Source: an uncultured Bacillota bacterium (lineage in GTDB: Bacteria; Bacillota; Clostridia; Tissierellales; Tissierellaceae). Taken from it: a DNA stretch of 64,000 bases. Both the position numbers and the translations under genes were made by a program. Numbering within the stretch: position 1 is the first letter of the stretch; each line of letters opens with the position of its first letter. The notes beneath the pieces were generated by a model that searched no databases, was not told where the DNA came from, and saw only the letters and a program-made list of their open reading frames with translations. Of the stretch, positions 1 to 64,000 are shown in pieces. The stretch lies in NCBI GenBank assembly GCA_937951995.1, contig CALGAG010000041.1, positions 4,401-68,400 on the forward strand, read 5' to 3'.

Positions 1-717
1 ACCGGTAATATTCTGTCTCCATTGACAAGTGGAGTGACCACTGCAAGGGAAGGAATAGCCGGTTTTTTTTCTTCAATTGGCGAAACCTTTGAAGCAAGGG
101 AAGAGAATGAACTGCTTAAGGATGAAATCAAAAGGCTCCAATCAGAGAACCGAAACCTCTTGGACATAATAGGGAAAACAGATTACCTAAGAAATGAGAT
201 GGAGCTGGAAAGGGCAACTGAGCTTACCTTGCTGAAGGGCAAGGTTGTTGGGAAGGAGCCCGGAAATTGGTTTAGCAGGTTTACCATTAATCTCGGATCA
301 AAGGATGGAGTTATAAAGGGCGCCACTGTTGTACAGGGAGTTGAGGTTGAACAGCAGCTTTATCAGGAAGGGATTGTCGGCAGGGTTGTGGATGTTGGTG
401 ATAATTGGGCCAAGGTAACCACTGTAATTGATGAGCTAAACAGTGTATCATTCAAGATCATAAGAACTCAGGATGGAGGGGTCCTCTCTGGTGGCCTGGA
501 TGGGCAGCTGGAAGGTTACCTATTTGACTTTGAAGCGGATGTAATAGTTGGGGACAAGCTATACACATCGGGCTTGGGTGGAGTTTACACCCAGGACATA
601 TATATTGGAGAGGTAACTGAAATACGGACAAGCCAGGAAGAATTGACCAAGACCATAGTGGTACAACCAGCAGTAGACTTCAGGAAGCTCTACAATGTAT
701 TTATTATAGTAAATTGA
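1..717 (+). CDS. mreC: Rod shape-determining protein MreC (5'-truncated by window edge)
   Basis: Frame open from base 1; coiled coil then FTINLGSKDGV/GIVGRV/LYTSGLGG beta-barrel motifs; precedes mreD. Confidence 0.93.
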   Translation, partial: TGNILSPLTSGVTTAREGIAGFFSSIGETFEAREENELLKDEIKRLQSENRNLLDIIGKTDYLRNEMELERATELTLLKGKVVGKEPGNWFSRFTINLGSKDGVIKGATVVQGVEVEQQLYQEGIVGRVVDVGDNWAKVTTVIDELNSVSFKIIRTQDGGVLSGGLDGQLEGYLFDFEADVIVGDKLYTSGLGGVYTQDIYIGEVTEIRTSQEELTKTIVVQPAVDFRKLYNVFIIVN

Positions 718-730
718 ATGAGGGATTTAA

Positions 731-1231
731 TTGACCATTCTGCTTATTACCATGTCAATAATACTTAACATAATAATCCAAGCTACTCTGATACCAAATA
801 TCGGAGTTTTTGGCGTTGTTCCAAATACAGCCCTGGTTCTTGTAGTGATGATAGCACTTAAGAAAGGGAGAATATATGGATCTGCCTCCGGACTGCTGGC
901 AGGTCTTTTACAGGATGTGCTCTTTTCCATAACAATAGGTGTCAATGCATTCATATTGTTCTTTATTGGCTACTTTGTAGGATTTGCATACAATAGTCTA
1001 ACAAGGGAGTCTGGAATAAACCATTTTATCTTCACTGCATTGTCAACGGTATTCTACAATGTGCTTTTTTCGCTTATACAGTTCTTCCTTTCCAGGGATG
1101 TTAGCTTTGTTGATGCCGTCCAGAGCATATTTTCACTGGAAGTGGTATACAATGGAATCATCGCTGTGTTGTTATTTATGCTTATTCAAAGGTTATTCAC
1201 ACAGCCAAACTTAAAGTTTGGCAGGAGGTAA
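731..1231 (+). CDS. mreD: Rod shape-determining protein MreD
   Basis: 166 aa hydrophobic; GLLAGLLQDVL motif; between mreC and PBP2; TTG start. Confidence 0.92.
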   Translation: MTILLITMSIILNIIIQATLIPNIGVFGVVPNTALVLVVMIALKKGRIYGSASGLLAGLLQDVLFSITIGVNAFILFFIGYFVGFAYNSLTRESGINHFIFTALSTVFYNVLFSLIQFFLSRDVSFVDAVQSIFSLEVVYNGIIAVLLFMLIQRLFTQPNLKFGRR

Positions 1232-1237
1232 GATGTA

Positions 1238-4200
1238 ATGAAGCTTAGAGAGAAACTTTTCAATAGATACAGTTTAATGATATATTTTCTTGTTCTGATT
1301 ACAACGATGCTTCTCTTTAGACTTGCTACCTTGACCATTGCACAGGGAGACTATTACAGGGATCTCTCAGACAACAAGAGGGTCAAGGAGGTCTATACCA
1401 CCGCACCAAGAGGTGAAATTCGAGACAGACACGGTCGACTACTTGCAGGTAATGTTCCTACATTCACTGTGCAGCTACTTAAGGACGAATTGAACTTTGG
1501 AGATCGAACTGTAAGGAATGACAGTTTGCTTCAGCTGGTGAGGCTACTTGAGAGCGATGGGACAGAGTATGCAAACGACTATCCCGTAGAGCTTAACCTT
1601 ATCAAGTACAGGTCAATAGATTCCTATTTGACCAATGAGGTTGGGCCAATGGATAAGCTGGTAATCCAGATTCTTGAAAACAATCTATTGAATGAGTTCC
1701 TGAACATGGAATTTTCTAAGCCCTACAATGACCATTTTGGTCTTTCCATATTCAAAAGGGCGCAGGATATACTCAGCGACAAGAATCCTGAGATATATTC
1801 ACTGGACCCTGGCAATGAAGAAGATGTACTAAAGATCTCCCAACTCCTTCAGGATGACAAGGTGAACACCAGGAAAATAGTCGACCATCCTGTGGCCAGA
1901 CTGCTGGCATATGACCTGCTGAGAAAGTACGACCTACAGGAGGACCTTGCCCTTGAAGCATATGCATTGACCTACTATGAAGATTATATTCAGCAAAAGG
2001 CAGACCTGATGGATGAGTATCCATATATCACAATGGATACGAGTGGTGAGGAGGATTTTATAAACCTATTCAGTGAAATAGGATTATATTCATTCCTTAG
2101 CAGGGCAATTCCATTGGGGGGTGAAACAGAAGAATACCTGATACCTGGAGAGGTGCTGATTGAGTATCTTGAAGAAAATGGAGGAAGCTCACCAATAGAG
2201 ATCAGGATAGGCGACAATGGAACCGACCTCCTGTACAGCTTTGTAGACACAACAGGAATTTCAGACCAGGACCCGTTGGACCACCTAATTGGACTTGCTG
2301 AGGAAATGAATTTACTGGCTGGGTTTATAAAGGATGAAAGAATCAGATACCAGGCTCAGTCCCACCTTATTAACAGTGGAATCAATCCGAGGATTTCCGT
2401 TGCGGGTGATATTGAGTATGTTCACATAAACAATATGAACAACTGGTATGAAGCGAATAAGGTAGAGAAGGGAACACCTCTCGATGAAGCATTCATGGAT
2501 GTCAGGAGAATCTATAGCATCAATGAGAGCATATCCCCTTATGAGGCAAGGGCGTTGCTGGGATTGATCAACCAGTTGAACATTCAAGGATACCTGGCAT
2601 ACCAGCCCATAAATATCGCATATGGAATAAAGGATGAGACTGTAGCAAGAATTGAGGAAGGCTTATCGGGAGTTCCAGGGATAAATGTTTCCATTGAGCC
2701 CGTAAGGGTCTATCCTGAAGGAACAACAGCATCCCATATACTAGGCTATATCGGGAAGATCAGTCAGCCCTTTGAAATAGAAAAGTACATCAGGGAAGAA
2801 GGGTATTCGCCAGGGACACTAATCGGAAAAACAGGGATTGAGGAGAGTTATGAGCTTCAATTAAACGGAGTGAGCGGAATCAGGAAGGTGGAGGTTGACG
2901 TAGTTGGCAATACAACTAATGTCATAGAGGAGATCAGTCCTGTACCTGGAGACAATATTTACCTCTCCATTGACCTCAAGCTGCAAAAGACAGCTGAGGA
3001 AGCAATGAAACATACCCTGGACCAGCTTAGCAAAGGTGGAACCTTCAAAAGTGAATGGGGAGATTATACATTTGGGACCCATCGCAGGAAGGGACGACCC
3101 TATATAAATGCCAATTCTGGGGCTGTGGTGGTGCTTGATGTAAAGACAGGTGAAACCCTGGCCATGGTTAGCTACCCATCCTTTGACCCCAATCTTTTCT
3201 CCACTGGAATCAACAACACAGACTGGTTGAGTCTGTTTCCAGAGGATGCCGATAACCCCTTGGCTGCAAGACCATTGTACAACATAGCCACTCAGACAGC
3301 CGTACAGCCTGGTTCAACCTTCAAGATGGTCACAGGCTTGACTGCCCTTGAGAAGGGTCTTAATCCCCTTCTGAGGATCAGGGACATGGGTTATGTAACA
3401 GTGGGTGACAAGAGGTTTCATTGCCTAATATACACCAATACTGGGGGTACACACGGTTATGAGAATTTCTATGAGGCCTTGAGTGATTCATGCAACTACT
3501 ATTTCTATACCCTGGCCCTTGGAAGAAACCAAAGGACAGGCCAGGACATCGGGGTAAAGATTGAAATAGAGGACATTGTAGAAATGTCCAAAAAACTTGG
3601 TCTTAATGACAAAACTGGCATTGAGATCAACATACCATCTGAGGTTTCAGGTGGAGTGCCTGATCCCCAGCGAAAAATCATCACCACTAAATATCTTTTA
3701 AAGCAAATGCTTCAAAGAAGTATGGAAGGTTACATTATGGATGGCCATGAATTCAGTGAGGAAGATATTCAGCTTGCCATAGACGAGATAATAAGCTGGA
3801 CAGAACTTGAAGAAACACTTTCAAGAGCTGAAGTTGTAAGAAGACTTACCGGCATGGGTATCGAACCTGAGATGAGGCTTGCCGGTGAACGGGAAGGCCT
3901 TGCTGATAAGATCAAGTACACCTACCTCAACCAGGCTGGATGGAATATTTCAGATACACTGAACGTAACCATCGGTCAGGGACAAAGTGCATACACACCT
4001 ATACAAATGGCAAATTACATCGCTACCATAGCCAACGGAGGTTATCTTAACAGGGTAACACTTATTGACAGTATAAGAAACTACAACAACGTTTCAGTCC
4101 TATATGAACACAAACCTGAGAGAGAGCTGATTGGCCTGAATGACTATGAAAACCTTGAGCATGTGAAGCAAGGGATGGAAAAGGTTGCAGATGATGGAAC

Positions 4201-4492
4201 CGCAAGAAGGATATTCCAAAACTTTCCTGTTCCTGTTGGGGTAAAGACAGGTACAGCAGAGAGAAGCGGCATTAATCCATCAACTGGCGATACCTATGAC
4301 GACTTCGCTTGGTTTGTTGGCTTTGCCCCCTATGATGACCCTGAAATAGCAGTTGCCGCAGTTCTTTTCCAGGGAGGTTCAGGAGGCTACGCTGCACCCA
4401 TGGTTAGGGAGATTATCGCTGAGTATCTTGGATTAAACGATGTTGAGCAGATTGATACCCTGCCAATGGAGAACTCCATTGTATTTGATTAG
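1238..4492 (+). CDS. mrdA: Class B penicillin-binding protein 2 with large insertions
   Basis: N-terminal TM, APRGEIRDR motif, SxxK (STFK, S693), SxN (SCN), KTG (K1003); in mre operon. Confidence 0.92.
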   Translation: MKLREKLFNRYSLMIYFLVLITTMLLFRLATLTIAQGDYYRDLSDNKRVKEVYTTAPRGEIRDRHGRLLAGNVPTFTVQLLKDELNFGDRTVRNDSLLQLVRLLESDGTEYANDYPVELNLIKYRSIDSYLTNEVGPMDKLVIQILENNLLNEFLNMEFSKPYNDHFGLSIFKRAQDILSDKNPEIYSLDPGNEEDVLKISQLLQDDKVNTRKIVDHPVARLLAYDLLRKYDLQEDLALEAYALTYYEDYIQQKADLMDEYPYITMDTSGEEDFINLFSEIGLYSFLSRAIPLGGETEEYLIPGEVLIEYLEENGGSSPIEIRIGDNGTDLLYSFVDTTGISDQDPLDHLIGLAEEMNLLAGFIKDERIRYQAQSHLINSGINPRISVAGDIEYVHINNMNNWYEANKVEKGTPLDEAFMDVRRIYSINESISPYEARALLGLINQLNIQGYLAYQPINIAYGIKDETVARIEEGLSGVPGINVSIEPVRVYPEGTTASHILGYIGKISQPFEIEKYIREEGYSPGTLIGKTGIEESYELQLNGVSGIRKVEVDVVGNTTNVIEEISPVPGDNIYLSIDLKLQKTAEEAMKHTLDQLSKGGTFKSEWGDYTFGTHRRKGRPYINANSGAVVVLDVKTGETLAMVSYPSFDPNLFSTGINNTDWLSLFPEDADNPLAARPLYNIATQTAVQPGSTFKMVTGLTALEKGLNPLLRIRDMGYVTVGDKRFHCLIYTNTGGTHGYENFYEALSDSCNYYFYTLALGRNQRTGQDIGVKIEIEDIVEMSKKLGLNDKTGIEINIPSEVSGGVPDPQRKIITTKYLLKQMLQRSMEGYIMDGHEFSEEDIQLAIDEIISWTELEETLSRAEVVRRLTGMGIEPEMRLAGEREGLADKIKYTYLNQAGWNISDTLNVTIGQGQSAYTPIQMANYIATIANGGYLNRVTLIDSIRNYNNVSVLYEHKPERELIGLNDYENLEHVKQGMEKVADDGTARRIFQNFPVPVGVKTGTAERSGINPSTGDTYDDFAWFVGFAPYDDPEIAVAAVLFQGGSGGYAAPMVREIIAEYLGLNDVEQIDTLPMENSIVFD

Positions 4493-4574
4493 AACAAAAT
4501 AAAAATCTAAAACTATGGATTTTTACACCATAAACTAGTAGAATTAGAATAAGGCATTAGTTTGGAGGTAGCAC

Positions 4575-5222
4575 ATGAGAAAAGATGTAGTTTCTATCAA
4601 GGGAGTTGCTGGTGGCATTTACTTAAATGTCGAAGGAAATGATCTTGGACAGATCAAGACAGAGCTTGAAAGCAAAATGAAGACAGCTTCAAATTTCTTT
4701 AAGGGTAGCAAGTTCCTGGGAGTAAGGGGAGAAGACCTTACAGAGGAGAATAGGGTTGAAATCATGCTGCTTCTAAAGTATAAATACGATTTTGAGATTC
4801 AGATTGAAAAGGTTCCTGATCATGTTGTAAAGGACAATTATGAACCTGTTAAGGAAATGATTGCAGCTGAACCGGAAGTAGTACAGGAAGGCATGACCAA
4901 GTTCGTGCACGGTACCCTAAGGTCAGGACAGGAGGTGTCCTACAACGGAAATATTGTGGTAATAGGCGATGTGAACCCTGGGGCCCTCTTGAAGGCAAAG
5001 GGAAACATAGTAGTCCTGGGCTCATTGAGGGGTGTTGCACAAGCAGGTATCGGAGGCAATAGGCATGCAGTTGTCGCAGCTTACAGTTTGCTGCCCACTC
5101 AGCTTAGAATAGCAGACTATATAGTTAGGCCCCCAGAGGATGATATACAGTACAAGTATCCTGAAATAGCAAGAGTGGTTGATGGTGCAGTTGTAATAGA
5201 ACCTTATTTACCTAATAAATAA
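4575..5222 (+). CDS. minC: Septum site-determining protein MinC
   Basis: GTLRSGQ...VVIGDVNPGA...LGSLRGVAQAG motif. Confidence 0.95.
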   Translation: MRKDVVSIKGVAGGIYLNVEGNDLGQIKTELESKMKTASNFFKGSKFLGVRGEDLTEENRVEIMLLLKYKYDFEIQIEKVPDHVVKDNYEPVKEMIAAEPEVVQEGMTKFVHGTLRSGQEVSYNGNIVVIGDVNPGALLKAKGNIVVLGSLRGVAQAGIGGNRHAVVAAYSLLPTQLRIADYIVRPPEDDIQYKYPEIARVVDGAVVIEPYLPNK

Positions 5223-5237
5223 AAGGGAGGAACATAA

Positions 5238-6050
5238 ATGGCTAAAGATAAGATGGGAACAGCTATTGTTATTACATCCGGTAAAGGTGGTGTTGGTAAG
5301 ACAACAACAAGTGCAAACATCGGAACCGGGTTGGCAATACTCGGGTATTCGGTTGTAGTGCTTGATGCAGATATTGGGTTGAGAAACCTGGATGTTGTAA
5401 TGGGACTTGAAAATAGGATAGTTTACGATATTGTAGACGTAGTTGAAAAGAACTGCAAGCTTAAGCAGGCACTGATAAAGGACAAGAGATACGAGAAGCT
5501 GTACTTACTGCCAGCTGCCCAGACAAAGGATAAAACCGCTGTTAAGCCTGAGCAGATGGTAGAACTGGTAGGTGAACTGAAGAAGACCCACGACTACATT
5601 ATAATTGACTCGCCTGCGGGAATTGAACAGGGATTCCAGTATTCAATCGCTGGAGCAGACCGAGGAATAATCGTAACCACACCTGAGATATCAGCTGTAA
5701 GGGATGCAGACAGAGTCATTGGCATTCTTGAAGCCAATGAGCTTCACGACCCCCAACTGATAATAAACAGAATCAGACCAGACATGGTCAAACGTGGTGA
5801 CATGATGAACATGGATGACATTATCGATATTCTTGCAATTGATCTTATTGGGATAGTACCTGATGATGAATCAATAGTAATCTCAACAAACAAGGGGGAG
5901 CCTGTAGTTATGGATGAGAAGGCATTGGCAGGCAAGGCATACAGAAATATCGTTAGAAGAATCACCGGTGAGGAAGTTGAGCTGCTGAATCTAGAGGAAA
6001 ATGATGAGAGTAAGTTCAGTAAGGTTCTTAAACTTATATTTGGCAAGTAA
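5238..6050 (+). CDS. minD: Septum site-determining ATPase MinD
   Basis: TSGKGGVGKTT deviant Walker A; DADIGLRNLD; C-terminal amphipathic helix. Confidence 0.98.
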   Translation: MAKDKMGTAIVITSGKGGVGKTTTSANIGTGLAILGYSVVVLDADIGLRNLDVVMGLENRIVYDIVDVVEKNCKLKQALIKDKRYEKLYLLPAAQTKDKTAVKPEQMVELVGELKKTHDYIIIDSPAGIEQGFQYSIAGADRGIIVTTPEISAVRDADRVIGILEANELHDPQLIINRIRPDMVKRGDMMNMDDIIDILAIDLIGIVPDDESIVISTNKGEPVVMDEKALAGKAYRNIVRRITGEEVELLNLEENDESKFSKVLKLIFGK

Positions 6051-6064
6051 AGGAGGCGAACGGT

Positions 6065-6346
6065 TTGGATTTTTTCAAAATGTTTACTAGAAAAAAGGAA
6101 AACAGTAAAAATGTTGCAAAAGAAAGATTGAAATTGGTATTGGTACATGATCGCTCCGACCTGTCTCCTAGATTTCTTGAAATGATCAAGGGTGATATTG
6201 TCAAAGTGATTTCACAATACGCAGAAATTGATGAGTCAGAAATCGAAATCAAGATGACCAAGATGAAGAAGGAAGGCAACAAGTCTCCCGTATCAGCACT
6301 GGTTGCAAACATCCCAATTGTTAATGTAAAAGACAAGAAGAAGTGA
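6065..6346 (+). CDS. minE: Cell division topological specificity factor MinE
   Basis: SKNVAKERLKLVLVHDR motif; follows minD. Confidence 0.96.
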   Translation: MDFFKMFTRKKENSKNVAKERLKLVLVHDRSDLSPRFLEMIKGDIVKVISQYAEIDESEIEIKMTKMKKEGNKSPVSALVANIPIVNVKDKKK

Positions 6347-6348
6347 TT

Positions 6349-6376
6349 GCTCTAACCTTGGTTAGAGCTTTTCTTT
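6349..6376 (+). terminator. Rho-independent terminator after minE
   Basis: GCTCTAAC-CTTG-GTTAGAGC followed by TTTTCTTT. Confidence 0.8.
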
Positions 6377-6429
6377 GCCTGTGGGAAAGATTTCCCTTGA
6401 GGCAGTAAATCAATTGAAAGGTGAATTGA

Positions 6430-8277
6430 ATGATTAATAAATTTAAGTTGGATAAAGTTTTGATGAAGGTAGAAAAACCTTCCAGATATATTGGAATGGA
6501 GCAGAACATGGTACAGAAAAACCCGGATGAGGTTGATGTTAGTTTTGCTTTTTCATTTCCTGATGTCTATGAGGTAGGAATGTCACACCTAGGAATGCAT
6601 ATCCTCTATAACCTTATAAACAATGAATCCAGATACTCATGTGAAAGGGTTTTTGCCCCTTGGGTGGACATGGAAGCCCAGATGCGCAAGGAGTCCATAC
6701 CCCTGTTTACAATTGAGTCCAAGGAGGAAGTCAAGAATTTTGATTTCCTGGGATTCACTCTTCAGTATGAAATGAGCTATACCAACATTCTGAATATTTT
6801 GGACCTGTCAGGGATTCCGATCCATTCCAGGGACAGGGGTGGTGAGTTTCCACTGGTCATTGCCGGTGGCCCCTGTGCATACAATCCCGAGCCATTGTGG
6901 GAGTTCATTGACCTCTTTGTAATAGGTGAGGGCGAGGAGGTTACACTGGACCTGATCAAACTCTATGACAAGCATAAGAAGAAGGGCTATGACAAGAGAG
7001 AATTTCTTGAGGAAGCACAGGCTACAATGGAGGGAATATATGTACCATCCCTATACGATGTGAATTACAATGAGGATGGAACAATCAGGGATAGGTTCCC
7101 ATTGGTCTCAGGATTGCCTGAAACAATCAGCAAGAGAATGATTAGGGACCTGGATAGCATGTTTTCTCCAGAAAAGATGCTTGTACCGTATATGGAGACA
7201 GTCCACGACAGAATATCAATGGAGTTGTTCCGGGGATGTACACATGGATGCAGGTTCTGTCAGGCGGGGATGATATATAGGCCAATAAGGGAAAAATCCG
7301 TAGACAGGCTAATGGAGTTGGCAGAAAAACTTGTGGATTCAACAGGCTATGAAAACATTTCATTATCCTCTTTGAGCTCATGCGACTACTCCCAGCTCCA
7401 ACTTTTGATCTCAAGCCTGATGGATAGGTTTGAGGATAAAAAGGTAGGAGTCTCCCTGCCTTCCTTAAGGTTGGACTCTGTAAGCATAGACATTCTGAAG
7501 GAAATTGAGAAGGTTAGAAAAACTGGTCTTACATTTGCCCCGGAGGCTGGCAGCCAGAGGCTTAGGGATGTAATCAACAAGGGTGTTGACGAGGAGGACC
7601 TTGTCAATGCTGTGGGCTATGCATTCAAGGAAGGTTGGTCGAGGATCAAGCTGTATTTCATGATAGGCTTGCCAACTGAGACCGAAGACGATGTATTGGG
7701 TATCAAGGAGCTTGCATACTTGGTAAAGGACCTGTTTTTCAATAGACCACCGGAAGAGCGAAAGGGTAATTTTTCAGTTACTGCAAGTGCATCCTGCTTT
7801 GTTCCAAAGCCATTTACCCCCTTCCAATGGCATGGACAGGATACAATTGAGGAGTTTCAGGCCAAGATCAACCTGGTAAAGGGGAGTATCAAGGATAAGA
7901 AGGTAACCTTTAATTACCACGATCCTAGAGTTAGCTATTTGGAAGCCATAGTGGCCAGAGGAGACCGGAAAACAAGCAAGGTGATTTACAAGGCCTGGGA
8001 AAAGGGATGTAGATTTGATGGTTGGTCTGAACACTTTAAATATGAAACCTGGCTGGAAGCCATGGATGAGCTTGGAATTGATGGAAGCTTCTATGCAAAT
8101 AGAAACAGGGAGTTTTCAGAAAATCTTCCCTGGGATTTCATCAATCCAGGCCCCAGCAAAAAATACCTCCAGAATGAGTACACCAAGGCAATAAAGGGAG
8201 AAACAACAAGGGATTGCCGACTTGGTTGCACCGGTTGCGGAATACAGGATTGTGCCATGTGGGGGGTGTTCAATTGA
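6430..8277 (+). CDS. TIGR03960-family B12-binding radical SAM protein
   Basis: KPSRYIG N-terminus, FPDVYEVGMSHLG, GGPCAYNPEP, CTHGCRFC CxxxCxxC motif, C-terminal CRLGCTGCG. Confidence 0.9.
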   Translation: MINKFKLDKVLMKVEKPSRYIGMEQNMVQKNPDEVDVSFAFSFPDVYEVGMSHLGMHILYNLINNESRYSCERVFAPWVDMEAQMRKESIPLFTIESKEEVKNFDFLGFTLQYEMSYTNILNILDLSGIPIHSRDRGGEFPLVIAGGPCAYNPEPLWEFIDLFVIGEGEEVTLDLIKLYDKHKKKGYDKREFLEEAQATMEGIYVPSLYDVNYNEDGTIRDRFPLVSGLPETISKRMIRDLDSMFSPEKMLVPYMETVHDRISMELFRGCTHGCRFCQAGMIYRPIREKSVDRLMELAEKLVDSTGYENISLSSLSSCDYSQLQLLISSLMDRFEDKKVGVSLPSLRLDSVSIDILKEIEKVRKTGLTFAPEAGSQRLRDVINKGVDEEDLVNAVGYAFKEGWSRIKLYFMIGLPTETEDDVLGIKELAYLVKDLFFNRPPEERKGNFSVTASASCFVPKPFTPFQWHGQDTIEEFQAKINLVKGSIKDKKVTFNYHDPRVSYLEAIVARGDRKTSKVIYKAWEKGCRFDGWSEHFKYETWLEAMDELGIDGSFYANRNREFSENLPWDFINPGPSKKYLQNEYTKAIKGETTRDCRLGCTGCGIQDCAMWGVFN

Positions 8278-8975
8278 TATTAAGGACAAGGTTTAAAAAA
8301 ATTGGGTATTTGAAGTACCTTTCACATTTGGACTTGGTTAGGCTGTTTACAAGAACCTTCTCAAAGGCAGGAATACCCATTAAGTTTTCGGAAGGCTTCA
8401 ACCCCCATCCTAAATTCTCAATAGGGAATCCTTTGCCATTGGGTACTGAGAGCCTTGCGGAGTACATGGATGTTGAGCTTGCTGAGGTGATCAAGCCTGA
8501 GATCTTCATGGAAAGGATGAACAAGGCCTTGCCTGAAGGAATCCAGCTAGTGGACTGTAGATTGATTGAAAAGGGTCCTTCCCTTACTTCAATCATAGCA
8601 TGGTCTCACTACGATATAAGATTTGTGTCTGAACAATCAGGGGAGGCCATTGATGTTGAGGGAGCCCTTTCAAGATGGAACAAACTCTCTGAAGTTTATA
8701 TAAGCAAGAAGAAAAAGAAGGGTAAGAAGAAGGTGGAAAGACAGTTGGATATTTTGCCCCTGATCGGGAATTTAACCTACAAGGGCATGGACAGTGATGG
8801 ATTCCACATAATTAGTGGTCTCTTAAAATCAGGAGAATCGGGGAACTTAAAACCAATCGAACTGATTGAAGCCATGGATAGGGAACTTGAGCTTAATATT
8901 GATCTGGATATGGTAATGATAAAGCGTCTTGAAGTATTTGCTGATGAAGATGGAGAGATCAAGGAACTTGTATAG
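8274..8975 (+). CDS. TIGR03936-family radical SAM-linked protein (DUF2344)
   Basis: YLSHLDL...FSEGFNPHPKFS motif; TTG at 8274 overlaps upstream stop (start refined from 8214). Confidence 0.88.
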   Translation: MILRTRFKKIGYLKYLSHLDLVRLFTRTFSKAGIPIKFSEGFNPHPKFSIGNPLPLGTESLAEYMDVELAEVIKPEIFMERMNKALPEGIQLVDCRLIEKGPSLTSIIAWSHYDIRFVSEQSGEAIDVEGALSRWNKLSEVYISKKKKKGKKKVERQLDILPLIGNLTYKGMDSDGFHIISGLLKSGESGNLKPIELIEAMDRELELNIDLDMVMIKRLEVFADEDGEIKELV

Positions 8976-8986
8976 GGGTGCAGCAA

Positions 8987-10222
8987 ATGAACACTATCTA
9001 TATCGATTCAAGGGATGGAGTCAATAGAATATGTATTGTAGAGGACGGCAGACTTGTCGAATACTACAAGGAGGACACAGGTAGGCACAGATTGCTTGGG
9101 AATGTATACAGGGGCAGGGTTGTGAATATTCTCCGGGGGATGGAGGCTGCCTTTGTTGACATCGGTGAAGACAGGAACGCCTACCTGAATGTAAAGGATG
9201 CCCTTGGCAGGGAGATGATGTACTCAAAGGAAAAATTGACCATTGACCAAGTCCTGAAGCAGGGTGAGGATATAATTGTTCAGGTTGTCAAGGAGCCATT
9301 GGGAAACAAGGGACCCAAGGTCACCACCCACCTTTCAATACCCGGAAGGTACATGGTCCTAACTCCCTATTCCAACAGGGTGAACATATCAAAAAAAATC
9401 AGAGACCAGGATGAGATTGAGAGACTGAGGCATTTGGGTAAGGAGATTGAAAGGGAAAGGATGGGGATGATTTTCAGAACCGTTTCCCAGGGGGTGGAAT
9501 CAGACCTTCTTAGGGAGGAATACAATGACCTGGTTAGAAAATTTGAGGCAATTGAAGGTGAAAGAAATTATCTGCCCACACCAAAACTGATATATAGCGA
9601 ACCGGTTCTGGTCCTGCAGATACTCAGGGATTATTTCGATGAATCCAAGACTGATGTGGTCACCAACAGTCGGGACATACTGGAATATCTAAAAACCACA
9701 ACCAAGCTTAGGGACTACAACCTTGGAGACAGGCTGACATATGATCCAAATTACAACATGGACTACCACATGAACATACAAATGGACATGAAGGAGGCCC
9801 TTTCCAGAATGGTTCAGCTTAAGAGTGGTGGGTATATAGTCATAGATGAGACGGAAGCTCTCACTGCAATTGATGTGAATACCGGCAAATATGTGGGAAA
9901 CCTTACCCTAAGCGACACCATAGTAAGGACCAACATCGAGGCAGCCGTGGAAATTGCAAGGCAGGTGAGACTTAGGGATATTGGTGGCATAATCATAATA
10001 GATTTTATTGATATGAAGGTCCAGGATAACATTGACATTGTCCTTGGAAAGTTGGATAAGGAGTTTAGAAAGGACAAGAATAAGCCTTACGTGGTAGGAA
10101 TGACCAAGCTTAATCTTGTTGAAGTGGTCAGAAAGAGAAACAGACCAACCCTTGACAAGGAGACCACCATAGTATGTCCAACCTGCAATGGCAGGGGTCG
10201 AATAAGGAAAAATGAAGCTTGA
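8987..10222 (+). CDS. rng: Ribonuclease G/E family
   Basis: S1 domain GNVYRGRV/AAFVDIG; AIDVNTG; GIIIIDFIDM; CPTCNGRG Zn link. Confidence 0.93.
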   Translation: MNTIYIDSRDGVNRICIVEDGRLVEYYKEDTGRHRLLGNVYRGRVVNILRGMEAAFVDIGEDRNAYLNVKDALGREMMYSKEKLTIDQVLKQGEDIIVQVVKEPLGNKGPKVTTHLSIPGRYMVLTPYSNRVNISKKIRDQDEIERLRHLGKEIERERMGMIFRTVSQGVESDLLREEYNDLVRKFEAIEGERNYLPTPKLIYSEPVLVLQILRDYFDESKTDVVTNSRDILEYLKTTTKLRDYNLGDRLTYDPNYNMDYHMNIQMDMKEALSRMVQLKSGGYIVIDETEALTAIDVNTGKYVGNLTLSDTIVRTNIEAAVEIARQVRLRDIGGIIIIDFIDMKVQDNIDIVLGKLDKEFRKDKNKPYVVGMTKLNLVEVVRKRNRPTLDKETTIVCPTCNGRGRIRKNEA

Positions 10223-10247
10223 CAATAAGGGTTTAATTTGTTAAACT
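10219..10247 (+). promoter_or_regulatory. Sigma-A promoter of rplU operon
   Basis: TTGACA-N17-TAAACT with TG extension. Confidence 0.8.
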
Positions 10248-10253
10248 ATTTTA

Positions 10254-10325
10254 GGTGTAGAGCCGCTCAATATGGGTTTTAAGCATAGTCACCTGATATT
10301 GGCGAGACTAGGTAAGAGGAGGTGC
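10254..10325 (+). ncRNA. L21 leader (ribosomal protein autoregulatory RNA)
   Basis: 5' UTR of rplU with CAATAT/ATATTG pairing, CACCT...GGCGAG and GGAGGTG RBS as in Firmicute L21 leaders. Confidence 0.65.
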
Positions 10326-10330
10326 AGTAA

Positions 10331-10642
10331 ATGTACGCAATTATTGAAACAGGCGGTAAGCAATACAAGGTTCAGGAAGGCGATGTAGTTTTCGTTGAGA
10401 AACTAAACGCTGAAGAAGGAGACGCTGTTAATTTTGACAAGGTTCTTTTAATGTCAACTGATTCAGGAGTGACTCCTGGAAAGCCATTCGTAGAAGGCGC
10501 GAAGGTTGAGGGAACTGTCCTTGCACAAGGTAAGGCAAAGAAAATTGTTGTTTTCAAGTATAAGGCAAAAAAGAACATCAGAAAGAAGCAAGGACATAGA
10601 CAACCATTTACTAAGGTTCAAATTAACAAGATTGTAGGTTAA
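10331..10642 (+). CDS. rplU: 50S ribosomal protein L21
   Basis: [14 protein letters not shown]...GHRQPFT. Confidence 0.99.
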
Positions 10643-10644
10643 TT

Positions 10645-11004
10645 ATGATCAAGGTAATAATCGGAACTGACAATACTGGGAACATTGAATCCTTTGAGAT
10701 GTCAGGACATGCTGAATATGGACCATACGGTAAGGACATAGTTTGTGCAGCTGCTTCAGTTTTGGGATACACGGCTCTTAGAGCCATGGTCGAAGTGGCA
10801 GGTGTCGACGAAGGAAGCCTTGACTACAAGGTGGACGATGATATGGGCTATATGAAGGTTAATCTGGGAACAGAATTGGAAAACGGTAATTTATCCGATG
10901 TTCAGGTCATATTAAGGACATATGAAGTCGGAATCAGATCAATGATAGAAAGTTACCCTAAATATATCACTCTTGAATATAGGGGAGGTGGAACTCGTGT
11001 TTAA
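10645..11004 (+). CDS. prp: Ribosomal-processing cysteine protease Prp
   Basis: SGHA...DIVCAAAS catalytic His/Cys; between rplU and rpmA. Confidence 0.93.
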
Positions 11005-11287
11005 ATTGAATTTACAATTGTTTGCTTCTAAAAAAGGAGTAGGTAGTTCAAAGAACGGTAGAGACAGTGAGTCTAAAAGACTGGGTGTCAAAAGAGGAGA
11101 TGGACAGTTTGTATTGGCAGGAAATATCTTGGTAAGACAAAGAGGAACTAAAATCCATCCAGGTAACAACGTACAAATAGGTGGGGACGATACTTTATTT
11201 GCCACAGTTGATGGTGTTGTTAAATATGAAAGAAAAGGTCGCGACAAGAAACAAGTTAGCGTCTATCCTCGAGAAGAATTAGCGTAA
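10997..11287 (+). CDS. rpmA: 50S ribosomal protein L27 with N-terminal pro-peptide
   Basis: GTG start at 10997 gives [24 protein letters not shown]. Confidence 0.98.
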
Positions 11288-11292
11288 ATTTT

Positions 11293-11324
11293 AAGCTTAC
11301 CGTCTGGTAAGCTTTAATTTTTTT
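11293..11324 (+). terminator. Terminator after rpmA
   Basis: AAGCTTACC-GTCT-GGTAAGCTT plus T tract. Confidence 0.8.
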
Positions 11325-11434
11325 GTTGTGTAGCATATGTTTTCCCAGACAGTGTTAAAGACACTTTTTAGGGTAACAAATAAAAGATGGTTTATGACCG
11401 GATTGTATAAATATAGTGAATGAGGATGATGGTA

Positions 11435-12706
11435 ATGTTTATTGATGTTGCGAGAATATCAGTTAAGGCAGGAAAAGGCGGAAACGGAATAGTAGCGTGG
11501 AGAAGGGAAAAATACGAGCCCTCAGGAGGACCCTATGGTGGAGATGGGGGAAGGGGCGGCTCAATTATTCTCTATGCAGATGAAGGAATCAGAACATTAA
11601 TGGATTTTAGATATAAAAGATCCTACGCAGGAGAAAATGGTGAAGATGGACGGGCAAAAAAACAATTTGGCAAGGATGGGTCAGACACATACCTTAAGGT
11701 ACCTGTAGGAACCCTCATAAAGGATGAGGAGACTGGAAAGGTTATAGTTGACCTTAAGGAACCTGGTCAGGAGTTTGTCATTGCAAGAGGTGGAAAAGGC
11801 GGACGTGGCAATGCGAAATTCGCAACTTCCACACGTCAGGCCCCAGGATTTGCTGAAGCGGGAACAAAGGGCCAGGAAAGGAAAATTGTCCTGGAGCTTA
11901 AGCTTCTGGCTGATGTGGGACTGATTGGTTTTCCAAATGTTGGCAAGTCAACAATACTGTCAACGATTTCAGCTGCCAAGCCCAAGATAGCAAACTATCA
12001 TTTCACCACACTAAAACCAAACCTGGGAGTTGTAAGGGTTGGAGAAGAGAAAAGCTTTGTGATCGCGGATATTCCTGGTTTGATTGAAGGGGCCTCAGAA
12101 GGTGCAGGTCTGGGACATGACTTCCTCAGACACATTGAGAGAACGAGAGTCTTGGTTCATGTATTGGATTCATCCGGCAGCGAAGGTAGAAACCCGGTTG
12201 AGGATTTCTATAAAATCAATGAAGAACTGTTTCAATATAATGAAAAACTTAGGGACAAGCCACAGATCATAGTTGCAAACAAGACCGATTTGCCTTCATC
12301 CCAGGAATGGATAGGGAGAATAAAGGAAGAATTCTTGCCAAAGGGCCATCAGGTACTTGAGCTTTCAGCTGCAACAAGGGATGGAATTCAGGAATTGATT
12401 TATGCGATTTGGAATCTTCTGGAGAATACCGAGACATCATACGAGACATATGATGAAGAATATGTTGAAGTAATAGCTCCTAGAACAGATGAGATCATTG
12501 TGCGTAAAGAGAACGATAGATTTATCGTAGAGGGAGATTTCATGGAAAGACTTCTGGGCTCCACATACATGGATGATACGGATTCCCTTAGATACTTCCA
12601 GGAGATGCTAAGGAAGAAGGGTGTCATAGACAGGTTGAAGGAACTTGGAATTACCGAGGGAGAATCAGTGTTTATCTGTGACTACGAATTTGAATTTTTT
12701 GATTAA
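11435..12706 (+). CDS. obgE: GTPase ObgE/CgtA
   Basis: MFID start, Gly-rich Obg domain, GFPNVGKS, DIPGLIEGA, NKTD, OCT domain. Confidence 0.98.
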   Translation: MFIDVARISVKAGKGGNGIVAWRREKYEPSGGPYGGDGGRGGSIILYADEGIRTLMDFRYKRSYAGENGEDGRAKKQFGKDGSDTYLKVPVGTLIKDEETGKVIVDLKEPGQEFVIARGGKGGRGNAKFATSTRQAPGFAEAGTKGQERKIVLELKLLADVGLIGFPNVGKSTILSTISAAKPKIANYHFTTLKPNLGVVRVGEEKSFVIADIPGLIEGASEGAGLGHDFLRHIERTRVLVHVLDSSGSEGRNPVEDFYKINEELFQYNEKLRDKPQIIVANKTDLPSSQEWIGRIKEEFLPKGHQVLELSAATRDGIQELIYAIWNLLENTETSYETYDEEYVEVIAPRTDEIIVRKENDRFIVEGDFMERLLGSTYMDDTDSLRYFQEMLRKKGVIDRLKELGITEGESVFICDYEFEFFD

Positions 12707-12721
12707 AGAGGAAGTGAAAAA

Positions 12722-13012
12722 GTGCTAACTGGAAAACAGAGAAGTTATTTAAAGAGCATTGCACATAACCTGGATCCAATATTTCAGCTTGGAAAGAATG
12801 GTTTGACTGAGAATTTTGTCAAGCAGGTGGATGATGCACTAAATGCAAGAGAGATTGTCAAGATAAGTGTTTTGAAGAACAGTGTTTTGGATCCAACGGA
12901 CGTAGCAGTTGAGCTGGTCCAGAGATTGAACGCTGAGTTTGTACAAAGTATTGGGAGAAGATTTGTAATATACAGAGAATCAAAGGATAACAAGACAATC
13001 ATGCTTCCCTAG
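12722..13012 (+). CDS. yhbY: Ribosome assembly RNA-binding protein YhbY (CRM)
   Basis: MLTGKQRSYLKSIAH...QLGKNG...EIVKI. Confidence 0.95.
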   Translation: MLTGKQRSYLKSIAHNLDPIFQLGKNGLTENFVKQVDDALNAREIVKISVLKNSVLDPTDVAVELVQRLNAEFVQSIGRRFVIYRESKDNKTIMLP

Positions 13013-13071
13013 TTATGGAGGGCTTCAGAAACATCTGAAGTCCTGGATCATCTGGGAGAAGGAGGGGTACA

Positions 13072-13677
13072 ATGGCTATTGGACTAATGGGGGGAACATT
13101 CAACCCCATTCATTTGGGTCACCTGCTCATGGGTGAATACATCAGAGAGGAATGGGACCTGGAGAAGGTAATCTATATCCCATCTGGCAATCCACCACAC
13201 AAGACAGAAGTGGATGTCTTGGATTCTGCCTACAGGTTGAGGCTTGTTGAACTGGCTGTAAAGGATAATCCATATTTTCAAATGAGTGACATTGAGTTTA
13301 GCAGGGAAGGATTTTCCTACACAATTGACACAATAAGGCAGATGAGTATAGAATACCCTTATGAGAGGCTGTATTTCATAATTGGAACGGATACCCTCTT
13401 TGAGCTTGAAACCTGGAAAAATTTCCAGGAAATCGCCAAGGAGATTGAATTCATAATGTATGGCAGATCCAACCACTCAGAAGAAGATATCCAGAATAAG
13501 ATCAGCGGTCTTAGGAATGATTACGGATTTAGAATCAATAGAAGCAAAGGACCAGAAATTGAAATTTCATCGACACAAATTAGAGATAGGGTCAAAAGGG
13601 GCCTATCGGTCAAATATATGATTCCGGATATTCTTATTGAGGAGATTAGGAAGGAATCCTTATTCAAAGGGGAATAA
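13072..13677 (+). CDS. nadD: Nicotinate-nucleotide adenylyltransferase
   Basis: GGTFNPIHLGH, FIIGTD, ISSTQIR. Confidence 0.96.
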   Translation: MAIGLMGGTFNPIHLGHLLMGEYIREEWDLEKVIYIPSGNPPHKTEVDVLDSAYRLRLVELAVKDNPYFQMSDIEFSREGFSYTIDTIRQMSIEYPYERLYFIIGTDTLFELETWKNFQEIAKEIEFIMYGRSNHSEEDIQNKISGLRNDYGFRINRSKGPEIEISSTQIRDRVKRGLSVKYMIPDILIEEIRKESLFKGE

Positions 13678-13678
13678 A

Positions 13679-14248
13679 ATGGACAGGATAATAGAGGTTT
13701 TAAAAGAAAAAATCGGGGAAAAAAGACTCAACCATACCCTAAGCGTAGTGGAGGAAGCCCTAGGCTTGGCCAGAAGACACAAGGCTCCAGAGGACAAGGT
13801 TAAAATCGCAGCCCTTCTACATGATTTTGCCAAGAACATGACCTTGGAGGAAGCCTTAAAACTTGCTGAGGAATATGGTCTTGAGCTGGATGATGTTACA
13901 AGAACAAGCAATGAGCTTATCCATGGTCCCTTGGGGGCTAGGATGGTAAAGGAATATTTCAACATAGGTGACCAGGAAATACTAAATGCCATTACATATC
14001 ACACCACAGGAAGAGAGAACATGACAACTGTGGAAAAGATTGTTTTTTTGGCGGATTTCATAGAGCCAGGCAGGGAATTTGAAGGGATTCAGGTCATTAG
14101 AGAAAGGGCTCAGGAAGACCTTGATGAAGCAATACTGATGGCCCTTAACAGTACAATGGCATACCTTTTAAAGAAAAATGCCATTATTCATGTGAATACC
14201 GTTCATGCGAGGAATTATCTTCTCAAGAATCGTATAGAGGAGAATTAG
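13679..14248 (+). CDS. yqeK: Ap4A hydrolase YqeK (HD domain)
   Basis: RLNHT...ALLHDFAK...HTTG...LADFIEPGR; follows nadD. Confidence 0.93.
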   Translation: MDRIIEVLKEKIGEKRLNHTLSVVEEALGLARRHKAPEDKVKIAALLHDFAKNMTLEEALKLAEEYGLELDDVTRTSNELIHGPLGARMVKEYFNIGDQEILNAITYHTTGRENMTTVEKIVFLADFIEPGREFEGIQVIRERAQEDLDEAILMALNSTMAYLLKKNAIIHVNTVHARNYLLKNRIEEN

Positions 14249-14249
14249 G

Positions 14250-15113
14250 ATGAAAAAGCGCAAAAATAAAGGTATGTTTTTTAGAGTATTTCTGGTATCC
14301 TTCCTTGTTTTTATTTCCATACTATTTCTGGCGGGCAGCTTTCTGGGGACAAATGACAACCACGTTAGATTTCTGCTCCTGGGAATAGACTCCAAGGATT
14401 ACAATCAGGTATCAAGTGTCAGATCAGATACAATAATGATTGTTGATATGAACACATCCTCTGGTGAGATAAACATCATCTCAATTCCAAGAGATACCAG
14501 GGCAACAATTGAGGGCAGAAAGAGTCCCGAAAAGATAAATCATTCCTTTGCCTATGGAGGACCAGAGCTTACACTGGCAACTGTGAGAAACTTGCTTGGA
14601 ATAGAGCTTGACCAGTATGTACTTGCTGACTACAAGTTGGTAAGTGATTTTGTAGACCTGATAGGGGGAGTGGAGATCTATGTTCCCATGGATATGAAAT
14701 ATTCCGATCCAGTGGCCGATCCCCCTCTGCATATTGATCTCAAGGAGGGAGACCAGACCCTTGACGGGGACAAGGCGCTTCAGTATTTAAGGTTCAGAAA
14801 GGGCTACAAGGATGCAGACCTTGGAAGGGTAAGGGCTCAGCAGGACTTTATGAAGGAGTTGATAAGCCAGACTGTAAGGCCGGGGAACATCCCCAAAATT
14901 CCAGGAATGATTGGTATATACAGTGACAACATGGAAACAAATATTGGGTTTGGAGAGATGCTACTCTATGGTTTCCAGAGCTTAAGACTGGACATGGACA
15001 ATATAAGCAGCCATACTTTGCCAGGAAGCGCCAAGATGATGGATGGGCTTTCATATTTTGTCCATAACGTGGATGAGACAGAAGGGCTGTTAAGGGATAT
15101 AGGAATAAAATAA
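14250..15113 (+). CDS. LytR-CpsA-Psr (LCP) family protein
   Basis: N-terminal TM; LLLGID, RSDTIMI, SIPRDT, KINH, RFRKGYKDADLGRVRAQQ. Confidence 0.93.
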   Translation: MKKRKNKGMFFRVFLVSFLVFISILFLAGSFLGTNDNHVRFLLLGIDSKDYNQVSSVRSDTIMIVDMNTSSGEINIISIPRDTRATIEGRKSPEKINHSFAYGGPELTLATVRNLLGIELDQYVLADYKLVSDFVDLIGGVEIYVPMDMKYSDPVADPPLHIDLKEGDQTLDGDKALQYLRFRKGYKDADLGRVRAQQDFMKELISQTVRPGNIPKIPGMIGIYSDNMETNIGFGEMLLYGFQSLRLDMDNISSHTLPGSAKMMDGLSYFVHNVDETEGLLRDIGIK

Positions 15114-15135
15114 ATCAAGGGAGGTCTATAAAATA

Positions 15136-15492
15136 ATGACGGAAATAAACAAAAAGTTGGAAATAATACAAAAGGCTATTGACGACAAGAAGGGTTTTGA
15201 TATTGAGGCCATGGAAGTTGGTAAAATGACCACCATAGCAGACTATTTTGTAATAGCAAGCGGAAATTCATCGAATCAGGTGACTTCCATTGCTGACGAG
15301 GTGGAGGACAAGATGGAGCAGGCGGGATTCCAAACCTTGACCACCAAAGAGGGTTACGGTAGTGCCAGATGGATAATCCTGGACTACGAGGATGTCATTG
15401 TACATCTATTCCATAGGGATGAAAGGGAGTATTACAATCTTGAAAGATTGTGGTCAGAATATGAGAAAATTTCAAAGGAGGAGAAGCAATGA
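15136..15492 (+). CDS. rsfS: Ribosome silencing factor RsfS
   Basis: DDKKG..DYFVIASG...WIILDYEDVIVHLF...YNLERLW. Confidence 0.96.
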   Translation: MTEINKKLEIIQKAIDDKKGFDIEAMEVGKMTTIADYFVIASGNSSNQVTSIADEVEDKMEQAGFQTLTTKEGYGSARWIILDYEDVIVHLFHRDEREYYNLERLWSEYEKISKEEKQ

Positions 15493-15872
15493 ACATTAAC
15501 ACACTAGCTACTGAAAAGGCACCTGCAGCTGTTGGACCTTATTCACAAGGGGTGAAAGCGGGAGATTTTGTCTATACATCCGGACAATTGCCAATCGACC
15601 CTCAGACAGGCCAGCTTGTACAGGAGGACATTCAATCAGCCACAAGACTTGCATTGAACAATGTTAAAGCAGTACTGGAACAAGGTGGAGCATCCCTGGA
15701 AACAGTGGTTAAGGTAACTGTGTTTGTAAAGGATATGAATAACTTTGGAGCTATAAACGAGGTTTATGCAGAATTCTTCACAGACCACAAGCCAGCTAGA
15801 AGCCTTGTGGAGGTCGCACGACTTCCAAAGGATGGAGTAATTGAAATAGAAGCCATAGCAATAGCAAAATAG
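15489..15872 (+). CDS. ridA: RidA (YjgF/UK114) enamine deaminase
   Basis: APAAVGPYSQ...SGQLP...PARS.V.VARLP..GVIEIEAIA. Confidence 0.94.
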   Translation: MNINTLATEKAPAAVGPYSQGVKAGDFVYTSGQLPIDPQTGQLVQEDIQSATRLALNNVKAVLEQGGASLETVVKVTVFVKDMNNFGAINEVYAEFFTDHKPARSLVEVARLPKDGVIEIEAIAIAK

Positions 15873-15879
15873 CATGAAT

Positions 15880-15909
15880 AAAGGCCAGGACAATGTGTCC
15901 TGGCCTTTT
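15880..15909. terminator. Bidirectional terminator between ridA and dacA
   Basis: AAAGGCCAGGAC-AATGT-GTCCTGGCCTTT perfect 12 bp stem. Confidence 0.85.
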
Positions 15910-15914
15910 AACAA

Positions 15915-17201
15915 CTATTTGGGTGCATAAGGAACCCTATACATGGATTGCCTGCTTCTTCTGGAAGACATCCTTCGCCGCTTTTTCTTTTGCAGTATCA
16001 ATATCCTCATGACAATATATGCTCCAAATACAAAGAGGTACCATTTGCTGATCAGCTTTCCAGGCATAACTGAAAGTGGGTCAACCTGGACTGAAACTGT
16101 GGAGATGATATTTCCTCCACCTATGACCTTTCCATCGATCAGGAACTCAACCTGACCCAGAATTTGACCCTTGTCAATGGGGGCTACAAGATTTTCATTA
16201 ATCTGGACCCTTTGCTCAATTAGATTCGAGTTTGCCTCCGAAACCGGATAAACAATATCCCTGTCTAAAATTCCAGCGATAAAGGGAGCCTCTCCATCTG
16301 CTATTGTGATATTATCAATAAACTGGTTTGCGCTGGCAACTATAGTATTGCTATAGTTCTCAAAACCGTAATCCAAAAGCTTCTGGCTATCTGAAAACAC
16401 CATGTTTCCATCTGCTTTAAGGACGGCCGCTATTAGGCGCTGGCCATTCTTTTCCCCATAGGATACCAGACAATTCATGGCCTGGGATGTATAGCCGGTC
16501 TTAACCCCTGAAGCGGCATCATAGCGTGCTGCCACAAGCTCACCATTCTTATCTATCAGCTCTGAGCTAAAAAGCAGCTTGTTGGTGGTCTTGAAATATC
16601 TGGTTTCTGTCTTGATATTTGTTGGGGGTATTTCATATGTAACCTTATCCACTATGCTCCTTATTGTTTCATTGCTCATGGCATAACGTCCAATTAGGGC
16701 CAGGTCATATGCTGAGGATACATGCCTATCATCATGGAGACCGTTGGGGTTCACAAAATTAGTATCCAGAGCTCCCAGCTCACTGGCTTTTTGATTCATC
16801 ATGGATATGAAATTCTCAATTGAACCCCCAACATGCTTGGCAATTGCCAGTGCTGCATCATTTGCTGAAGGCAGGAGCAGGGCGTGAAGCATCTGTTCCA
16901 TGGTAAGGACCTCGCCTGGTTCAAGGGCGATATGGCTACCCTTTGTGAGACTAACAACTTCCTGGTCAACTGTAACCAGCTCATTTAGGGAAGAGTGTTC
17001 CACTGCCAGTATTGCTGTCATCATTTTTGTGGTGCTTGCAGGATACAGCTTAAGATGACTGTTTTTCTGAAAGAGAATTTCTCCCGAATCGTAATCGATC
17101 AGAATAGCACCTTCTCCGTTTATATTTAGAGTTTCAGCGTAAACTCCCGAGCCTGAAACAAGAATTAAAACCAAACATATTAACACCAATGACTTTTTCA
17201 A
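15915..17201 (-). CDS. D-alanyl-D-alanine carboxypeptidase (peptidase S11)
   Basis: Signal peptide, PASTTK (SxxK), SANDA (SxN), VKTGYT (KTG), PBP5_C domain, C-terminal TM. Confidence 0.93.
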   Translation of the reverse strand: MKKSLVLICLVLILVSGSGVYAETLNINGEGAILIDYDSGEILFQKNSHLKLYPASTTKMMTAILAVEHSSLNELVTVDQEVVSLTKGSHIALEPGEVLTMEQMLHALLLPSANDAALAIAKHVGGSIENFISMMNQKASELGALDTNFVNPNGLHDDRHVSSAYDLALIGRYAMSNETIRSIVDKVTYEIPPTNIKTETRYFKTTNKLLFSSELIDKNGELVAARYDAASGVKTGYTSQAMNCLVSYGEKNGQRLIAAVLKADGNMVFSDSQKLLDYGFENYSNTIVASANQFIDNITIADGEAPFIAGILDRDIVYPVSEANSNLIEQRVQINENLVAPIDKGQILGQVEFLIDGKVIGGGNIISTVSVQVDPLSVMPGKLISKWYLFVFGAYIVMRILILQKKKRRRMSSRRSRQSMYRVPYAPK

Positions 17202-17296
17202 ATTAAACCACCTCGTCTGTATTTTGCAGTACCTGCTGACTATATTGATTATACCAGAAAAAGATGTATAATTTAACCTCTAGAATCTCAAAAAAA

Positions 17297-17325
17297 GAAG
17301 GAATTTCATAAAATAGGTCGAATAT
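17297..17325 (+). promoter_or_regulatory. Sigma-H-like promoter upstream of comEA
   Basis: GAAGGAATT-N11-GTCGAATAT matches RNAGGAWWW-N11/12-RNNGAATWW. Confidence 0.65.
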
Positions 17326-17363
17326 AATAATATACTATACTATTTTCTGGAGGTAATGGACAT

Positions 17364-17966
17364 ATGGAATTCTTTACAAAAAGGGAACAAATAGCTATAC
17401 TTAGTGTAGTCGTCCTAATCCTAGGTATATTCGGAGCCAGGATTATTTTTGAGGACAGAGAACCTGAAACGACCCATGTGAGAAGCCTTCCTCAGGTTGA
17501 GGAGTTGGAGGATGAGACAGGCAGTGAGGATATCAGACCAAGTGTAATAATGGTACATATCAGCGGTCAGGTATACCATCCCGGTATATACCAGCTCCTC
17601 CAGGGAGATAGGGTGGTGGATGTAGTTGACCTGGCTGGAGGTTTGACCAAACAGGCAGATTTGGATAGAATAAACTTAGCGAAAAAACTTGTTGATGAAG
17701 ACAAGATCTACATACCATCACTTGATGAGGCGGGAGCCATTGAGGCTGAAGCAGTCATGTCAACAGGAGGCAAGGGCCTTTTGAACATCAACAGCTGCAC
17801 ACAGAAGGAACTTGAGAGCCTGCCTGGCATAGGCGAGGTTATAGCAGCCAGGGTGGTGGAATACAGACAGGACAACAGGTTCAAGAATCCTGAGGATATC
17901 ATGAAGGTATCCGGCATAGGTGATGCAAAATATGAGCAGATCAAGGACCTGATAACTGTTAACTGA
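17364..17966 (+). CDS. comEA: Competence DNA-binding protein ComEA
   Basis: N-terminal TM, VHISGQV..PGIY SLBB domain, NINS...LESLPGIGEVIA HhH domain. Confidence 0.93.
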   Translation: MEFFTKREQIAILSVVVLILGIFGARIIFEDREPETTHVRSLPQVEELEDETGSEDIRPSVIMVHISGQVYHPGIYQLLQGDRVVDVVDLAGGLTKQADLDRINLAKKLVDEDKIYIPSLDEAGAIEAEAVMSTGGKGLLNINSCTQKELESLPGIGEVIAARVVEYRQDNRFKNPEDIMKVSGIGDAKYEQIKDLITVN

Positions 17967-17980
17967 TAGGAGGAATTAAA

Positions 17981-19015
17981 TTGTTGGATAGATTGACCCA
18001 AATGACAAAAAGCTCTGGATGAGCGGCAAAAATAGGACCGGATGTCCTGGCACAGGTTCTGTGCCATTTACCAAAGACCAATGACAGTAATTTATTGGTT
18101 GGAATCGAATCATCTGATGATGCTGCAGTGTATAGGATAAATGATGATTTGGCAATAATTCAGACATTGGACTTTTTCACCCCAGTGGTGGATGATCCCT
18201 ACACCTTTGGCCAGATTGCAGCGGCCAACTCCCTTAGCGACATATACGCTATGGGTGGGGACCCAAAGCTGGCCCTTAATATCGTTTGTTTCCCTGATTG
18301 CCTGGATCCTGAAATCCTGGCCCAAATAATGAAGGGAGGCCATGACAAGGTCACTGAAGCCGGTGCCATACTGGTGGGAGGCCACAGTGTTTCCGATGAT
18401 GAGCCTAAGTATGGACTCTCGGTGACAGGCTTTGTACATCCCGACAAGGTTCAGGCAAACAACACAGCAAAACCTGGAGATGTGCTGGTACTGACCAAGC
18501 CTCTGGGCATAGGAATCATCACAACTGCAATAAAGGGAGACCTTGCCAGTGGTGATGCCAGAGACAAGGCCATCCTTTCAATGGCCACATTGAACATCCA
18601 CGGGAAAGAAGCCATAGATGCCACAGAAGAAGTTCACTCCGTAACAGATATCACAGGCTTTGGATTGTTGGGGCACAGCCTTGAAATGGCTGAAGGTAGT
18701 GGAGTCACAATCAAAATATTCAGCAGCAGGGTGCCCTACATCCAGGAAGCCAAGGAATACTCGCAGATGGGCCTGATTCCTGAAGGAGCCTACAACAACA
18801 GAAATTTCATAGGAGACAAGGTCAAAATCCATGAGTCGGTACCTGAATACCTGAAGGATATCCTATTCGACCCTCAAACATCAGGGGGGCTTTTGATTTC
18901 AGTCGCAAGGGAAAGTGTGGATAACCTTTTGGAGAAGCTTTCCAAATCACCAGTGGAGTTTGGAGTTGTTGGAGAAGTAATATCAAAAGATGAAAAACAG
19001 TTGATCGTAGAATAA
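17981..19015 (+). CDS. selD: Selenide, water dikinase SelD, selenocysteine-containing (UGA at 18020-18022)
   Basis: RBS AGGAGG + TTG 17981 in frame with ORF 18095; [10 protein letters not shown]-[UGA]-AAKIGP; [35 protein letters not shown]. Confidence 0.95.
18034..18066 (+). promoter_or_regulatory. Candidate bacterial SECIS hairpin(s) in selD
   Basis: AGGAC-CGGAT-GTCCT begins 11 nt after UGA; TGGCACAG-GTT-CTGTGCCA follows. Confidence 0.55.
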
Positions 19016-19029
19016 AGGATTGGTGGAAA

Positions 19030-20454
19030 ATGAGCGATGTTAATCTATTTAAAATGATTCCCAAGGTGGATGAGCTCCTGGAGAATGAGCTAATAAAAAA
19101 CCTGGACAAAAAGGTACCAAGAAAGACCATGGTTGATTCAATTCGACTTGCCACGGAGAATGTCAGAACTGCCATAAAGGATGGAAGGGAGCCTGAGGAA
19201 ATTAAGGTCATGGTCAGGAGCCTGGCGGACACCATTGTCAAGATGGCGATCAAGAAGAATTCATTTCAATTGAGACCTGTCATAAATGCAACAGGAGTGG
19301 TAATTCACACAAACCTTGGAAGGTCACCGGTTAGCCCTGAAATACTTGACCATATAAAGGATGTATCAGTGGGCTATTCAAATCTTGAATATGACCTGGA
19401 AAAGGGAAGTAGGGGATCACGCTACTCTCATTTGGAGGATCTTGTGGCGGACATAACAGGTGCTGAGTCGGCCATGGTTGTAAACAACAATGCTGCAGCG
19501 GTGCTTCTTGTTTTAAGTACTCTGGCGTCGGGAAGGGAAGTAATTGTATCAAGAGGGGAACTGATCGAAATAGGTGGGGCATTCAGAATCCCGGATGTAA
19601 TGTCTCAAAGTGGTGCTAAGCTTGTGGAGGTTGGAACCACAAACAAGACCCACCTGAGGGATTATGAAGGTGCGATCTCCGAGGACACTGGTGCAATAAT
19701 GAAGGTCCATACCTCCAACTATAGAATAATGGGGTTCACTTCAGCTGTGGAGGCCTCTGACCTTAAGGATGTTTCAGAAAGGCACAGGATACCACTTATT
19801 GAGGATTTGGGCAGCGGTGTACTCATTGACCTTTCAAAATATGGAATAACATATGAGCCAACTGTCATGGATAGCCTGAAGAGCGGGGTGGATATTGTTA
19901 CCTTTAGCGGAGACAAGCTCCTGGGAGGACCACAGGCAGGCATAATTGTAGGCAAGAAGGAATATATCGATATGATGAAGAAGAATCCGCTCACAAGGGC
20001 CTTCAGGGTGGACAAGTTTACAATATCAGCCCTTGAAGCAACCTTTAGGTATTATTTGGACATGGATGCTGCCCCATCCCAGATTCCAACCCTGAGAATG
20101 TTAACCTATAAAATGGAAGTTCTTCAGGAAAAGGCTGAGAAGCTCATGGAAAAACTGGTTGGAGACCAGGTTCAGACAAAAGTGGGCTTGTCCATACAGG
20201 ATGAGTATTCAGAGGTTGGGGGAGGATCATTACCCATGGAAAAGCTTCCAACAAAATGCGTAGTCGTTGAGCTTGGGGAAGGAAGCACAGCAAGGTTTGA
20301 GGACCTTTTAAGAACCAACACCATTCCGGTCATAGCAAGAATCCATAGGGATAAGGTCTATCTTGATGTGAGAACCATAGATGATTCTGAAATGGAAATA
20401 GTGTCCAAAGCCGTCCGGAGGGCAGTTGACGGACTGGAGGAGTGTATAGAATGA
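19030..20454 (+). CDS. selA: L-seryl-tRNA(Sec) selenium transferase
   Basis: VINATGVVIHTNLGRS, VNNNAAA, SRGELIEIGG, FSGDKLLGGPQAG (PLP Lys). Confidence 0.98.
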   Translation: MSDVNLFKMIPKVDELLENELIKNLDKKVPRKTMVDSIRLATENVRTAIKDGREPEEIKVMVRSLADTIVKMAIKKNSFQLRPVINATGVVIHTNLGRSPVSPEILDHIKDVSVGYSNLEYDLEKGSRGSRYSHLEDLVADITGAESAMVVNNNAAAVLLVLSTLASGREVIVSRGELIEIGGAFRIPDVMSQSGAKLVEVGTTNKTHLRDYEGAISEDTGAIMKVHTSNYRIMGFTSAVEASDLKDVSERHRIPLIEDLGSGVLIDLSKYGITYEPTVMDSLKSGVDIVTFSGDKLLGGPQAGIIVGKKEYIDMMKKNPLTRAFRVDKFTISALEATFRYYLDMDAAPSQIPTLRMLTYKMEVLQEKAEKLMEKLVGDQVQTKVGLSIQDEYSEVGGGSLPMEKLPTKCVVVELGEGSTARFEDLLRTNTIPVIARIHRDKVYLDVRTIDDSEMEIVSKAVRRAVDGLEECIE

Positions 20455-22361
20455 AGCATTTGATTATTGGAACAGCCGGTCACATAGACCATGGAAAGAC
20501 GACCCTTATCAAGGCCTTGACAGGAAGGGAAACCGATAGGTTAAAGGAGGAGAAGGACAGGGGGATATCCATTGAACTTGGCTTCACATACTTCGATCTT
20601 CCCAACGGTCAGAGAGCGGGTATAATTGATGTGCCAGGACATGAAAAGTTCATAAGGAATATGCTGGCAGGTGTTGTTGGGATAGATATTGTTATGCTGG
20701 TCGTGGCAGCTGATGAGGGAATAATGCCGCAAACCGCCGAGCATCTTGCCATACTTGACATGGCTGGTGTGAAGAAGGGATTTGTTGTAATAACAAAGGC
20801 AGACATGGTGGAGGAAGAGTGGATCGATCTGGTAAAGGAGGAGGTTTGGGAAGCGGTAGAGGGAACTTTTCTCGAAGGAAGCCAGATAATTCCAGTATCA
20901 TCAACAAAGAAGACAGGAATCGACAAGGTTATCAGTTTGATACAGGACATGGCTGGGGAACTTGAGGACAAGAATGTAAATGACATGCCCAGACTTCCTG
21001 TAGACAGGGTGTTTACAATTTCTGGATTTGGAACGGTTGTTACAGGTACCTTGCTTGCAGGAAAATTTTCCATTGGAGACGAGGTCGAGATTTACCCTTC
21101 TGGCATAAAATCGAGAATAAGGTCAATACAAGTTCATGACCAGGATTCCAAGGAGGCTTTTGGGGGTCAGAGGGTGGCTATGAATCTTGCCAATGTAAAG
21201 AAGGATGACATTGAAAGGGGTAATGTTGTGGCCCCAATAAATGCCATGGTCACCACCATGATGCTTGATGTAAAGATAAGGCTCCTTAAAGGTCTTGATA
21301 AGGTCATTGAAAACCGTACGCGACTTAAGCTCTACCTTGGGACCGAAGAGATCCTGTGCAGGATCGTACTCCTTGACAGGGAAACCCTTGAGCCTGGTGA
21401 GGAGGCATACGCCCAACTGAGGCTTGAATCCGAAACCGTAGCCAAAAGAGGAGACAGGTTTATATTGAGATTCTATTCTCCAATGTTCACAATCGGTGGA
21501 GGGGAAATACTTGAGCCTAATCCTGCCAAGAGAAAGCGATTTGATGAGGATGACATCCAGGAACTCATTATAAAGGATGAAGGGGACTTAAAGGACATAG
21601 TTGAACATATGATCATTGACAAGGCCAAGCTTTACCTATCTGTCAAGGAAATGGCCAGGGAAACGTCAATGCTGGAGGAAAACATAATCCAGGAAATAAG
21701 AAATCTTCAGGATGAAGGCAAGATAACCATATACCAGCTGAGCAAGGACATATATCCAGTTCATTTGGACCATATCACCAGTTTGGTCCAATCCATGGAG
21801 AAGGTGCTGCAAGTGTTTCACAGCAAATACCCGCTGAGGATTGGAGCTTCAAAGGAGGAAATGAGAAGCAGATTCCTACAGAAGGCAAAGCCAAAGCTTG
21901 CAGAGAATATAATTGAAGACCTGATCCAGAAAGGACACTTCAAACAGGAGAAGGACCTGATTTCCCTTCAGGATCACAAGCCTCAATATTCAAGGGACCA
22001 GCTTGAGATAAAGGAGAGAATAATGGACCAATTCCGCAGGGACCCCTTTATGCCTCCAAAGAAAGAGGATTTGATAAAGTCTGAATTGGGTAAACACGAA
22101 GATATAGATGAGGTATTAATGGATATGCTCAACAGGCAGGACCTTGTCAGGGTAAGTGACGACCTCTTAATATTGCCTGAAAATCTTGAAAGGGCAAAGA
22201 ATGAGCTAGTCGGACACATCCAGAAGCATGGCGGAGTTTCAGTGGCTGAGTACAGGGATTTGTTGAATACAAATAGAAAAAACGCAATCGGTCTTCTTGA
22301 ATATTTTGACCAGATTAAAATCACTAAAAGAGATGGCGAGAAGAGATTACTTGTAAATTGA
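20451..22361 (+). CDS. selB: Selenocysteine-specific elongation factor SelB
   Basis: GTAGHIDHGKT, DVPGHE, TKAD; C-terminal winged-helix SRK-like NRKNAIGLLEYFD; ATGA overlap with selA. Confidence 0.98.
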   Translation: MKHLIIGTAGHIDHGKTTLIKALTGRETDRLKEEKDRGISIELGFTYFDLPNGQRAGIIDVPGHEKFIRNMLAGVVGIDIVMLVVAADEGIMPQTAEHLAILDMAGVKKGFVVITKADMVEEEWIDLVKEEVWEAVEGTFLEGSQIIPVSSTKKTGIDKVISLIQDMAGELEDKNVNDMPRLPVDRVFTISGFGTVVTGTLLAGKFSIGDEVEIYPSGIKSRIRSIQVHDQDSKEAFGGQRVAMNLANVKKDDIERGNVVAPINAMVTTMMLDVKIRLLKGLDKVIENRTRLKLYLGTEEILCRIVLLDRETLEPGEEAYAQLRLESETVAKRGDRFILRFYSPMFTIGGGEILEPNPAKRKRFDEDDIQELIIKDEGDLKDIVEHMIIDKAKLYLSVKEMARETSMLEENIIQEIRNLQDEGKITIYQLSKDIYPVHLDHITSLVQSMEKVLQVFHSKYPLRIGASKEEMRSRFLQKAKPKLAENIIEDLIQKGHFKQEKDLISLQDHKPQYSRDQLEIKERIMDQFRRDPFMPPKKEDLIKSELGKHEDIDEVLMDMLNRQDLVRVSDDLLILPENLERAKNELVGHIQKHGGVSVAEYRDLLNTNRKNAIGLLEYFDQIKITKRDGEKRLLVN

Positions 22362-22380
22362 CATTGAGGTGAGGGTAGGT

Positions 22381-23070
22381 ATGAGCGGTAGAATACTGAT
22401 TATAGACAACGACCGGTCATTTGTGAAGGGGCTTCGTTATAGCCTTGAGCAGGATGACTATCGCATAGACATACTTTCCGAGGGAAAGGATACCCTGGAC
22501 CACATAACTAGGAAAGAATACAACATGGTCCTGATTGAGACCGAGCTGCCTGATATTAATGGACTGACATTATGCCAGGATATCCGCAACATTTCATCAG
22601 TGCCAATAATCTTTATAACCTCGGTGGATGAGGATATCAAGAAAATTCTCGCCCTGGAGTATGGGGCTGATGACTACCTGGTAAAGCCATTTAACATTCT
22701 GGAGTTAAAGGCCAGGATCAAGGCCGTACTTCGAAGGATAAACCGCAAGGTTTCAGACAATGACAGTAATGTTGTTGAGATCAAGGACCTAAGGATCAAT
22801 TCAGTGGGCAGAAAAGTGACCAGAAGCGACAAGAATATTTCCCTGACAGGTAAGGAATTTGACCTTTTATATGTGCTTGCATCCAATCCAGGCAAGGTGT
22901 TCACAAGGGAGGAACTGCTGGAGAAGGTATGGGGATATGCATATTATGGGGATCTAAGGACTGTGGATGTCCATATTCGTAGAATTCGGGAAAAGATTGA
23001 AAAAGACCCCAAGGCGGCGGAATATGTTCTAACCAAATGGGGTGTTGGATATTTTTTCAAGGAAAATTAG
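22381..23070 (+). CDS. OmpR/WalR-family response regulator with atypical receiver (Glu at phospho-acceptor site)
   Basis: REC domain + winged helix (RTVDVHIRRIREKIE, TKWGVGY); MVLIETELP where family has LLDxxLP; alternative GTG start 22369. Confidence 0.9.
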   Translation: MSGRILIIDNDRSFVKGLRYSLEQDDYRIDILSEGKDTLDHITRKEYNMVLIETELPDINGLTLCQDIRNISSVPIIFITSVDEDIKKILALEYGADDYLVKPFNILELKARIKAVLRRINRKVSDNDSNVVEIKDLRINSVGRKVTRSDKNISLTGKEFDLLYVLASNPGKVFTREELLEKVWGYAYYGDLRTVDVHIRRIREKIEKDPKAAEYVLTKWGVGYFFKEN

Positions 23071-23072
23071 GA

Positions 23073-23101
23073 TTGAAATCCATTAGGATTTATTGTATAA
23101 T
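23073..23101 (+). promoter_or_regulatory. Sigma-A promoter of selC
   Basis: TTGAAA-N17-TATAAT, 17 nt upstream of the tRNA. Confidence 0.8.
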
Positions 23102-23118
23102 GGCTCTTGTAGCCAAAT

Positions 23119-23215
23119 GGGGGTAGAGGAGTCCTGGTGGGCTCTCTGGTCTTCAAAACCAGCGCGGGGCGTTAGGAGCGTCCTGGGTGAGTTCGATTCT
23201 CACATACTCCCGCCA
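23119..23215 (+). tRNA. selC: tRNA-Sec (anticodon UCA)
   Basis: 6 bp D stem GAGTCC/GGGCTC with 4 nt loop, CTGGT-CTTCAAA-ACCAG anticodon arm, long variable arm, GTGAG-TTCGATT-CTCAC T arm, encoded GCCA. Confidence 0.97.
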
Positions 23216-23229
23216 AATTGAACCAAAGC

Positions 23230-23257
23230 AAAAGCACCTTATTAGGGTGCTTTTTTT
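23230..23257. terminator. Terminator between selC and the convergent AlaX-like gene
   Basis: AAAAGCACC...GGTGCTTTTTTT. Confidence 0.8.
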
Positions 23258-23282
23258 AAATGCCACTTTTATTGTCTCCAGG

Positions 23283-24482
23283 CTAGAGTCCCTGTGTGAT
23301 AATTTCCCTTGCCCTTTGAAGCAGTGAATCCAGGTTGACTGTAGGTACGGAGCCTTGTACAGTGTTTGTGTTTCCCCCTCCCTTTAGCTTGAACTCTCCA
23401 GCTAGTTGTTTATAGACATTACCCAGATCAATGTTGATGTCTTTTGATTTGCTTATTATGAACTGCCCCAGACCATCATTGGATATTCCATAAATCTGTA
23501 CAACCCTTTCATAATTGTTGGATATGTGGCTTCCCAGATGGCTTAGAGCCTTGAAATCAAAGTTGTCATACATCTTGCTTATCAGGCTCATATCTCCAAT
23601 CTTTTCTGAACCCTCCACGAGTAAAGCGCTTCTGGCTGAAATCAACTCTTCTCTTCCAGACCTGACCTCCTTCTCAAGGTTGATTTTGTCCATTAAAATC
23701 TTTTCAACCTTTGCTTCAATGTTATCATCGGAAGAGGACAGGAGGTTTGATATTGATCGCACAGACTTGAACTTGGAGGAATAATCCACAAATGCCCTTT
23801 GTCCAGTCAAAAACTGAATCCTGAGATTGCCTTTATAGTGGTCCCACTTTGTTATTTTCAAGAGTCCAAGCTCACCAGTATGGTTTACATGTGTACCACC
23901 ACATGGAGAGTAATCAAAACCGTCTATCTCAACCATCCTAATATTAGTATCCACTGAGGGTGACTTTCTTACAGGTAGTAGCCTGAGTTTTTCTTGATTT
24001 ACAATGTATGTCTTTACCTTGAAGTTTGATTGTATAATCCTGTTGCACAGGGCCTCAACATTACTCGCTTCTTCATGGTCCATATCCGTCAGGGTTACAT
24101 CGATTGAGGAGTAGTCCTTTCCCAAATGAAAGCTTATGGTTTCTCCTCCTAAAAGATTGTAAAGGACACCTGATAGAAGGTGTTGGCCGGTATGCTGCTG
24201 CATCATGTCGAATCTGTGGTCCGATTGGATGGATAACTTGACCTTAGGCCCTGTTACCTGGGATTCGAGTATGTGAGTCAGGCCATCTTCATGCTCGATG
24301 GTCTCAATTACCCTTTCCCCGTTTATGGTCCCAACATCCCCAGGTTGACCCCCTGACATATCAGGATAGAATATTGTCCTGTCCAGTCTTACGTGGTATT
24401 TTCCTTCCTTCTTTTCCTTCTTGATAATGGAAGCCTCAGTTTCATGCAAATAAGGATTCTCCCAATAGAGCTTTCTTGTCAT
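23283..24482 (-). CDS. Alanyl-tRNA editing protein (AlaX-like) with C-terminal DHHA1/C-Ala domain
   Basis: LYWENPY, TIFYPDMSGGQPGD, QHTGQH (HxxxH), CGGTH, C-terminal KGGGN. Confidence 0.88.
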   Translation of the reverse strand: MTRKLYWENPYLHETEASIIKKEKKEGKYHVRLDRTIFYPDMSGGQPGDVGTINGERVIETIEHEDGLTHILESQVTGPKVKLSIQSDHRFDMMQQHTGQHLLSGVLYNLLGGETISFHLGKDYSSIDVTLTDMDHEEASNVEALCNRIIQSNFKVKTYIVNQEKLRLLPVRKSPSVDTNIRMVEIDGFDYSPCGGTHVNHTGELGLLKITKWDHYKGNLRIQFLTGQRAFVDYSSKFKSVRSISNLLSSSDDNIEAKVEKILMDKINLEKEVRSGREELISARSALLVEGSEKIGDMSLISKMYDNFDFKALSHLGSHISNNYERVVQIYGISNDGLGQFIISKSKDINIDLGNVYKQLAGEFKLKGGGNTNTVQGSVPTVNLDSLLQRAREIITQGL

Positions 24483-24604
24483 AGAAGCACCGCCTTTAAA
24501 TTTGTAATTTTAAATATTTGAAAAGAAATAATCCATTTATATGTTATAATTAGCTTAATTATATAACAAGGAACCATAAATATAAAGTGCTGAGGAGATA
24601 ATAC

Positions 24605-26986
24605 ATGAAGCGACCTGCATTGATTCCTGCCCTTATCTTAAGCCTGGGAATTCTTACAGCTTACTATTTCAGGATTTCGTCAACTACAACGATTATACTC
24701 TCAATGTTTGTGCTTGTCATCATGATAGGATCCTTATCCACTGGCAGAAGGGTGGGAAGGATATATCTTATGCTCCCTTTCCTTCTAGCAATCCTATACA
24801 CCAATCATTTTCATGTATCTTCTTTGGAAAAGTATGAAGGTTACCCTGTTCAAATATTTGGAGTTGTGGACAGGGAGTATGTCAGGGAGGGCTACACCTC
24901 CTTTGATATAATCGTTGAGAGCATAAATGGAGAGAGACTTGGGGAAAAGGTAAGAACAAACATATACCAGGATAAGGAAATAGGCCTTGGATCAAGGATA
25001 TCACTTCGGGGCCAACTGTACCGACCCATGGAAAACACCAACCCAATGCTATACAACCATAGAAAGTACCTATTGACCAAGAACATTAAATACATGGTGC
25101 GTACAAAGGAAATTTCACACCATCCTAATTCCGGACCCATAGAGTTTGGATATGGGATGCAAAATTCCTTCAAGGATAGGTTGGATAAGGTCTTTGACAA
25201 GGGTCTTTCACCAGTTAATTCGGGTTTTATGAAGGCCCTGCTGACAGGTGAAAAGGACTCATTGGAGCAGGAAGAGTATGACCTGTACAGAGAAATGGGC
25301 ATTGCACACATTTTGGCTATCTCAGGACTTCACATAGGTATCCTGGCAGGATTCCTACTCTTCATTATGTCAAGGTCAGGAGTGAAGAGAAATGTGGCGA
25401 TTCCACTGGCACTGGTGGTAATTTGGACATTTACATATCTTGTCGGACTTCCCGAATCAGCCCTTAGGGCTTCAATCATGCTTACATTTGTTCTATTGTC
25501 CAAAATAATTCACAGGCCATATGACCCGATTAATATTTTGGCGGCATCATATATTGTATGCCTCCTGATCAATCCCTTCTGGATTTTCAGCTTGGGATTT
25601 CAATTGTCCTATGGCGCAACACTATCCCTGGCTGCAATCGCACCCTGGATCATGGAGCGGCTATATCCTGCAAAAGGAAAGCTTGCAAGGTCCATAAGTG
25701 CTGTAGCAGGAGTAAATATTGGCTTACTGCCCCTGCAAAGCTATTATTTCAATCAATTGCCCCTTATGGCACTGTTTTCAAATCTGTTGATAGTCCCTGT
25801 GGCAACGGCTAATCTGATACTGGGATTTATGGCAATTTTAATCCCGGCATTGACTCCAATCCTGGATCTGCTACTTGATATTCAGAGGTATATGATTGTC
25901 CTGATTTCTTCACTTCCAATTGAAGCACTAACTGTAGCTTCACCAGGACCCCACCAGATGATACTGTATGTTTTTATTATAATTGTAGTCCTAAAATGGA
26001 AGGATATTTCCTATTTTCATATTAGGGTAAGAAAGGTGATTTTGCTATACCTCCTATTTGTCTCTGTCATTGGGTTCTTGGGTTTCAATGAGTCCAAAGC
26101 TACTGAAATCCACTTTATTGACGTGGGACAGGGGGATTCAGCTCTTATAAGGGTTGAAGACAGGGAATACCTTATAGACACTGGTGGAGCCTTGTTCGGC
26201 AACTACGATCCAGGTAGGTCCATCACCCTGCCCTATCTCAAGAAACTGGGGGTGAGGGAGCTTGAAGGGGTTTTTATCAGTCATTTTCATGAGGACCACT
26301 ACAAGGGCTTGTTCCCCATAATTGAGGAACTGAAAATCAAGGCCCTGTATGTTAACAATCCTATTCCAGACATGGATCTAAAGAATGCTGTTGAGATGGC
26401 AAACATACCGGTTTTCAAGATGGAAAAAGGGAGTAGGATAGATTTCCAGGAGACAAGCATTGAGTGTATTTTTTCTTCAGATGGAGCATACGTGAACGAG
26501 AACAACAATTCACTGGTTCTTTTGCTGGAAAGCAAGGGCAAGAAGGTTATTTTCACAGGGGATATAGAGGCTGAAGTGGAAAGTCAACTACCTGGATATG
26601 ATATAGACCTTTTAAAGGTGGCACATCATGGAAGCAGGACATCATCATCTGAGGATTGCATCTCAAGGCTATCTCCAGAGATAAGCGTTATTTCCGCTGG
26701 AAGAAACAATTCCTTTGGTCACCCACATGACTCGGTGTTGGAAACCTTGGGCAAGTTTGGATCCCAGGTATATCGAACAGATGAAGCTGGTCTTGTAAAG
26801 GTGATTATAAGTGATGGGAAAATGATGGTAATTCCTTATTACGGCCCTTCATTTCAGGAGAATCTGGAGGAATTCATCTACAACCATGTCCATCAGTTGA
26901 GCTGGATGCTTCTTTATAGTATACTAGCCTATATATCAGTAAGAACCTATGCGAAAATGGAGGAGAAGGACCATGAAATACAATGA
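24605..26986 (+). CDS. comEC: DNA internalization competence protein ComEC/Rec2
   Basis: GIAHILAISGLHI, SALRA, FQLSY competence domain; DVGQGDS, HFHEDH, HHGS metallo-beta-lactamase domain. Confidence 0.95.
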   Translation: MKRPALIPALILSLGILTAYYFRISSTTTIILSMFVLVIMIGSLSTGRRVGRIYLMLPFLLAILYTNHFHVSSLEKYEGYPVQIFGVVDREYVREGYTSFDIIVESINGERLGEKVRTNIYQDKEIGLGSRISLRGQLYRPMENTNPMLYNHRKYLLTKNIKYMVRTKEISHHPNSGPIEFGYGMQNSFKDRLDKVFDKGLSPVNSGFMKALLTGEKDSLEQEEYDLYREMGIAHILAISGLHIGILAGFLLFIMSRSGVKRNVAIPLALVVIWTFTYLVGLPESALRASIMLTFVLLSKIIHRPYDPINILAASYIVCLLINPFWIFSLGFQLSYGATLSLAAIAPWIMERLYPAKGKLARSISAVAGVNIGLLPLQSYYFNQLPLMALFSNLLIVPVATANLILGFMAILIPALTPILDLLLDIQRYMIVLISSLPIEALTVASPGPHQMILYVFIIIVVLKWKDISYFHIRVRKVILLYLLFVSVIGFLGFNESKATEIHFIDVGQGDSALIRVEDREYLIDTGGALFGNYDPGRSITLPYLKKLGVRELEGVFISHFHEDHYKGLFPIIEELKIKALYVNNPIPDMDLKNAVEMANIPVFKMEKGSRIDFQETSIECIFSSDGAYVNENNNSLVLLLESKGKKVIFTGDIEAEVESQLPGYDIDLLKVAHHGSRTSSSEDCISRLSPEISVISAGRNNSFGHPHDSVLETLGKFGSQVYRTDEAGLVKVIISDGKMMVIPYYGPSFQENLEEFIYNHVHQLSWMLLYSILAYISVRTYAKMEEKDHEIQ

Positions 26987-28007
26987 ATTCCAAAGCTTAA
27001 TAGAAAATGGGAATATTAACCCAATATACATATTCACTGGAGATGAAACCTACCTTCTGGATAAGGCTGTTGAATACCTGGTGGGATTTTTCATGACTCC
27101 GGAAGGAAGAACCATCAATTTGGAAAACCTGGATGGAAAGACAGCTGGGCTGGATGACCTGAAGGCAAGCTGTGAAACCCTACCCTTCATGTCTGAAAGG
27201 AGGGTGACCATTTTAAGGGGGGCGGAAGCCCTGCTGGATAGGGATTCTGCGTCTGATGAGGTCCTGAATTATATCAAGAGCCTGGGAGACCATCAACTTT
27301 TGCTTGTAAACGACAGGGATGGGAAAGTAAAGAAGAATTCAAAGCTATACAGATACCTTAACAAATCAGGAAGTGCTGTGGTATTCGAGAAGCTCAGGGG
27401 AAAGGAACTCACTGATTGGATACAGGGAAAACTATCACAGAGGGGAAAGACCATGACCTATGCTGATCTAAACTACTTCATTCAGCAAAGCAGCTATAAC
27501 AGCAGGAACATTACCACCACCCTGTATGACCTGGATAATGAAATTAAAAAACTTTGCGACTTTTCCTCCGGAAAAAACATTGACCGGAATACCTTGGACC
27601 AGGTTCTGATCAGGCCTCTCGACAAGAATGTTTTTGACTTTCTGGGAGCTGTGGGAAAGAATGATACAGATAGGGCAATGGAGGTCTTCAACGAAATCTA
27701 CCTGATGAACGAACCAGTGCCCCGAATTCTATTTATGATAAGCAGGCAGTTCAGGTTGCTATTGGGCTATGTGACATATCGGGAAAAGGGATATGGGTCT
27801 GGGGAAATCCAGGAGAAACTCAAAGTTAAGCCTTATGAGTTCGGAAAGATTGCAGCGCAAGGAAATGGGATGGACCAGAATCGGTTAAGGGAAATACTGG
27901 AGGACATTCTACAAACGGATAGGAATCTAAAAACCATATCCTCCGACCAGAGGTTGGAAATGGAAATGCTGATTGTAAAGCTGACTGCTGGTTGCAAGAC
28001 CTATTGA
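26973..28007 (+). CDS. holA: DNA polymerase III delta subunit
   Basis: IYIFTGDETYL, TLPFMSERRV, NVFDFLGAV; comEC-holA-rpsT synteny. Confidence 0.92.
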   Translation: MKYNEFQSLIENGNINPIYIFTGDETYLLDKAVEYLVGFFMTPEGRTINLENLDGKTAGLDDLKASCETLPFMSERRVTILRGAEALLDRDSASDEVLNYIKSLGDHQLLLVNDRDGKVKKNSKLYRYLNKSGSAVVFEKLRGKELTDWIQGKLSQRGKTMTYADLNYFIQQSSYNSRNITTTLYDLDNEIKKLCDFSSGKNIDRNTLDQVLIRPLDKNVFDFLGAVGKNDTDRAMEVFNEIYLMNEPVPRILFMISRQFRLLLGYVTYREKGYGSGEIQEKLKVKPYEFGKIAAQGNGMDQNRLREILEDILQTDRNLKTISSDQRLEMEMLIVKLTAGCKTY

Positions 28008-28023
28008 AATTAATACAAAAAAG

Positions 28024-28051
28024 AAAAAAACTTCGGTTTGGCCGAAGTTTT
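28024..28051. terminator. Bidirectional terminator holA/rpsT
   Basis: AAAACTTCGG-TTTGG-CCGAAGTTTT. Confidence 0.85.
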
Positions 28052-28052
28052 A

Positions 28053-28316
28053 TTACATTGCTTTATTAAGTGCCTTAGTCAGACGACTAATCTTTCTAGC
28101 AGCAGCATTGTCATGGACGATATTTTTGTGGGCTGCTCTCTTAAGCTTCTTATCAATGACCTTCAACAATGCTCTCGCCTCGTCGAAATTTCCGTTGGCT
28201 ACAGCACTCTCAAATTTCTTAATATATGTCTTAATTTCAGTTTTCTTACTCTTATTCAAGGCAGTTTTTTTAGCGGTTACAAGAATTCTTTTTTCAGCTG
28301 ATTTAATATTTGCCAC
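28053..28316 (-). CDS. rpsT: 30S ribosomal protein S20
   Basis: MANIKSAEKRI...HDNAAARKISRL. Confidence 0.99.
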   Translation of the reverse strand: MANIKSAEKRILVTAKKTALNKSKKTEIKTYIKKFESAVANGNFDEARALLKVIDKKLKRAAHKNIVHDNAAARKISRLTKALNKAM

Positions 28317-28346
28317 GATTTCACCTCCTCTAATCTAACAAAGGAT

Positions 28347-28375
28347 ATTGTACCATGTCATAAACCAAATTGCAA
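28347..28375 (-). promoter_or_regulatory. Sigma-A promoter of rpsT
   Basis: Minus strand TTGCAA-N17-TACAAT. Confidence 0.75.
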
Positions 28376-28528
28376 GAGAAAAATCACTCCACCTACTGGT
28401 ATTTATGAACTCCATGTAGTATTATTATTCTACTTGCCATTGATTTAAGGCTTATTAATGGTATAATAATCTTGGATATAAATCAAGTACTTTTAAAAAA
28501 ATGTGCAGCAATTCTAGGAGGCGCAGCC

Positions 28529-29080
28529 ATGAGCGAGATGACAGAAAAGAGAAAAGAAAAAAGTGAGGCGATGGAGTGGGTTAAGAGCATACTGGCAGCC
28601 ATTGCAATAGCTTTAATAATAAAGACCTTTGTTTTCAATACAACCTATGTTCTGGGGAACTCCATGTATCCCACCCTACATGAACAGGACAGGTTGTTTG
28701 CCTTGAAGGTGCCCTTGTATTTTAAGGGTCCTGATAGGGGAGATGTAATCGTTCTTGAGGCACCTGACAGTCCTGGAAAGGATTATATCAAGAGAGTTGT
28801 TGGAATCTCAGGTGACAAGGTTGAAATTCAGGATGGCATGGTATATGTGAATGATGTTCTTCTGATGGAAGATTACCTCCAAGGTGAACAATACACGCAC
28901 ACCTACCAGGAAAACATCTGGATTGTTCCCGAGGGGGATGTTTTTGTACTGGGAGACAATCGTGCAGAGGGTGCAAGCAAGGACAGCAGATACTTTGGTA
29001 CAATTTCCCTTGATAAGGTAAAGGGAATAACACAATTCAGATACTATCCGATCGATGACAGATTCGGTAGAATAGAATAG
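28529..29080 (+). CDS. lepB: Signal peptidase I
   Basis: TM then GNSMYPTL (Ser), YIKRVVG (Lys), GDNR...SKDSR; RBS AGGAGG before ATG 28529. Confidence 0.95.
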
Positions 29081-29129
29081 CCTCCACCCTGGAGGCTTTA
29101 TGGATAAATTAGACACTAGGAGGAATAGG

Positions 29130-30941
29130 ATGCGGATCAAACAGGAAAATATAAGAAATTTTTCCATAATTGCCCACATAGACCACGGTAAGTCAACTCT
29201 TGCCGACAGATTGATTGAAATGACTGGAATGTTAACTTCCAGGGAAATGCAGGAGCAGGTATTGGACAAGATGGACCTGGAAAGGGAAAGAGGGATCACA
29301 ATCAAGCTTAAGGCAGTGAGGCTGGTCTACAAGGCCAAGGATGGTCAGGAGTACGTCTTCAACCTGATAGATACTCCAGGTCATGTTGACTTCAACTATG
29401 AGGTCTCCCGTTCACTGGCGGCCTGTGAGGGTGCTGTTCTGGTGGTGGATGCAACCCAGGGAGTGGAGGCTCAGACACTGGCCAATGTTTACCTGGCAAT
29501 TGACCAGGATCTGGAAATCTTGCCTGTAATAAACAAGATTGACCTGCCAAGCGCAAGGCCAGAGGAAATAATCAATGAAATAGAGGATATCATCGGGATA
29601 GAAAGTCAAGATGCCCCCCTTATATCGGCCAAGGACGGCTTGAATGTGGAGGAGGTTCTTGAGCAGATAGTTGAGAAGGTGCCAGCACCAAAGGGAGACC
29701 CCAATGCCCCATTAAAGGCGTTGATCTTTGACTCATACTATGACAGCTACAAGGGGGTAACCTGCTACATAAGAGTTTTCGAAGGACAGGTAAAGCCTGG
29801 AATGATGGTAAAGATGATGGCGACAGGAAAAAGCTTCGAGGTTACCGAGGTTGGGGTCAACACATCCAAACACATACCTTTGGACAGCCTCAGTGCCGGC
29901 GAGGTTGGATATCTGACTGCAAGTATAAAGAATGTCAAGGAAGCCAGGGTAGGAGACACCATAACCGATACAGGCAATCCCACAGCAAATCCTTTGCCGG
30001 GATACAAAAAGGTGATCCCAATGGTCTACTGTGGAATTTACCCTGCAGAGGGTGAGGACTTCAACACCGTAAGGGAAGCTCTTGAAAAGCTTCAGGTAAA
30101 TGATGCCGCCCTGGTATTTGAGCCTGAAACATCAGTGGCACTTGGATTTGGATTCAGGTGTGGTTTTCTGGGTCTCTTGCATATGGAAATAATCCAGGAA
30201 AGACTGGAAAGGGAATTTGACCTAAACATTATAACTACTGCACCCAGTGTAATCTACCGGGTAACCAGAACAAGTGGGGAGGTAATGGAGATACAGAATC
30301 CTTCAAACCTGCCTGCCCCTGCGGAGATTGCACACATGGAGGAACCCATTGTTTCTGCAAACATCATGACCCCAACGGATTACGTAGGTGCCATCATGGA
30401 GCTTTGCCAGAATAAGAGGGGGACCTTCAAGAACATGGAGTATCTGGAGGAAACAAGGGTTGTACTCCACTATGATCTTCCACTAAATGAGGTCATTTAC
30501 GATTTCTTTGACGCACTTAAGTCAAAGACCAGAGGGTATGCATCCTTTGATTACGAGCTTAAGGGATACCAGCAAAGTGAGCTGGTTAAGATGGATATTC
30601 TAATTAACTCAGAGCTTGTTGATGCCTTCTCACTGATTGTTCATGAGGAAAAGGCTTATGAGAGGGGTAGAACCATCGCAGAGAGATTGGTGGATGTGAT
30701 TCCGAGACACCAGTTTGCAGTACCCATACAGGCTGCAATAGGCAGCAAGATCATAGCCAGGGAGACAATTAGAGCCCTTAGAAAGGACGTTCTGGCAAAG
30801 TGCTATGGTGGGGACATCTCTAGAAAGAGAAAGCTGCTTGAAAAACAAAAGGAAGGCAAGAAGAGGATGAGGCAGATAGGTTCAGTTGATGTCCCTCAGG
30901 AGGCATTTCTGACCGTCTTGAAGTATGACGAGAAAAAATAG
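29130..30941 (+). CDS. lepA: Elongation factor 4 (LepA)
   Basis: [44 protein letters not shown]; alternative in-frame ATG at 29100. Confidence 0.99.
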
Positions 30942-30947
30942 ATTATT

Positions 30948-30980
30948 AAGGAAAAGTCACAAGGACTTTTCCTTTATTTA
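30948..30980 (+). terminator. Terminator-like hairpin after lepA
   Basis: AAGGAAAAGTC-ACAAG-GACTTTTCCTT. Confidence 0.7.
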
Positions 30981-31002
30981 AGTAGAATGCCAGGAGGAAA
31001 AA

Positions 31003-32139
31003 ATGGAAAAGGCAGGTCTGTATATTCATATACCATTTTGCGAAAGAAAATGCCACTATTGTGATTTCACATCCGTAGCAGGAAACCGTGACCTTATTGA
31101 CAGGTATGTCAGATATCTTATCAATGAAATCAAAATGGTTTCAGCAGCCTATGGAAAAATCCAAATTGAAACGATTTTCATCGGAGGGGGTACTCCGTCT
31201 GTTCTTTCAGAGAGCAGCTTGGAAACAATAATGGAGGCCGTTGGGAATGGTTTTTCCCTGGACAGAAATGCAGAAATCTCCATAGAGATAAATCCTGGAA
31301 CCCTGACCCACCAAAAGGCACTTGGCTACAGGAAAGCTGGAATAAACAGAGCCAGCGTGGGGATTCAGTCCATGAACAACAGCCTCCTTGGAACAATCGG
31401 AAGAATCCACAATGAAGACCAGGTCATAGCTACCGTCAAGAACCTGAGAAGGGCAGGATTTGACAACATCAATGGAGACCTGATGTTTGGACTGCCACAC
31501 CAGTCAATTGATGACTTCAGGGTGACTCTTGAGAAAACTGCCCTGTTGGACCTGGAACACATATCAATGTATGGACTCATCCTGGAGGAGAACACTCCCC
31601 TGTATGGCTGGCATGAGAGGGGGCTTGTCTCTGTACCGACAGAAGACCAGGAGAGGGAAATGTATCACTTGGGGATTGATTTCCTCAAGAAAAAAGGATA
31701 CCTTCAATATGAAATCTCAAACCTTGCCAAAAAAGGCCACGAATGTCGCCACAATATGGGGTACTGGCTGTTAAAGCCCTATATAGGTGTGGGAATTTCA
31801 AGTCATTCCTCAATGGAGGGCAGGCGTTATTGGAATACATCTGGATTTGGGGAGTATTTCCAGAAGCTGGATGAAGATACCCTTCCAATTGAGGGGGAAG
31901 AGACCATTACCAAGGATATGATGGAGACAGAATATCTGATTCTTGGAATCAGATTGAAGGATGGAATTTCCGTCGATGATTATGAAAAAAGATTCAATGC
32001 TTCATTTATGGGCAAATATGGAGAGGCTATGGCAAAGCATATGGATTCAGGTCTTTTGGTATTGACAGATGGAAGCATAAGGCTCACTGAAAAGGGCATG
32101 GACCTAAGCAATCAGGTGGAGATGGATTTTATTCCATAG
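31003..32139 (+). CDS. hemW: Radical SAM heme chaperone HemW (HemN-like)
   Basis: YIHIPFCERKCHYCDF, IGGGTPS, YEISN, HNMGYW; lepA-hemW-hrcA synteny. Confidence 0.93.
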   Translation: MEKAGLYIHIPFCERKCHYCDFTSVAGNRDLIDRYVRYLINEIKMVSAAYGKIQIETIFIGGGTPSVLSESSLETIMEAVGNGFSLDRNAEISIEINPGTLTHQKALGYRKAGINRASVGIQSMNNSLLGTIGRIHNEDQVIATVKNLRRAGFDNINGDLMFGLPHQSIDDFRVTLEKTALLDLEHISMYGLILEENTPLYGWHERGLVSVPTEDQEREMYHLGIDFLKKKGYLQYEISNLAKKGHECRHNMGYWLLKPYIGVGISSHSSMEGRRYWNTSGFGEYFQKLDEDTLPIEGEETITKDMMETEYLILGIRLKDGISVDDYEKRFNASFMGKYGEAMAKHMDSGLLVLTDGSIRLTEKGMDLSNQVEMDFIP

Positions 32140-32152
32140 AGGTCAAAAAGTA

Positions 32153-32181
32153 TTGACAAATACCTGTAAGGGTGATAATTT
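32153..32181 (+). promoter_or_regulatory. Sigma-A promoter of hrcA-dnaK operon
   Basis: TTGACA-N17-TAATTT with TG extension, just upstream of CIRCE. Confidence 0.7.
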
Positions 32182-32191
32182 ATATATAGGA

Positions 32192-32218
32192 TTAGCACTC
32201 GGCAATGTTGAGTGCTAA
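32192..32218 (+). promoter_or_regulatory. CIRCE operator (HrcA binding site)
   Basis: Perfect TTAGCACTC-N9-GAGTGCTAA. Confidence 0.98.
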
Positions 32219-32249
32219 CAATCATCCAGGAGAATTTAGAGGTGATACT

Positions 32250-33299
32250 ATGTTGGATGAAAGAAAAATGAGAGTTTTATATGCAATAATAGACAGCTAT
32301 ATATCCACAGCGGAACCCATAGGCTCAAGAACGATTTCAAAGGGATATGACCTTGGAGTCAGCTCAGCCACAATCAGAAATGAGATGTCTGATCTGGAGG
32401 AACTTGGATATCTGAACAAAACACATACCTCATCTGGTAGGGTGCCTTCTGACAAGGCATATAGACTATATGTGGACAGCTATATAAGGCTGGACAAGGA
32501 CACCATAAACAATAAGCAGAAGACAGAGATAAGAAAGGCCCTGGAAAGGGAAAGCAAGGAACTGGATCAGTTGATTCAAAACTCAGCCAGGCTGCTTTCT
32601 CAGATAACAAGCTATACAGCTTTGGCATTGTCACCTCAGATCAAGGAAACAAGGATAAAGTATGTTCAGTTGCTGCCGATGGATGACCACCAAGTCCTGC
32701 TCATATTGGTCAATGAAAACGGACTGGTGAAGAATGCAGTTTTCAAGACTGACCAGACCATTCCGGAAAACCAGCTTGTGGCAATAACCAACATGCTAAA
32801 TGAAAGATTGAAAAATAAGTCCTTCAATCAACTTAACAATGAGTCGATGAAGGAAATGTTCAATCAGTTCTATAATTACAAGAATGAGATTGAGAGACTT
32901 ATTCCCATCATCAACAAGTCCGTTGAAAGCATGGAAGATATTGACCTTTATGCCGATGGAATAGGGAGACTGTTGAATTTCCCTGAATACAAGGATATAG
33001 ACAAGGTAAAGTCCCTAATGTCATTTATAGAGGACAAGGACCAGCTTTTGAATATCCTCCTTATGGATTCCATAACGCGAGACGTGCACATAAGCATAGG
33101 TCATGAAAATATCTATGCACCCCTTAAGGATTGCAGCATAATAACTGCCACCTACAGGCTTGAAGGTGAAACCGTAGGGAAAATTGGAATAATCGGCCCA
33201 ACCAGAATGGACTACCTTGGGCTTATCAAGACCTTGAGGATATTCTCGGATAATATTTCCGAGATTATTAATAACTATAATGGAAGTGTTAAGAGGTGA
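32250..33299 (+). CDS. hrcA: Heat-inducible transcription repressor HrcA
   Basis: MLDERK...PIGSRTI...SSATIRNEMSDLEE...HTSSGRVPSDKAYR; IIGPTRMDY. Confidence 0.98.
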   Translation: MLDERKMRVLYAIIDSYISTAEPIGSRTISKGYDLGVSSATIRNEMSDLEELGYLNKTHTSSGRVPSDKAYRLYVDSYIRLDKDTINNKQKTEIRKALERESKELDQLIQNSARLLSQITSYTALALSPQIKETRIKYVQLLPMDDHQVLLILVNENGLVKNAVFKTDQTIPENQLVAITNMLNERLKNKSFNQLNNESMKEMFNQFYNYKNEIERLIPIINKSVESMEDIDLYADGIGRLLNFPEYKDIDKVKSLMSFIEDKDQLLNILLMDSITRDVHISIGHENIYAPLKDCSIITATYRLEGETVGKIGIIGPTRMDYLGLIKTLRIFSDNISEIINNYNGSVKR

Positions 33300-33305
33300 T
33301 TGCAA

Positions 33306-33860
33306 ATGACAAAAGAGGACAACAATATCAAGGAGGATGAAAGGGACCTGCTGGAGGAAGAATCCAACGGGACGGAAGTTCCTCAGGAAGAACAGGAGGA
33401 TGATCCCATTTTTAAATCAAAGGCAATGTTGGAAGAAAAGGAAAATCAAATCATTGATCTGAACAATAAGCTGACCAGGTTACAGGCTGATTTTCAGAAC
33501 TTCAAGCGTAGAACGGAAAAGGACAGGGAAAACTCAATAACCTATGGTATTGAAGCCATTATCCTGGACCTTCTGCCTGTAATTGACAACTTCCAGCGGG
33601 CTATTGCTGCCCAGGACAACAAGGAGGACGGCTTCTACAAGGGAGTATCAATGATTGAAAAGCAATTCATAGATGTGTTGGAAAGGAATTCAGTCCAGGA
33701 GATTGAAGCCTTGGGGAAGGAATTTGACCCAAATCTCCACCATGCCGTATCAGTTGTTGAAAGCGAAGAGGAAGAGGGCACGGTAATTGAGGTCTTACAG
33801 AAGGGTTATGTTTTAAAGGATAAAGTTATCAGACCATGCATGGTCGTTGTTGCAAAATAA
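33306..33860 (+). CDS. grpE: Nucleotide exchange factor GrpE
   Basis: RLQADFQNFKRR, LLPVIDNF, FDPNLHHA, QKGYVLKDKVIRP. Confidence 0.98.
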   Translation: MTKEDNNIKEDERDLLEEESNGTEVPQEEQEDDPIFKSKAMLEEKENQIIDLNNKLTRLQADFQNFKRRTEKDRENSITYGIEAIILDLLPVIDNFQRAIAAQDNKEDGFYKGVSMIEKQFIDVLERNSVQEIEALGKEFDPNLHHAVSVVESEEEEGTVIEVLQKGYVLKDKVIRPCMVVVAK

Positions 33861-33878
33861 TTTAAGGAGGAATATGGA

Positions 33879-35696
33879 ATGAGCAAAATAATTGGAATTG
33901 ACCTGGGTACAACAAACTCAGCAGTCGCCGTAATGGAAGGTGGAGAGGCTGTAATAATACCTAATGCCGAAGGGAACAGAACGACTCCTTCCGTGGTTGC
34001 ATTCACCAAGGACGGGGAAAGGCTTGTAGGGGAAACAGCTAAAAGGCAGGCAATAACAAATACAGAGAGAACAATACAGTCAATCAAGAGACACATGGGA
34101 AGCGACCGCAAGGATGAGATAGATGGTAAATCCTACAGTCCTGAAGAGATATCAGCAATGATTCTTCAAAAGATCAAGGCTGATGCAGAGAGCTATCTTG
34201 GAGAAACAGTAACAGATGCTGTTATCACAGTACCTGCCTATTTTACTGATAGCCAAAGACAGGCAACCAAGGACGCGGGGAAAATCGCAGGACTTAATGT
34301 AAAAAGAATCATAAATGAGCCAACTGCTGCTGCATTGTCATATGGTTTGGACAAGGAACACGGCCAGCACAAGATCATGGTATTTGACCTAGGTGGAGGA
34401 ACATTCGACGTATCCATACTTGAACTTGGAGACGGAGTGTTCGAGGTACTTGCAACAAGAGGAAACAACCACCTTGGCGGAGATGATTTTGATGACAAGC
34501 TGATAGACTACATTGCTGAACAATTCAAGAAGGAAAACGGAGTTGACCTGAAAGCAGACAAGATGGCACTCCAGAGGCTGAAGGAAGCCGCTGAGAAGGC
34601 TAAGAAGGAACTTTCAACAACCAAGTCAACCAACATAAACCTTCCATTTATCACTGCAACTGCAGCGGGACCACAACACCTTAATATGGATATAACAAGG
34701 GCCAAGTTTGACGAGTTGACATCAGGACTTGTTGAAATGACAATTGAACCTGTCAAGGCAGCATTAAAGGATGCCGGACTTACTGCAGCCGACATAGAAA
34801 AGGTATTGCTGGTTGGTGGGTCAACAAGGATACCAGCTGTACAGGATGCAGTCAAAAAGCTCACTGGAAAAGACCCACAGAAGGATATAAACCCTGATGA
34901 GAGTGTTGCTCTTGGAGCGGCAATTCAGGGAGGAGTTCTGAGTGGTGAGGTAAAAGACCTCTTGCTTCTAGATGTAACACCCCTTTCACTGGGAATTGAG
35001 ACACTTGGAGGGGTTACAACCAAGTTGATTGAAAGAAATACAACCATACCAACCAAGAAATCACAGGTGTTTACAACTGCATCGGACAGCCAGACATCAG
35101 TTGATATTCATGTGCTGCAGGGTGAGCGTCAGATGGCCAACGATAATGTAACCCTAGGAAGGTTCCAGCTGACTGGGATACCACCTGCACCTAGAGGAGT
35201 TCCACAAATCGAGGTTACCTTTGACATAGATGCCAATGGTATTGTAAATGTTAGTGCCAAGGACCTTGGAACAGGCAAGGAACAGAAGATCACAATTACA
35301 GCATCAACCAAGCTGAGTGAAGACGAGATAAATGAAAAGGTTAAGGAAGCTGAGAGGTTCGCAGAGGAAGACAAGGTAAAGAAGGAAAAGATCGAGGTTA
35401 GAAACAACGGTGATTCAATAGTCTATCAAACAGAAAAGACCTTGAAGGACCTTGAAGGAAAAATTGAAGCTGATGAAAAAGCCAAGGTTGAAGAAAAGTT
35501 GGAAGCTCTTAAGAAAGCACTTGAGGGTGATGACATAGATGATATCAAGACCAAGACCGAGGAGCTGACCAACGAGTTCCACGCAATTTCACAGAAGCTG
35601 TATGAAACTGCTCAAGGAGAGGGAGGAGAAGGACAAGAGGCCCCTCAGGATGACGACGTTGTGGATGCTGACTACGAAGTGGTTGACGAAGACTAG
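33879..35696 (+). CDS. dnaK: Chaperone DnaK
   Basis: [34 protein letters not shown]. Confidence 0.99.
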
Positions 35697-35742
35697 ATTT
35701 TGAAATAGTATATTGTGGGAGTCGTTGATGACTCTTTCAAAA

Positions 35743-35776
35743 AATCAAAGCTAAACCATCAGGTTTAGCTTTGATT
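35743..35776 (+). terminator. 15 bp hairpin between dnaK and dnaJ (partial terminator or processing site)
   Basis: AATCAAAGCTAAACC-ATCA-GGTTTAGCTTTGATT. Confidence 0.65.
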
Positions 35777-35801
35777 AATGATTATTAATGGAAGTTGGTG
35801 T

Positions 35802-36929
35802 ATGGCAGTGAGGGATTTATACGAAATACTTGAAATATCCAAGGATGCTTCACAGGAGGATATAAAAAGGGCTTACAGGAAGCTTGCAAAGAAGTATCAC
35901 CCAGACCTTAATCCAAACGATGCAGAGGCTGAACAGAATTTCAAGGAAGTGAATGCAGCCTATGAAGTTCTTAGCGACCAGGAAAAAAGGTCCCGTTACG
36001 ACAGGTTTGGTCATGCAGGTGTGGATCCACAGGCTGGCGGAGGAGACTTTGGAGGCTTTGGGGATATATTTGATGACCTGTTTGATGTGTTTGGTGGCTT
36101 TGGTGGAAGAAGTACAGGGAGAAGAAGGTCCGGTCCAGCCAGAGGAGCCGATATACAGCAAAGCGTAACTCTTGAGTTCAGGGAAGCAGCTTTTGGGGTG
36201 GAGAAAGAGGTTCAGGTCAGAAGGTATGAAACCTGTGGCACATGTGAAGGCAGCGGTGCAAAACCTGGAACTGACAAGAATACCTGCTCAAAATGCCATG
36301 GTTCAGGAGAGGTAAGGTATACACAGCAGACTCCCTTTGGGCAGTTTGTTCAGGTAGGCGTATGCGACCAGTGCAATGGTACTGGTGAAACCTTTGAGGA
36401 AAAATGTGAAACCTGCCAGGGCAGTGGCAAGGAAATCAAGACCAGAAAGATCAATGTCAATATCCCAGCAGGTGTTGACAGTGATTCGGTGATGACTGTC
36501 AGAGGTGAGGGTCACAGCGGAGAAAAGGGTGGACCACCTGGTGACCTTTATCTGTATATTTCCGTCAAGGAAGACCCAGTGTTCTCCAGGAGGGGAACAA
36601 ACATCTATGTAACAGTCCCAATAACATTTGCCCAGGCAACCCTGGGGTCGGAAATAGAGATACCTACACTGGAGGGAACAGAGGTCTACACTATTCCTGC
36701 TGCAACCCCATCCGGAAGCAGATTCAAGCTAAGAAACAAGGGCGTCGCAAATGTCAGGGGACTTGGCAAGGGTGACCTGATTTTTACAGTTGAAGTGATA
36801 ATACCAAAGGATCTTTCAGACAAGCAGAGGGAGCTTCTCCTGGAGTATTCCAAGGAAATGGGAGAGAATTATAAGACTCCTGAAAAGAAGGGTTTTTTCA
36901 AGAAGGTCAAGGATGCATTTCAGCAGTAG
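35802..36929 (+). CDS. dnaJ: Chaperone DnaJ
   Basis: J domain with HPD, G/F region, four CxxCxGxG repeats. Confidence 0.99.
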
Positions 36930-36964
36930 AATGATACAATAAGTCTGGCTTGGAGCCAGTTGGG

Positions 36965-36990
36965 AGCAACCACCAGGGTGGTTGCTTTTT
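36965..36990 (+). terminator. Terminator after dnaJ
   Basis: AGCAACCAC-CAGG-GTGGTTGCT plus TTTT. Confidence 0.75.
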
Positions 36991-37055
36991 GCATACTGGA
37001 AAAGAGTAGGATTTTAGGGTATAATATGTTGAATAATAGATAAGGATGTGATCCG

Positions 37056-37976
37056 ATGAACTGGCTGGAGGTTATAATCAAGACAAAGCCTGAAAATGAG
37101 GACCTGGTAAGCAGTATCCTATATGACAATGGTGCTACAGGATTGACAATAGAGGATCCCAATGACATTGTGGAGCTTGACAAGGCAAAGGATGCATGGG
37201 ATTTCATAGAGCCAGAGCTACTGAAAAAGAAGGATGATGGAATAATCATAAAGGCATACTATTCAGAGGCTGAGGACCTGGAAGGGATTCTTGAGAAGAT
37301 AAGGGAAAGGATCAAAAATCAGGGATTGGGAGAAATCCTCACCAGCAAGGTGGATGAAAGCGATTGGGCTGAGAATTGGAAGATCCATTACAAGACAACA
37401 AAGATTGGTGCAAATATAGTCATAAAACCTTCCTGGGAGGAGTATCAGCCTGAAAGGGACGACATAGTCATTGAGCTTGATCCTGGTATGGCCTTTGGAA
37501 CCGGATCCCATGAAACAACCGTCATGTGCGCCAAAGCTTTGGAGAGGAATGTGGAGTCAACCTCGACAGTCTTCGATGTAGGCTGTGGAAGTGGAATATT
37601 GGGTATAATTGCTGCCAAGCTCGGAGCCGGCAGGGTTCTTGCCATAGACCTGGACCCAATGTGTATCAAGGTCACCAAGGAAAATGCAATAATCAATCAG
37701 GTGGATGATACAATCCAGGTTGAGCAGGGCAATCTGCTCCATATGGTTGAGGAAAAGGCAGATGTCATAGTGGCCAATATTATTGCAGAAATAATAGTTG
37801 ACCTGGTTCCGGGACTTAGGAATCATTTAAATGATAATGGTATCTTCATTGCTTCCGGTATAATAGAAAGCAAGCTGGACAAGGTAAAGGAAGCCCTCAT
37901 GAGCAGCGGTTATGAAATTGTCGATGTTGAACTTATGAATGGCTGGGCGGCAGTTACATCTAGAATGGTGATATGA
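37056..37976 (+). CDS. prmA: Ribosomal protein L11 methyltransferase
   Basis: DWAENWK, LDPGMAFGTGSHETT, DVGCGSGIL, VANIIAE. Confidence 0.97.
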   Translation: MNWLEVIIKTKPENEDLVSSILYDNGATGLTIEDPNDIVELDKAKDAWDFIEPELLKKKDDGIIIKAYYSEAEDLEGILEKIRERIKNQGLGEILTSKVDESDWAENWKIHYKTTKIGANIVIKPSWEEYQPERDDIVIELDPGMAFGTGSHETTVMCAKALERNVESTSTVFDVGCGSGILGIIAAKLGAGRVLAIDLDPMCIKVTKENAIINQVDDTIQVEQGNLLHMVEEKADVIVANIIAEIIVDLVPGLRNHLNDNGIFIASGIIESKLDKVKEALMSSGYEIVDVELMNGWAAVTSRMVI

Positions 37977-38719
37977 TGCATAGGTTTTTTACTGATAATG
38001 AAATAGATGGAGCGGGACGTATAAGAATACAAGGATCTGATGTCAAGCATGCTAGAGATGTCTTGAGAATGGGATCAGGTGAAAAGCTGGAGATTGTTGT
38101 TGAGGGGAAGGCCTACCTGTGTTCGATAATTGAGATTGGCAAGAATATTATGGTTGCGGAGCTAGTTCAGCCTTTAGAGAGAGGACACGAATCTTCAATC
38201 AAAATCAATTTGTTTCAGGGACTTCCCAAAAGCACAAAGATGGAGACCATCCTTCAAAAAGCCACAGAGCTTGGTGTATCATCATTTTATCCACTGTTGA
38301 CAAATCGGACGGTGGTTAGGTTAAAGGGTGAAAAAAAACAGGACAGGAAACTGGAAAGGTGGGAGTCTGTTGTCCATGAAGCTGCCAAGCAATCAAAGCG
38401 GGACACCATACCAAAGGTCCATCAGGCTATTGATATGTCTGAAATCGAAGCCTACCTTAAGGAAGGTATTACCATAGTGCCCTATGAGGCATCAGAAGAC
38501 AATGGAATCAAGGATGTCCTCAGGTCATTGGAAGTGCCCAGGACGGTCAATATTGTTATTGGACCTGAAGGAGGCTTTGAGGAAGATGAGATAGACATGC
38601 TGGTCAGTCTGGGTGCAAGGATTGTGTCCCTGGGACCGAGGATACTTAGGACTGAAACAGCGGGAATAGTGGCTTGTGCCATTGCTCAATATGAATTTGG
38701 AGATTTAGGAGTGATTTAA
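37973..38719 (+). CDS. rsmE: 16S rRNA m3U1498 methyltransferase
   Basis: HARDVLR, QKATELGV, EAAKQS, IGPEGGF, LGPRILRTETA. Confidence 0.97.
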   Translation: MMHRFFTDNEIDGAGRIRIQGSDVKHARDVLRMGSGEKLEIVVEGKAYLCSIIEIGKNIMVAELVQPLERGHESSIKINLFQGLPKSTKMETILQKATELGVSSFYPLLTNRTVVRLKGEKKQDRKLERWESVVHEAAKQSKRDTIPKVHQAIDMSEIEAYLKEGITIVPYEASEDNGIKDVLRSLEVPRTVNIVIGPEGGFEEDEIDMLVSLGARIVSLGPRILRTETAGIVACAIAQYEFGDLGVI

Positions 38720-40020
38720 TGAATTCAGTGGCATTCCATACCTTGGGGTGTAAGGTTAACCAGTACGAAACCGAGGCTATGGAGGAAATGTTTGAAAAAA
38801 AAGGCTACACAATTGTGGAGGAAGATGGCTATTCTGACATATATGTTATAAATACATGTACGGTTACAAATCTTTCAGACAGAAAATCGAGACAGTTCAT
38901 AAGAAAGTCCAAGAAAAACAACCCTGGAGCAATTGTAGCAGTAGTAGGTTGCTACTCCCAGGTGTCTCCTGAAGAGGTTGAAAAAATCCAGGGTGTGGAT
39001 GTGATAATCGGAACAAGTGAGAGACACAGGATTGTGGACCTTTGTGAGGAGGCTTCAAACCACAAGCGGAGAATAAACATTGTCAGATCTGTTAAGACCT
39101 ACAAGGAGTTCGAAAAGATCAATATAGACGAACTGAAGTCCAGAACCAGGGCATTTGTGAAAATCCAGGATGGTTGCAATCAATTCTGCAGCTACTGCAT
39201 AATTCCCTATGCCAGGGGACCAATTAGAAGCCGGGAGTTTGCAGATATTGAAAATGAGGTTGAAAACCTGGCCAAGGCAGGCTTCAAGGAGGTTGTGCTG
39301 ACTGGAATCCACGTTGCATCCTACGGGAAGGACCTCAAGAAGGAATCCCTGGGTCAAGTAATTGATAAAATCAGCCTGATTGAGGGTATTGAAAGAATAA
39401 GACTAAGTTCCCTGGAGCCAACTCTAATAGATGATGACTTTATGGAGATTATGACCAAAAGCCCGAAAATCTGTGATCATTTTCATCTGTCACTGCAGAG
39501 TGGATCTGATTCTGTCCTGGAAAGGATGAACAGAAAATACACAACACAAGAGTACAGGGACAGGGTGGACCTAATAAGGAAATACCTGCCTGATGCGGGT
39601 ATCACCACTGATATTATTGTAGGCTTTCCTGGGGAAACTGAGGATGAGTTCAATGAGACCCTGCGCTTTGTGGAGGAAATTGGATTTTCCAGAATCCATG
39701 TATTCAAGTATTCTCCCAGAAAGGGTACGCCTGCTGCAACAATGGAAGACCAGGTTCATGGAGAAATCAAAAACAAGAGAAGTGAGATCCTTATAGCTTT
39801 GGGAGACCGGCTGTCAGAGGAGTTCAACAATAGATACCTTGAAGGTGCAAAGGAAGTCCTCTATGAGGAGCACACCAAGAGGGACGAAAATGTATATGAA
39901 GGTTATACCACAAACTACATCAGGGTAAGGACGCCATCACCGGTGGACCTGATCGGAGAAATCAGGGATACAAGATTAGAGGCTGTTAAGGGTTCTCTTA
40001 TTCATGGAACCTTAATATGA
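38719..40020 (+). CDS. mtaB: tRNA t6A37 methylthiotransferase MtaB
   Basis: TLGCKVNQYE, INTCTVT, QDGCNQFCSYC, VVLTGIH; dnaK-operon position. Confidence 0.95.
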   Translation: MNSVAFHTLGCKVNQYETEAMEEMFEKKGYTIVEEDGYSDIYVINTCTVTNLSDRKSRQFIRKSKKNNPGAIVAVVGCYSQVSPEEVEKIQGVDVIIGTSERHRIVDLCEEASNHKRRINIVRSVKTYKEFEKINIDELKSRTRAFVKIQDGCNQFCSYCIIPYARGPIRSREFADIENEVENLAKAGFKEVVLTGIHVASYGKDLKKESLGQVIDKISLIEGIERIRLSSLEPTLIDDDFMEIMTKSPKICDHFHLSLQSGSDSVLERMNRKYTTQEYRDRVDLIRKYLPDAGITTDIIVGFPGETEDEFNETLRFVEEIGFSRIHVFKYSPRKGTPAATMEDQVHGEIKNKRSEILIALGDRLSEEFNNRYLEGAKEVLYEEHTKRDENVYEGYTTNYIRVRTPSPVDLIGEIRDTRLEAVKGSLIHGTLI

Positions 40021-40053
40021 ATTACTTATTAGGGATATGGGGAGGTGTTAATT

Positions 40054-40392
40054 ATGGACTGTTTATTTTGTAAGATTGCAAAGAAGGAAATTCCAAGTGA
40101 TCTGGTGCATGAGGATGAATTTGTTGTGGTGTTCAAGGACATTAACCCACAAGCCCCGGTACACTTTTTAGTCGTGCCCAAGGTGCATATCAAGTCCCTG
40201 GACTATATTACGGAGGAGCACGATACCCTGATTTCCCACGTTTTCAGGTTGATTCCCAAGTTGGCCAAAGACCAGGGAATTGAGAATGGCTATAGGGTGG
40301 TGAACAATTGTGGACCTGATGGAGGTCAGTCTGTGGACCACATTCATTTCCATGTTTTAGGAAAAAGAGAAATGTTATGGCCACCAGGTTAA
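40054..40392 (+). CDS. Histidine triad nucleotide-binding protein (Hint)
   Basis: DCLFCKI, HIHFH triad, MLWPPG C-terminus. Confidence 0.95.
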   Translation: MDCLFCKIAKKEIPSDLVHEDEFVVVFKDINPQAPVHFLVVPKVHIKSLDYITEEHDTLISHVFRLIPKLAKDQGIENGYRVVNNCGPDGGQSVDHIHFHVLGKREMLWPPG

Positions 40393-40398
40393 AAACAG

Positions 40399-40427
40399 TT
40401 GAAATAATTAGCGGGATAATGTATAAT
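40399..40427 (+). promoter_or_regulatory. Sigma-A promoter of rpsU-yqeY
   Basis: TTGAAA-N17-TATAAT. Confidence 0.8.
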
Positions 40428-40499
40428 TGTTTAGTGTGCAAGCCATACTCATAGCAGTATTGTAACACTCTTGTAGTTGTGAGGGGAGGGAAAGGATCG

Positions 40500-40682
40500 A
40501 TGACAGAAATTAAAGTTGGTGAAAACGAATCTCTTGATAACGCTCTTAAAAGATTTAAAAGATCATGTGCCAGATCAGGAGTTATAGGTGAGGTAAGAAA
40601 AAGAGAGCATTATGAAAAACCAAGCGTAAAGCGTAAGAAGAAATCTGAAGCGGCAAGAAGAAAGAAACATTCCAAGTATTAA
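40500..40682 (+). CDS. rpsU: 30S ribosomal protein S21
   Basis: [12 protein letters not shown]...[16 protein letters not shown]. Confidence 0.99.
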
Positions 40683-40697
40683 TAAGAAGGTGAACTA

Positions 40698-41141
40698 ATG
40701 TCCCTTAAAGATAAACTCATGGAAGACCTTAAAGTTTCCATGAAAAACAAGGATACTATAAGGAAAAATACTGTAACTATGGTTAGGGCAGCTGTCAAGC
40801 AGAGGGAAGTAGATGAAAGAACTGAGCTGACAGATGAAGATATCCTTGAGATTGTTGCAAAACAGCTTAAGGAAAAGAAGATGGCCATAGAGGAATTCAA
40901 AAAAGGCTCGCGCCAGGATCTCGTGGATACAACTGAGTCAGAAATTAAGATTCTGTTGGAGTATCTGCCTGAACAGATGAATGAAGAAGAGGTGGAAAGG
41001 ATAGTTAAGGAAACAATTGAAGAAATTGGAGCCACCTCAATTAAAGATATAGGTCTGATCATGAAAGCCACAATGCCCAAGGTAAAAGGAAGGGCAGATG
41101 GAAACATGGTAAATACGGCCGTGAGAAAATTGCTTAAATAA
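40698..41141 (+). CDS. yqeY: GatB/YqeY domain protein
   Basis: MSLKDKLMEDLKVSMK...YLPEQM...KGRADG. Confidence 0.95.
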   Translation: MSLKDKLMEDLKVSMKNKDTIRKNTVTMVRAAVKQREVDERTELTDEDILEIVAKQLKEKKMAIEEFKKGSRQDLVDTTESEIKILLEYLPEQMNEEEVERIVKETIEEIGATSIKDIGLIMKATMPKVKGRADGNMVNTAVRKLLK

Positions 41142-41165
41142 CCTGAGTTAAACTCAGGTTTTTTT
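41140..41165 (+). terminator. Terminator after yqeY
   Basis: AACCTGAGT-TAA-ACTCAGGTT plus T tract. Confidence 0.85.
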
Positions 41166-41224
41166 GCTATCTTTCAACTATTGTGGGTATACATTGAAAG
41201 TAGGACATAATTGGAGGTGAAAAT

Positions 41225-42517
41225 GTGAAGAAAATAAGATTTCTGGCATTTTTTATAGCCGTATTTGTTATTTTTATATCATCTGGCAGCGCCCAGGCAC
41301 AAAGCCCTGGAAAGGTTTATGTTGTCCCCATACAGGGAGAGATCAATCGCGCAACTCACAACTATGTGAGGGACGTGGTAAACGACCTTAACAATGAGCC
41401 CGATGTAGAGGCCATAATATTTGAAATCGACACCTACGGAGGGGTTGTCGATGAGGCAATCAAGATAAAGGATGTAATAATCGGGACCAATATTCCAACA
41501 ATAACCCTTGTGAACAACAAGGCCGCATCTGCTGGTGTACTGGTCACAATAGCTGGAGAACACATAGCAATGTCGGAGAATGCCGTGATTGGTTCCGCTG
41601 AGACCATACCCAATACAGAGAAGATCCTTTCAATGTGGAGAGGGGTTCTTAGAGATACAGCCCAATACAGGGGCAGGGACGCCCTTCTGGTAGAATCCAT
41701 GGCCGACAGCGACATAGCCATAGAAGGTGTAATAGACGGGGGGAAACTCCTTAACCTTACTGCACAGGAGGCATACCAGCTAGGACTTGCAGATGTTCTG
41801 TCAAGTGATTACAATGTAATTCTCGAGCATTTTGGATTTGAGGCATCACAGGTGGAGGTTATGGAAGAGGGCCTTCAGGTAAAGCTGTCAAAATATATTT
41901 CCAACCCATACATCAGTACCCTCCTATTGACTCTGGGATTTGTGGGTCTTGTTCTTGAGGTCCTGACTCCTGGTTTTGGATTGGGAGGTACAATCTCTTT
42001 GATGGGTTTTGGACTTTACTTCGGTGGTAATATTCTGGCAGGCAATTCAAACTGGACATCCCTGATCCTATTTGTTGTGGGTCTGGGCCTCTTGGTTATT
42101 GAGGGTGTGGTACCAGGTTTTGGACTACCTGGCATAGGTGGATTGATATTCGTAATAGCGGGTACAGTGTTGGCCATGCAGGACCTGGCAACAGCAGTTC
42201 TGTCCCTAAGCATTGCTATTATAGTAACTACATTGGTGGCGGTTGTTATGGTAAAACATGGTTACAAGAGCAAGTTCCTGAACAAAATAGTATTAAGCAA
42301 CAAGCTTGAAAGCACAAGGGGATATCTCAGCACAAACACCATGAGTGACCTTCTGGACAAGGAAGGAACTGTACTATCTGAACTTCGACCTTCGGGTTTT
42401 ATCATCATAGATGGCGAGAAGTACGATGCATTGGCAGAGACGGGATACATTCCCGAAAACTCAAATGTCAAGGTCGTCAAGGTTGAAGGCTCAAAAATAT
42501 TTGTAAGGAGGATTTAG
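41225..42517 (+). CDS. NfeD family membrane protease (YqeZ-like)
   Basis: Signal peptide, IDTYGG, AASAG ClpP-like domain, TM domain, C-terminal OB fold LRPSG; precedes floA. Confidence 0.92.
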
Positions 42518-42518
42518 A

Positions 42519-43499
42519 ATGGATCTTATTTTCACATTAGCAATTGCAATAGGTATCATTGTTCTATTAATGCTGTTCTTCACTTTTGTACCGGTTGGAC
42601 TCTGGATAACTGCATTCTTTGCAGGAGTAAAGGTAAGGATTACAACATTGATAGGAATGAGACTTAGGAGAGTTGTACCAAGTAGGATAATCAATCCAAT
42701 GATAAAGGCCACAAAGGCTGGATTGGACATCAACATCGATGACTTGGAGTCACATTATCTTGCAGGGGGAAATGTAAACACCCTTGTGGATGCTTTGATT
42801 GCTGCTCAAAGGGCTAACATACCCTTGGTTTTCGAGAGAGCGGCAGCGATAGATCTTGCTGGTAGAAATGTACTGGAAGCGGTACAGGTAAGTGTAAATC
42901 CAAAGGTTATTGAAACACCTCAGATTGCAGCTGTTGCCAAGAATGGTATTGAAGTTGTGGCAAGGGCAAGAGTAACCGTTAGGGCCAATATTGAAAGACT
43001 TGTTGGTGGAGCAGGCGAGGAAACCATAATCGCAAGAGTTGGAGAAGGTATAGTTACCACTGTTGGTAGTGCCAGTTCCCACAAGGATGTATTGGAGAAT
43101 CCTGATAGCATATCCAAGACAGTACTGGAAAAGGGCTTGGATGCAGGAACTGCATTTGAGATACTTTCCATAGACATAGCTGACGTGGATGTAGGGAGAA
43201 ACATTGGTGCAAAACTTCAGATGGAGCAGGCTGAGGCAGACAAGAAGATCGCACAGGCAAAGGCGGAGGAAAGAAGAGCCATGGCTGTTGCAAGAGAACA
43301 GGAAATGAGGGCTGAGGTTCAAGCCATGAACGCCAAGCTTGTGGAAGCGGAAGCAGATGTTCCAAAGGCACTGGCTCAGGCATTGAGAGAAGGAAAGCTT
43401 GGAGTTATGGATTATTACAATATGAAAAATATACTTGCTGATACAGATATGAGAGATTCAATATCAAAGATAGCTGACGATGACAAAGAAACAAAATAG
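42519..43499 (+). CDS. floA: Flotillin-like protein FloA (YqfA)
   Basis: [41 protein letters not shown]. Confidence 0.96.
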
Positions 43500-43510
43500 G
43501 AAGTGATTAA

Positions 43511-44068
43511 ATGGATAGTCCTATAATCATTCTGGTCTTTTGGGTAATAATCAACATACTTCTAAAAAGCTCCAGAGACAAGAAGAAGGCTGAACAGGCA
43601 AGAAGGAAATCCGGGCAGGCAAATGCACCTGACAGACAGAGACAAAAGTCTGAGAGATCCCGTATGAATACCGGGATGAAGGACTTCAGGCAGGCTCTGG
43701 AAGACTACAAGGCACAGATAGAAAAGGAACTGAACCCGGAAAAGAAATCTCCGGCAAAGCCTCCCGCCAAGGTTCCAACCACAGAAGCCAGGCAAAGGGT
43801 TGAGCGGTCTGATAGTCGACTGGAAAAGCCGAAAATGAAGACCTTCAGGGAAGGGCGATACTGGGAAGACATAACCGATGGCATGGCCGGCTCAGACACG
43901 GAGAAGGAAACAGCGGGAATTGTTGTAGCCATTGAGGAGACTGGAAGAAAGGCTAAAGGAAGCTCGGAAGGTCTATTTGACATCAAGAACGATATACTCA
44001 AGGGTATTGTGTATTCTGAGATCCTTGGCAAGCCAAAAAGCATGCAAGGAAAAAGAGGTCCTTTTTAG
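43511..44068 (+). CDS. Hypothetical membrane-anchored protein (YqfB position)
   Basis: N-terminal hydrophobic helix, charged low-complexity body, C-terminal GIVYSEILGKP; RBS and synteny after floA. Confidence 0.7.
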   Translation: MDSPIIILVFWVIINILLKSSRDKKKAEQARRKSGQANAPDRQRQKSERSRMNTGMKDFRQALEDYKAQIEKELNPEKKSPAKPPAKVPTTEARQRVERSDSRLEKPKMKTFREGRYWEDITDGMAGSDTEKETAGIVVAIEETGRKAKGSSEGLFDIKNDILKGIVYSEILGKPKSMQGKRGPF

Positions 44069-44084
44069 GACTTCTTCTTTTTTT
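44053..44084 (+). terminator. Terminator after floA operon
   Basis: AAGAGGTCCT-TTTT-AGGACTTCTT plus T tract. Confidence 0.7.
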
Positions 44085-44204
44085 GTCAACTTATTACTAA
44101 ATGGTTACACATAAGCTAAACATATAGAAAACCACACCTTTCTATGGTATGATTTATTTAATTATACTGGAGGTAAACTAAAGATACTGGGGAGGAATTT
44201 AAGT

Positions 44205-45173
44205 TTGACATTAACCAAGGAAGAAGGATCCATTGAAATAAATGACGACAATACCTTAAAGGAGATTGCTGGGAACCTAGATGCAAATATAAGGACCATT
44301 GAAGAGAAAATGAAGGTCAGGCTTAGGATAAAAGACAATGCCATTACAGTTCAGGGATTGCCGGAGAATGTGGAAATGACAAAGAGGCTCCTTGATGATT
44401 TGAAATACATGATACAAAAGCAGAACACCCTTCAGGAACAGGACCTGAATTACGCAATTGACTTCATCAGGTCCCGTAAAGAGGGAAGCCTTAAGGAACT
44501 TCTTGATGATGTGGTTTGTATAACCGCTTCAGGAAAGTCCATCAAACCCAAAACATTTGGGCAGAAAAGATATGTTGATTCCATGAGAAAGCACGATGTG
44601 GTGTTTGGAATAGGCCCTGCAGGCACGGGGAAAACCTATCTGGCGATGGCAATGGCTGTTCAGGCATTCAAGAACAGGGAAGTCAATAGGATAATACTTA
44701 CAAGACCTGCGGTTGAGGCTGGTGAGAATCTTGGATTTCTCCCAGGAGACCTGCAGGAGAAGGTGGATCCATACCTAAGACCAATCTATGACGCACTTTT
44801 TGAAATACTGGGTGTGGACACCTATCTGAAGTTCTTTGAAAAGGGTCTGATAGAAGTGGCACCCCTAGCCTATATGAGGGGTAGAACCCTTGATTCTGCA
44901 TATGTGATTCTTGATGAGGCCCAAAATACAACAAATGAGCAAATGAAAATGTTTTTGACCAGACTTGGATTTGGATCAAAAGCTATAATAACCGGAGACA
45001 TCACACAAATTGACCTGATTAGAGGTAAGGAATCTGGTCTAAAGACAGTAAGGGGAATCCTGGAGGATGTTAAGGGGATAGACTTTATAAATCTCACAAG
45101 TTCAGATATAGTTAGACATCCACTGGTTCAAAGAATAATCAACGCATATGAAATTCATGAAGGCAGGAAGTAG
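44205..45173 (+). CDS. phoH: PhoH-family ATPase
   Basis: GPAGTGKTYLA, RPAVEAGENLGFLPGD, LDEAQN, VRHPLV. Confidence 0.96.
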   Translation: MTLTKEEGSIEINDDNTLKEIAGNLDANIRTIEEKMKVRLRIKDNAITVQGLPENVEMTKRLLDDLKYMIQKQNTLQEQDLNYAIDFIRSRKEGSLKELLDDVVCITASGKSIKPKTFGQKRYVDSMRKHDVVFGIGPAGTGKTYLAMAMAVQAFKNREVNRIILTRPAVEAGENLGFLPGDLQEKVDPYLRPIYDALFEILGVDTYLKFFEKGLIEVAPLAYMRGRTLDSAYVILDEAQNTTNEQMKMFLTRLGFGSKAIITGDITQIDLIRGKESGLKTVRGILEDVKGIDFINLTSSDIVRHPLVQRIINAYEIHEGRK

Positions 45174-45204
45174 TTGAGCAGTTGAACCAAGGCAGGTGGG
45201 GATT

Positions 45205-47244
45205 ATGATAAAAACTTTGAAAGCGCTTATAAATGGAATTGCAAACGACAGAAAGGTAGGAAAAACAACCACTGTCTTTTTGTTGTTTTTCCTGTCTCTT
45301 TTCATTCTGGCCGTAACTCAATCACAGTTCTCCCAAGCCAGTTTCAGAATTGGTGAAAGGGCTCCGGAAGATCTTAGGGCACCATTTTCAATGGAGGACA
45401 GGGAGGCATATGAAGCTCTTGTTGAGGAATCCCTGGCCAGGATGGAGGCTGTCTACAGGATATCTCCAACGGTTCAAATCACAGCTAAGGCTAAGGTATC
45501 AGGATACCTGGACCTTGTCAGGGACATGAAGCTTAGAAACACTCCAAGTGGAGGTTCAAAGGTGGATGAATTGGAAACTGTGAGTCCCCTTGAACTACCC
45601 ACAGACATACATGTACTTGCCATAGGATCATCTTTTTCAAGCCTAAACACAGTTGAGGCGATTTCAGAAGATATTCTCACCCAAATGCTGGCTCAAGGAA
45701 TAAGAGAGGACCAGCTTAGCTATCAGCTGGAGGAGTTGGAGGGAATAGTCGCTTCATTGAATCTGGAGGAGGGTGAGCAAGTCCTTGTCTCCAGCATACT
45801 TATGGAGGCCATGGATGCAAATGAGTTTGTTGACACCATTGCAACTGAAAGACAGATGGAAGCGATCAGGGAAAGCATCAGACCTGTGGTGATCGAGCAA
45901 AATGAACTGATAGTGGAAAAGGGAGAGACCATTACACCTGAAAAAATGAGGATTATCCAATTGGCTCAACTTGGAGAGGAAACATCCAGTTCCTGGACAA
46001 GATACATAGGAATATTTATCCAGCTGATCTTGCCCTTGCTAGCCATGATCCTTTACATTAAGTACTTCAATCCTGAAATACTCCAGGGAAGACTGATTTA
46101 CCTCTTGTTCACCTTGTTTATGATAAGTCTTATCCTTGCAAGGGCAATGGAGACCTTGTCACCGTATTTGATTCCATCGGCCTTCAATGCCATAATAGCC
46201 ACTCTCCTTGTTGGACCTGGACTGGCCATGGTCTCAAACCTGGTGCTGGTCTATATGCTCTATTTTTTATGGACCATACCTGGGGACCTTGCAATAATCA
46301 TGATAATCGGAAATTCAGCCGGAATCATCCTGCTCTTGCACCAGAATCAAAGGCACAGAGTGCTCCTTAATGGCATATACATGGGTACAATAAGCCTTAT
46401 CTTCTATCTGGGATATTATTTTTTAGGGAATATCACTACCAGGGACCTCCTATTAAACGGTGGTGCAATCATGACTGGAGGCTTGGTTTCCGGAGTCCTT
46501 GCACTTGGAACACTGCCCCTTTGGGAAAATGTATTCAAGGTATTGACACCATTGAAGCTTATGGAACTTACAGACCCAAACCAGCCTTTGCTTAGGAGAC
46601 TCTTCGCAGAGGCGCCAGGCACCTACCACCACAGCCTCATAGTGGGCAACCTTTCAGAGGCCGCTGCTGCATCAATAGGCGCAAACCCTCTTCTGGCTAA
46701 GGCAGGAGCCTACTACCACGACATAGGGAAGTTGAAGCGACCTTCCTATTTCAAGGAGAACCAATTTGGGATCGACAATCCCCATGACAGGCTTGAGCCT
46801 ATACAAAGTACGGAAATAATTATTTCCCATTGGGAAGACGGTATGAAATTGGGCCGTGAAACCAAGCTGCCAAGAGAAATAATGGATATAATAGACCAGC
46901 ATCATGGCAACACCCTAATGTCATATTTTTACCATAAAGCTTCGGAAGGGGGATCCACCTTGCCAGAGGAAGAATTCAGGTATGGTGGTCAAAAACCAAA
47001 ATCCAAGGAAGCTACAATAGTGATGCTGGCAGATTCTGTAGAGGCTGCAGTTAGAAGCATCAAGAACATGAATGAAACAGCAATAGAAACAATGGTTGGT
47101 AAGATTATAAAGGGAAAGATTGATGACGGGCAGCTGGACCAATCCCCCATAACCACAAGGGAAATAAATACCGTAAAAAAGACCTTTGTTTCAGTTCTAA
47201 AAGGAATATACCACGAAAGAATCGAGTATCCTGAAAAGTCATAA
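45205..47244 (+). CDS. pgpH: 7TM-HD phosphohydrolase, PgpH-like c-di-AMP phosphodiesterase
   Basis: Extracellular domain, 7TM, EAPGTYHHS, YYHDIGKL, QHHG, MLADSVEAA. Confidence 0.88.
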   Translation: MIKTLKALINGIANDRKVGKTTTVFLLFFLSLFILAVTQSQFSQASFRIGERAPEDLRAPFSMEDREAYEALVEESLARMEAVYRISPTVQITAKAKVSGYLDLVRDMKLRNTPSGGSKVDELETVSPLELPTDIHVLAIGSSFSSLNTVEAISEDILTQMLAQGIREDQLSYQLEELEGIVASLNLEEGEQVLVSSILMEAMDANEFVDTIATERQMEAIRESIRPVVIEQNELIVEKGETITPEKMRIIQLAQLGEETSSSWTRYIGIFIQLILPLLAMILYIKYFNPEILQGRLIYLLFTLFMISLILARAMETLSPYLIPSAFNAIIATLLVGPGLAMVSNLVLVYMLYFLWTIPGDLAIIMIIGNSAGIILLLHQNQRHRVLLNGIYMGTISLIFYLGYYFLGNITTRDLLLNGGAIMTGGLVSGVLALGTLPLWENVFKVLTPLKLMELTDPNQPLLRRLFAEAPGTYHHSLIVGNLSEAAAASIGANPLLAKAGAYYHDIGKLKRPSYFKENQFGIDNPHDRLEPIQSTEIIISHWEDGMKLGRETKLPREIMDIIDQHHGNTLMSYFYHKASEGGSTLPEEEFRYGGQKPKSKEATIVMLADSVEAAVRSIKNMNETAIETMVGKIIKGKIDDGQLDQSPITTREINTVKKTFVSVLKGIYHERIEYPEKS

Positions 47245-47260
47245 TTATGAGGAGAAAAAA

Positions 47261-47707
47261 ATGGAAGTCCTATTTGACAATAGACAAGACAAGATCAAAA
47301 TACAAAAATCTACTGAAGACTTGCTGGAAAAGGTGATAGAGACAAGCTTGAAGATGGAAAACATGTCACTGGATTATGAAATCAGTGTTTCTTTTGTCAC
47401 AAATGATGAAATCAGAGAGTTGAACAGTCAATTCAGAAACATAGACAAGGAAACAGATGTTTTGTCATTTCCATTTGAGGATGAGTTTGAGACTGGAATC
47501 AGAATTCTCGGTGACATAGTCCTGTCAGTTGAAAAGGCCATGGACCAGGCAGAAGAATTTGGCCATACGGTTGAACGGGAGCTTGCCTATCTTACAGCCC
47601 ATAGCACTCTTCACCTCATGGGCTACGATCATATGAATGACGATGATAAATCAATAATGAGACAAAAAGAAAAGGCAATAATGAAGGCACTCCAGATTTT
47701 CAAGTAG
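47261..47707 (+). CDS. ybeY: rRNA maturation RNase YbeY
   Basis: TDVLSFP, LGDIV, HSTLHLMGYDH. Confidence 0.97.
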   Translation: MEVLFDNRQDKIKIQKSTEDLLEKVIETSLKMENMSLDYEISVSFVTNDEIRELNSQFRNIDKETDVLSFPFEDEFETGIRILGDIVLSVEKAMDQAEEFGHTVERELAYLTAHSTLHLMGYDHMNDDDKSIMRQKEKAIMKALQIFK

Positions 47708-47721
47708 ACGGGGGGATTTTG

Positions 47722-48426
47722 ATGAAGGTCAAGGAACTAATAGACAGCTTCAATTACGCAGTATCAGGGATATTATCCGCCATGAAGCTTGAGAAAAGTT
47801 TAAGGATACATTACATTGCAGCCATCACTGTAATCGGTCTTAGCACATTGTTTAACCTGACAAGGGTGGAGTTCATGATTTTGCTCCTTACGGTTGTACT
47901 GGTTGTAGTGCTTGAAATGATAAACACTGCCATAGAAAAGACCATCGACATGATAACCAAGGAATACCACCCCTTGGCTAGGGTCATAAAGGATGTGTCT
48001 GCAGGAGCAGTTCTGATTGCTTCCTTCAATGCTGTAATAGTGGGGTACCTAATGTTTTTTGAAAGGCTAAATCCATTCAAGGAGCTTGTTTTGGTAAAGA
48101 TCAGGAATTCTCCAATACATCTCACATTTGTTGCCTTGATCCTTGTTGCCCTTCTTACAGTTGGGTTGAAATCAAAGTTTTATAAGGGTCACGGAACACA
48201 CTTTCAGGGTGGAGTGGTAAGTGGACACTCGGCGGTTGCATTTTGCATAGCTACAATAGTGTCAATTTTATCTGAGAACCTACTTATAATAACCCTGGTT
48301 TTTGGATTGGCATTTCTGGTTGCAGAAAGCCGGGTTGAGGGTAAGATACACTCGGCCATGGAGACAGTCATAGGTGGCATTCTTGGTGTACTGGTTGGTA
48401 TACTAATATTTCAGATAATCGGATAG
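47722..48426 (+). CDS. dgkA: Diacylglycerol/undecaprenol kinase with C-terminal PAP2 domain
   Basis: SFNYAVSGI, EMINTAIE, KDVSAGAVL; C-terminal SGHSA...ESRVEGKIH. Confidence 0.88.
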   Translation: MKVKELIDSFNYAVSGILSAMKLEKSLRIHYIAAITVIGLSTLFNLTRVEFMILLLTVVLVVVLEMINTAIEKTIDMITKEYHPLARVIKDVSAGAVLIASFNAVIVGYLMFFERLNPFKELVLVKIRNSPIHLTFVALILVALLTVGLKSKFYKGHGTHFQGGVVSGHSAVAFCIATIVSILSENLLIITLVFGLAFLVAESRVEGKIHSAMETVIGGILGVLVGILIFQIIG

Positions 48427-48436
48427 GAGGAAGGAA

Positions 48437-49492
48437 ATGGACATAAGAAAGATGATTACCCTGATCTTGGTGGTGGCCCTGGGGTTTGGCCTTGCTGCCT
48501 GCAGGCAGGAGGTGCCGGAAGCACCTGTTGAAACGCCGGTAGAGGAGCCTGTTGTCGAGCCTGAACCGGAACCGGAACCTGTAGAGGAGCCGGAGCCTAC
48601 AGGGATACCATCTCCCTTAAGCGGAATTTATGCAGCTGAGGAATTGGTAAATGGTCGAATCATATCAGTTGTTTTTGACAACCATCCAAAGGCAAAATGG
48701 CAGTCGGGATTAAAGGATGCGGAGCTTGTGTACGAGTTTCCAGTTGAAGGACCCTATACCAGATACCTTGGACTATATCTAATAAACTCGCCGGATTCCT
48801 TGGGGCCAATTAGGAGTGCAAGACCATACTTTGTCACTATGGCTTGGCAATTTGACTCAATTTTTGTACACGTTGGAGGCAGTGAACAGGCAAAAGCCGA
48901 TGTTAGGACCCTTAGAATGGCAGAAATTGATGGCCTAACAAGCTCAAACAAGGTTTTCTGGAGGATGTCCCACAAGAGGGCGCCTAACAATATGTACTCC
49001 AGCATGGAAGTCCTAAGGGATGTGCAGGAGGAGCGTGGATACAGGGATACCAGTGAGTTTGAGGGCTTTATCTTCGATATGGAGGACTTGCCCAGAACAG
49101 GGGAAAATGCAGAAGATATCCTGATAACATACAATGACGAGAACAACACCAGGTATATTTATGACCCGGACCTTCAAAAGTACGAAAGATACAAGGAAGG
49201 TGCTCGACATGTGGATGAATCAGATGAAAGTGGACTTTATGCAGACAATATTATAATCCAGGAGAATTCCATGCGAGTCCTGGATAGGGAAGGAAGACTT
49301 GGAATAAGCTTGGAAGGTCAGGGAGAGGGTAAATTTATCACTAGAGGGGTAGTCCAGGACATAAAATGGGTAAAGGATGATAGAAAGGCAAAAATAGAAT
49401 ACCTGAATGACAATAATGAAGAAATTAGACTATCACCTGGAACAACCTGGATTCAGGTGGTAAAGCCGGGAACACCAATTACTATAGAATAA
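48437..49492 (+). CDS. DUF3048 (YerB-like) lipoprotein
   Basis: Lipobox LAAC, Pro/Glu linker, FDNHPKA..QSGL..A..VYE..VEG..TR, IRSARPYF. Confidence 0.82.
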   Translation: MDIRKMITLILVVALGFGLAACRQEVPEAPVETPVEEPVVEPEPEPEPVEEPEPTGIPSPLSGIYAAEELVNGRIISVVFDNHPKAKWQSGLKDAELVYEFPVEGPYTRYLGLYLINSPDSLGPIRSARPYFVTMAWQFDSIFVHVGGSEQAKADVRTLRMAEIDGLTSSNKVFWRMSHKRAPNNMYSSMEVLRDVQEERGYRDTSEFEGFIFDMEDLPRTGENAEDILITYNDENNTRYIYDPDLQKYERYKEGARHVDESDESGLYADNIIIQENSMRVLDREGRLGISLEGQGEGKFITRGVVQDIKWVKDDRKAKIEYLNDNNEEIRLSPGTTWIQVVKPGTPITIE

Positions 49493-49505
49493 GAGAGGTT
49501 TTTTC

Positions 49506-49922
49506 ATGAATAGGAAAGATTTGATAAATAGAGCAATAAAAGCAAAAAAGATGGCCTACGTACCATACTCAGGATTTCATGTGGGGGCTGCCATACTCAC
49601 TGAGGATGATGAAATATACGATGGATGCAATATAGAGATTGCTTCTTATTCACCAACCATATGTGCTGAAAGAACTGCAATCTTCAAGGCAGTCTCTGAG
49701 GGGCACATGAAGATCAAGGCAATTGCCGTGGTTGGAGATGCTGACCATACCTATCCATGTGGGGTTTGCAGACAGGTGATCCGTGAATTTGGAAAGGATG
49801 CAACCGTGATTATTGCAAACTCAGAGGATGATTACAGGGAGTATGCCTTGGACCAGCTGCTACCTCATAGCTTCGGACCTGAAGACCTTGAGTCATCCCG
49901 TAAGGAGGAGAAAAATGTATAA
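49506..49922 (+). CDS. cdd: Cytidine deaminase
   Basis: YVPYSGFHVGAA, GCNIE, CAERTA, PCGVCRQ. Confidence 0.97.
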   Translation: MNRKDLINRAIKAKKMAYVPYSGFHVGAAILTEDDEIYDGCNIEIASYSPTICAERTAIFKAVSEGHMKIKAIAVVGDADHTYPCGVCRQVIREFGKDATVIIANSEDDYREYALDQLLPHSFGPEDLESSRKEEKNV

Positions 49923-50799
49923 ATCCGGATTCATAACAGTGGTAGGAAGGCCAAATGTTGGGAAATCGACACTTCTCAACCAGGTGATCGGTGAGAAGAT
50001 TTCGATAATCTCCGATAAGCCTCAGACCACAAGAAACAAGATACAGATGGTCTATACCGGGGATGATTATCAAATAGTCTTTTTGGATACCCCTGGAATT
50101 CAGATGCCCAAAAATATACTGGGAGACTACATGCTTAAGATTTCAAGAACCACACTCGAAGAGGTTGACATTGTAACCTTCATGGTAGATGAAAGCATGG
50201 AGACCGGGAAGCTTGACAACTATATTCTGGACCAGCTGAAGGAGATCAGCACTCCGATTGTGCTTCTTATAAACAAAACCGACAAACTGACAAAAGACCA
50301 GGTTGATACACTGGTTAAAAAATACAGGGACATGGGAATGTTCCAGGACGTAATACCAATTTCAGCATTGAACAATGACAATATAGAAAGATACCTTGAG
50401 GTATTGAAGGGTATGCTGCCTGAGGGACCCCAGTATTTTCCCGATGACATGATCACTGACCAGCCTGAACGGTTTATCATATCTGAAATAATCAGGGAGA
50501 AGGCCCTGGTGAACCTGGAGGATGAGATCCCCCACGGAATATATGTGGATATTGACAAGATTGTTCAGAGGGAAGACAAGGAACTGATTGATGTTTTTGC
50601 CAATGTTATCTGTGAAAAGAATTCGCACAAGGGAATGATAATAGGCAAGAACGGCAAAATGCTCAAGACCATCGGTCAGCAGGCAAGAGAGGACATTGAG
50701 AAGCTGATGGGTAGCAAGGTAAACCTTCAACTGTGGGTCAAGGTTGAGAAGAATTGGAGAGAAAAAGCAAACAAGGTGAAGTATTTTGGCTACAAATAG
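49915..50799 (+). CDS. era: GTPase Era
   Basis: MYKSGF, GRPNVGKS, QTTR, DTPG, NKTD, KH domain; ATG 49915 with RBS. Confidence 0.98.
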   Translation: MYKSGFITVVGRPNVGKSTLLNQVIGEKISIISDKPQTTRNKIQMVYTGDDYQIVFLDTPGIQMPKNILGDYMLKISRTTLEEVDIVTFMVDESMETGKLDNYILDQLKEISTPIVLLINKTDKLTKDQVDTLVKKYRDMGMFQDVIPISALNNDNIERYLEVLKGMLPEGPQYFPDDMITDQPERFIISEIIREKALVNLEDEIPHGIYVDIDKIVQREDKELIDVFANVICEKNSHKGMIIGKNGKMLKTIGQQAREDIEKLMGSKVNLQLWVKVEKNWREKANKVKYFGYK

Positions 50800-50810
50800 A
50801 AAGGTCTAAC

Positions 50811-51545
50811 ATGTCAGAGACAAATGGAATAGTCATATCAGGAATGAAATATAAGGAGTCCAGCAAGATTCTAACCCTGTACACAAGGGAACTGGGGAAG
50901 ATTTCTGTCATGGCTCAGGGTGCATTAAAACCCAAATCAGGGATTATTGCCTCTACGGAAGTCTTTGCCCTAAGCAATTGGAAGCTAAAAAAGGGTAGGA
51001 GCTTTCATTACATCGAGAGTGTTGACCTTGTGGATTCCTTCTATACCATCCGGGACTCAATGGACAAGATGCTTTTTGGTTTCTATGCCCTGGAACTTCT
51101 TGACAGGTCCACTCCAATGGAGGAGGAGAACAAGGTTCTGTTTGAACTCTTGGAGAAGTTTATCAGGACCATGAGGAAGGAGGAAAGGGTTCTACCTATG
51201 ATGGTTGCCTATGAGCTTAAGTTTGCAAGCTTTATCGGCTACAGACCCCATTTGGGTGGATGTGTTGCATGTGGTGCCAAAGACTCGGACATATGGGACT
51301 TTGACCACACCAAGGGAGGCTTGATATGCTCCAACTGCCGAGGCGGGAAGGGGGACCCCCTGTTGGATGGGGAGGTTAAACAGATGAAGCTCCTCCTGAT
51401 GTCCAAGCTGGAAGATGTGGGAGATCTTCAGATCCCCGACAAGACCCTGTGGAAAATGCATTACAGGATGTCAGACTACCTTTTGTATAATCTTGATATT
51501 AGGGAGATGAAGTCATTGGCCATGATAAAACAAGGCCTAATCTAG
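50811..51545 (+). CDS. recO: DNA repair protein RecO
   Basis: YKESSKILTLYTRELGKISVMAQG, Zn finger CVAC...CSNC; era-recO synteny. Confidence 0.93.
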   Translation: MSETNGIVISGMKYKESSKILTLYTRELGKISVMAQGALKPKSGIIASTEVFALSNWKLKKGRSFHYIESVDLVDSFYTIRDSMDKMLFGFYALELLDRSTPMEEENKVLFELLEKFIRTMRKEERVLPMMVAYELKFASFIGYRPHLGGCVACGAKDSDIWDFDHTKGGLICSNCRGGKGDPLLDGEVKQMKLLLMSKLEDVGDLQIPDKTLWKMHYRMSDYLLYNLDIREMKSLAMIKQGLI

Positions 51546-51562
51546 GCTGAGCTACCGGACTC

Positions 51563-51591
51563 TTGACATAATGACGAAATTTTGTTAAATT
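51563..51591 (+). promoter_or_regulatory. Sigma-A promoter of glyQS leader
   Basis: TTGACA-N17-TAAATT with TG extension. Confidence 0.75.
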
Positions 51592-51604
51592 AATAAACGA
51601 AACT

Positions 51605-51803
51605 GAATTCCATACGATGATGAAGAAAATACCTGTAACTGTGTAGCAAAGAGAGTCCGGCAAGGGTGGAAGCGGATGTATACAGTCATTGGGAACGGCG
51701 CTTCTGAGTATTGCAGTTTAAGAGAGTACCTTTCACAGGTATTAAATAGGGTGGAACCGCGGAAGAGACCTTTCGTCCCTATAGGGACGCTGAGGTTTTT
51801 TTG
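51605..51803 (+). ncRNA. Glycine T-box riboswitch
   Basis: GA motif, AGAGA and GGTGGAA stem I motifs, GGC specifier at 51697-51699, T-box AATAGGGTGGAACCGCG at 51745-51761, terminator with T tract. Confidence 0.92.
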
Positions 51804-51828
51804 TATCCAAAAATAAAGGGGGGTTATT

Positions 51829-52716
51829 ATGTATTTTCAGGATTTGATGCTGAAATTACTGAATTACTGGGGTGAAAAAGATTGTATAATAATGGAGCCA
51901 TATGACATCGAAAAGGGTGCTGGAACAATGAGTCCACACACCTTCTTAAGGGCATTGGGGCCAGAGCCATGGCAGGTGGTTTATGTGGAGCCATCAAGAA
52001 GACCTGCAGATGCACGCTACGGCGAGAATCCAAATAGGGTTTACCAGCATCATCAACTTCAGGTTATTCTAAAGCCTTCACCTGAAGATATTCAGGACCT
52101 GTATCTGGACAGCTTGAAAGCAATAGGCATTGACCCGATTAAGCATGACATAAGATTTGTAGAGGACAACTGGGAAGCTCCAACTCTTGGTGCATGGGGA
52201 CTTGGTTGGGAAGTATGGTTGGATGGAATGGAAATAACACAATTTACATACTTTCAACAGGTAGGAGGAATAAATTGTGATTTGGAGTCTGGAGAGCTGA
52301 CCTACGGACTTGAGAGGATAGCAATGTATCTTCAGGATGTTGACAATGTCTTTGACATTCAGTGGAACAAGAACTTCACTTATGGAGACATATTTAGAAA
52401 GGCTGAATACGAGCACTCTGTATACAGCTTTGAAAAGGCAGACATTCCAGTGCTTAAGGAACTCTTCAACACATATGAGAACGAAGCCAACAAGGTGATT
52501 GCAGAAGAACTGGTCATACCTTCATATGATTATGTACTGAAATGCTCCCATACATTCAATGTGCTGGATGCAAGAGGGGCCATCTCTGTTTCCGAGAGAA
52601 CAAACTATATTGGCAGGGTCAGAAACCTGGCAAGAAGTGTGGCATCTCTTTATCTGGAGCAGAGGAAACAGATGAATTATCCCTTATTGAAAAAAGGTGG
52701 TGGAGACAATGAGTAG
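51829..52716 (+). CDS. glyQ: Glycine-tRNA ligase alpha subunit
   Basis: [41 protein letters not shown]. Confidence 0.99.
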
Positions 52717-54787
52717 AGAATTCCTGCTTGAAATTGGAGTTGAAGAACTACCGGCAAGGTATATAAAAGATGCAGTGGAACAGTTAAAGGGTAACATGGA
52801 GAAACTGTTAAAGGAAGAGAGACTAGGTTATGAGACCTTCCATACCTATTCAACACCCCGTAGACTTACAATAATTGTGAAAGGACTTGGGGATGAAGGG
52901 GAAAGTCAAGAGGACCTTGTCAAGGGACCAGCCGCAAGAATAGCTTTTGATCAGGATGGCAAGCCAACAAAGGCATTGCAGGGCTTTATGCGCGGCCAGG
53001 GAGTTACAGAGGAAAACATCAAAACCATGGACTACAATGGTGATGAATATATATACGCAGCAGTAAGCAAAAGTGGAAAACCCCTTCAAAAAGTTCTTGA
53101 AGAAGGTCTTGAAGAGGTGATAAAGGGTATAACCTTCCCTAAATCCATGAGATGGGGAGGCAAGAACCTAAGGTTTGCAAGACCCATAAGGTGGCTGGTT
53201 GCAATTTTGGATAATGATATCCTGCCCTTTGAGCTGGAGGGAATAAAGGCAGGGAACATAACGAGGGGACATCGGTTCCTGGGTAGTCAGAATATCCGGA
53301 TTGAAGGTATAGACAGCTATGAAAAGCAGCTTAGGGACAACTTTGTAATAGTTGACCAGGAGGAAAGAAAGGACATAATAAGACTCAAGGCTGAGAAGCT
53401 TGCAAAGGAAAAGGGTGGATCCATCCAGAAGGATGAGAACCTTCTGGATGAGGTAACCAACCTTGTGGAATTCCCGACCCCAATAATTGGAAGGATAAAG
53501 GAAGAGTACCTGGGACTTCCTTTCGATGTAATAACCACCCCCATGAAGGAGCATTTGAGATACTTTCCTGTCCTTGATGACAAGGGAAGGCTTCTTCCAT
53601 ACTTTGTAACTGTTAGAAACGGTGACTCACAATACGAGGAAACAGTTGTAAAGGGAAATGAAAAGGTTCTTGGGGCAAGGCTTGAGGATGCCAAGTTCTT
53701 CTATAAGGACGATGTCAGCATTCCTCTGGAGGGATATGTTGAGAAGCTCAAGACATTGACCTTCCAGGAAAAGCTTGGAACAGTACATGATAAAACCAAC
53801 AGGGTGATGAAGCTAACCGAAAAGATCGGCAACTATCTTGAAGTGGGAGATGAGACAGAGAAGAACCTGCAAAGGGCAAGCTTCCTGGCAAAGGCAGACC
53901 TGGTTACAAAGATGGTAACTGAATTTACGGAACTCCAGGGAAAGATCGGAATGGAATACGCTCAGGAATCAGGAGAGAATGAAATTGTAAGCCTGGCAAT
54001 CCACGAGCAATACATGCCAAGATTTTCTGGCGATGAGCTTCCAACAACCACTGCCGGTGCAATTTTATCAATCGCAGACAAGCTTGATTCAATTTGTGGA
54101 CTCTTTGCAATTGGAATCAAGCCCACCGGGTCCCAGGACCCCTTTGCCCTAAGAAGGGCTGCGATAGGTATAATAAACATCATCATGGACAAGAAGCTTA
54201 ACATTTCCCTTCTGGAGCTGGTTGACTTTTCCCTGTACATCTATGTTGAGGAGAATGGTCTTGCCTGTGACTACAACAAGGTAAGGTCTGAAATCAAGGA
54301 ATTCTTCATGGGTAGGGTAAGAAACCTCTTCCTGGATTTTGGGATGGCATACGATGTCATAGATTCTGTAATCAACTCAGGTAGTGACAATATTTTTGAC
54401 ATGAGGATAAGAGTTGAGAAGTTGTCCAGATGGTTTGAAAATGAAGATGTGGGAGAGATACTGGTTGCCTTCAATAGGCTTAGTTCCATGGCAACAAAGA
54501 CCGAATCCACCGAAGTGAAAAGAGACCTCCTGACTCCAGATGAGATAGGGCTCTATGACGACTACAACAACATAGAGGAAAAGGTTGAATCTCACATTAA
54601 CAAGAAGGAATATGACAAGGCAATGATACTGCTTGGCACCCTGAAGGACTCCATAAACGATTATTTTGACAAGGTCATGGTAATGGTTGAAGACAAGGAG
54701 CTTAAGGAGAACAGACTGGCCATGCTTAGACGAATATACTCAAAAATGATGAAGGTCTGTGATCTGACATACATTGTTGCCAGATAG
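52709..54787 (+). CDS. glyS: Glycine-tRNA ligase beta subunit
   Basis: [35 protein letters not shown]_1 C-terminus. Confidence 0.98.
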
Positions 54788-54795
54788 GTGGTGGT

Positions 54796-55428
54796 ATTAT
54801 CCAACTTTCAAACAGGCAGAATAAAATAATTGATATAGTCAATGAAAACCAACCAATAACAAGCACAGCCATTGCAAAAAAACTGGGTCTGACCAGGGCG
54901 ACCATCAGGCCTGACCTGTCAATCCTTACAATGACAGGGATACTGGATGCAAGGCCAAAGGTGGGATATATCTACCTGGGCAGACCGGACAGGGATCTTG
55001 TTGCTGACAGGATTTCCTCCATAAGGGTTAGGGATATCATGTCCCTGCCTGTTGTGATCGAAGAGACCAGAACGGTCTATGATGCAGTGGTCTATATGTT
55101 CACGGAGGATGTGGGATCCATCTATATCACCCACAGCGGATACCTGTCAGGTGTTATTTCAAGAAAGGACCTTCTTAGAAGCGCTGTTGGGGGAATGGAC
55201 CTGAACAAGACCCCAGTGGGCATGATTATGACCAGGATGCCTAAACTGGTTGTCATAAGGGAGACTGATACAATCCTAAAGGCTGCCATCAAGTTGATTG
55301 AACACGAAATAGACAGTTTGCCTGTGGTCGATTCAACTGGTGAAGAGGATAAGGACCTGAAAGTCATTGGAAGAATAACCAAGACAAACATAACGAGAAT
55401 GTTTGTTGAATTGGGAACAAATATCTAG
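54796..55428 (+). CDS. ccpN: CcpN-like HTH + CBS transcriptional regulator, probable non-canonical start
   Basis: Frame of ORF 54931 extends upstream through IQLSNRQNKII...LGLTRATIRPDLSIL HTH; only ATT/ATC/ATA available as start; two CBS domains. Confidence 0.85.
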   Translation: MIQLSNRQNKIIDIVNENQPITSTAIAKKLGLTRATIRPDLSILTMTGILDARPKVGYIYLGRPDRDLVADRISSIRVRDIMSLPVVIEETRTVYDAVVYMFTEDVGSIYITHSGYLSGVISRKDLLRSAVGGMDLNKTPVGMIMTRMPKLVVIRETDTILKAAIKLIEHEIDSLPVVDSTGEEDKDLKVIGRITKTNITRMFVELGTNI

Positions 55429-55440
55429 GAGGGGGTCAAT

Positions 55441-56265
55441 ATGAGTAATAGACTAACAGTCTACGTACTATCAGATTCCATTGGTGAAACTGGTGAGCTG
55501 ATAGCAAGAGCAGCTGCAAAGCAGTTTATAACGGAAAATTATGAAATAAAGAAATACCCCTTCATGGATGACAGGGATGAGATAAGAAACATTTTCAAGG
55601 AAGCGGTCCCAGGAGAAAGCCTATTCATCTATACAACTGTTCTAAAGGATTTAAAAGACCTGATTGACAGTCTTGGAGAAGAAAAGGACATACCCACAAT
55701 AGATGTAATGTCACCGCCAATACTGGCCATTGAGAAGCTATTAGGCTATGCCCCAAAACGTGAAGCAGGCCTCATCAGGAGGATTGACGAGAACTACTTC
55801 AAGAAGGTAGAGGCCGTTGAGTTCGCTGTCAAGTATGACGACGGGAAGGATCCTAGAGGCATTGAAAAGGCGGACATTTGCCTGGTGGGAATCTCCAGGA
55901 CATCAAAGACTCCCCTAAGCATGTACCTGGCACACAAAAATTTCAAGGTTGTAAACGTGCCACTGGTTCCGGAGGTCAACATCCCCCAGGAACTGTTTAA
56001 AAAGGACAGGAGAAGGATTATCGGCTTGGTGGCCGATCCCAAGAAGCTTATAGAAATAAGGTCTGAAAGGCTTAAGGCTTTGGGTCTTAAGAATTCTGCA
56101 AATTATGCCAGTGTAGAAAGAATCCAAAGTGAGCTTGAGTATTCAATGGATATCATGATGGATTTAGGCTGTGAGATTATTGATGTTACTGCAAGGGCAA
56201 TAGAGGAAACGGCATCCATAATAATTGAGCACATGACAAACGAGTTTGGAGATAAAATGTTTTAA
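55441..56265 (+). CDS. PEP synthase/PPDK regulatory kinase-pyrophosphorylase (PSRP, DUF299)
   Basis: LSDSIGETG, VKYDDG, GISRTSKTPLSMYLA, AIEETA. Confidence 0.93.
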   Translation: MSNRLTVYVLSDSIGETGELIARAAAKQFITENYEIKKYPFMDDRDEIRNIFKEAVPGESLFIYTTVLKDLKDLIDSLGEEKDIPTIDVMSPPILAIEKLLGYAPKREAGLIRRIDENYFKKVEAVEFAVKYDDGKDPRGIEKADICLVGISRTSKTPLSMYLAHKNFKVVNVPLVPEVNIPQELFKKDRRRIIGLVADPKKLIEIRSERLKALGLKNSANYASVERIQSELEYSMDIMMDLGCEIIDVTARAIEETASIIIEHMTNEFGDKMF

Positions 56266-56292
56266 ATCCAAATCCTGTAACAATGTTCAAAT

Positions 56293-56322
56293 GAAGCGTT
56301 CCAAGGGGCGCTTCTATTTTTT
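56293..56322 (+). terminator. Terminator after PSRP gene
   Basis: GAAGCGTTCC-AA-GGGGCGCTTC plus T tract. Confidence 0.75.
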
Positions 56323-56357
56323 GTTTGTGAAAGATATTGAGCTTTTTTTCTAAAAAA

Positions 56358-56386
56358 GAAGGATTTTCATGACCTTTGTTGAATAT
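56358..56386 (+). promoter_or_regulatory. Sigma-H-like promoter upstream of dgt-dnaG-sigA
   Basis: GAAGGATTT-N11-GTTGAATAT. Confidence 0.7.
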
Positions 56387-56412
56387 ATATATATGGGAAA
56401 CGGAGGTGGAGA

Positions 56413-57429
56413 ATGAATATTCGTGAACAGTTTGAACAAAGAGAGGGTCAGACACTTTCATCTCGAGCATGCCTAAGTATTAACACCAAAGGTCGAAAGG
56501 TTCCAGAGGAGAAATGTCAAATCAGGACTGAGTTCCAAAGGGACAGGGACAGGGTGATCCATTCCAAGGCCTTCAGACGGCTGAAGCATAAGACCCAGGT
56601 CTTTATCGCTCCTGAAGGGGACCATTTCAGAACAAGGCTAACCCATACCTTGGAGGTGGCCCAGCTTGCAAGGACCATGGCAAGAGCCCTGAGACTCAAC
56701 GAAGACCTGGTGGAAGCAATTTCCCTGGCACATGATTTGGGTCATACGCCATTTGGCCATACTGGCGAGAAGGTTTTAGACAGGGTGAATCCAAGGGGAT
56801 TCAAGCACAACCTGCAAAGTGCAAGAGTTGTGGAACTCCTGGAGGGGTCTGAGAAAAGACAGGGCTTGAATTTGACATACGAGGTACTGGAGGGTATAAT
56901 TAATCATTCTGGGGATAATGTGTCCAAAACCCTGGAAGGACAGATCATAAAGTTTGCAGATAGGATAGCATACATTAATCACGATATAGATGATGCAATG
57001 AGGGCAGGGGTAATAAGTGAAAAAGACCTACCTGCTGATTGCATTCAGGTACTGGGGAAAACCCATGGAGACAGGATCAATACAATGATAGTGGACCTGA
57101 TTGAAAACAATCAGGAAAGTGACAGGTTGACCATGAGCGATTTGATTGGTGAAAAGACCAACAAATTGCGGCAGTTCATGTTTGACAATGTTTATCTCAA
57201 TAAGGAAGCAAAAAAAGAGGATGACAAGGCTGAATACATCATTGAGGTCCTGTATAATTACTACAGAAAGAATTTCCACAGACTTCCATCGGAACATTTG
57301 GGTATATATAAGAGTGTAGAGGTGGAGAAGGAGGATATTATCTGTGACTACATTGCAGGGATGACCGACAGGTATATAGTCAATCTCTACATGGACCTTT
57401 TTGTGCCAAAGCCATGGGGAAAGTACTAG
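56413..57429 (+). CDS. dgt: Deoxyguanosinetriphosphate triphosphohydrolase-like HD protein
   Basis: FQRDRDRVIHSKAFRRL, RTRLTHTLEV, HDLGHTPFGH, DYIAGMTD. Confidence 0.93.
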   Translation: MNIREQFEQREGQTLSSRACLSINTKGRKVPEEKCQIRTEFQRDRDRVIHSKAFRRLKHKTQVFIAPEGDHFRTRLTHTLEVAQLARTMARALRLNEDLVEAISLAHDLGHTPFGHTGEKVLDRVNPRGFKHNLQSARVVELLEGSEKRQGLNLTYEVLEGIINHSGDNVSKTLEGQIIKFADRIAYINHDIDDAMRAGVISEKDLPADCIQVLGKTHGDRINTMIVDLIENNQESDRLTMSDLIGEKTNKLRQFMFDNVYLNKEAKKEDDKAEYIIEVLYNYYRKNFHRLPSEHLGIYKSVEVEKEDIICDYIAGMTDRYIVNLYMDLFVPKPWGKY

Positions 57430-57472
57430 GAAGCTTTTATTGGAATTATTAAAATAGACAAGTGGTGAGAGA

Positions 57473-59266
57473 ATGTCTTATGCAAATGAAGATGTCCTTG
57501 AAAAGGTCAAGGACCAGATGGACATAGTCCAGTTGGTTGGAGAATATGTTCATCTTAAAAAATCGGGCTCAAATCACATTGGTTTGTGTCCCTTTCACAA
57601 TGAAAAGACTCCTTCCTTCACTGTTTCAGAGTCAAAGCAGATTTTCCACTGTTTTGGGTGTGGAGAAGGTGGAGATGGAATATCCTTTGTAATGAAGAAG
57701 GAAAATCTTGATTTTGTGGACGCATTGAAATTTTTAGCTGACAAGTATGGGATCCCCTGGGATGAAAATCCTGACAGGGACGACAGCCGGGAAAAGAGCA
57801 ATCTCTATAATATCAACAAGGAGGCTGCAAGGTATTTTTACAATAACCTTCTTAACAACAAGAAGCCACGTGAGTATCTTGCAAAGAGAGGGATCACCGG
57901 AGAAATTGCAAGAAAGTTTGGACTTGGCTATGCCACTGACAAATGGGATGGCCTGATAAAGCATCTACTGGAAAAGGGCTTCACAGAAGATGAAATGGTA
58001 AAGGCTGGACTTGCAGGAATCAGGAAGGATGGATCAGGGTATTTTGATAAGTTCAGGAACAGGGTAATTTTCCCAATCATTGATACCAGAAGCCGTGTCA
58101 TCGGTTTTGGAGGAAGGGTTCTGGACCATAATTTACCCAAATACCTGAATTCACCTGACACAATGGTGTTTAACAAGGGATATCACCTTTATGGATTGAA
58201 CCTGCTTGCAGGAAACACAGATAGGAGGAGAATCCTTCTGGTGGAAGGGTATATGGATGTCATATCCCTATATGCAGGTGGTGTAAACTATGCAGTTGCC
58301 AGTTTGGGAACAGCATTGACAAGCAACCAGGGGAAACTTCTTAAACGATATGGCGACGAGGTATTGATTTGCTACGACAGGGATAGGGCTGGGATAAAAG
58401 CCACCCTCAGGGCAATAGATGTATTGAGGGAGCTTGAGGTGGATCCAAAGGTTGTAGTTTTGCCAGAGGGCATGGACCCAGATGACTTCATAAGGGAAAA
58501 TGGACAATCAGGCTTTCAAAAAAAGGTAAATACTGCGTTAACTTATGTTGATTTCAAGGTATATATATTGAAAGACCAATATGACATTGAGGAATCCAAA
58601 GGAAAGATCGACTTTACAAAAGAAGTTGCAAGGATAATCAGGGATATGAAATCTCCAGTGGAACAGGATGTTTATATTGAAAAAATAGCCTCCCAGACTG
58701 GAGTATCCAGGGAAGCCATAGAACACGAGGTTCGGGGTGGACAAAAGACACAGAAAAGATTCAAGGAGAGGATCAGATTCGAACCAACAATCACAAAGCT
58801 GCCACCTGCCCATTTGAAGGCAGAGATGGACCTGATAGGCTTTATTCTAATGGACAGGGAGTATTTTGAAAGAATATCCAGTAGGATTCACTACGAGGAT
58901 TTCCAGGACATGGACTGTAGATTCTGTTACAGGATCATAAGTGACTCATATGAAAAATCAGATTCAATAGACAAGGAAGCACTAAGGGAAGAACTATCCC
59001 AGGATCAGGAAAGTGGAGAAAAATTCAACGGTATTTTGAATCATCAACCTAGATTCCAGGCATCCAACTGGGAGAGGGTGATCGAGGACCTTATTAGGAC
59101 AATTAGACACAACAAGCTAATCAGTGAGAAGAGTTTAATTCTTGAGGAAATGGGGAAGCTTGAAAAAAGTGGAGAAGACCAGGAAAGATTTCTTGAATTG
59201 CTTGGCAATATAGATGAACTGAACAGGAAAATTAATTCATTAGTAAGTAGGGAGGAAATAAATTGA
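57473..59266 (+). CDS. dnaG: DNA primase
   Basis: CPFH...CFGC Zn finger, [27 protein letters not shown]. Confidence 0.98.
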
Positions 59267-60435
59267 AGGATACAACTAAGAACCCTGAAAAAAATTTCAC
59301 AAATAAAGACCTGGCCGAAAAGAAATTATTGGACAAGGGTAAAAAGAACGGCTTGTTGACATACAAGGAAATAATGGACACTTTGGAAGCCGTGGATTTG
59401 GACCCGGAAGAAATCGATGAAATCTATCAGAGAATAGAGGACAGTGACATTGATATCATGGGTGAAAAGGATGAGGAGATCCTGCTGGCTGATGACGACG
59501 ATGATGAGGACAGTGATGAGGATATTGACAAGGTCGTGGATGAAGAGTTGGACAGTGATGATGACGAAGATGATGTCAAGGAAGACCTTACGGTACCAAA
59601 AGGAATAAGTGTAGATGACCCTGTCAGGATGTATCTGAAGGAAATCGGAAAGATTCCCCTGCTCACCAGCGAGGAGGAGATTGACCTTGCCATGAGAATG
59701 GAGGAAGGGGAAGAGCTGGCCAAGAAAAAGCTCGCAGAAGCCAATCTGAGGCTTGTGGTGAGTATAGCCAAGAGATACGTGGGAAGGGGGATGCTATTCC
59801 TTGACCTGATTCAGGAAGGTAATCTGGGCCTGATGAAGGCAGTTGAGAAATTCGAGTACAGGAAGGGATTTAAATTTAGTACCTATGCCACCTGGTGGAT
59901 TAGACAGGCCATTACACGGGCCATAGCTGACCAGGCAAGGACCATCAGGATTCCTGTGCACATGGTCGAGACAATAAATAAACTTGTCAGAGTTCAAAGG
60001 CAGCTTGTCCAGGAACTTGGACGGGACCCATCCCCAGAGGAAATCGGTCAGGAAATGAACTTGGATGTTGAGAGGGTAAGAGAAATTATGAAGATAGCTC
60101 AAGAGCCAGTTTCCCTTGAAACTCCCATTGGAGAAGAGGAAGACAGCCACCTTGGAGACTTCATACCAGATGAGGATGTACTTGCACCAGCTGATGCAGC
60201 CACTTTCACAATGCTTAGGGAACAGCTGATTGACGTGTTGGACAGCTTGACCCCCAGAGAGCAGAAGGTGCTGAAGCTTAGATTTGGACTGGATGACGGT
60301 AGGGCCAGGACCCTTGAGGAGGTTGGCAAGGAGTTTGAGGTAACCAGAGAGAGAATAAGACAGATTGAGGCAAAGGCATTGAGAAAGCTTCGTCACCCCA
60401 GCAGGAGTAAAAAATTAAAGGACTTTCTTGAATAA
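59263..60435 (+). CDS. rpoD: RNA polymerase sigma factor SigA/RpoD
   Basis: [43 protein letters not shown]. Confidence 0.99.
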
Positions 60436-60476
60436 GATTCGCTTTGCGGATCTTATTCCCATGAAAAGGAGAAATT

Positions 60477-61163
60477 ATGAACCTATCACCTAGACTGAAG
60501 AAAATTGCTGATTTTGTACCAATAAATTCCATTGTGGCTGACATTGGCACCGATCACGGCTATGTTCCCAAGTATCTCATAGATAAGGGGATCAGCAAGC
60601 TTGTGATTGCCACTGACATAAGCAGGGGATCTCTCCAGAAGACAATTGACTATATAAGGGAAGAGAATCTTGAAGACCAGATAGAGGCCAGACTCGGAGA
60701 TGGTCTTGAACCCATTCTTCCCTTCCAGGCTGACACCGGTGTGATAGCAGGAATGGGAGGATTGTTGATCGTGGAAATTCTAGAGAAGTCAATGGCTGTT
60801 GCAAAAAGCCTCAACAGGCTGATACTTCAACCCATGGTAGGATCTGTGGAGTTGAGAAGGTTTCTCCATGGAGCTGGTTTTCAGATAATTGATGAGGACC
60901 TGGTTAAAGAGGGAGACAAGTATTACGAAATTATTGTTGCAAAAGTCGGACTACAGAAATTTGCCAATGAGTTTGATTATGAAATAAGCCCAGTCTTAAT
61001 GAAGAAAGGAAATCCCCTGACAAAAGAGATGGTAGAGACAAGATTAAGTATACATGAAAAAATAATGGACACACTAAGGGATAGTCCAGGAGAAAAAAGC
61101 AAGGCAAGACTTGTGGAGCTGGACAAGATAGTGAGAGATTACAGGGAGGTGCTTGAAAGGTGA
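60477..61163 (+). CDS. trmK: tRNA (adenine22-N1)-methyltransferase TrmK
   Basis: LSPRL, ADIGTDHGYVP, RLGDGL, IAGMGG, LILQP. Confidence 0.95.
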   Translation: MNLSPRLKKIADFVPINSIVADIGTDHGYVPKYLIDKGISKLVIATDISRGSLQKTIDYIREENLEDQIEARLGDGLEPILPFQADTGVIAGMGGLLIVEILEKSMAVAKSLNRLILQPMVGSVELRRFLHGAGFQIIDEDLVKEGDKYYEIIVAKVGLQKFANEFDYEISPVLMKKGNPLTKEMVETRLSIHEKIMDTLRDSPGEKSKARLVELDKIVRDYREVLER

Positions 61164-62260
61164 AAGCCTCTGAAATAATCAGTAAAATTGAAGAATGGAC
61201 ACCGAGAAATCTTGTGGATTCATGGGACAACACAGGTCTTCAGGTTGGAAGGCCCAACCAGACAGTTAATGGAATACTCATAGCCATGGATGTAACGGAT
61301 GGACTTGTACAAAAGGCAATTGAAACGAACTGCAACATGATAATTACCCACCACCCATTTTTGTTCAGGCCCCTGGAAAGTCTGGTTTTCAATGACTACA
61401 AGGGCAACCTGATAAGAAATATCATCCTTAATGACATTGTCATATACAACGCACATACAAACCTGGACCTGGCTGATGGTGGGATAAATGACAGGCTTGC
61501 CCAGCTGTTTGGAATGACCAGCACCGAGATATTGAGCGGTTCAACAAGTGAAGACCTTGTAAAGGTTGCTGTCTATGTCCCTAAGACACATGAAGGAAAG
61601 ATACTTCAGGCATTATCGGATTCGGGAGCAGGATCCATTGGTGAGTACGGTGATTGCAGTTTTTCACTGGAAGGAACAGGACGATTCAGACCCATGGAAG
61701 GCTCAAACCCCTATCTGGGTTCCACTGGTGTTTTGGAGTCAGTTGATGAATCAAGGATTGAGACAATTGTCAGGAAAGAGAATCTCCAGAATACCCTGGA
61801 TAGGATAAGGGCCAGCCACCCATATGAGGAGGTAGCCTTGGACATTTATCCTTTGCTGAACAAAGGCAAGTCCCATGGCTACGGTAGAGTCGGGAACATA
61901 GAGGGATGTAGCCTTTCCCAGTTGGCGGAAATCACAAAACAGGTACTCCAGCTTGAAAGGGTTAGGGTATACGGCACTAGCAGGGGTAAAATTGAAAGGA
62001 TAGCACTTTGTGGTGGAGCAGGGGCGGATTTCATAAGGGACGCATCCATGAAAGGGGCACAGGTGTATATTACAGGAGATATAAAATACCACGACGCCCA
62101 GCTGGCATACGAGGAAGGTATTGTTTTGATTGATGGCACCCATTACGGCACCGAAAGAATAATTCTTCCTGTTCTAGAGAAAAAGCTAGCAGACTACAGT
62201 GGAGGAAAAATCAAAATTGAAGTTTACGAGGATAATTCTTTTAACTTTGAATGCTACTAG
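61160..62260 (+). CDS. Nif3-like dinuclear metal center protein (YqfO type, PII-like insert)
   Basis: WDNTGLQVG, ITHHPF, HTNLD, HPYEEVA, YITGDIKYH, HYGTE. Confidence 0.93.
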   Translation: MKASEIISKIEEWTPRNLVDSWDNTGLQVGRPNQTVNGILIAMDVTDGLVQKAIETNCNMIITHHPFLFRPLESLVFNDYKGNLIRNIILNDIVIYNAHTNLDLADGGINDRLAQLFGMTSTEILSGSTSEDLVKVAVYVPKTHEGKILQALSDSGAGSIGEYGDCSFSLEGTGRFRPMEGSNPYLGSTGVLESVDESRIETIVRKENLQNTLDRIRASHPYEEVALDIYPLLNKGKSHGYGRVGNIEGCSLSQLAEITKQVLQLERVRVYGTSRGKIERIALCGGAGADFIRDASMKGAQVYITGDIKYHDAQLAYEEGIVLIDGTHYGTERIILPVLEKKLADYSGGKIKIEVYEDNSFNFECY

Positions 62261-62275
62261 ATAGGGGGACTTCTA

Positions 62276-63001
62276 ATGCTGGACCTGGCTGGTTTGTGGG
62301 AACTTGAAAAGCACTACGACAATCTTAGTACGATGAGGAATCAGATGAAGCTTTTACAGGAGAGTACCGAGTTGAGGAGGATGGAAAGGGAGATCAGAGT
62401 TTTGGAAGAGAGGTTTGAAGACCTGTTGGTCAAGAGGAAAGACCTGAAGCTTCACCTTAGAAAGCTTGAGCAGGAAGTTGATGTCCACAAGGACAAATAC
62501 AAATCTGCAGAAGTGAATCTCTACAATGGCTCAGTAAAGGACCTAAAACAACTGGACCACCTAGAAAGGGAAAAGGAGTATCACCTAAGCCTGGTTGATA
62601 GCCTGGAGGATGAAATAATTGACACAATGGGCATAAGCGAGGAGACCGAAGCAGGCATAAGTGAAGGCAAAAGTCTTCTGTCACAGAAAAGGAAGGACCT
62701 TGTGGATAAGCAGAAGCTCTTTGATAAGGCTAATTCAGATTTAAGTGACAGGATCGAATTGGAAGAGAAAACCATTGGGGATCTTGAAAGTGACCTTGAT
62801 GAGAAACTACTTTCCATCTACCATGACATCAGAAAAAGAAAGGGCACTGGTATTGCCCAGGTAAGAAATGAAGTTTGCAAGGGTTGCAACATGCACCTAC
62901 CGGAAAAAATTGTAGAAAAGGCAAAGCAGGGGAAAAGTGTGGCTACATGTGAGAGCTGTGGAAGGATTCTCTACCATGAGATGGACATGGACAACATTTA
63001 G
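62276..63001 (+). CDS. Coiled-coil protein with C-terminal C4 zinc ribbon (DUF164/CT398-like)
   Basis: Long heptad region then CKGCNMHLP...CESCGRIL. Confidence 0.88.
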   Translation: MLDLAGLWELEKHYDNLSTMRNQMKLLQESTELRRMEREIRVLEERFEDLLVKRKDLKLHLRKLEQEVDVHKDKYKSAEVNLYNGSVKDLKQLDHLEREKEYHLSLVDSLEDEIIDTMGISEETEAGISEGKSLLSQKRKDLVDKQKLFDKANSDLSDRIELEEKTIGDLESDLDEKLLSIYHDIRKRKGTGIAQVRNEVCKGCNMHLPEKIVEKAKQGKSVATCESCGRILYHEMDMDNI

Positions 63002-63038
63002 GTTTTAAAGAAAAGGCATCTGTGATATAATATACTTA

Positions 63039-63367
63039 GAGTAAGTTGTATGGTCGCATGTCTACGACATGAGGAAAGTCCGTGCTCCGTAGAGCAGGAT
63101 GCTGGATAACGTCCAGTGGGGGCAACCCTAAGGATAGTGCAACAGAAATAGACCGCCAGAAATGGTAAGGATGGAAAGGTGAGGTAAGAGCTCACCAGCA
63201 TCTAGGCGACTAGGTGGCTCTGTAAACCCCATCCGGAGCAAGACCAAAAGGGAGCACAAAAAGGCAGTTGCTCGTTGCCGCTCCAAAGGTAGGTCGCATG
63301 AGTCTGCAGGTAACTGCAGACCTAGATAGATGACCATAGAAACAGAACACGGCTTATAGACTTACTC
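63039..63367 (+). ncRNA. rnpB: RNase P RNA (type A)
   Basis: P1 GAGTAAGT/ACTTACTC, GAGGAAAGTCC, AGTGCAACAGAAA, GGTAAGAG, AGATAGATGA, ACAGAACACGGCTTA. Confidence 0.97.
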
Positions 63368-63373
63368 AAACGT

Positions 63374-63409
63374 GAAAACCTCCGGGAGATACCCGGAGGT
63401 TTTCTCTTA
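63374..63409 (+). terminator. Terminator after rnpB
   Basis: GAAAACCTCCGGG-AGATA-CCCGGAGGTTTTC perfect 13 bp stem. Confidence 0.88.
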
Positions 63410-63479
63410 TATGTAACGAGAAAGACATATTCTCATGATTGTTGAAAATACAACGTTTAAAGCAATGATGATTTAACTT

Positions 63480-63532
63480 TGTAACCGTTTTGTAAATAAT
63501 TCATTGAAAAAGGACCTTCCTTGTATTATAAT
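63480..63532 (+). promoter_or_regulatory. WalR-type direct repeat plus sigma-A promoter
   Basis: TGTAAC-N5-TGTAAA (63480-63496), then TTGAAA-N17-TATAAT (63504-63532). Confidence 0.7.
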
Positions 63533-63571
63533 ACCTTTATGAGACTAATCGAAGATAAGGGAGTGTTCATA

Positions 63572-64000
63572 TTGCACAATAGAAAACACAAACTGGCTTT
63601 CAAGATATTGGCGCTTTGTATGCTAATGGGAGTTGGATTTAAAGACACAGGTGTATTTGTAAAAAGCTTTGCACTGATGAATGATCAGGCCACTGAAGTT
63701 ACTTTTGACAAGGAAGAAAGGGTCACAGTTGCAAAGGAGGGAAGCGATTCCTACCAGGTGTTGAAGGATGGTACATACTACAGCATACCAAAGAATGTAA
63801 TGATTAGGACCACAAGAAGCTCTGACAGATATACTGTTGAAGAGGCCACTGTAATGTATAAGGAAGCAGACTCAAATTCACAGGTTGTGAAGGAAATACA
63901 GCCTGGGGAAGAGCTTGTGATGGCAAGCTACGATGAAACCTTCGGCTACTTCATAACAGCGGAAAGCTTTCATATCGGTCATGTTCGCATGGATCAGACA
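63572..64000 (+). CDS. Secreted protein, probable SH3b-containing cell-wall protein (3'-truncated, absent from ORF track)
   Basis: RBS AGGGAG + TTG; open frame to window end; basic/hydrophobic signal-like N-terminus MHNRKHKLAFKILALCMLMG; SH3b-like ATVMYKEADSNSQVVKEIQPGEEL. Confidence 0.7.
   Translation, partial: MHNRKHKLAFKILALCMLMGVGFKDTGVFVKSFALMNDQATEVTFDKEERVTVAKEGSDSYQVLKDGTYYSIPKNVMIRTTRSSDRYTVEEATVMYKEADSNSQVVKEIQPGEELVMASYDETFGYFITAESFHIGHVRMDQT

Follow-up and report, generated by a model that had tools for sequence, protein, structure and literature searches.

An orphan OmpR-type regulator with glutamate at the phospho-acceptor position and its kinase-linked relatives at the clostridial comEA locus

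The comEA-selDAB-regulator locus

The window analysed here, a stretch of 64,000 nucleotides from an uncultured member of the Tissierellaceae, carries comEA, the selenocysteine genes selD, selA and selB, a response regulator gene and the tRNA-Sec gene selC in series on the forward strand (Table 1). From comEA to the regulator, consecutive genes are separated by 15 nt (comEA-selD), 14 nt, an overlap and 19 nt (selB-regulator, 22362-22380), and within 17100-23400 there is a single strong terminator, the hairpin that selC shares with the convergent alaX-like gene. Because the gaps are tight and no strong terminator precedes the end of selC, the regulator is likely to be co-transcribed with comEA-selDAB. 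A run annotated as transcriptomic (X1) gave continuous coverage over the locus but also across the terminator and the convergent gene, and it therefore carries no evidence on co-transcription. As the sequence-only reading of this DNA had described, the regulator lies 19 bp after selB and directly before the selC promoter.

Table 1 Coordinates of the features discussed, as positions in the window
Feature	Position	Strand	Basis or detail
Sigma-H-type promoter motif (AGGAATTT-N-GTCGAAT) before comEA; likely operon promoter, regulator included	17299..17323	+	Consensus match
comEA, first gene of the operon	17364..17966	+	Pfam HHH_3 and SLBB; NCBIfam comE/ComEA
selD; TTG start at 17982, in-frame TGA (Sec) at 18021-18023	17982..19015	+	TIGR00476, 371 bits
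selA	19030..20454	+	TIGR00474, 619 bits
selB	20442..22361	+	TIGR00475, 381.6 bits
OmpR/PhoB-type response regulator, pseudo-receiver plus WalR-like winged-helix domain	22381..23070	+	Pocket D9-N10-D11, E53, T80, Y99, K102
N10 codon AAC, DD2 (Mg-binding Asp) position	22408..22410	+	D in 100% of orthologues with an adjacent kinase
E53 codon GAG, phospho-acceptor position	22537..22539	+	Codon read; alignments to known regulators
selC promoter, sigma-70-type TTGAAA-17-TATAAT, 2 nt past the regulator stop codon	23073..23101	+	11/12 matches
tRNA-Sec (selC), anticodon TCA	23119..23215	+	ARAGORN
Hairpin terminator common to selC (+) and the convergent alaX-like gene (23283-24482, -)	23230..23254	.	Terminator search

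Upstream of comEA, at a distance of about 40 nt in the window, lies a sigma-H-type motif, and the pattern AGGAWWW-N11-12-RNNGAAT was found 5' of comEA in 18 of 53 loci, compared with 0.1 expected from shuffled sequences. The selB-regulator gap is 90-400 nt long in relatives that retain an adjacent kinase and 19-25 nt in the window's lineage. A sigma-H-type motif also occurs within this gap in 9 of 52 loci (0.2 expected), which argues that the regulator and kinase genes form a transcription unit of their own in the kinase-retaining relatives; the motif is found 5' of the regulator in L037, L043, L044, L047, L078, L084 and L088. This distribution suggests one post-exponential sigma factor common to comEA, the sel genes and the two-component genes, and from the consensus match we infer that the operon depends on sigma-H. 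By eye, the selB-regulator gaps of kinase-retaining loci shared no direct repeat, only the sigma-H-type motif. A conserved ATTATACCAGAAAAA block 5' of comEA was considered as a regulator site and rejected, being the reverse complement of the extended -10 element (TGGTATAAT) of the divergent dac gene.

Several irregularities were noted along the locus. Translated with TGA as selenocysteine, selD reads ...KSSGUAAKIGP...; SelD is itself a selenoprotein (SSG-U-AAK), and the mechanical open reading frame call, which begins at 18095, truncates the gene by leaving out region 17982-18094. An antisense sigma-70-like sequence, TTCACA-17-TATAAT (11/12 matches; 22399-22427, minus strand), lies inside the 5' end of the regulator gene and is probably a chance occurrence in AT-rich DNA. 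At one relative's locus (L034, G019:C15) the regulator directly follows selA, with a partial selB on another contig (G019:C48:4394-5587), through either rearrangement or misassembly. In a Gudongella sp. MAG (L002, L063), the match to the alaX-like gene beside selC is split into residues 1-218 and 222-397, with an offset of a few bases between them, which suggests a frameshift or a sequencing error.

Receiver pocket, fold and conservation of the regulator

The regulator is a protein of 229 amino acids (its translation contains EYNMVLIETELPDING; stop codon at 23068-23070) with an N-terminal receiver domain (Response_reg, PF00072, residues 5-114, E 6.9e-25) and a C-terminal winged-helix domain (Trans_reg_C, PF00486, residues 151-226, E 2.3e-30), the architecture of the OmpR/PhoB family. 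NMVLIETELPD is the sequence of its beta3 strand; aligned with MtrA, RegX3 and KdpE by phmmer, the glutamate at residue 53 stands opposite the acceptor aspartate of 'LVLLDLMLP'. The acidic motif after beta1 is changed as well: D9-N10-D11 (GAC AAC GAC, 22405-22413) occupies the place where kinase-bearing orthologues read D-D-E, while T80 (codon 22618-22620) and K102 (codon 22684-22686) are retained. The sequence-only reading had proposed all three of these points, namely a GAG codon at the acceptor site, an eroded acidic pocket and a preserved threonine and lysine, and each was confirmed by codon or alignment.

Set against a canonical receiver, the protein therefore has no aspartate at the end of beta3, where 55 of 55 orthologues with a kinase have one, and does not have the acidic Mg2+-binding pair DD1 and DD2 (D9-N10), yet it keeps the threonine or serine of beta4, the tyrosine or phenylalanine of beta5 and the lysine of the beta5-alpha5 loop. 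A REC fold without a phosphorylatable aspartate corresponds to an aspartate-less or pseudo-receiver as defined previously (PMC4395418, PMC12632262). The spread of these substitutions was followed by alignment, in which position 53 was glutamate in 100 and aspartate in 20 of the 120 closest database homologues, with no aspartate there in the window's own protein. Nearly every member of the family has a non-acidic DD2 (N, S or T), while T80, Y99 and K102 occur in 116, 121 and 116 of 121 sequences, respectively.

We weighed whether the unusual pocket could be a sequencing or assembly error at codon 53, or whether the gene is a decaying relic left behind by kinase loss. The codon was identical in contigs from four independent runs (compost, manure, landfill and wastewater), which differed within the gene at only two synonymous sites and one linker residue, and relatives encode E53 by either GAG or GAA; E53 is thus not a sequencing error, and the GAT or GAC that would have undone the sequence-only reading was seen in none of these contigs. 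Both domains are under strong purifying selection, with omega of ~0.04 in the receiver and ~0.02 in the DNA-binding domain, as estimated from the only 5 usable pairs, synonymous sites being saturated in most pairs. The reading frame is intact in every relative, and conservation at the same loci is higher for the regulator than for SelB or AlaX (in L007, 82% against 60% and 53%). Some kinase-less orthologues do sit on very long branches with odd pockets, among them L059 (39% identity), L053 (Ser) and L085 (Gly), as decay would produce. For the window's gene, the omega values and the codon identity across four metagenomes rule out a relic or an artefact, and the prevalence of E53 among database homologues, its synonymous codon variation and a complete, confident structural model also speak against this explanation, which we consider extremely improbable.

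The AF2 model of the regulator (pLDDT 86.4) comprises a complete (beta-alpha)5 receiver and a winged helix-turn-helix domain and contains no ligand-binding insertion; its closest solved folds in Foldseek were MtrA, PrrA, KdpE and DrrB. The alpha4-beta5-alpha5 segment (ILALEYGADDYLVKPFNILELKARIKA) is almost invariant in the family, with column conservation of 0.88-0.90. The DNA-binding domain of the same model matches WalR domains in superposition at 0.7-0.9 A and is 48-49% identical to them, and the recognition helix is almost identical (RTVDVHIRRIREKIE in the window's regulator, RTVDVTIRRLREKIE in WalR).

WalR/YycF (NF040534) was also the best-scoring curated family. However, the score of 223.6 bits falls below the equivalog cut-off of 340, contig C33 of the genome encodes another regulator that is WalR-like (327.5 bits) and has a 608-aa kinase as its partner, and the ancestral partner kinase of the window's regulator is about 470 aa long and has no cytoplasmic PAS domain. 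On the score and the separate pair on C33, we rejected the assignment of the regulator as the WalR/YycF equivalog. Scanning the window for WalR boxes (TGTWAH-N5-TGTWAH, at most one mismatch) returned 11 matches against 9.7 expected, none of them at the sel or selC promoters, so that a WalR-like operator at these promoters is without support. The only perfect box in the window, TGTAACCGTTTTGTAAA at 63480-63496 (+), could be a site for the WalR-like regulator of contig C33.

Kinase-linked orthologues and the neighbouring selenium genes

The regulator has a single-copy orthologue in 56 of 61 relatives from 20 families of the order, and its next-best paralogue in its own genome is only 41% identical. 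Synteny across 142 loci gave the ancestral arrangement comEA-[selD-selA-selB]-RR-HK-GerMN lipoprotein-...-[selC]-...-comEC, where RR is the regulator and HK a histidine kinase of about 470 aa with a transmembrane segment, an extracytoplasmic domain, a second transmembrane segment, HAMP, HisKA and HATPase domains. In kinase-retaining lineages, the kinase gene is always followed by a lipoprotein gene whose product carries the GerMN domain ('Germane', PF10646) once or twice (for example L035:6135-6992, L078:8122-8982, L117:8120-9100 and L136:8176-9168). RR-HK-GerMN thus appears to form a conserved module of three genes, which lies between comEA and comEC and is missing from the window. The regulator itself extends further: one orthologue was found in each of 41 Lachnospiraceae genomes drawn evenly across the family, and 30 of 30 fetched loci showed comEA-RR-(HK) with a canonical pocket, a kinase being detected in 29. 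The orthologous family has no NCBIfam equivalog, and a literature search for a sel-linked or comEA-linked two-component system returned nothing specific.

At the window's own locus, tRNA-Sec and alaX come after the regulator where the kinase would stand, and the gene is an orphan in that no cognate kinase gene lies in the operon or nearby in this 95%-complete genome. In agreement with the sequence-only reading, which had reported no histidine kinase in the window, HATPase_c had no match on the whole 80-kb contig that carries it. A search of the whole genome for the ancestral kinase gave no orthologue; the matches were confined to the kinase core and belonged to other kinases. The genome is a MAG of 267 contigs, which leaves room for an unlinked partner kinase; even then, with glutamate as residue 53, the regulator would offer no aspartate to phosphorylate.

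Pocket composition followed the presence of the kinase. The pocket was canonical (DDE/D/T/K) in 55 of 55 orthologues with an adjacent kinase. Canonical orthologues that come with a kinase include those of Thermohalobacter berrensis and Anaeromonas gelatinilytica (loci L084, L080). Of 63 kinase-less orthologues, 49 were non-canonical, having lost the acidic residue of DD2, replaced the acceptor by E, N, S or G, or both. Parsimony on the maximum-likelihood tree required 2 losses of the kinase, 4 changes at DD2 and 8-9 at the acceptor (to E, N, S and G and back to D), every pocket change falling inside one kinase-less clade of 56 rows (SH-aLRT 96) that comprises the Tissierellaceae and neighbours, including L038 and the Schnuerera / [Clostridium] ultunense group (NRD...D). 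The loss of DD2 dates to the base of the clade and preceded Glu53, which had repeated origins and occasionally reverted to aspartate (L013). Among cultivable relatives, Soehngenia longivitae and Tissierella praeacuta have kinase-less orthologues of the E and D types. The second kinase-less clade, Sedimentibacter-like and of 15 rows, still has the canonical DDE/D/T/K pocket (kinase-less loci L093, L095, L096, L100, L103, L104, L107, L108, L110 and L123), where either the kinase was lost recently or it may have been relocated. The link between kinase loss and pocket decay consequently rests on one of only two independent losses, a number that gives no power to an independent-contrast test.

Relaxation within the 56-row clade was concentrated in part around the phosphorylation site. 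Among the positions that are 83-100% conserved in the presence of a kinase and relaxed in the kinase-less clade, several lie beside that site, namely 10 (DD2), 11, 55 (D+2), 60, 81 (T+1), 83 and 101 (K-1). Positions of this kind tune phosphotransfer chemistry (PMC12632262).

The position of the gene raises the possibility that selenium supply acts through the regulator, ancestrally through an RR-HK pair, on the sel operon, selC or selenoprotein genes, and the sequence-only reading had likewise tied it to selenium use or to selC transcription. In its favour, selB adjoins the regulator in 94 of 128 unique orthologues from the sampled Tissierellales and Peptostreptococcales, and the kinase-retaining lineages have selDAB on the 5' side and selC on the 3' side of RR-HK-GerMN, which places the module inside the sel cluster. 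For the window's lineage, the 19-nt gap to selB without a terminator implies co-transcription, and the two sel-less Tissierellaceae genomes that carry the regulator (L054, L056) sit on a very long branch (0.98). Against this, comEA-RR-HK occurs without sel genes in 30 of 30 sampled Lachnospiraceae loci, none of which has selB between comEA and the regulator, and also in Epulonipiscium, Merdimonas and other MAGs; the regulator is kept between comEA and comEC in Tissierellaceae without any selB (G017, G027); and a sel-positive relative, L060, has no regulator, its selB being followed directly by selC. As to whether orthologues are linked to sel genes at all, the outcome is thus divided between frequent adjacency to selB in the two sampled orders and its absence from every Lachnospiraceae locus examined. 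The separate sigma-H-type promoter in the selB-regulator gap of kinase-retaining relatives also argues against a shared selenium function, and the literature search found no such regulator.

Sequences around selC gave the same indication. The hexamers of the selC promoter are conserved in relatives, while the spacer between them is variable and, together with the window's ATTAGGATT repeat, is unconserved in the closest relatives. A candidate operator made of the ATTAGGATT-N7-ATTAGGATT repeat and a GGATT..AATCC palindrome (23066-23090) was absent from relatives of 92-97% identity and was dismissed as a chance occurrence. The regulator is therefore not confined to genomes with Sec-decoding genes, and the selC promoter showed no conserved footprint. 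Given the persistence of RR-HK without sel genes and the lack of a conserved selC operator, we rate a selenium-specific role as unlikely, and the claim that tied the regulator to selenium use or selC transcription was not upheld. Judged by gene order, the deeper and more general linkage of the regulator is to comEA and comEC, while its tie to the selenium genes looks mostly positional. Conserved adjacency of selB and the regulator should accordingly not be equated with a functional selenium link. A more specific form of the selenium idea is that RR-HK-GerMN senses selenium or the demand for selenocysteine and that its Glu53 descendant constitutively couples the Sec machinery to the sigma-H post-exponential programme; we hold this to be quite improbable, and if true, such a system would be the first of its type in bacteria to be dedicated to regulating selenocysteine decoding.

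Predicted activity and relation to known regulators

Orthology, kinase loss, pocket changes limited to one clade and retained selection together argue for a phosphorylation-independent orphan of the ChxR/CosR kind. We accordingly favour, as the probable explanation, a pseudo-receiver orphan that derives from a core clostridial two-component system and whose activity would be set by its own expression. The more general claim of the sequence-only reading, that the protein is a kinase-independent transcription factor, is very likely correct, as both the acceptor and the Mg-binding aspartate have been lost, the kinase is absent and the gene remains under purifying selection.

The sequence of events that we propose begins in the ancestor of the Tissierellaceae and their neighbours with loss of the kinase and lipoprotein genes, after which the residues of phosphoryl chemistry would have drifted, with DD2, D+2, T+1 and K-1 changing and the acceptor last. 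The residues of the conformational switch (T80, Y99 and K102), the WalR-like DNA-binding domain and the dimer face formed by alpha4-beta5-alpha5 have meanwhile been kept by strong purifying selection. The resulting protein is predicted to fold as a normal REC-wHTH regulator, to dimerise and to bind direct repeats without phosphorylation; conservation of the alpha4-beta5-alpha5 face and of the DNA-binding domain points to a constitutively dimeric, DNA-binding and active state. Glu53 may help to keep an active-like state as a partial phosphomimic that contacts T80 and K102. Aspartate and glutamate alternate within the kinase-less clade, with L013 having returned to aspartate, so selection for a phosphomimic need not be involved and the glutamate may be no more than tolerated.

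Under this scheme the activity of the regulator would follow its own abundance. In the window's lineage the promoter of its own would have been lost, and the regulator would be translated from a comEA-selD-selA-selB-RR transcript started at the sigma-H-type promoter, so that the signal input would have shifted from a membrane kinase to post-exponential transcription. The regulon is probably not selenium-specific but a legacy of the ancestral comE-locus system. Our guess is that the ancestral system served cell-envelope or post-exponential functions, judging by the sigma-H-type promoters, a DNA-binding domain like that of WalR and a GerMN lipoprotein as partner. Scans of the selC, comEA and selB-regulator regions and of WalR boxes in the window revealed no binding motif or target.

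An alternative is that the regulator is still controlled by modification, whether through cross-talk from an unlinked kinase, through another residue (for example by a Ser/Thr kinase) or through a ligand or redox switch as in RitR and JadR1, and many characterised atypical regulators do use alternative inputs (PMC12632262). The signal-transmitting residues T80, Y99 and K102 are retained, and the genome contains kinases without an obvious partner, such as those on C99 and C233. C65 is invariant in the family, but cysteine is common at this position in the alpha3 helices of canonical OmpR-family receivers. Phosphotransfer is further opposed by the missing acceptor aspartate, by a DD2 that is non-acidic in nearly all family members and by the relaxation of D+2, T+1 and K-1, positions at which it is tuned, and a ligand switch by the AF2 model, which has no ligand-binding insertion. 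On balance we think continued control by modification improbable, and return to the phosphorylation-independent orphan in the comparisons that follow.

ChxR of Chlamydia trachomatis is likewise an OmpR/PhoB-type orphan without a kinase and with a natural glutamate at the acceptor; it forms a dimer that is active without phosphorylation (PMC3960148, PMC4395418), and ChxR was still active after substitution of this glutamate (PMC4395418). ChxR and the window's regulator are not orthologues, and ChxR lacks part of the secondary structure of the pocket and has an unusual dimer interface, whereas for the window's regulator the prediction is a complete (beta-alpha)5 fold, with the alpha4-beta5-alpha5 face conserved. 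CosR of Campylobacter jejuni (also HP1043/HsrA of Helicobacter pylori), an OmpR-type orphan as well, repeats the evolutionary pattern: residue 51 is aspartate where the kinase CosS is encoded alongside and asparagine or serine in species that have lost CosS (PMC3938529). CosR belongs to a different phylum and family, however, and in the window's family the replacement is mostly glutamate, DD2 was lost first, and the series is much larger (~50 kinase-less against >80 kinase-linked) and includes reversions to aspartate. By analogy, ChxR would be the closest system in mechanism and CosR/CosS the closest in evolution.

Among aspartate-less receivers in general, glutamate is the commonest residue at the acceptor (26%) and asparagine is common at DD2; OmpR-type effectors make up their largest absolute number, and most characterised examples are orphans (PMC4395418, PMC12632262). 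The window's regulator fits this class in having its two most frequent substitutions, D to Glu at the acceptor and DD2 to Asn, in keeping DD1, T and K, and in being an orphan. It differs in belonging to a specific, undescribed orthologous family with a traceable kinase-linked ancestor. The suggestion that the locus holds an undescribed regulatory system therefore stands in part: no curated model or literature was found for it, while the Glu/Asn pseudo-receiver pattern had already been described. Both the orthologous family and its kinase-linked ancestor beside comEA appear to be uncharacterised.

A glutamate-for-aspartate OmpR-type orphan would be ordinary taken alone, and the value of this one lies in its context. 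The gene belongs to a near-universal clostridial comEA-RR-HK-GerMN system that has no curated family. The origin and continued activity of pseudo-receivers were called still unclear in a recent review (PMC12632262). The family offers a natural series, with more than 80 kinase-linked members that are all canonical and about 50 kinase-less members that show stepwise decay and changes among D, E, N, S and G, and this series could serve as a model of how pseudo-receivers arise and stay active.
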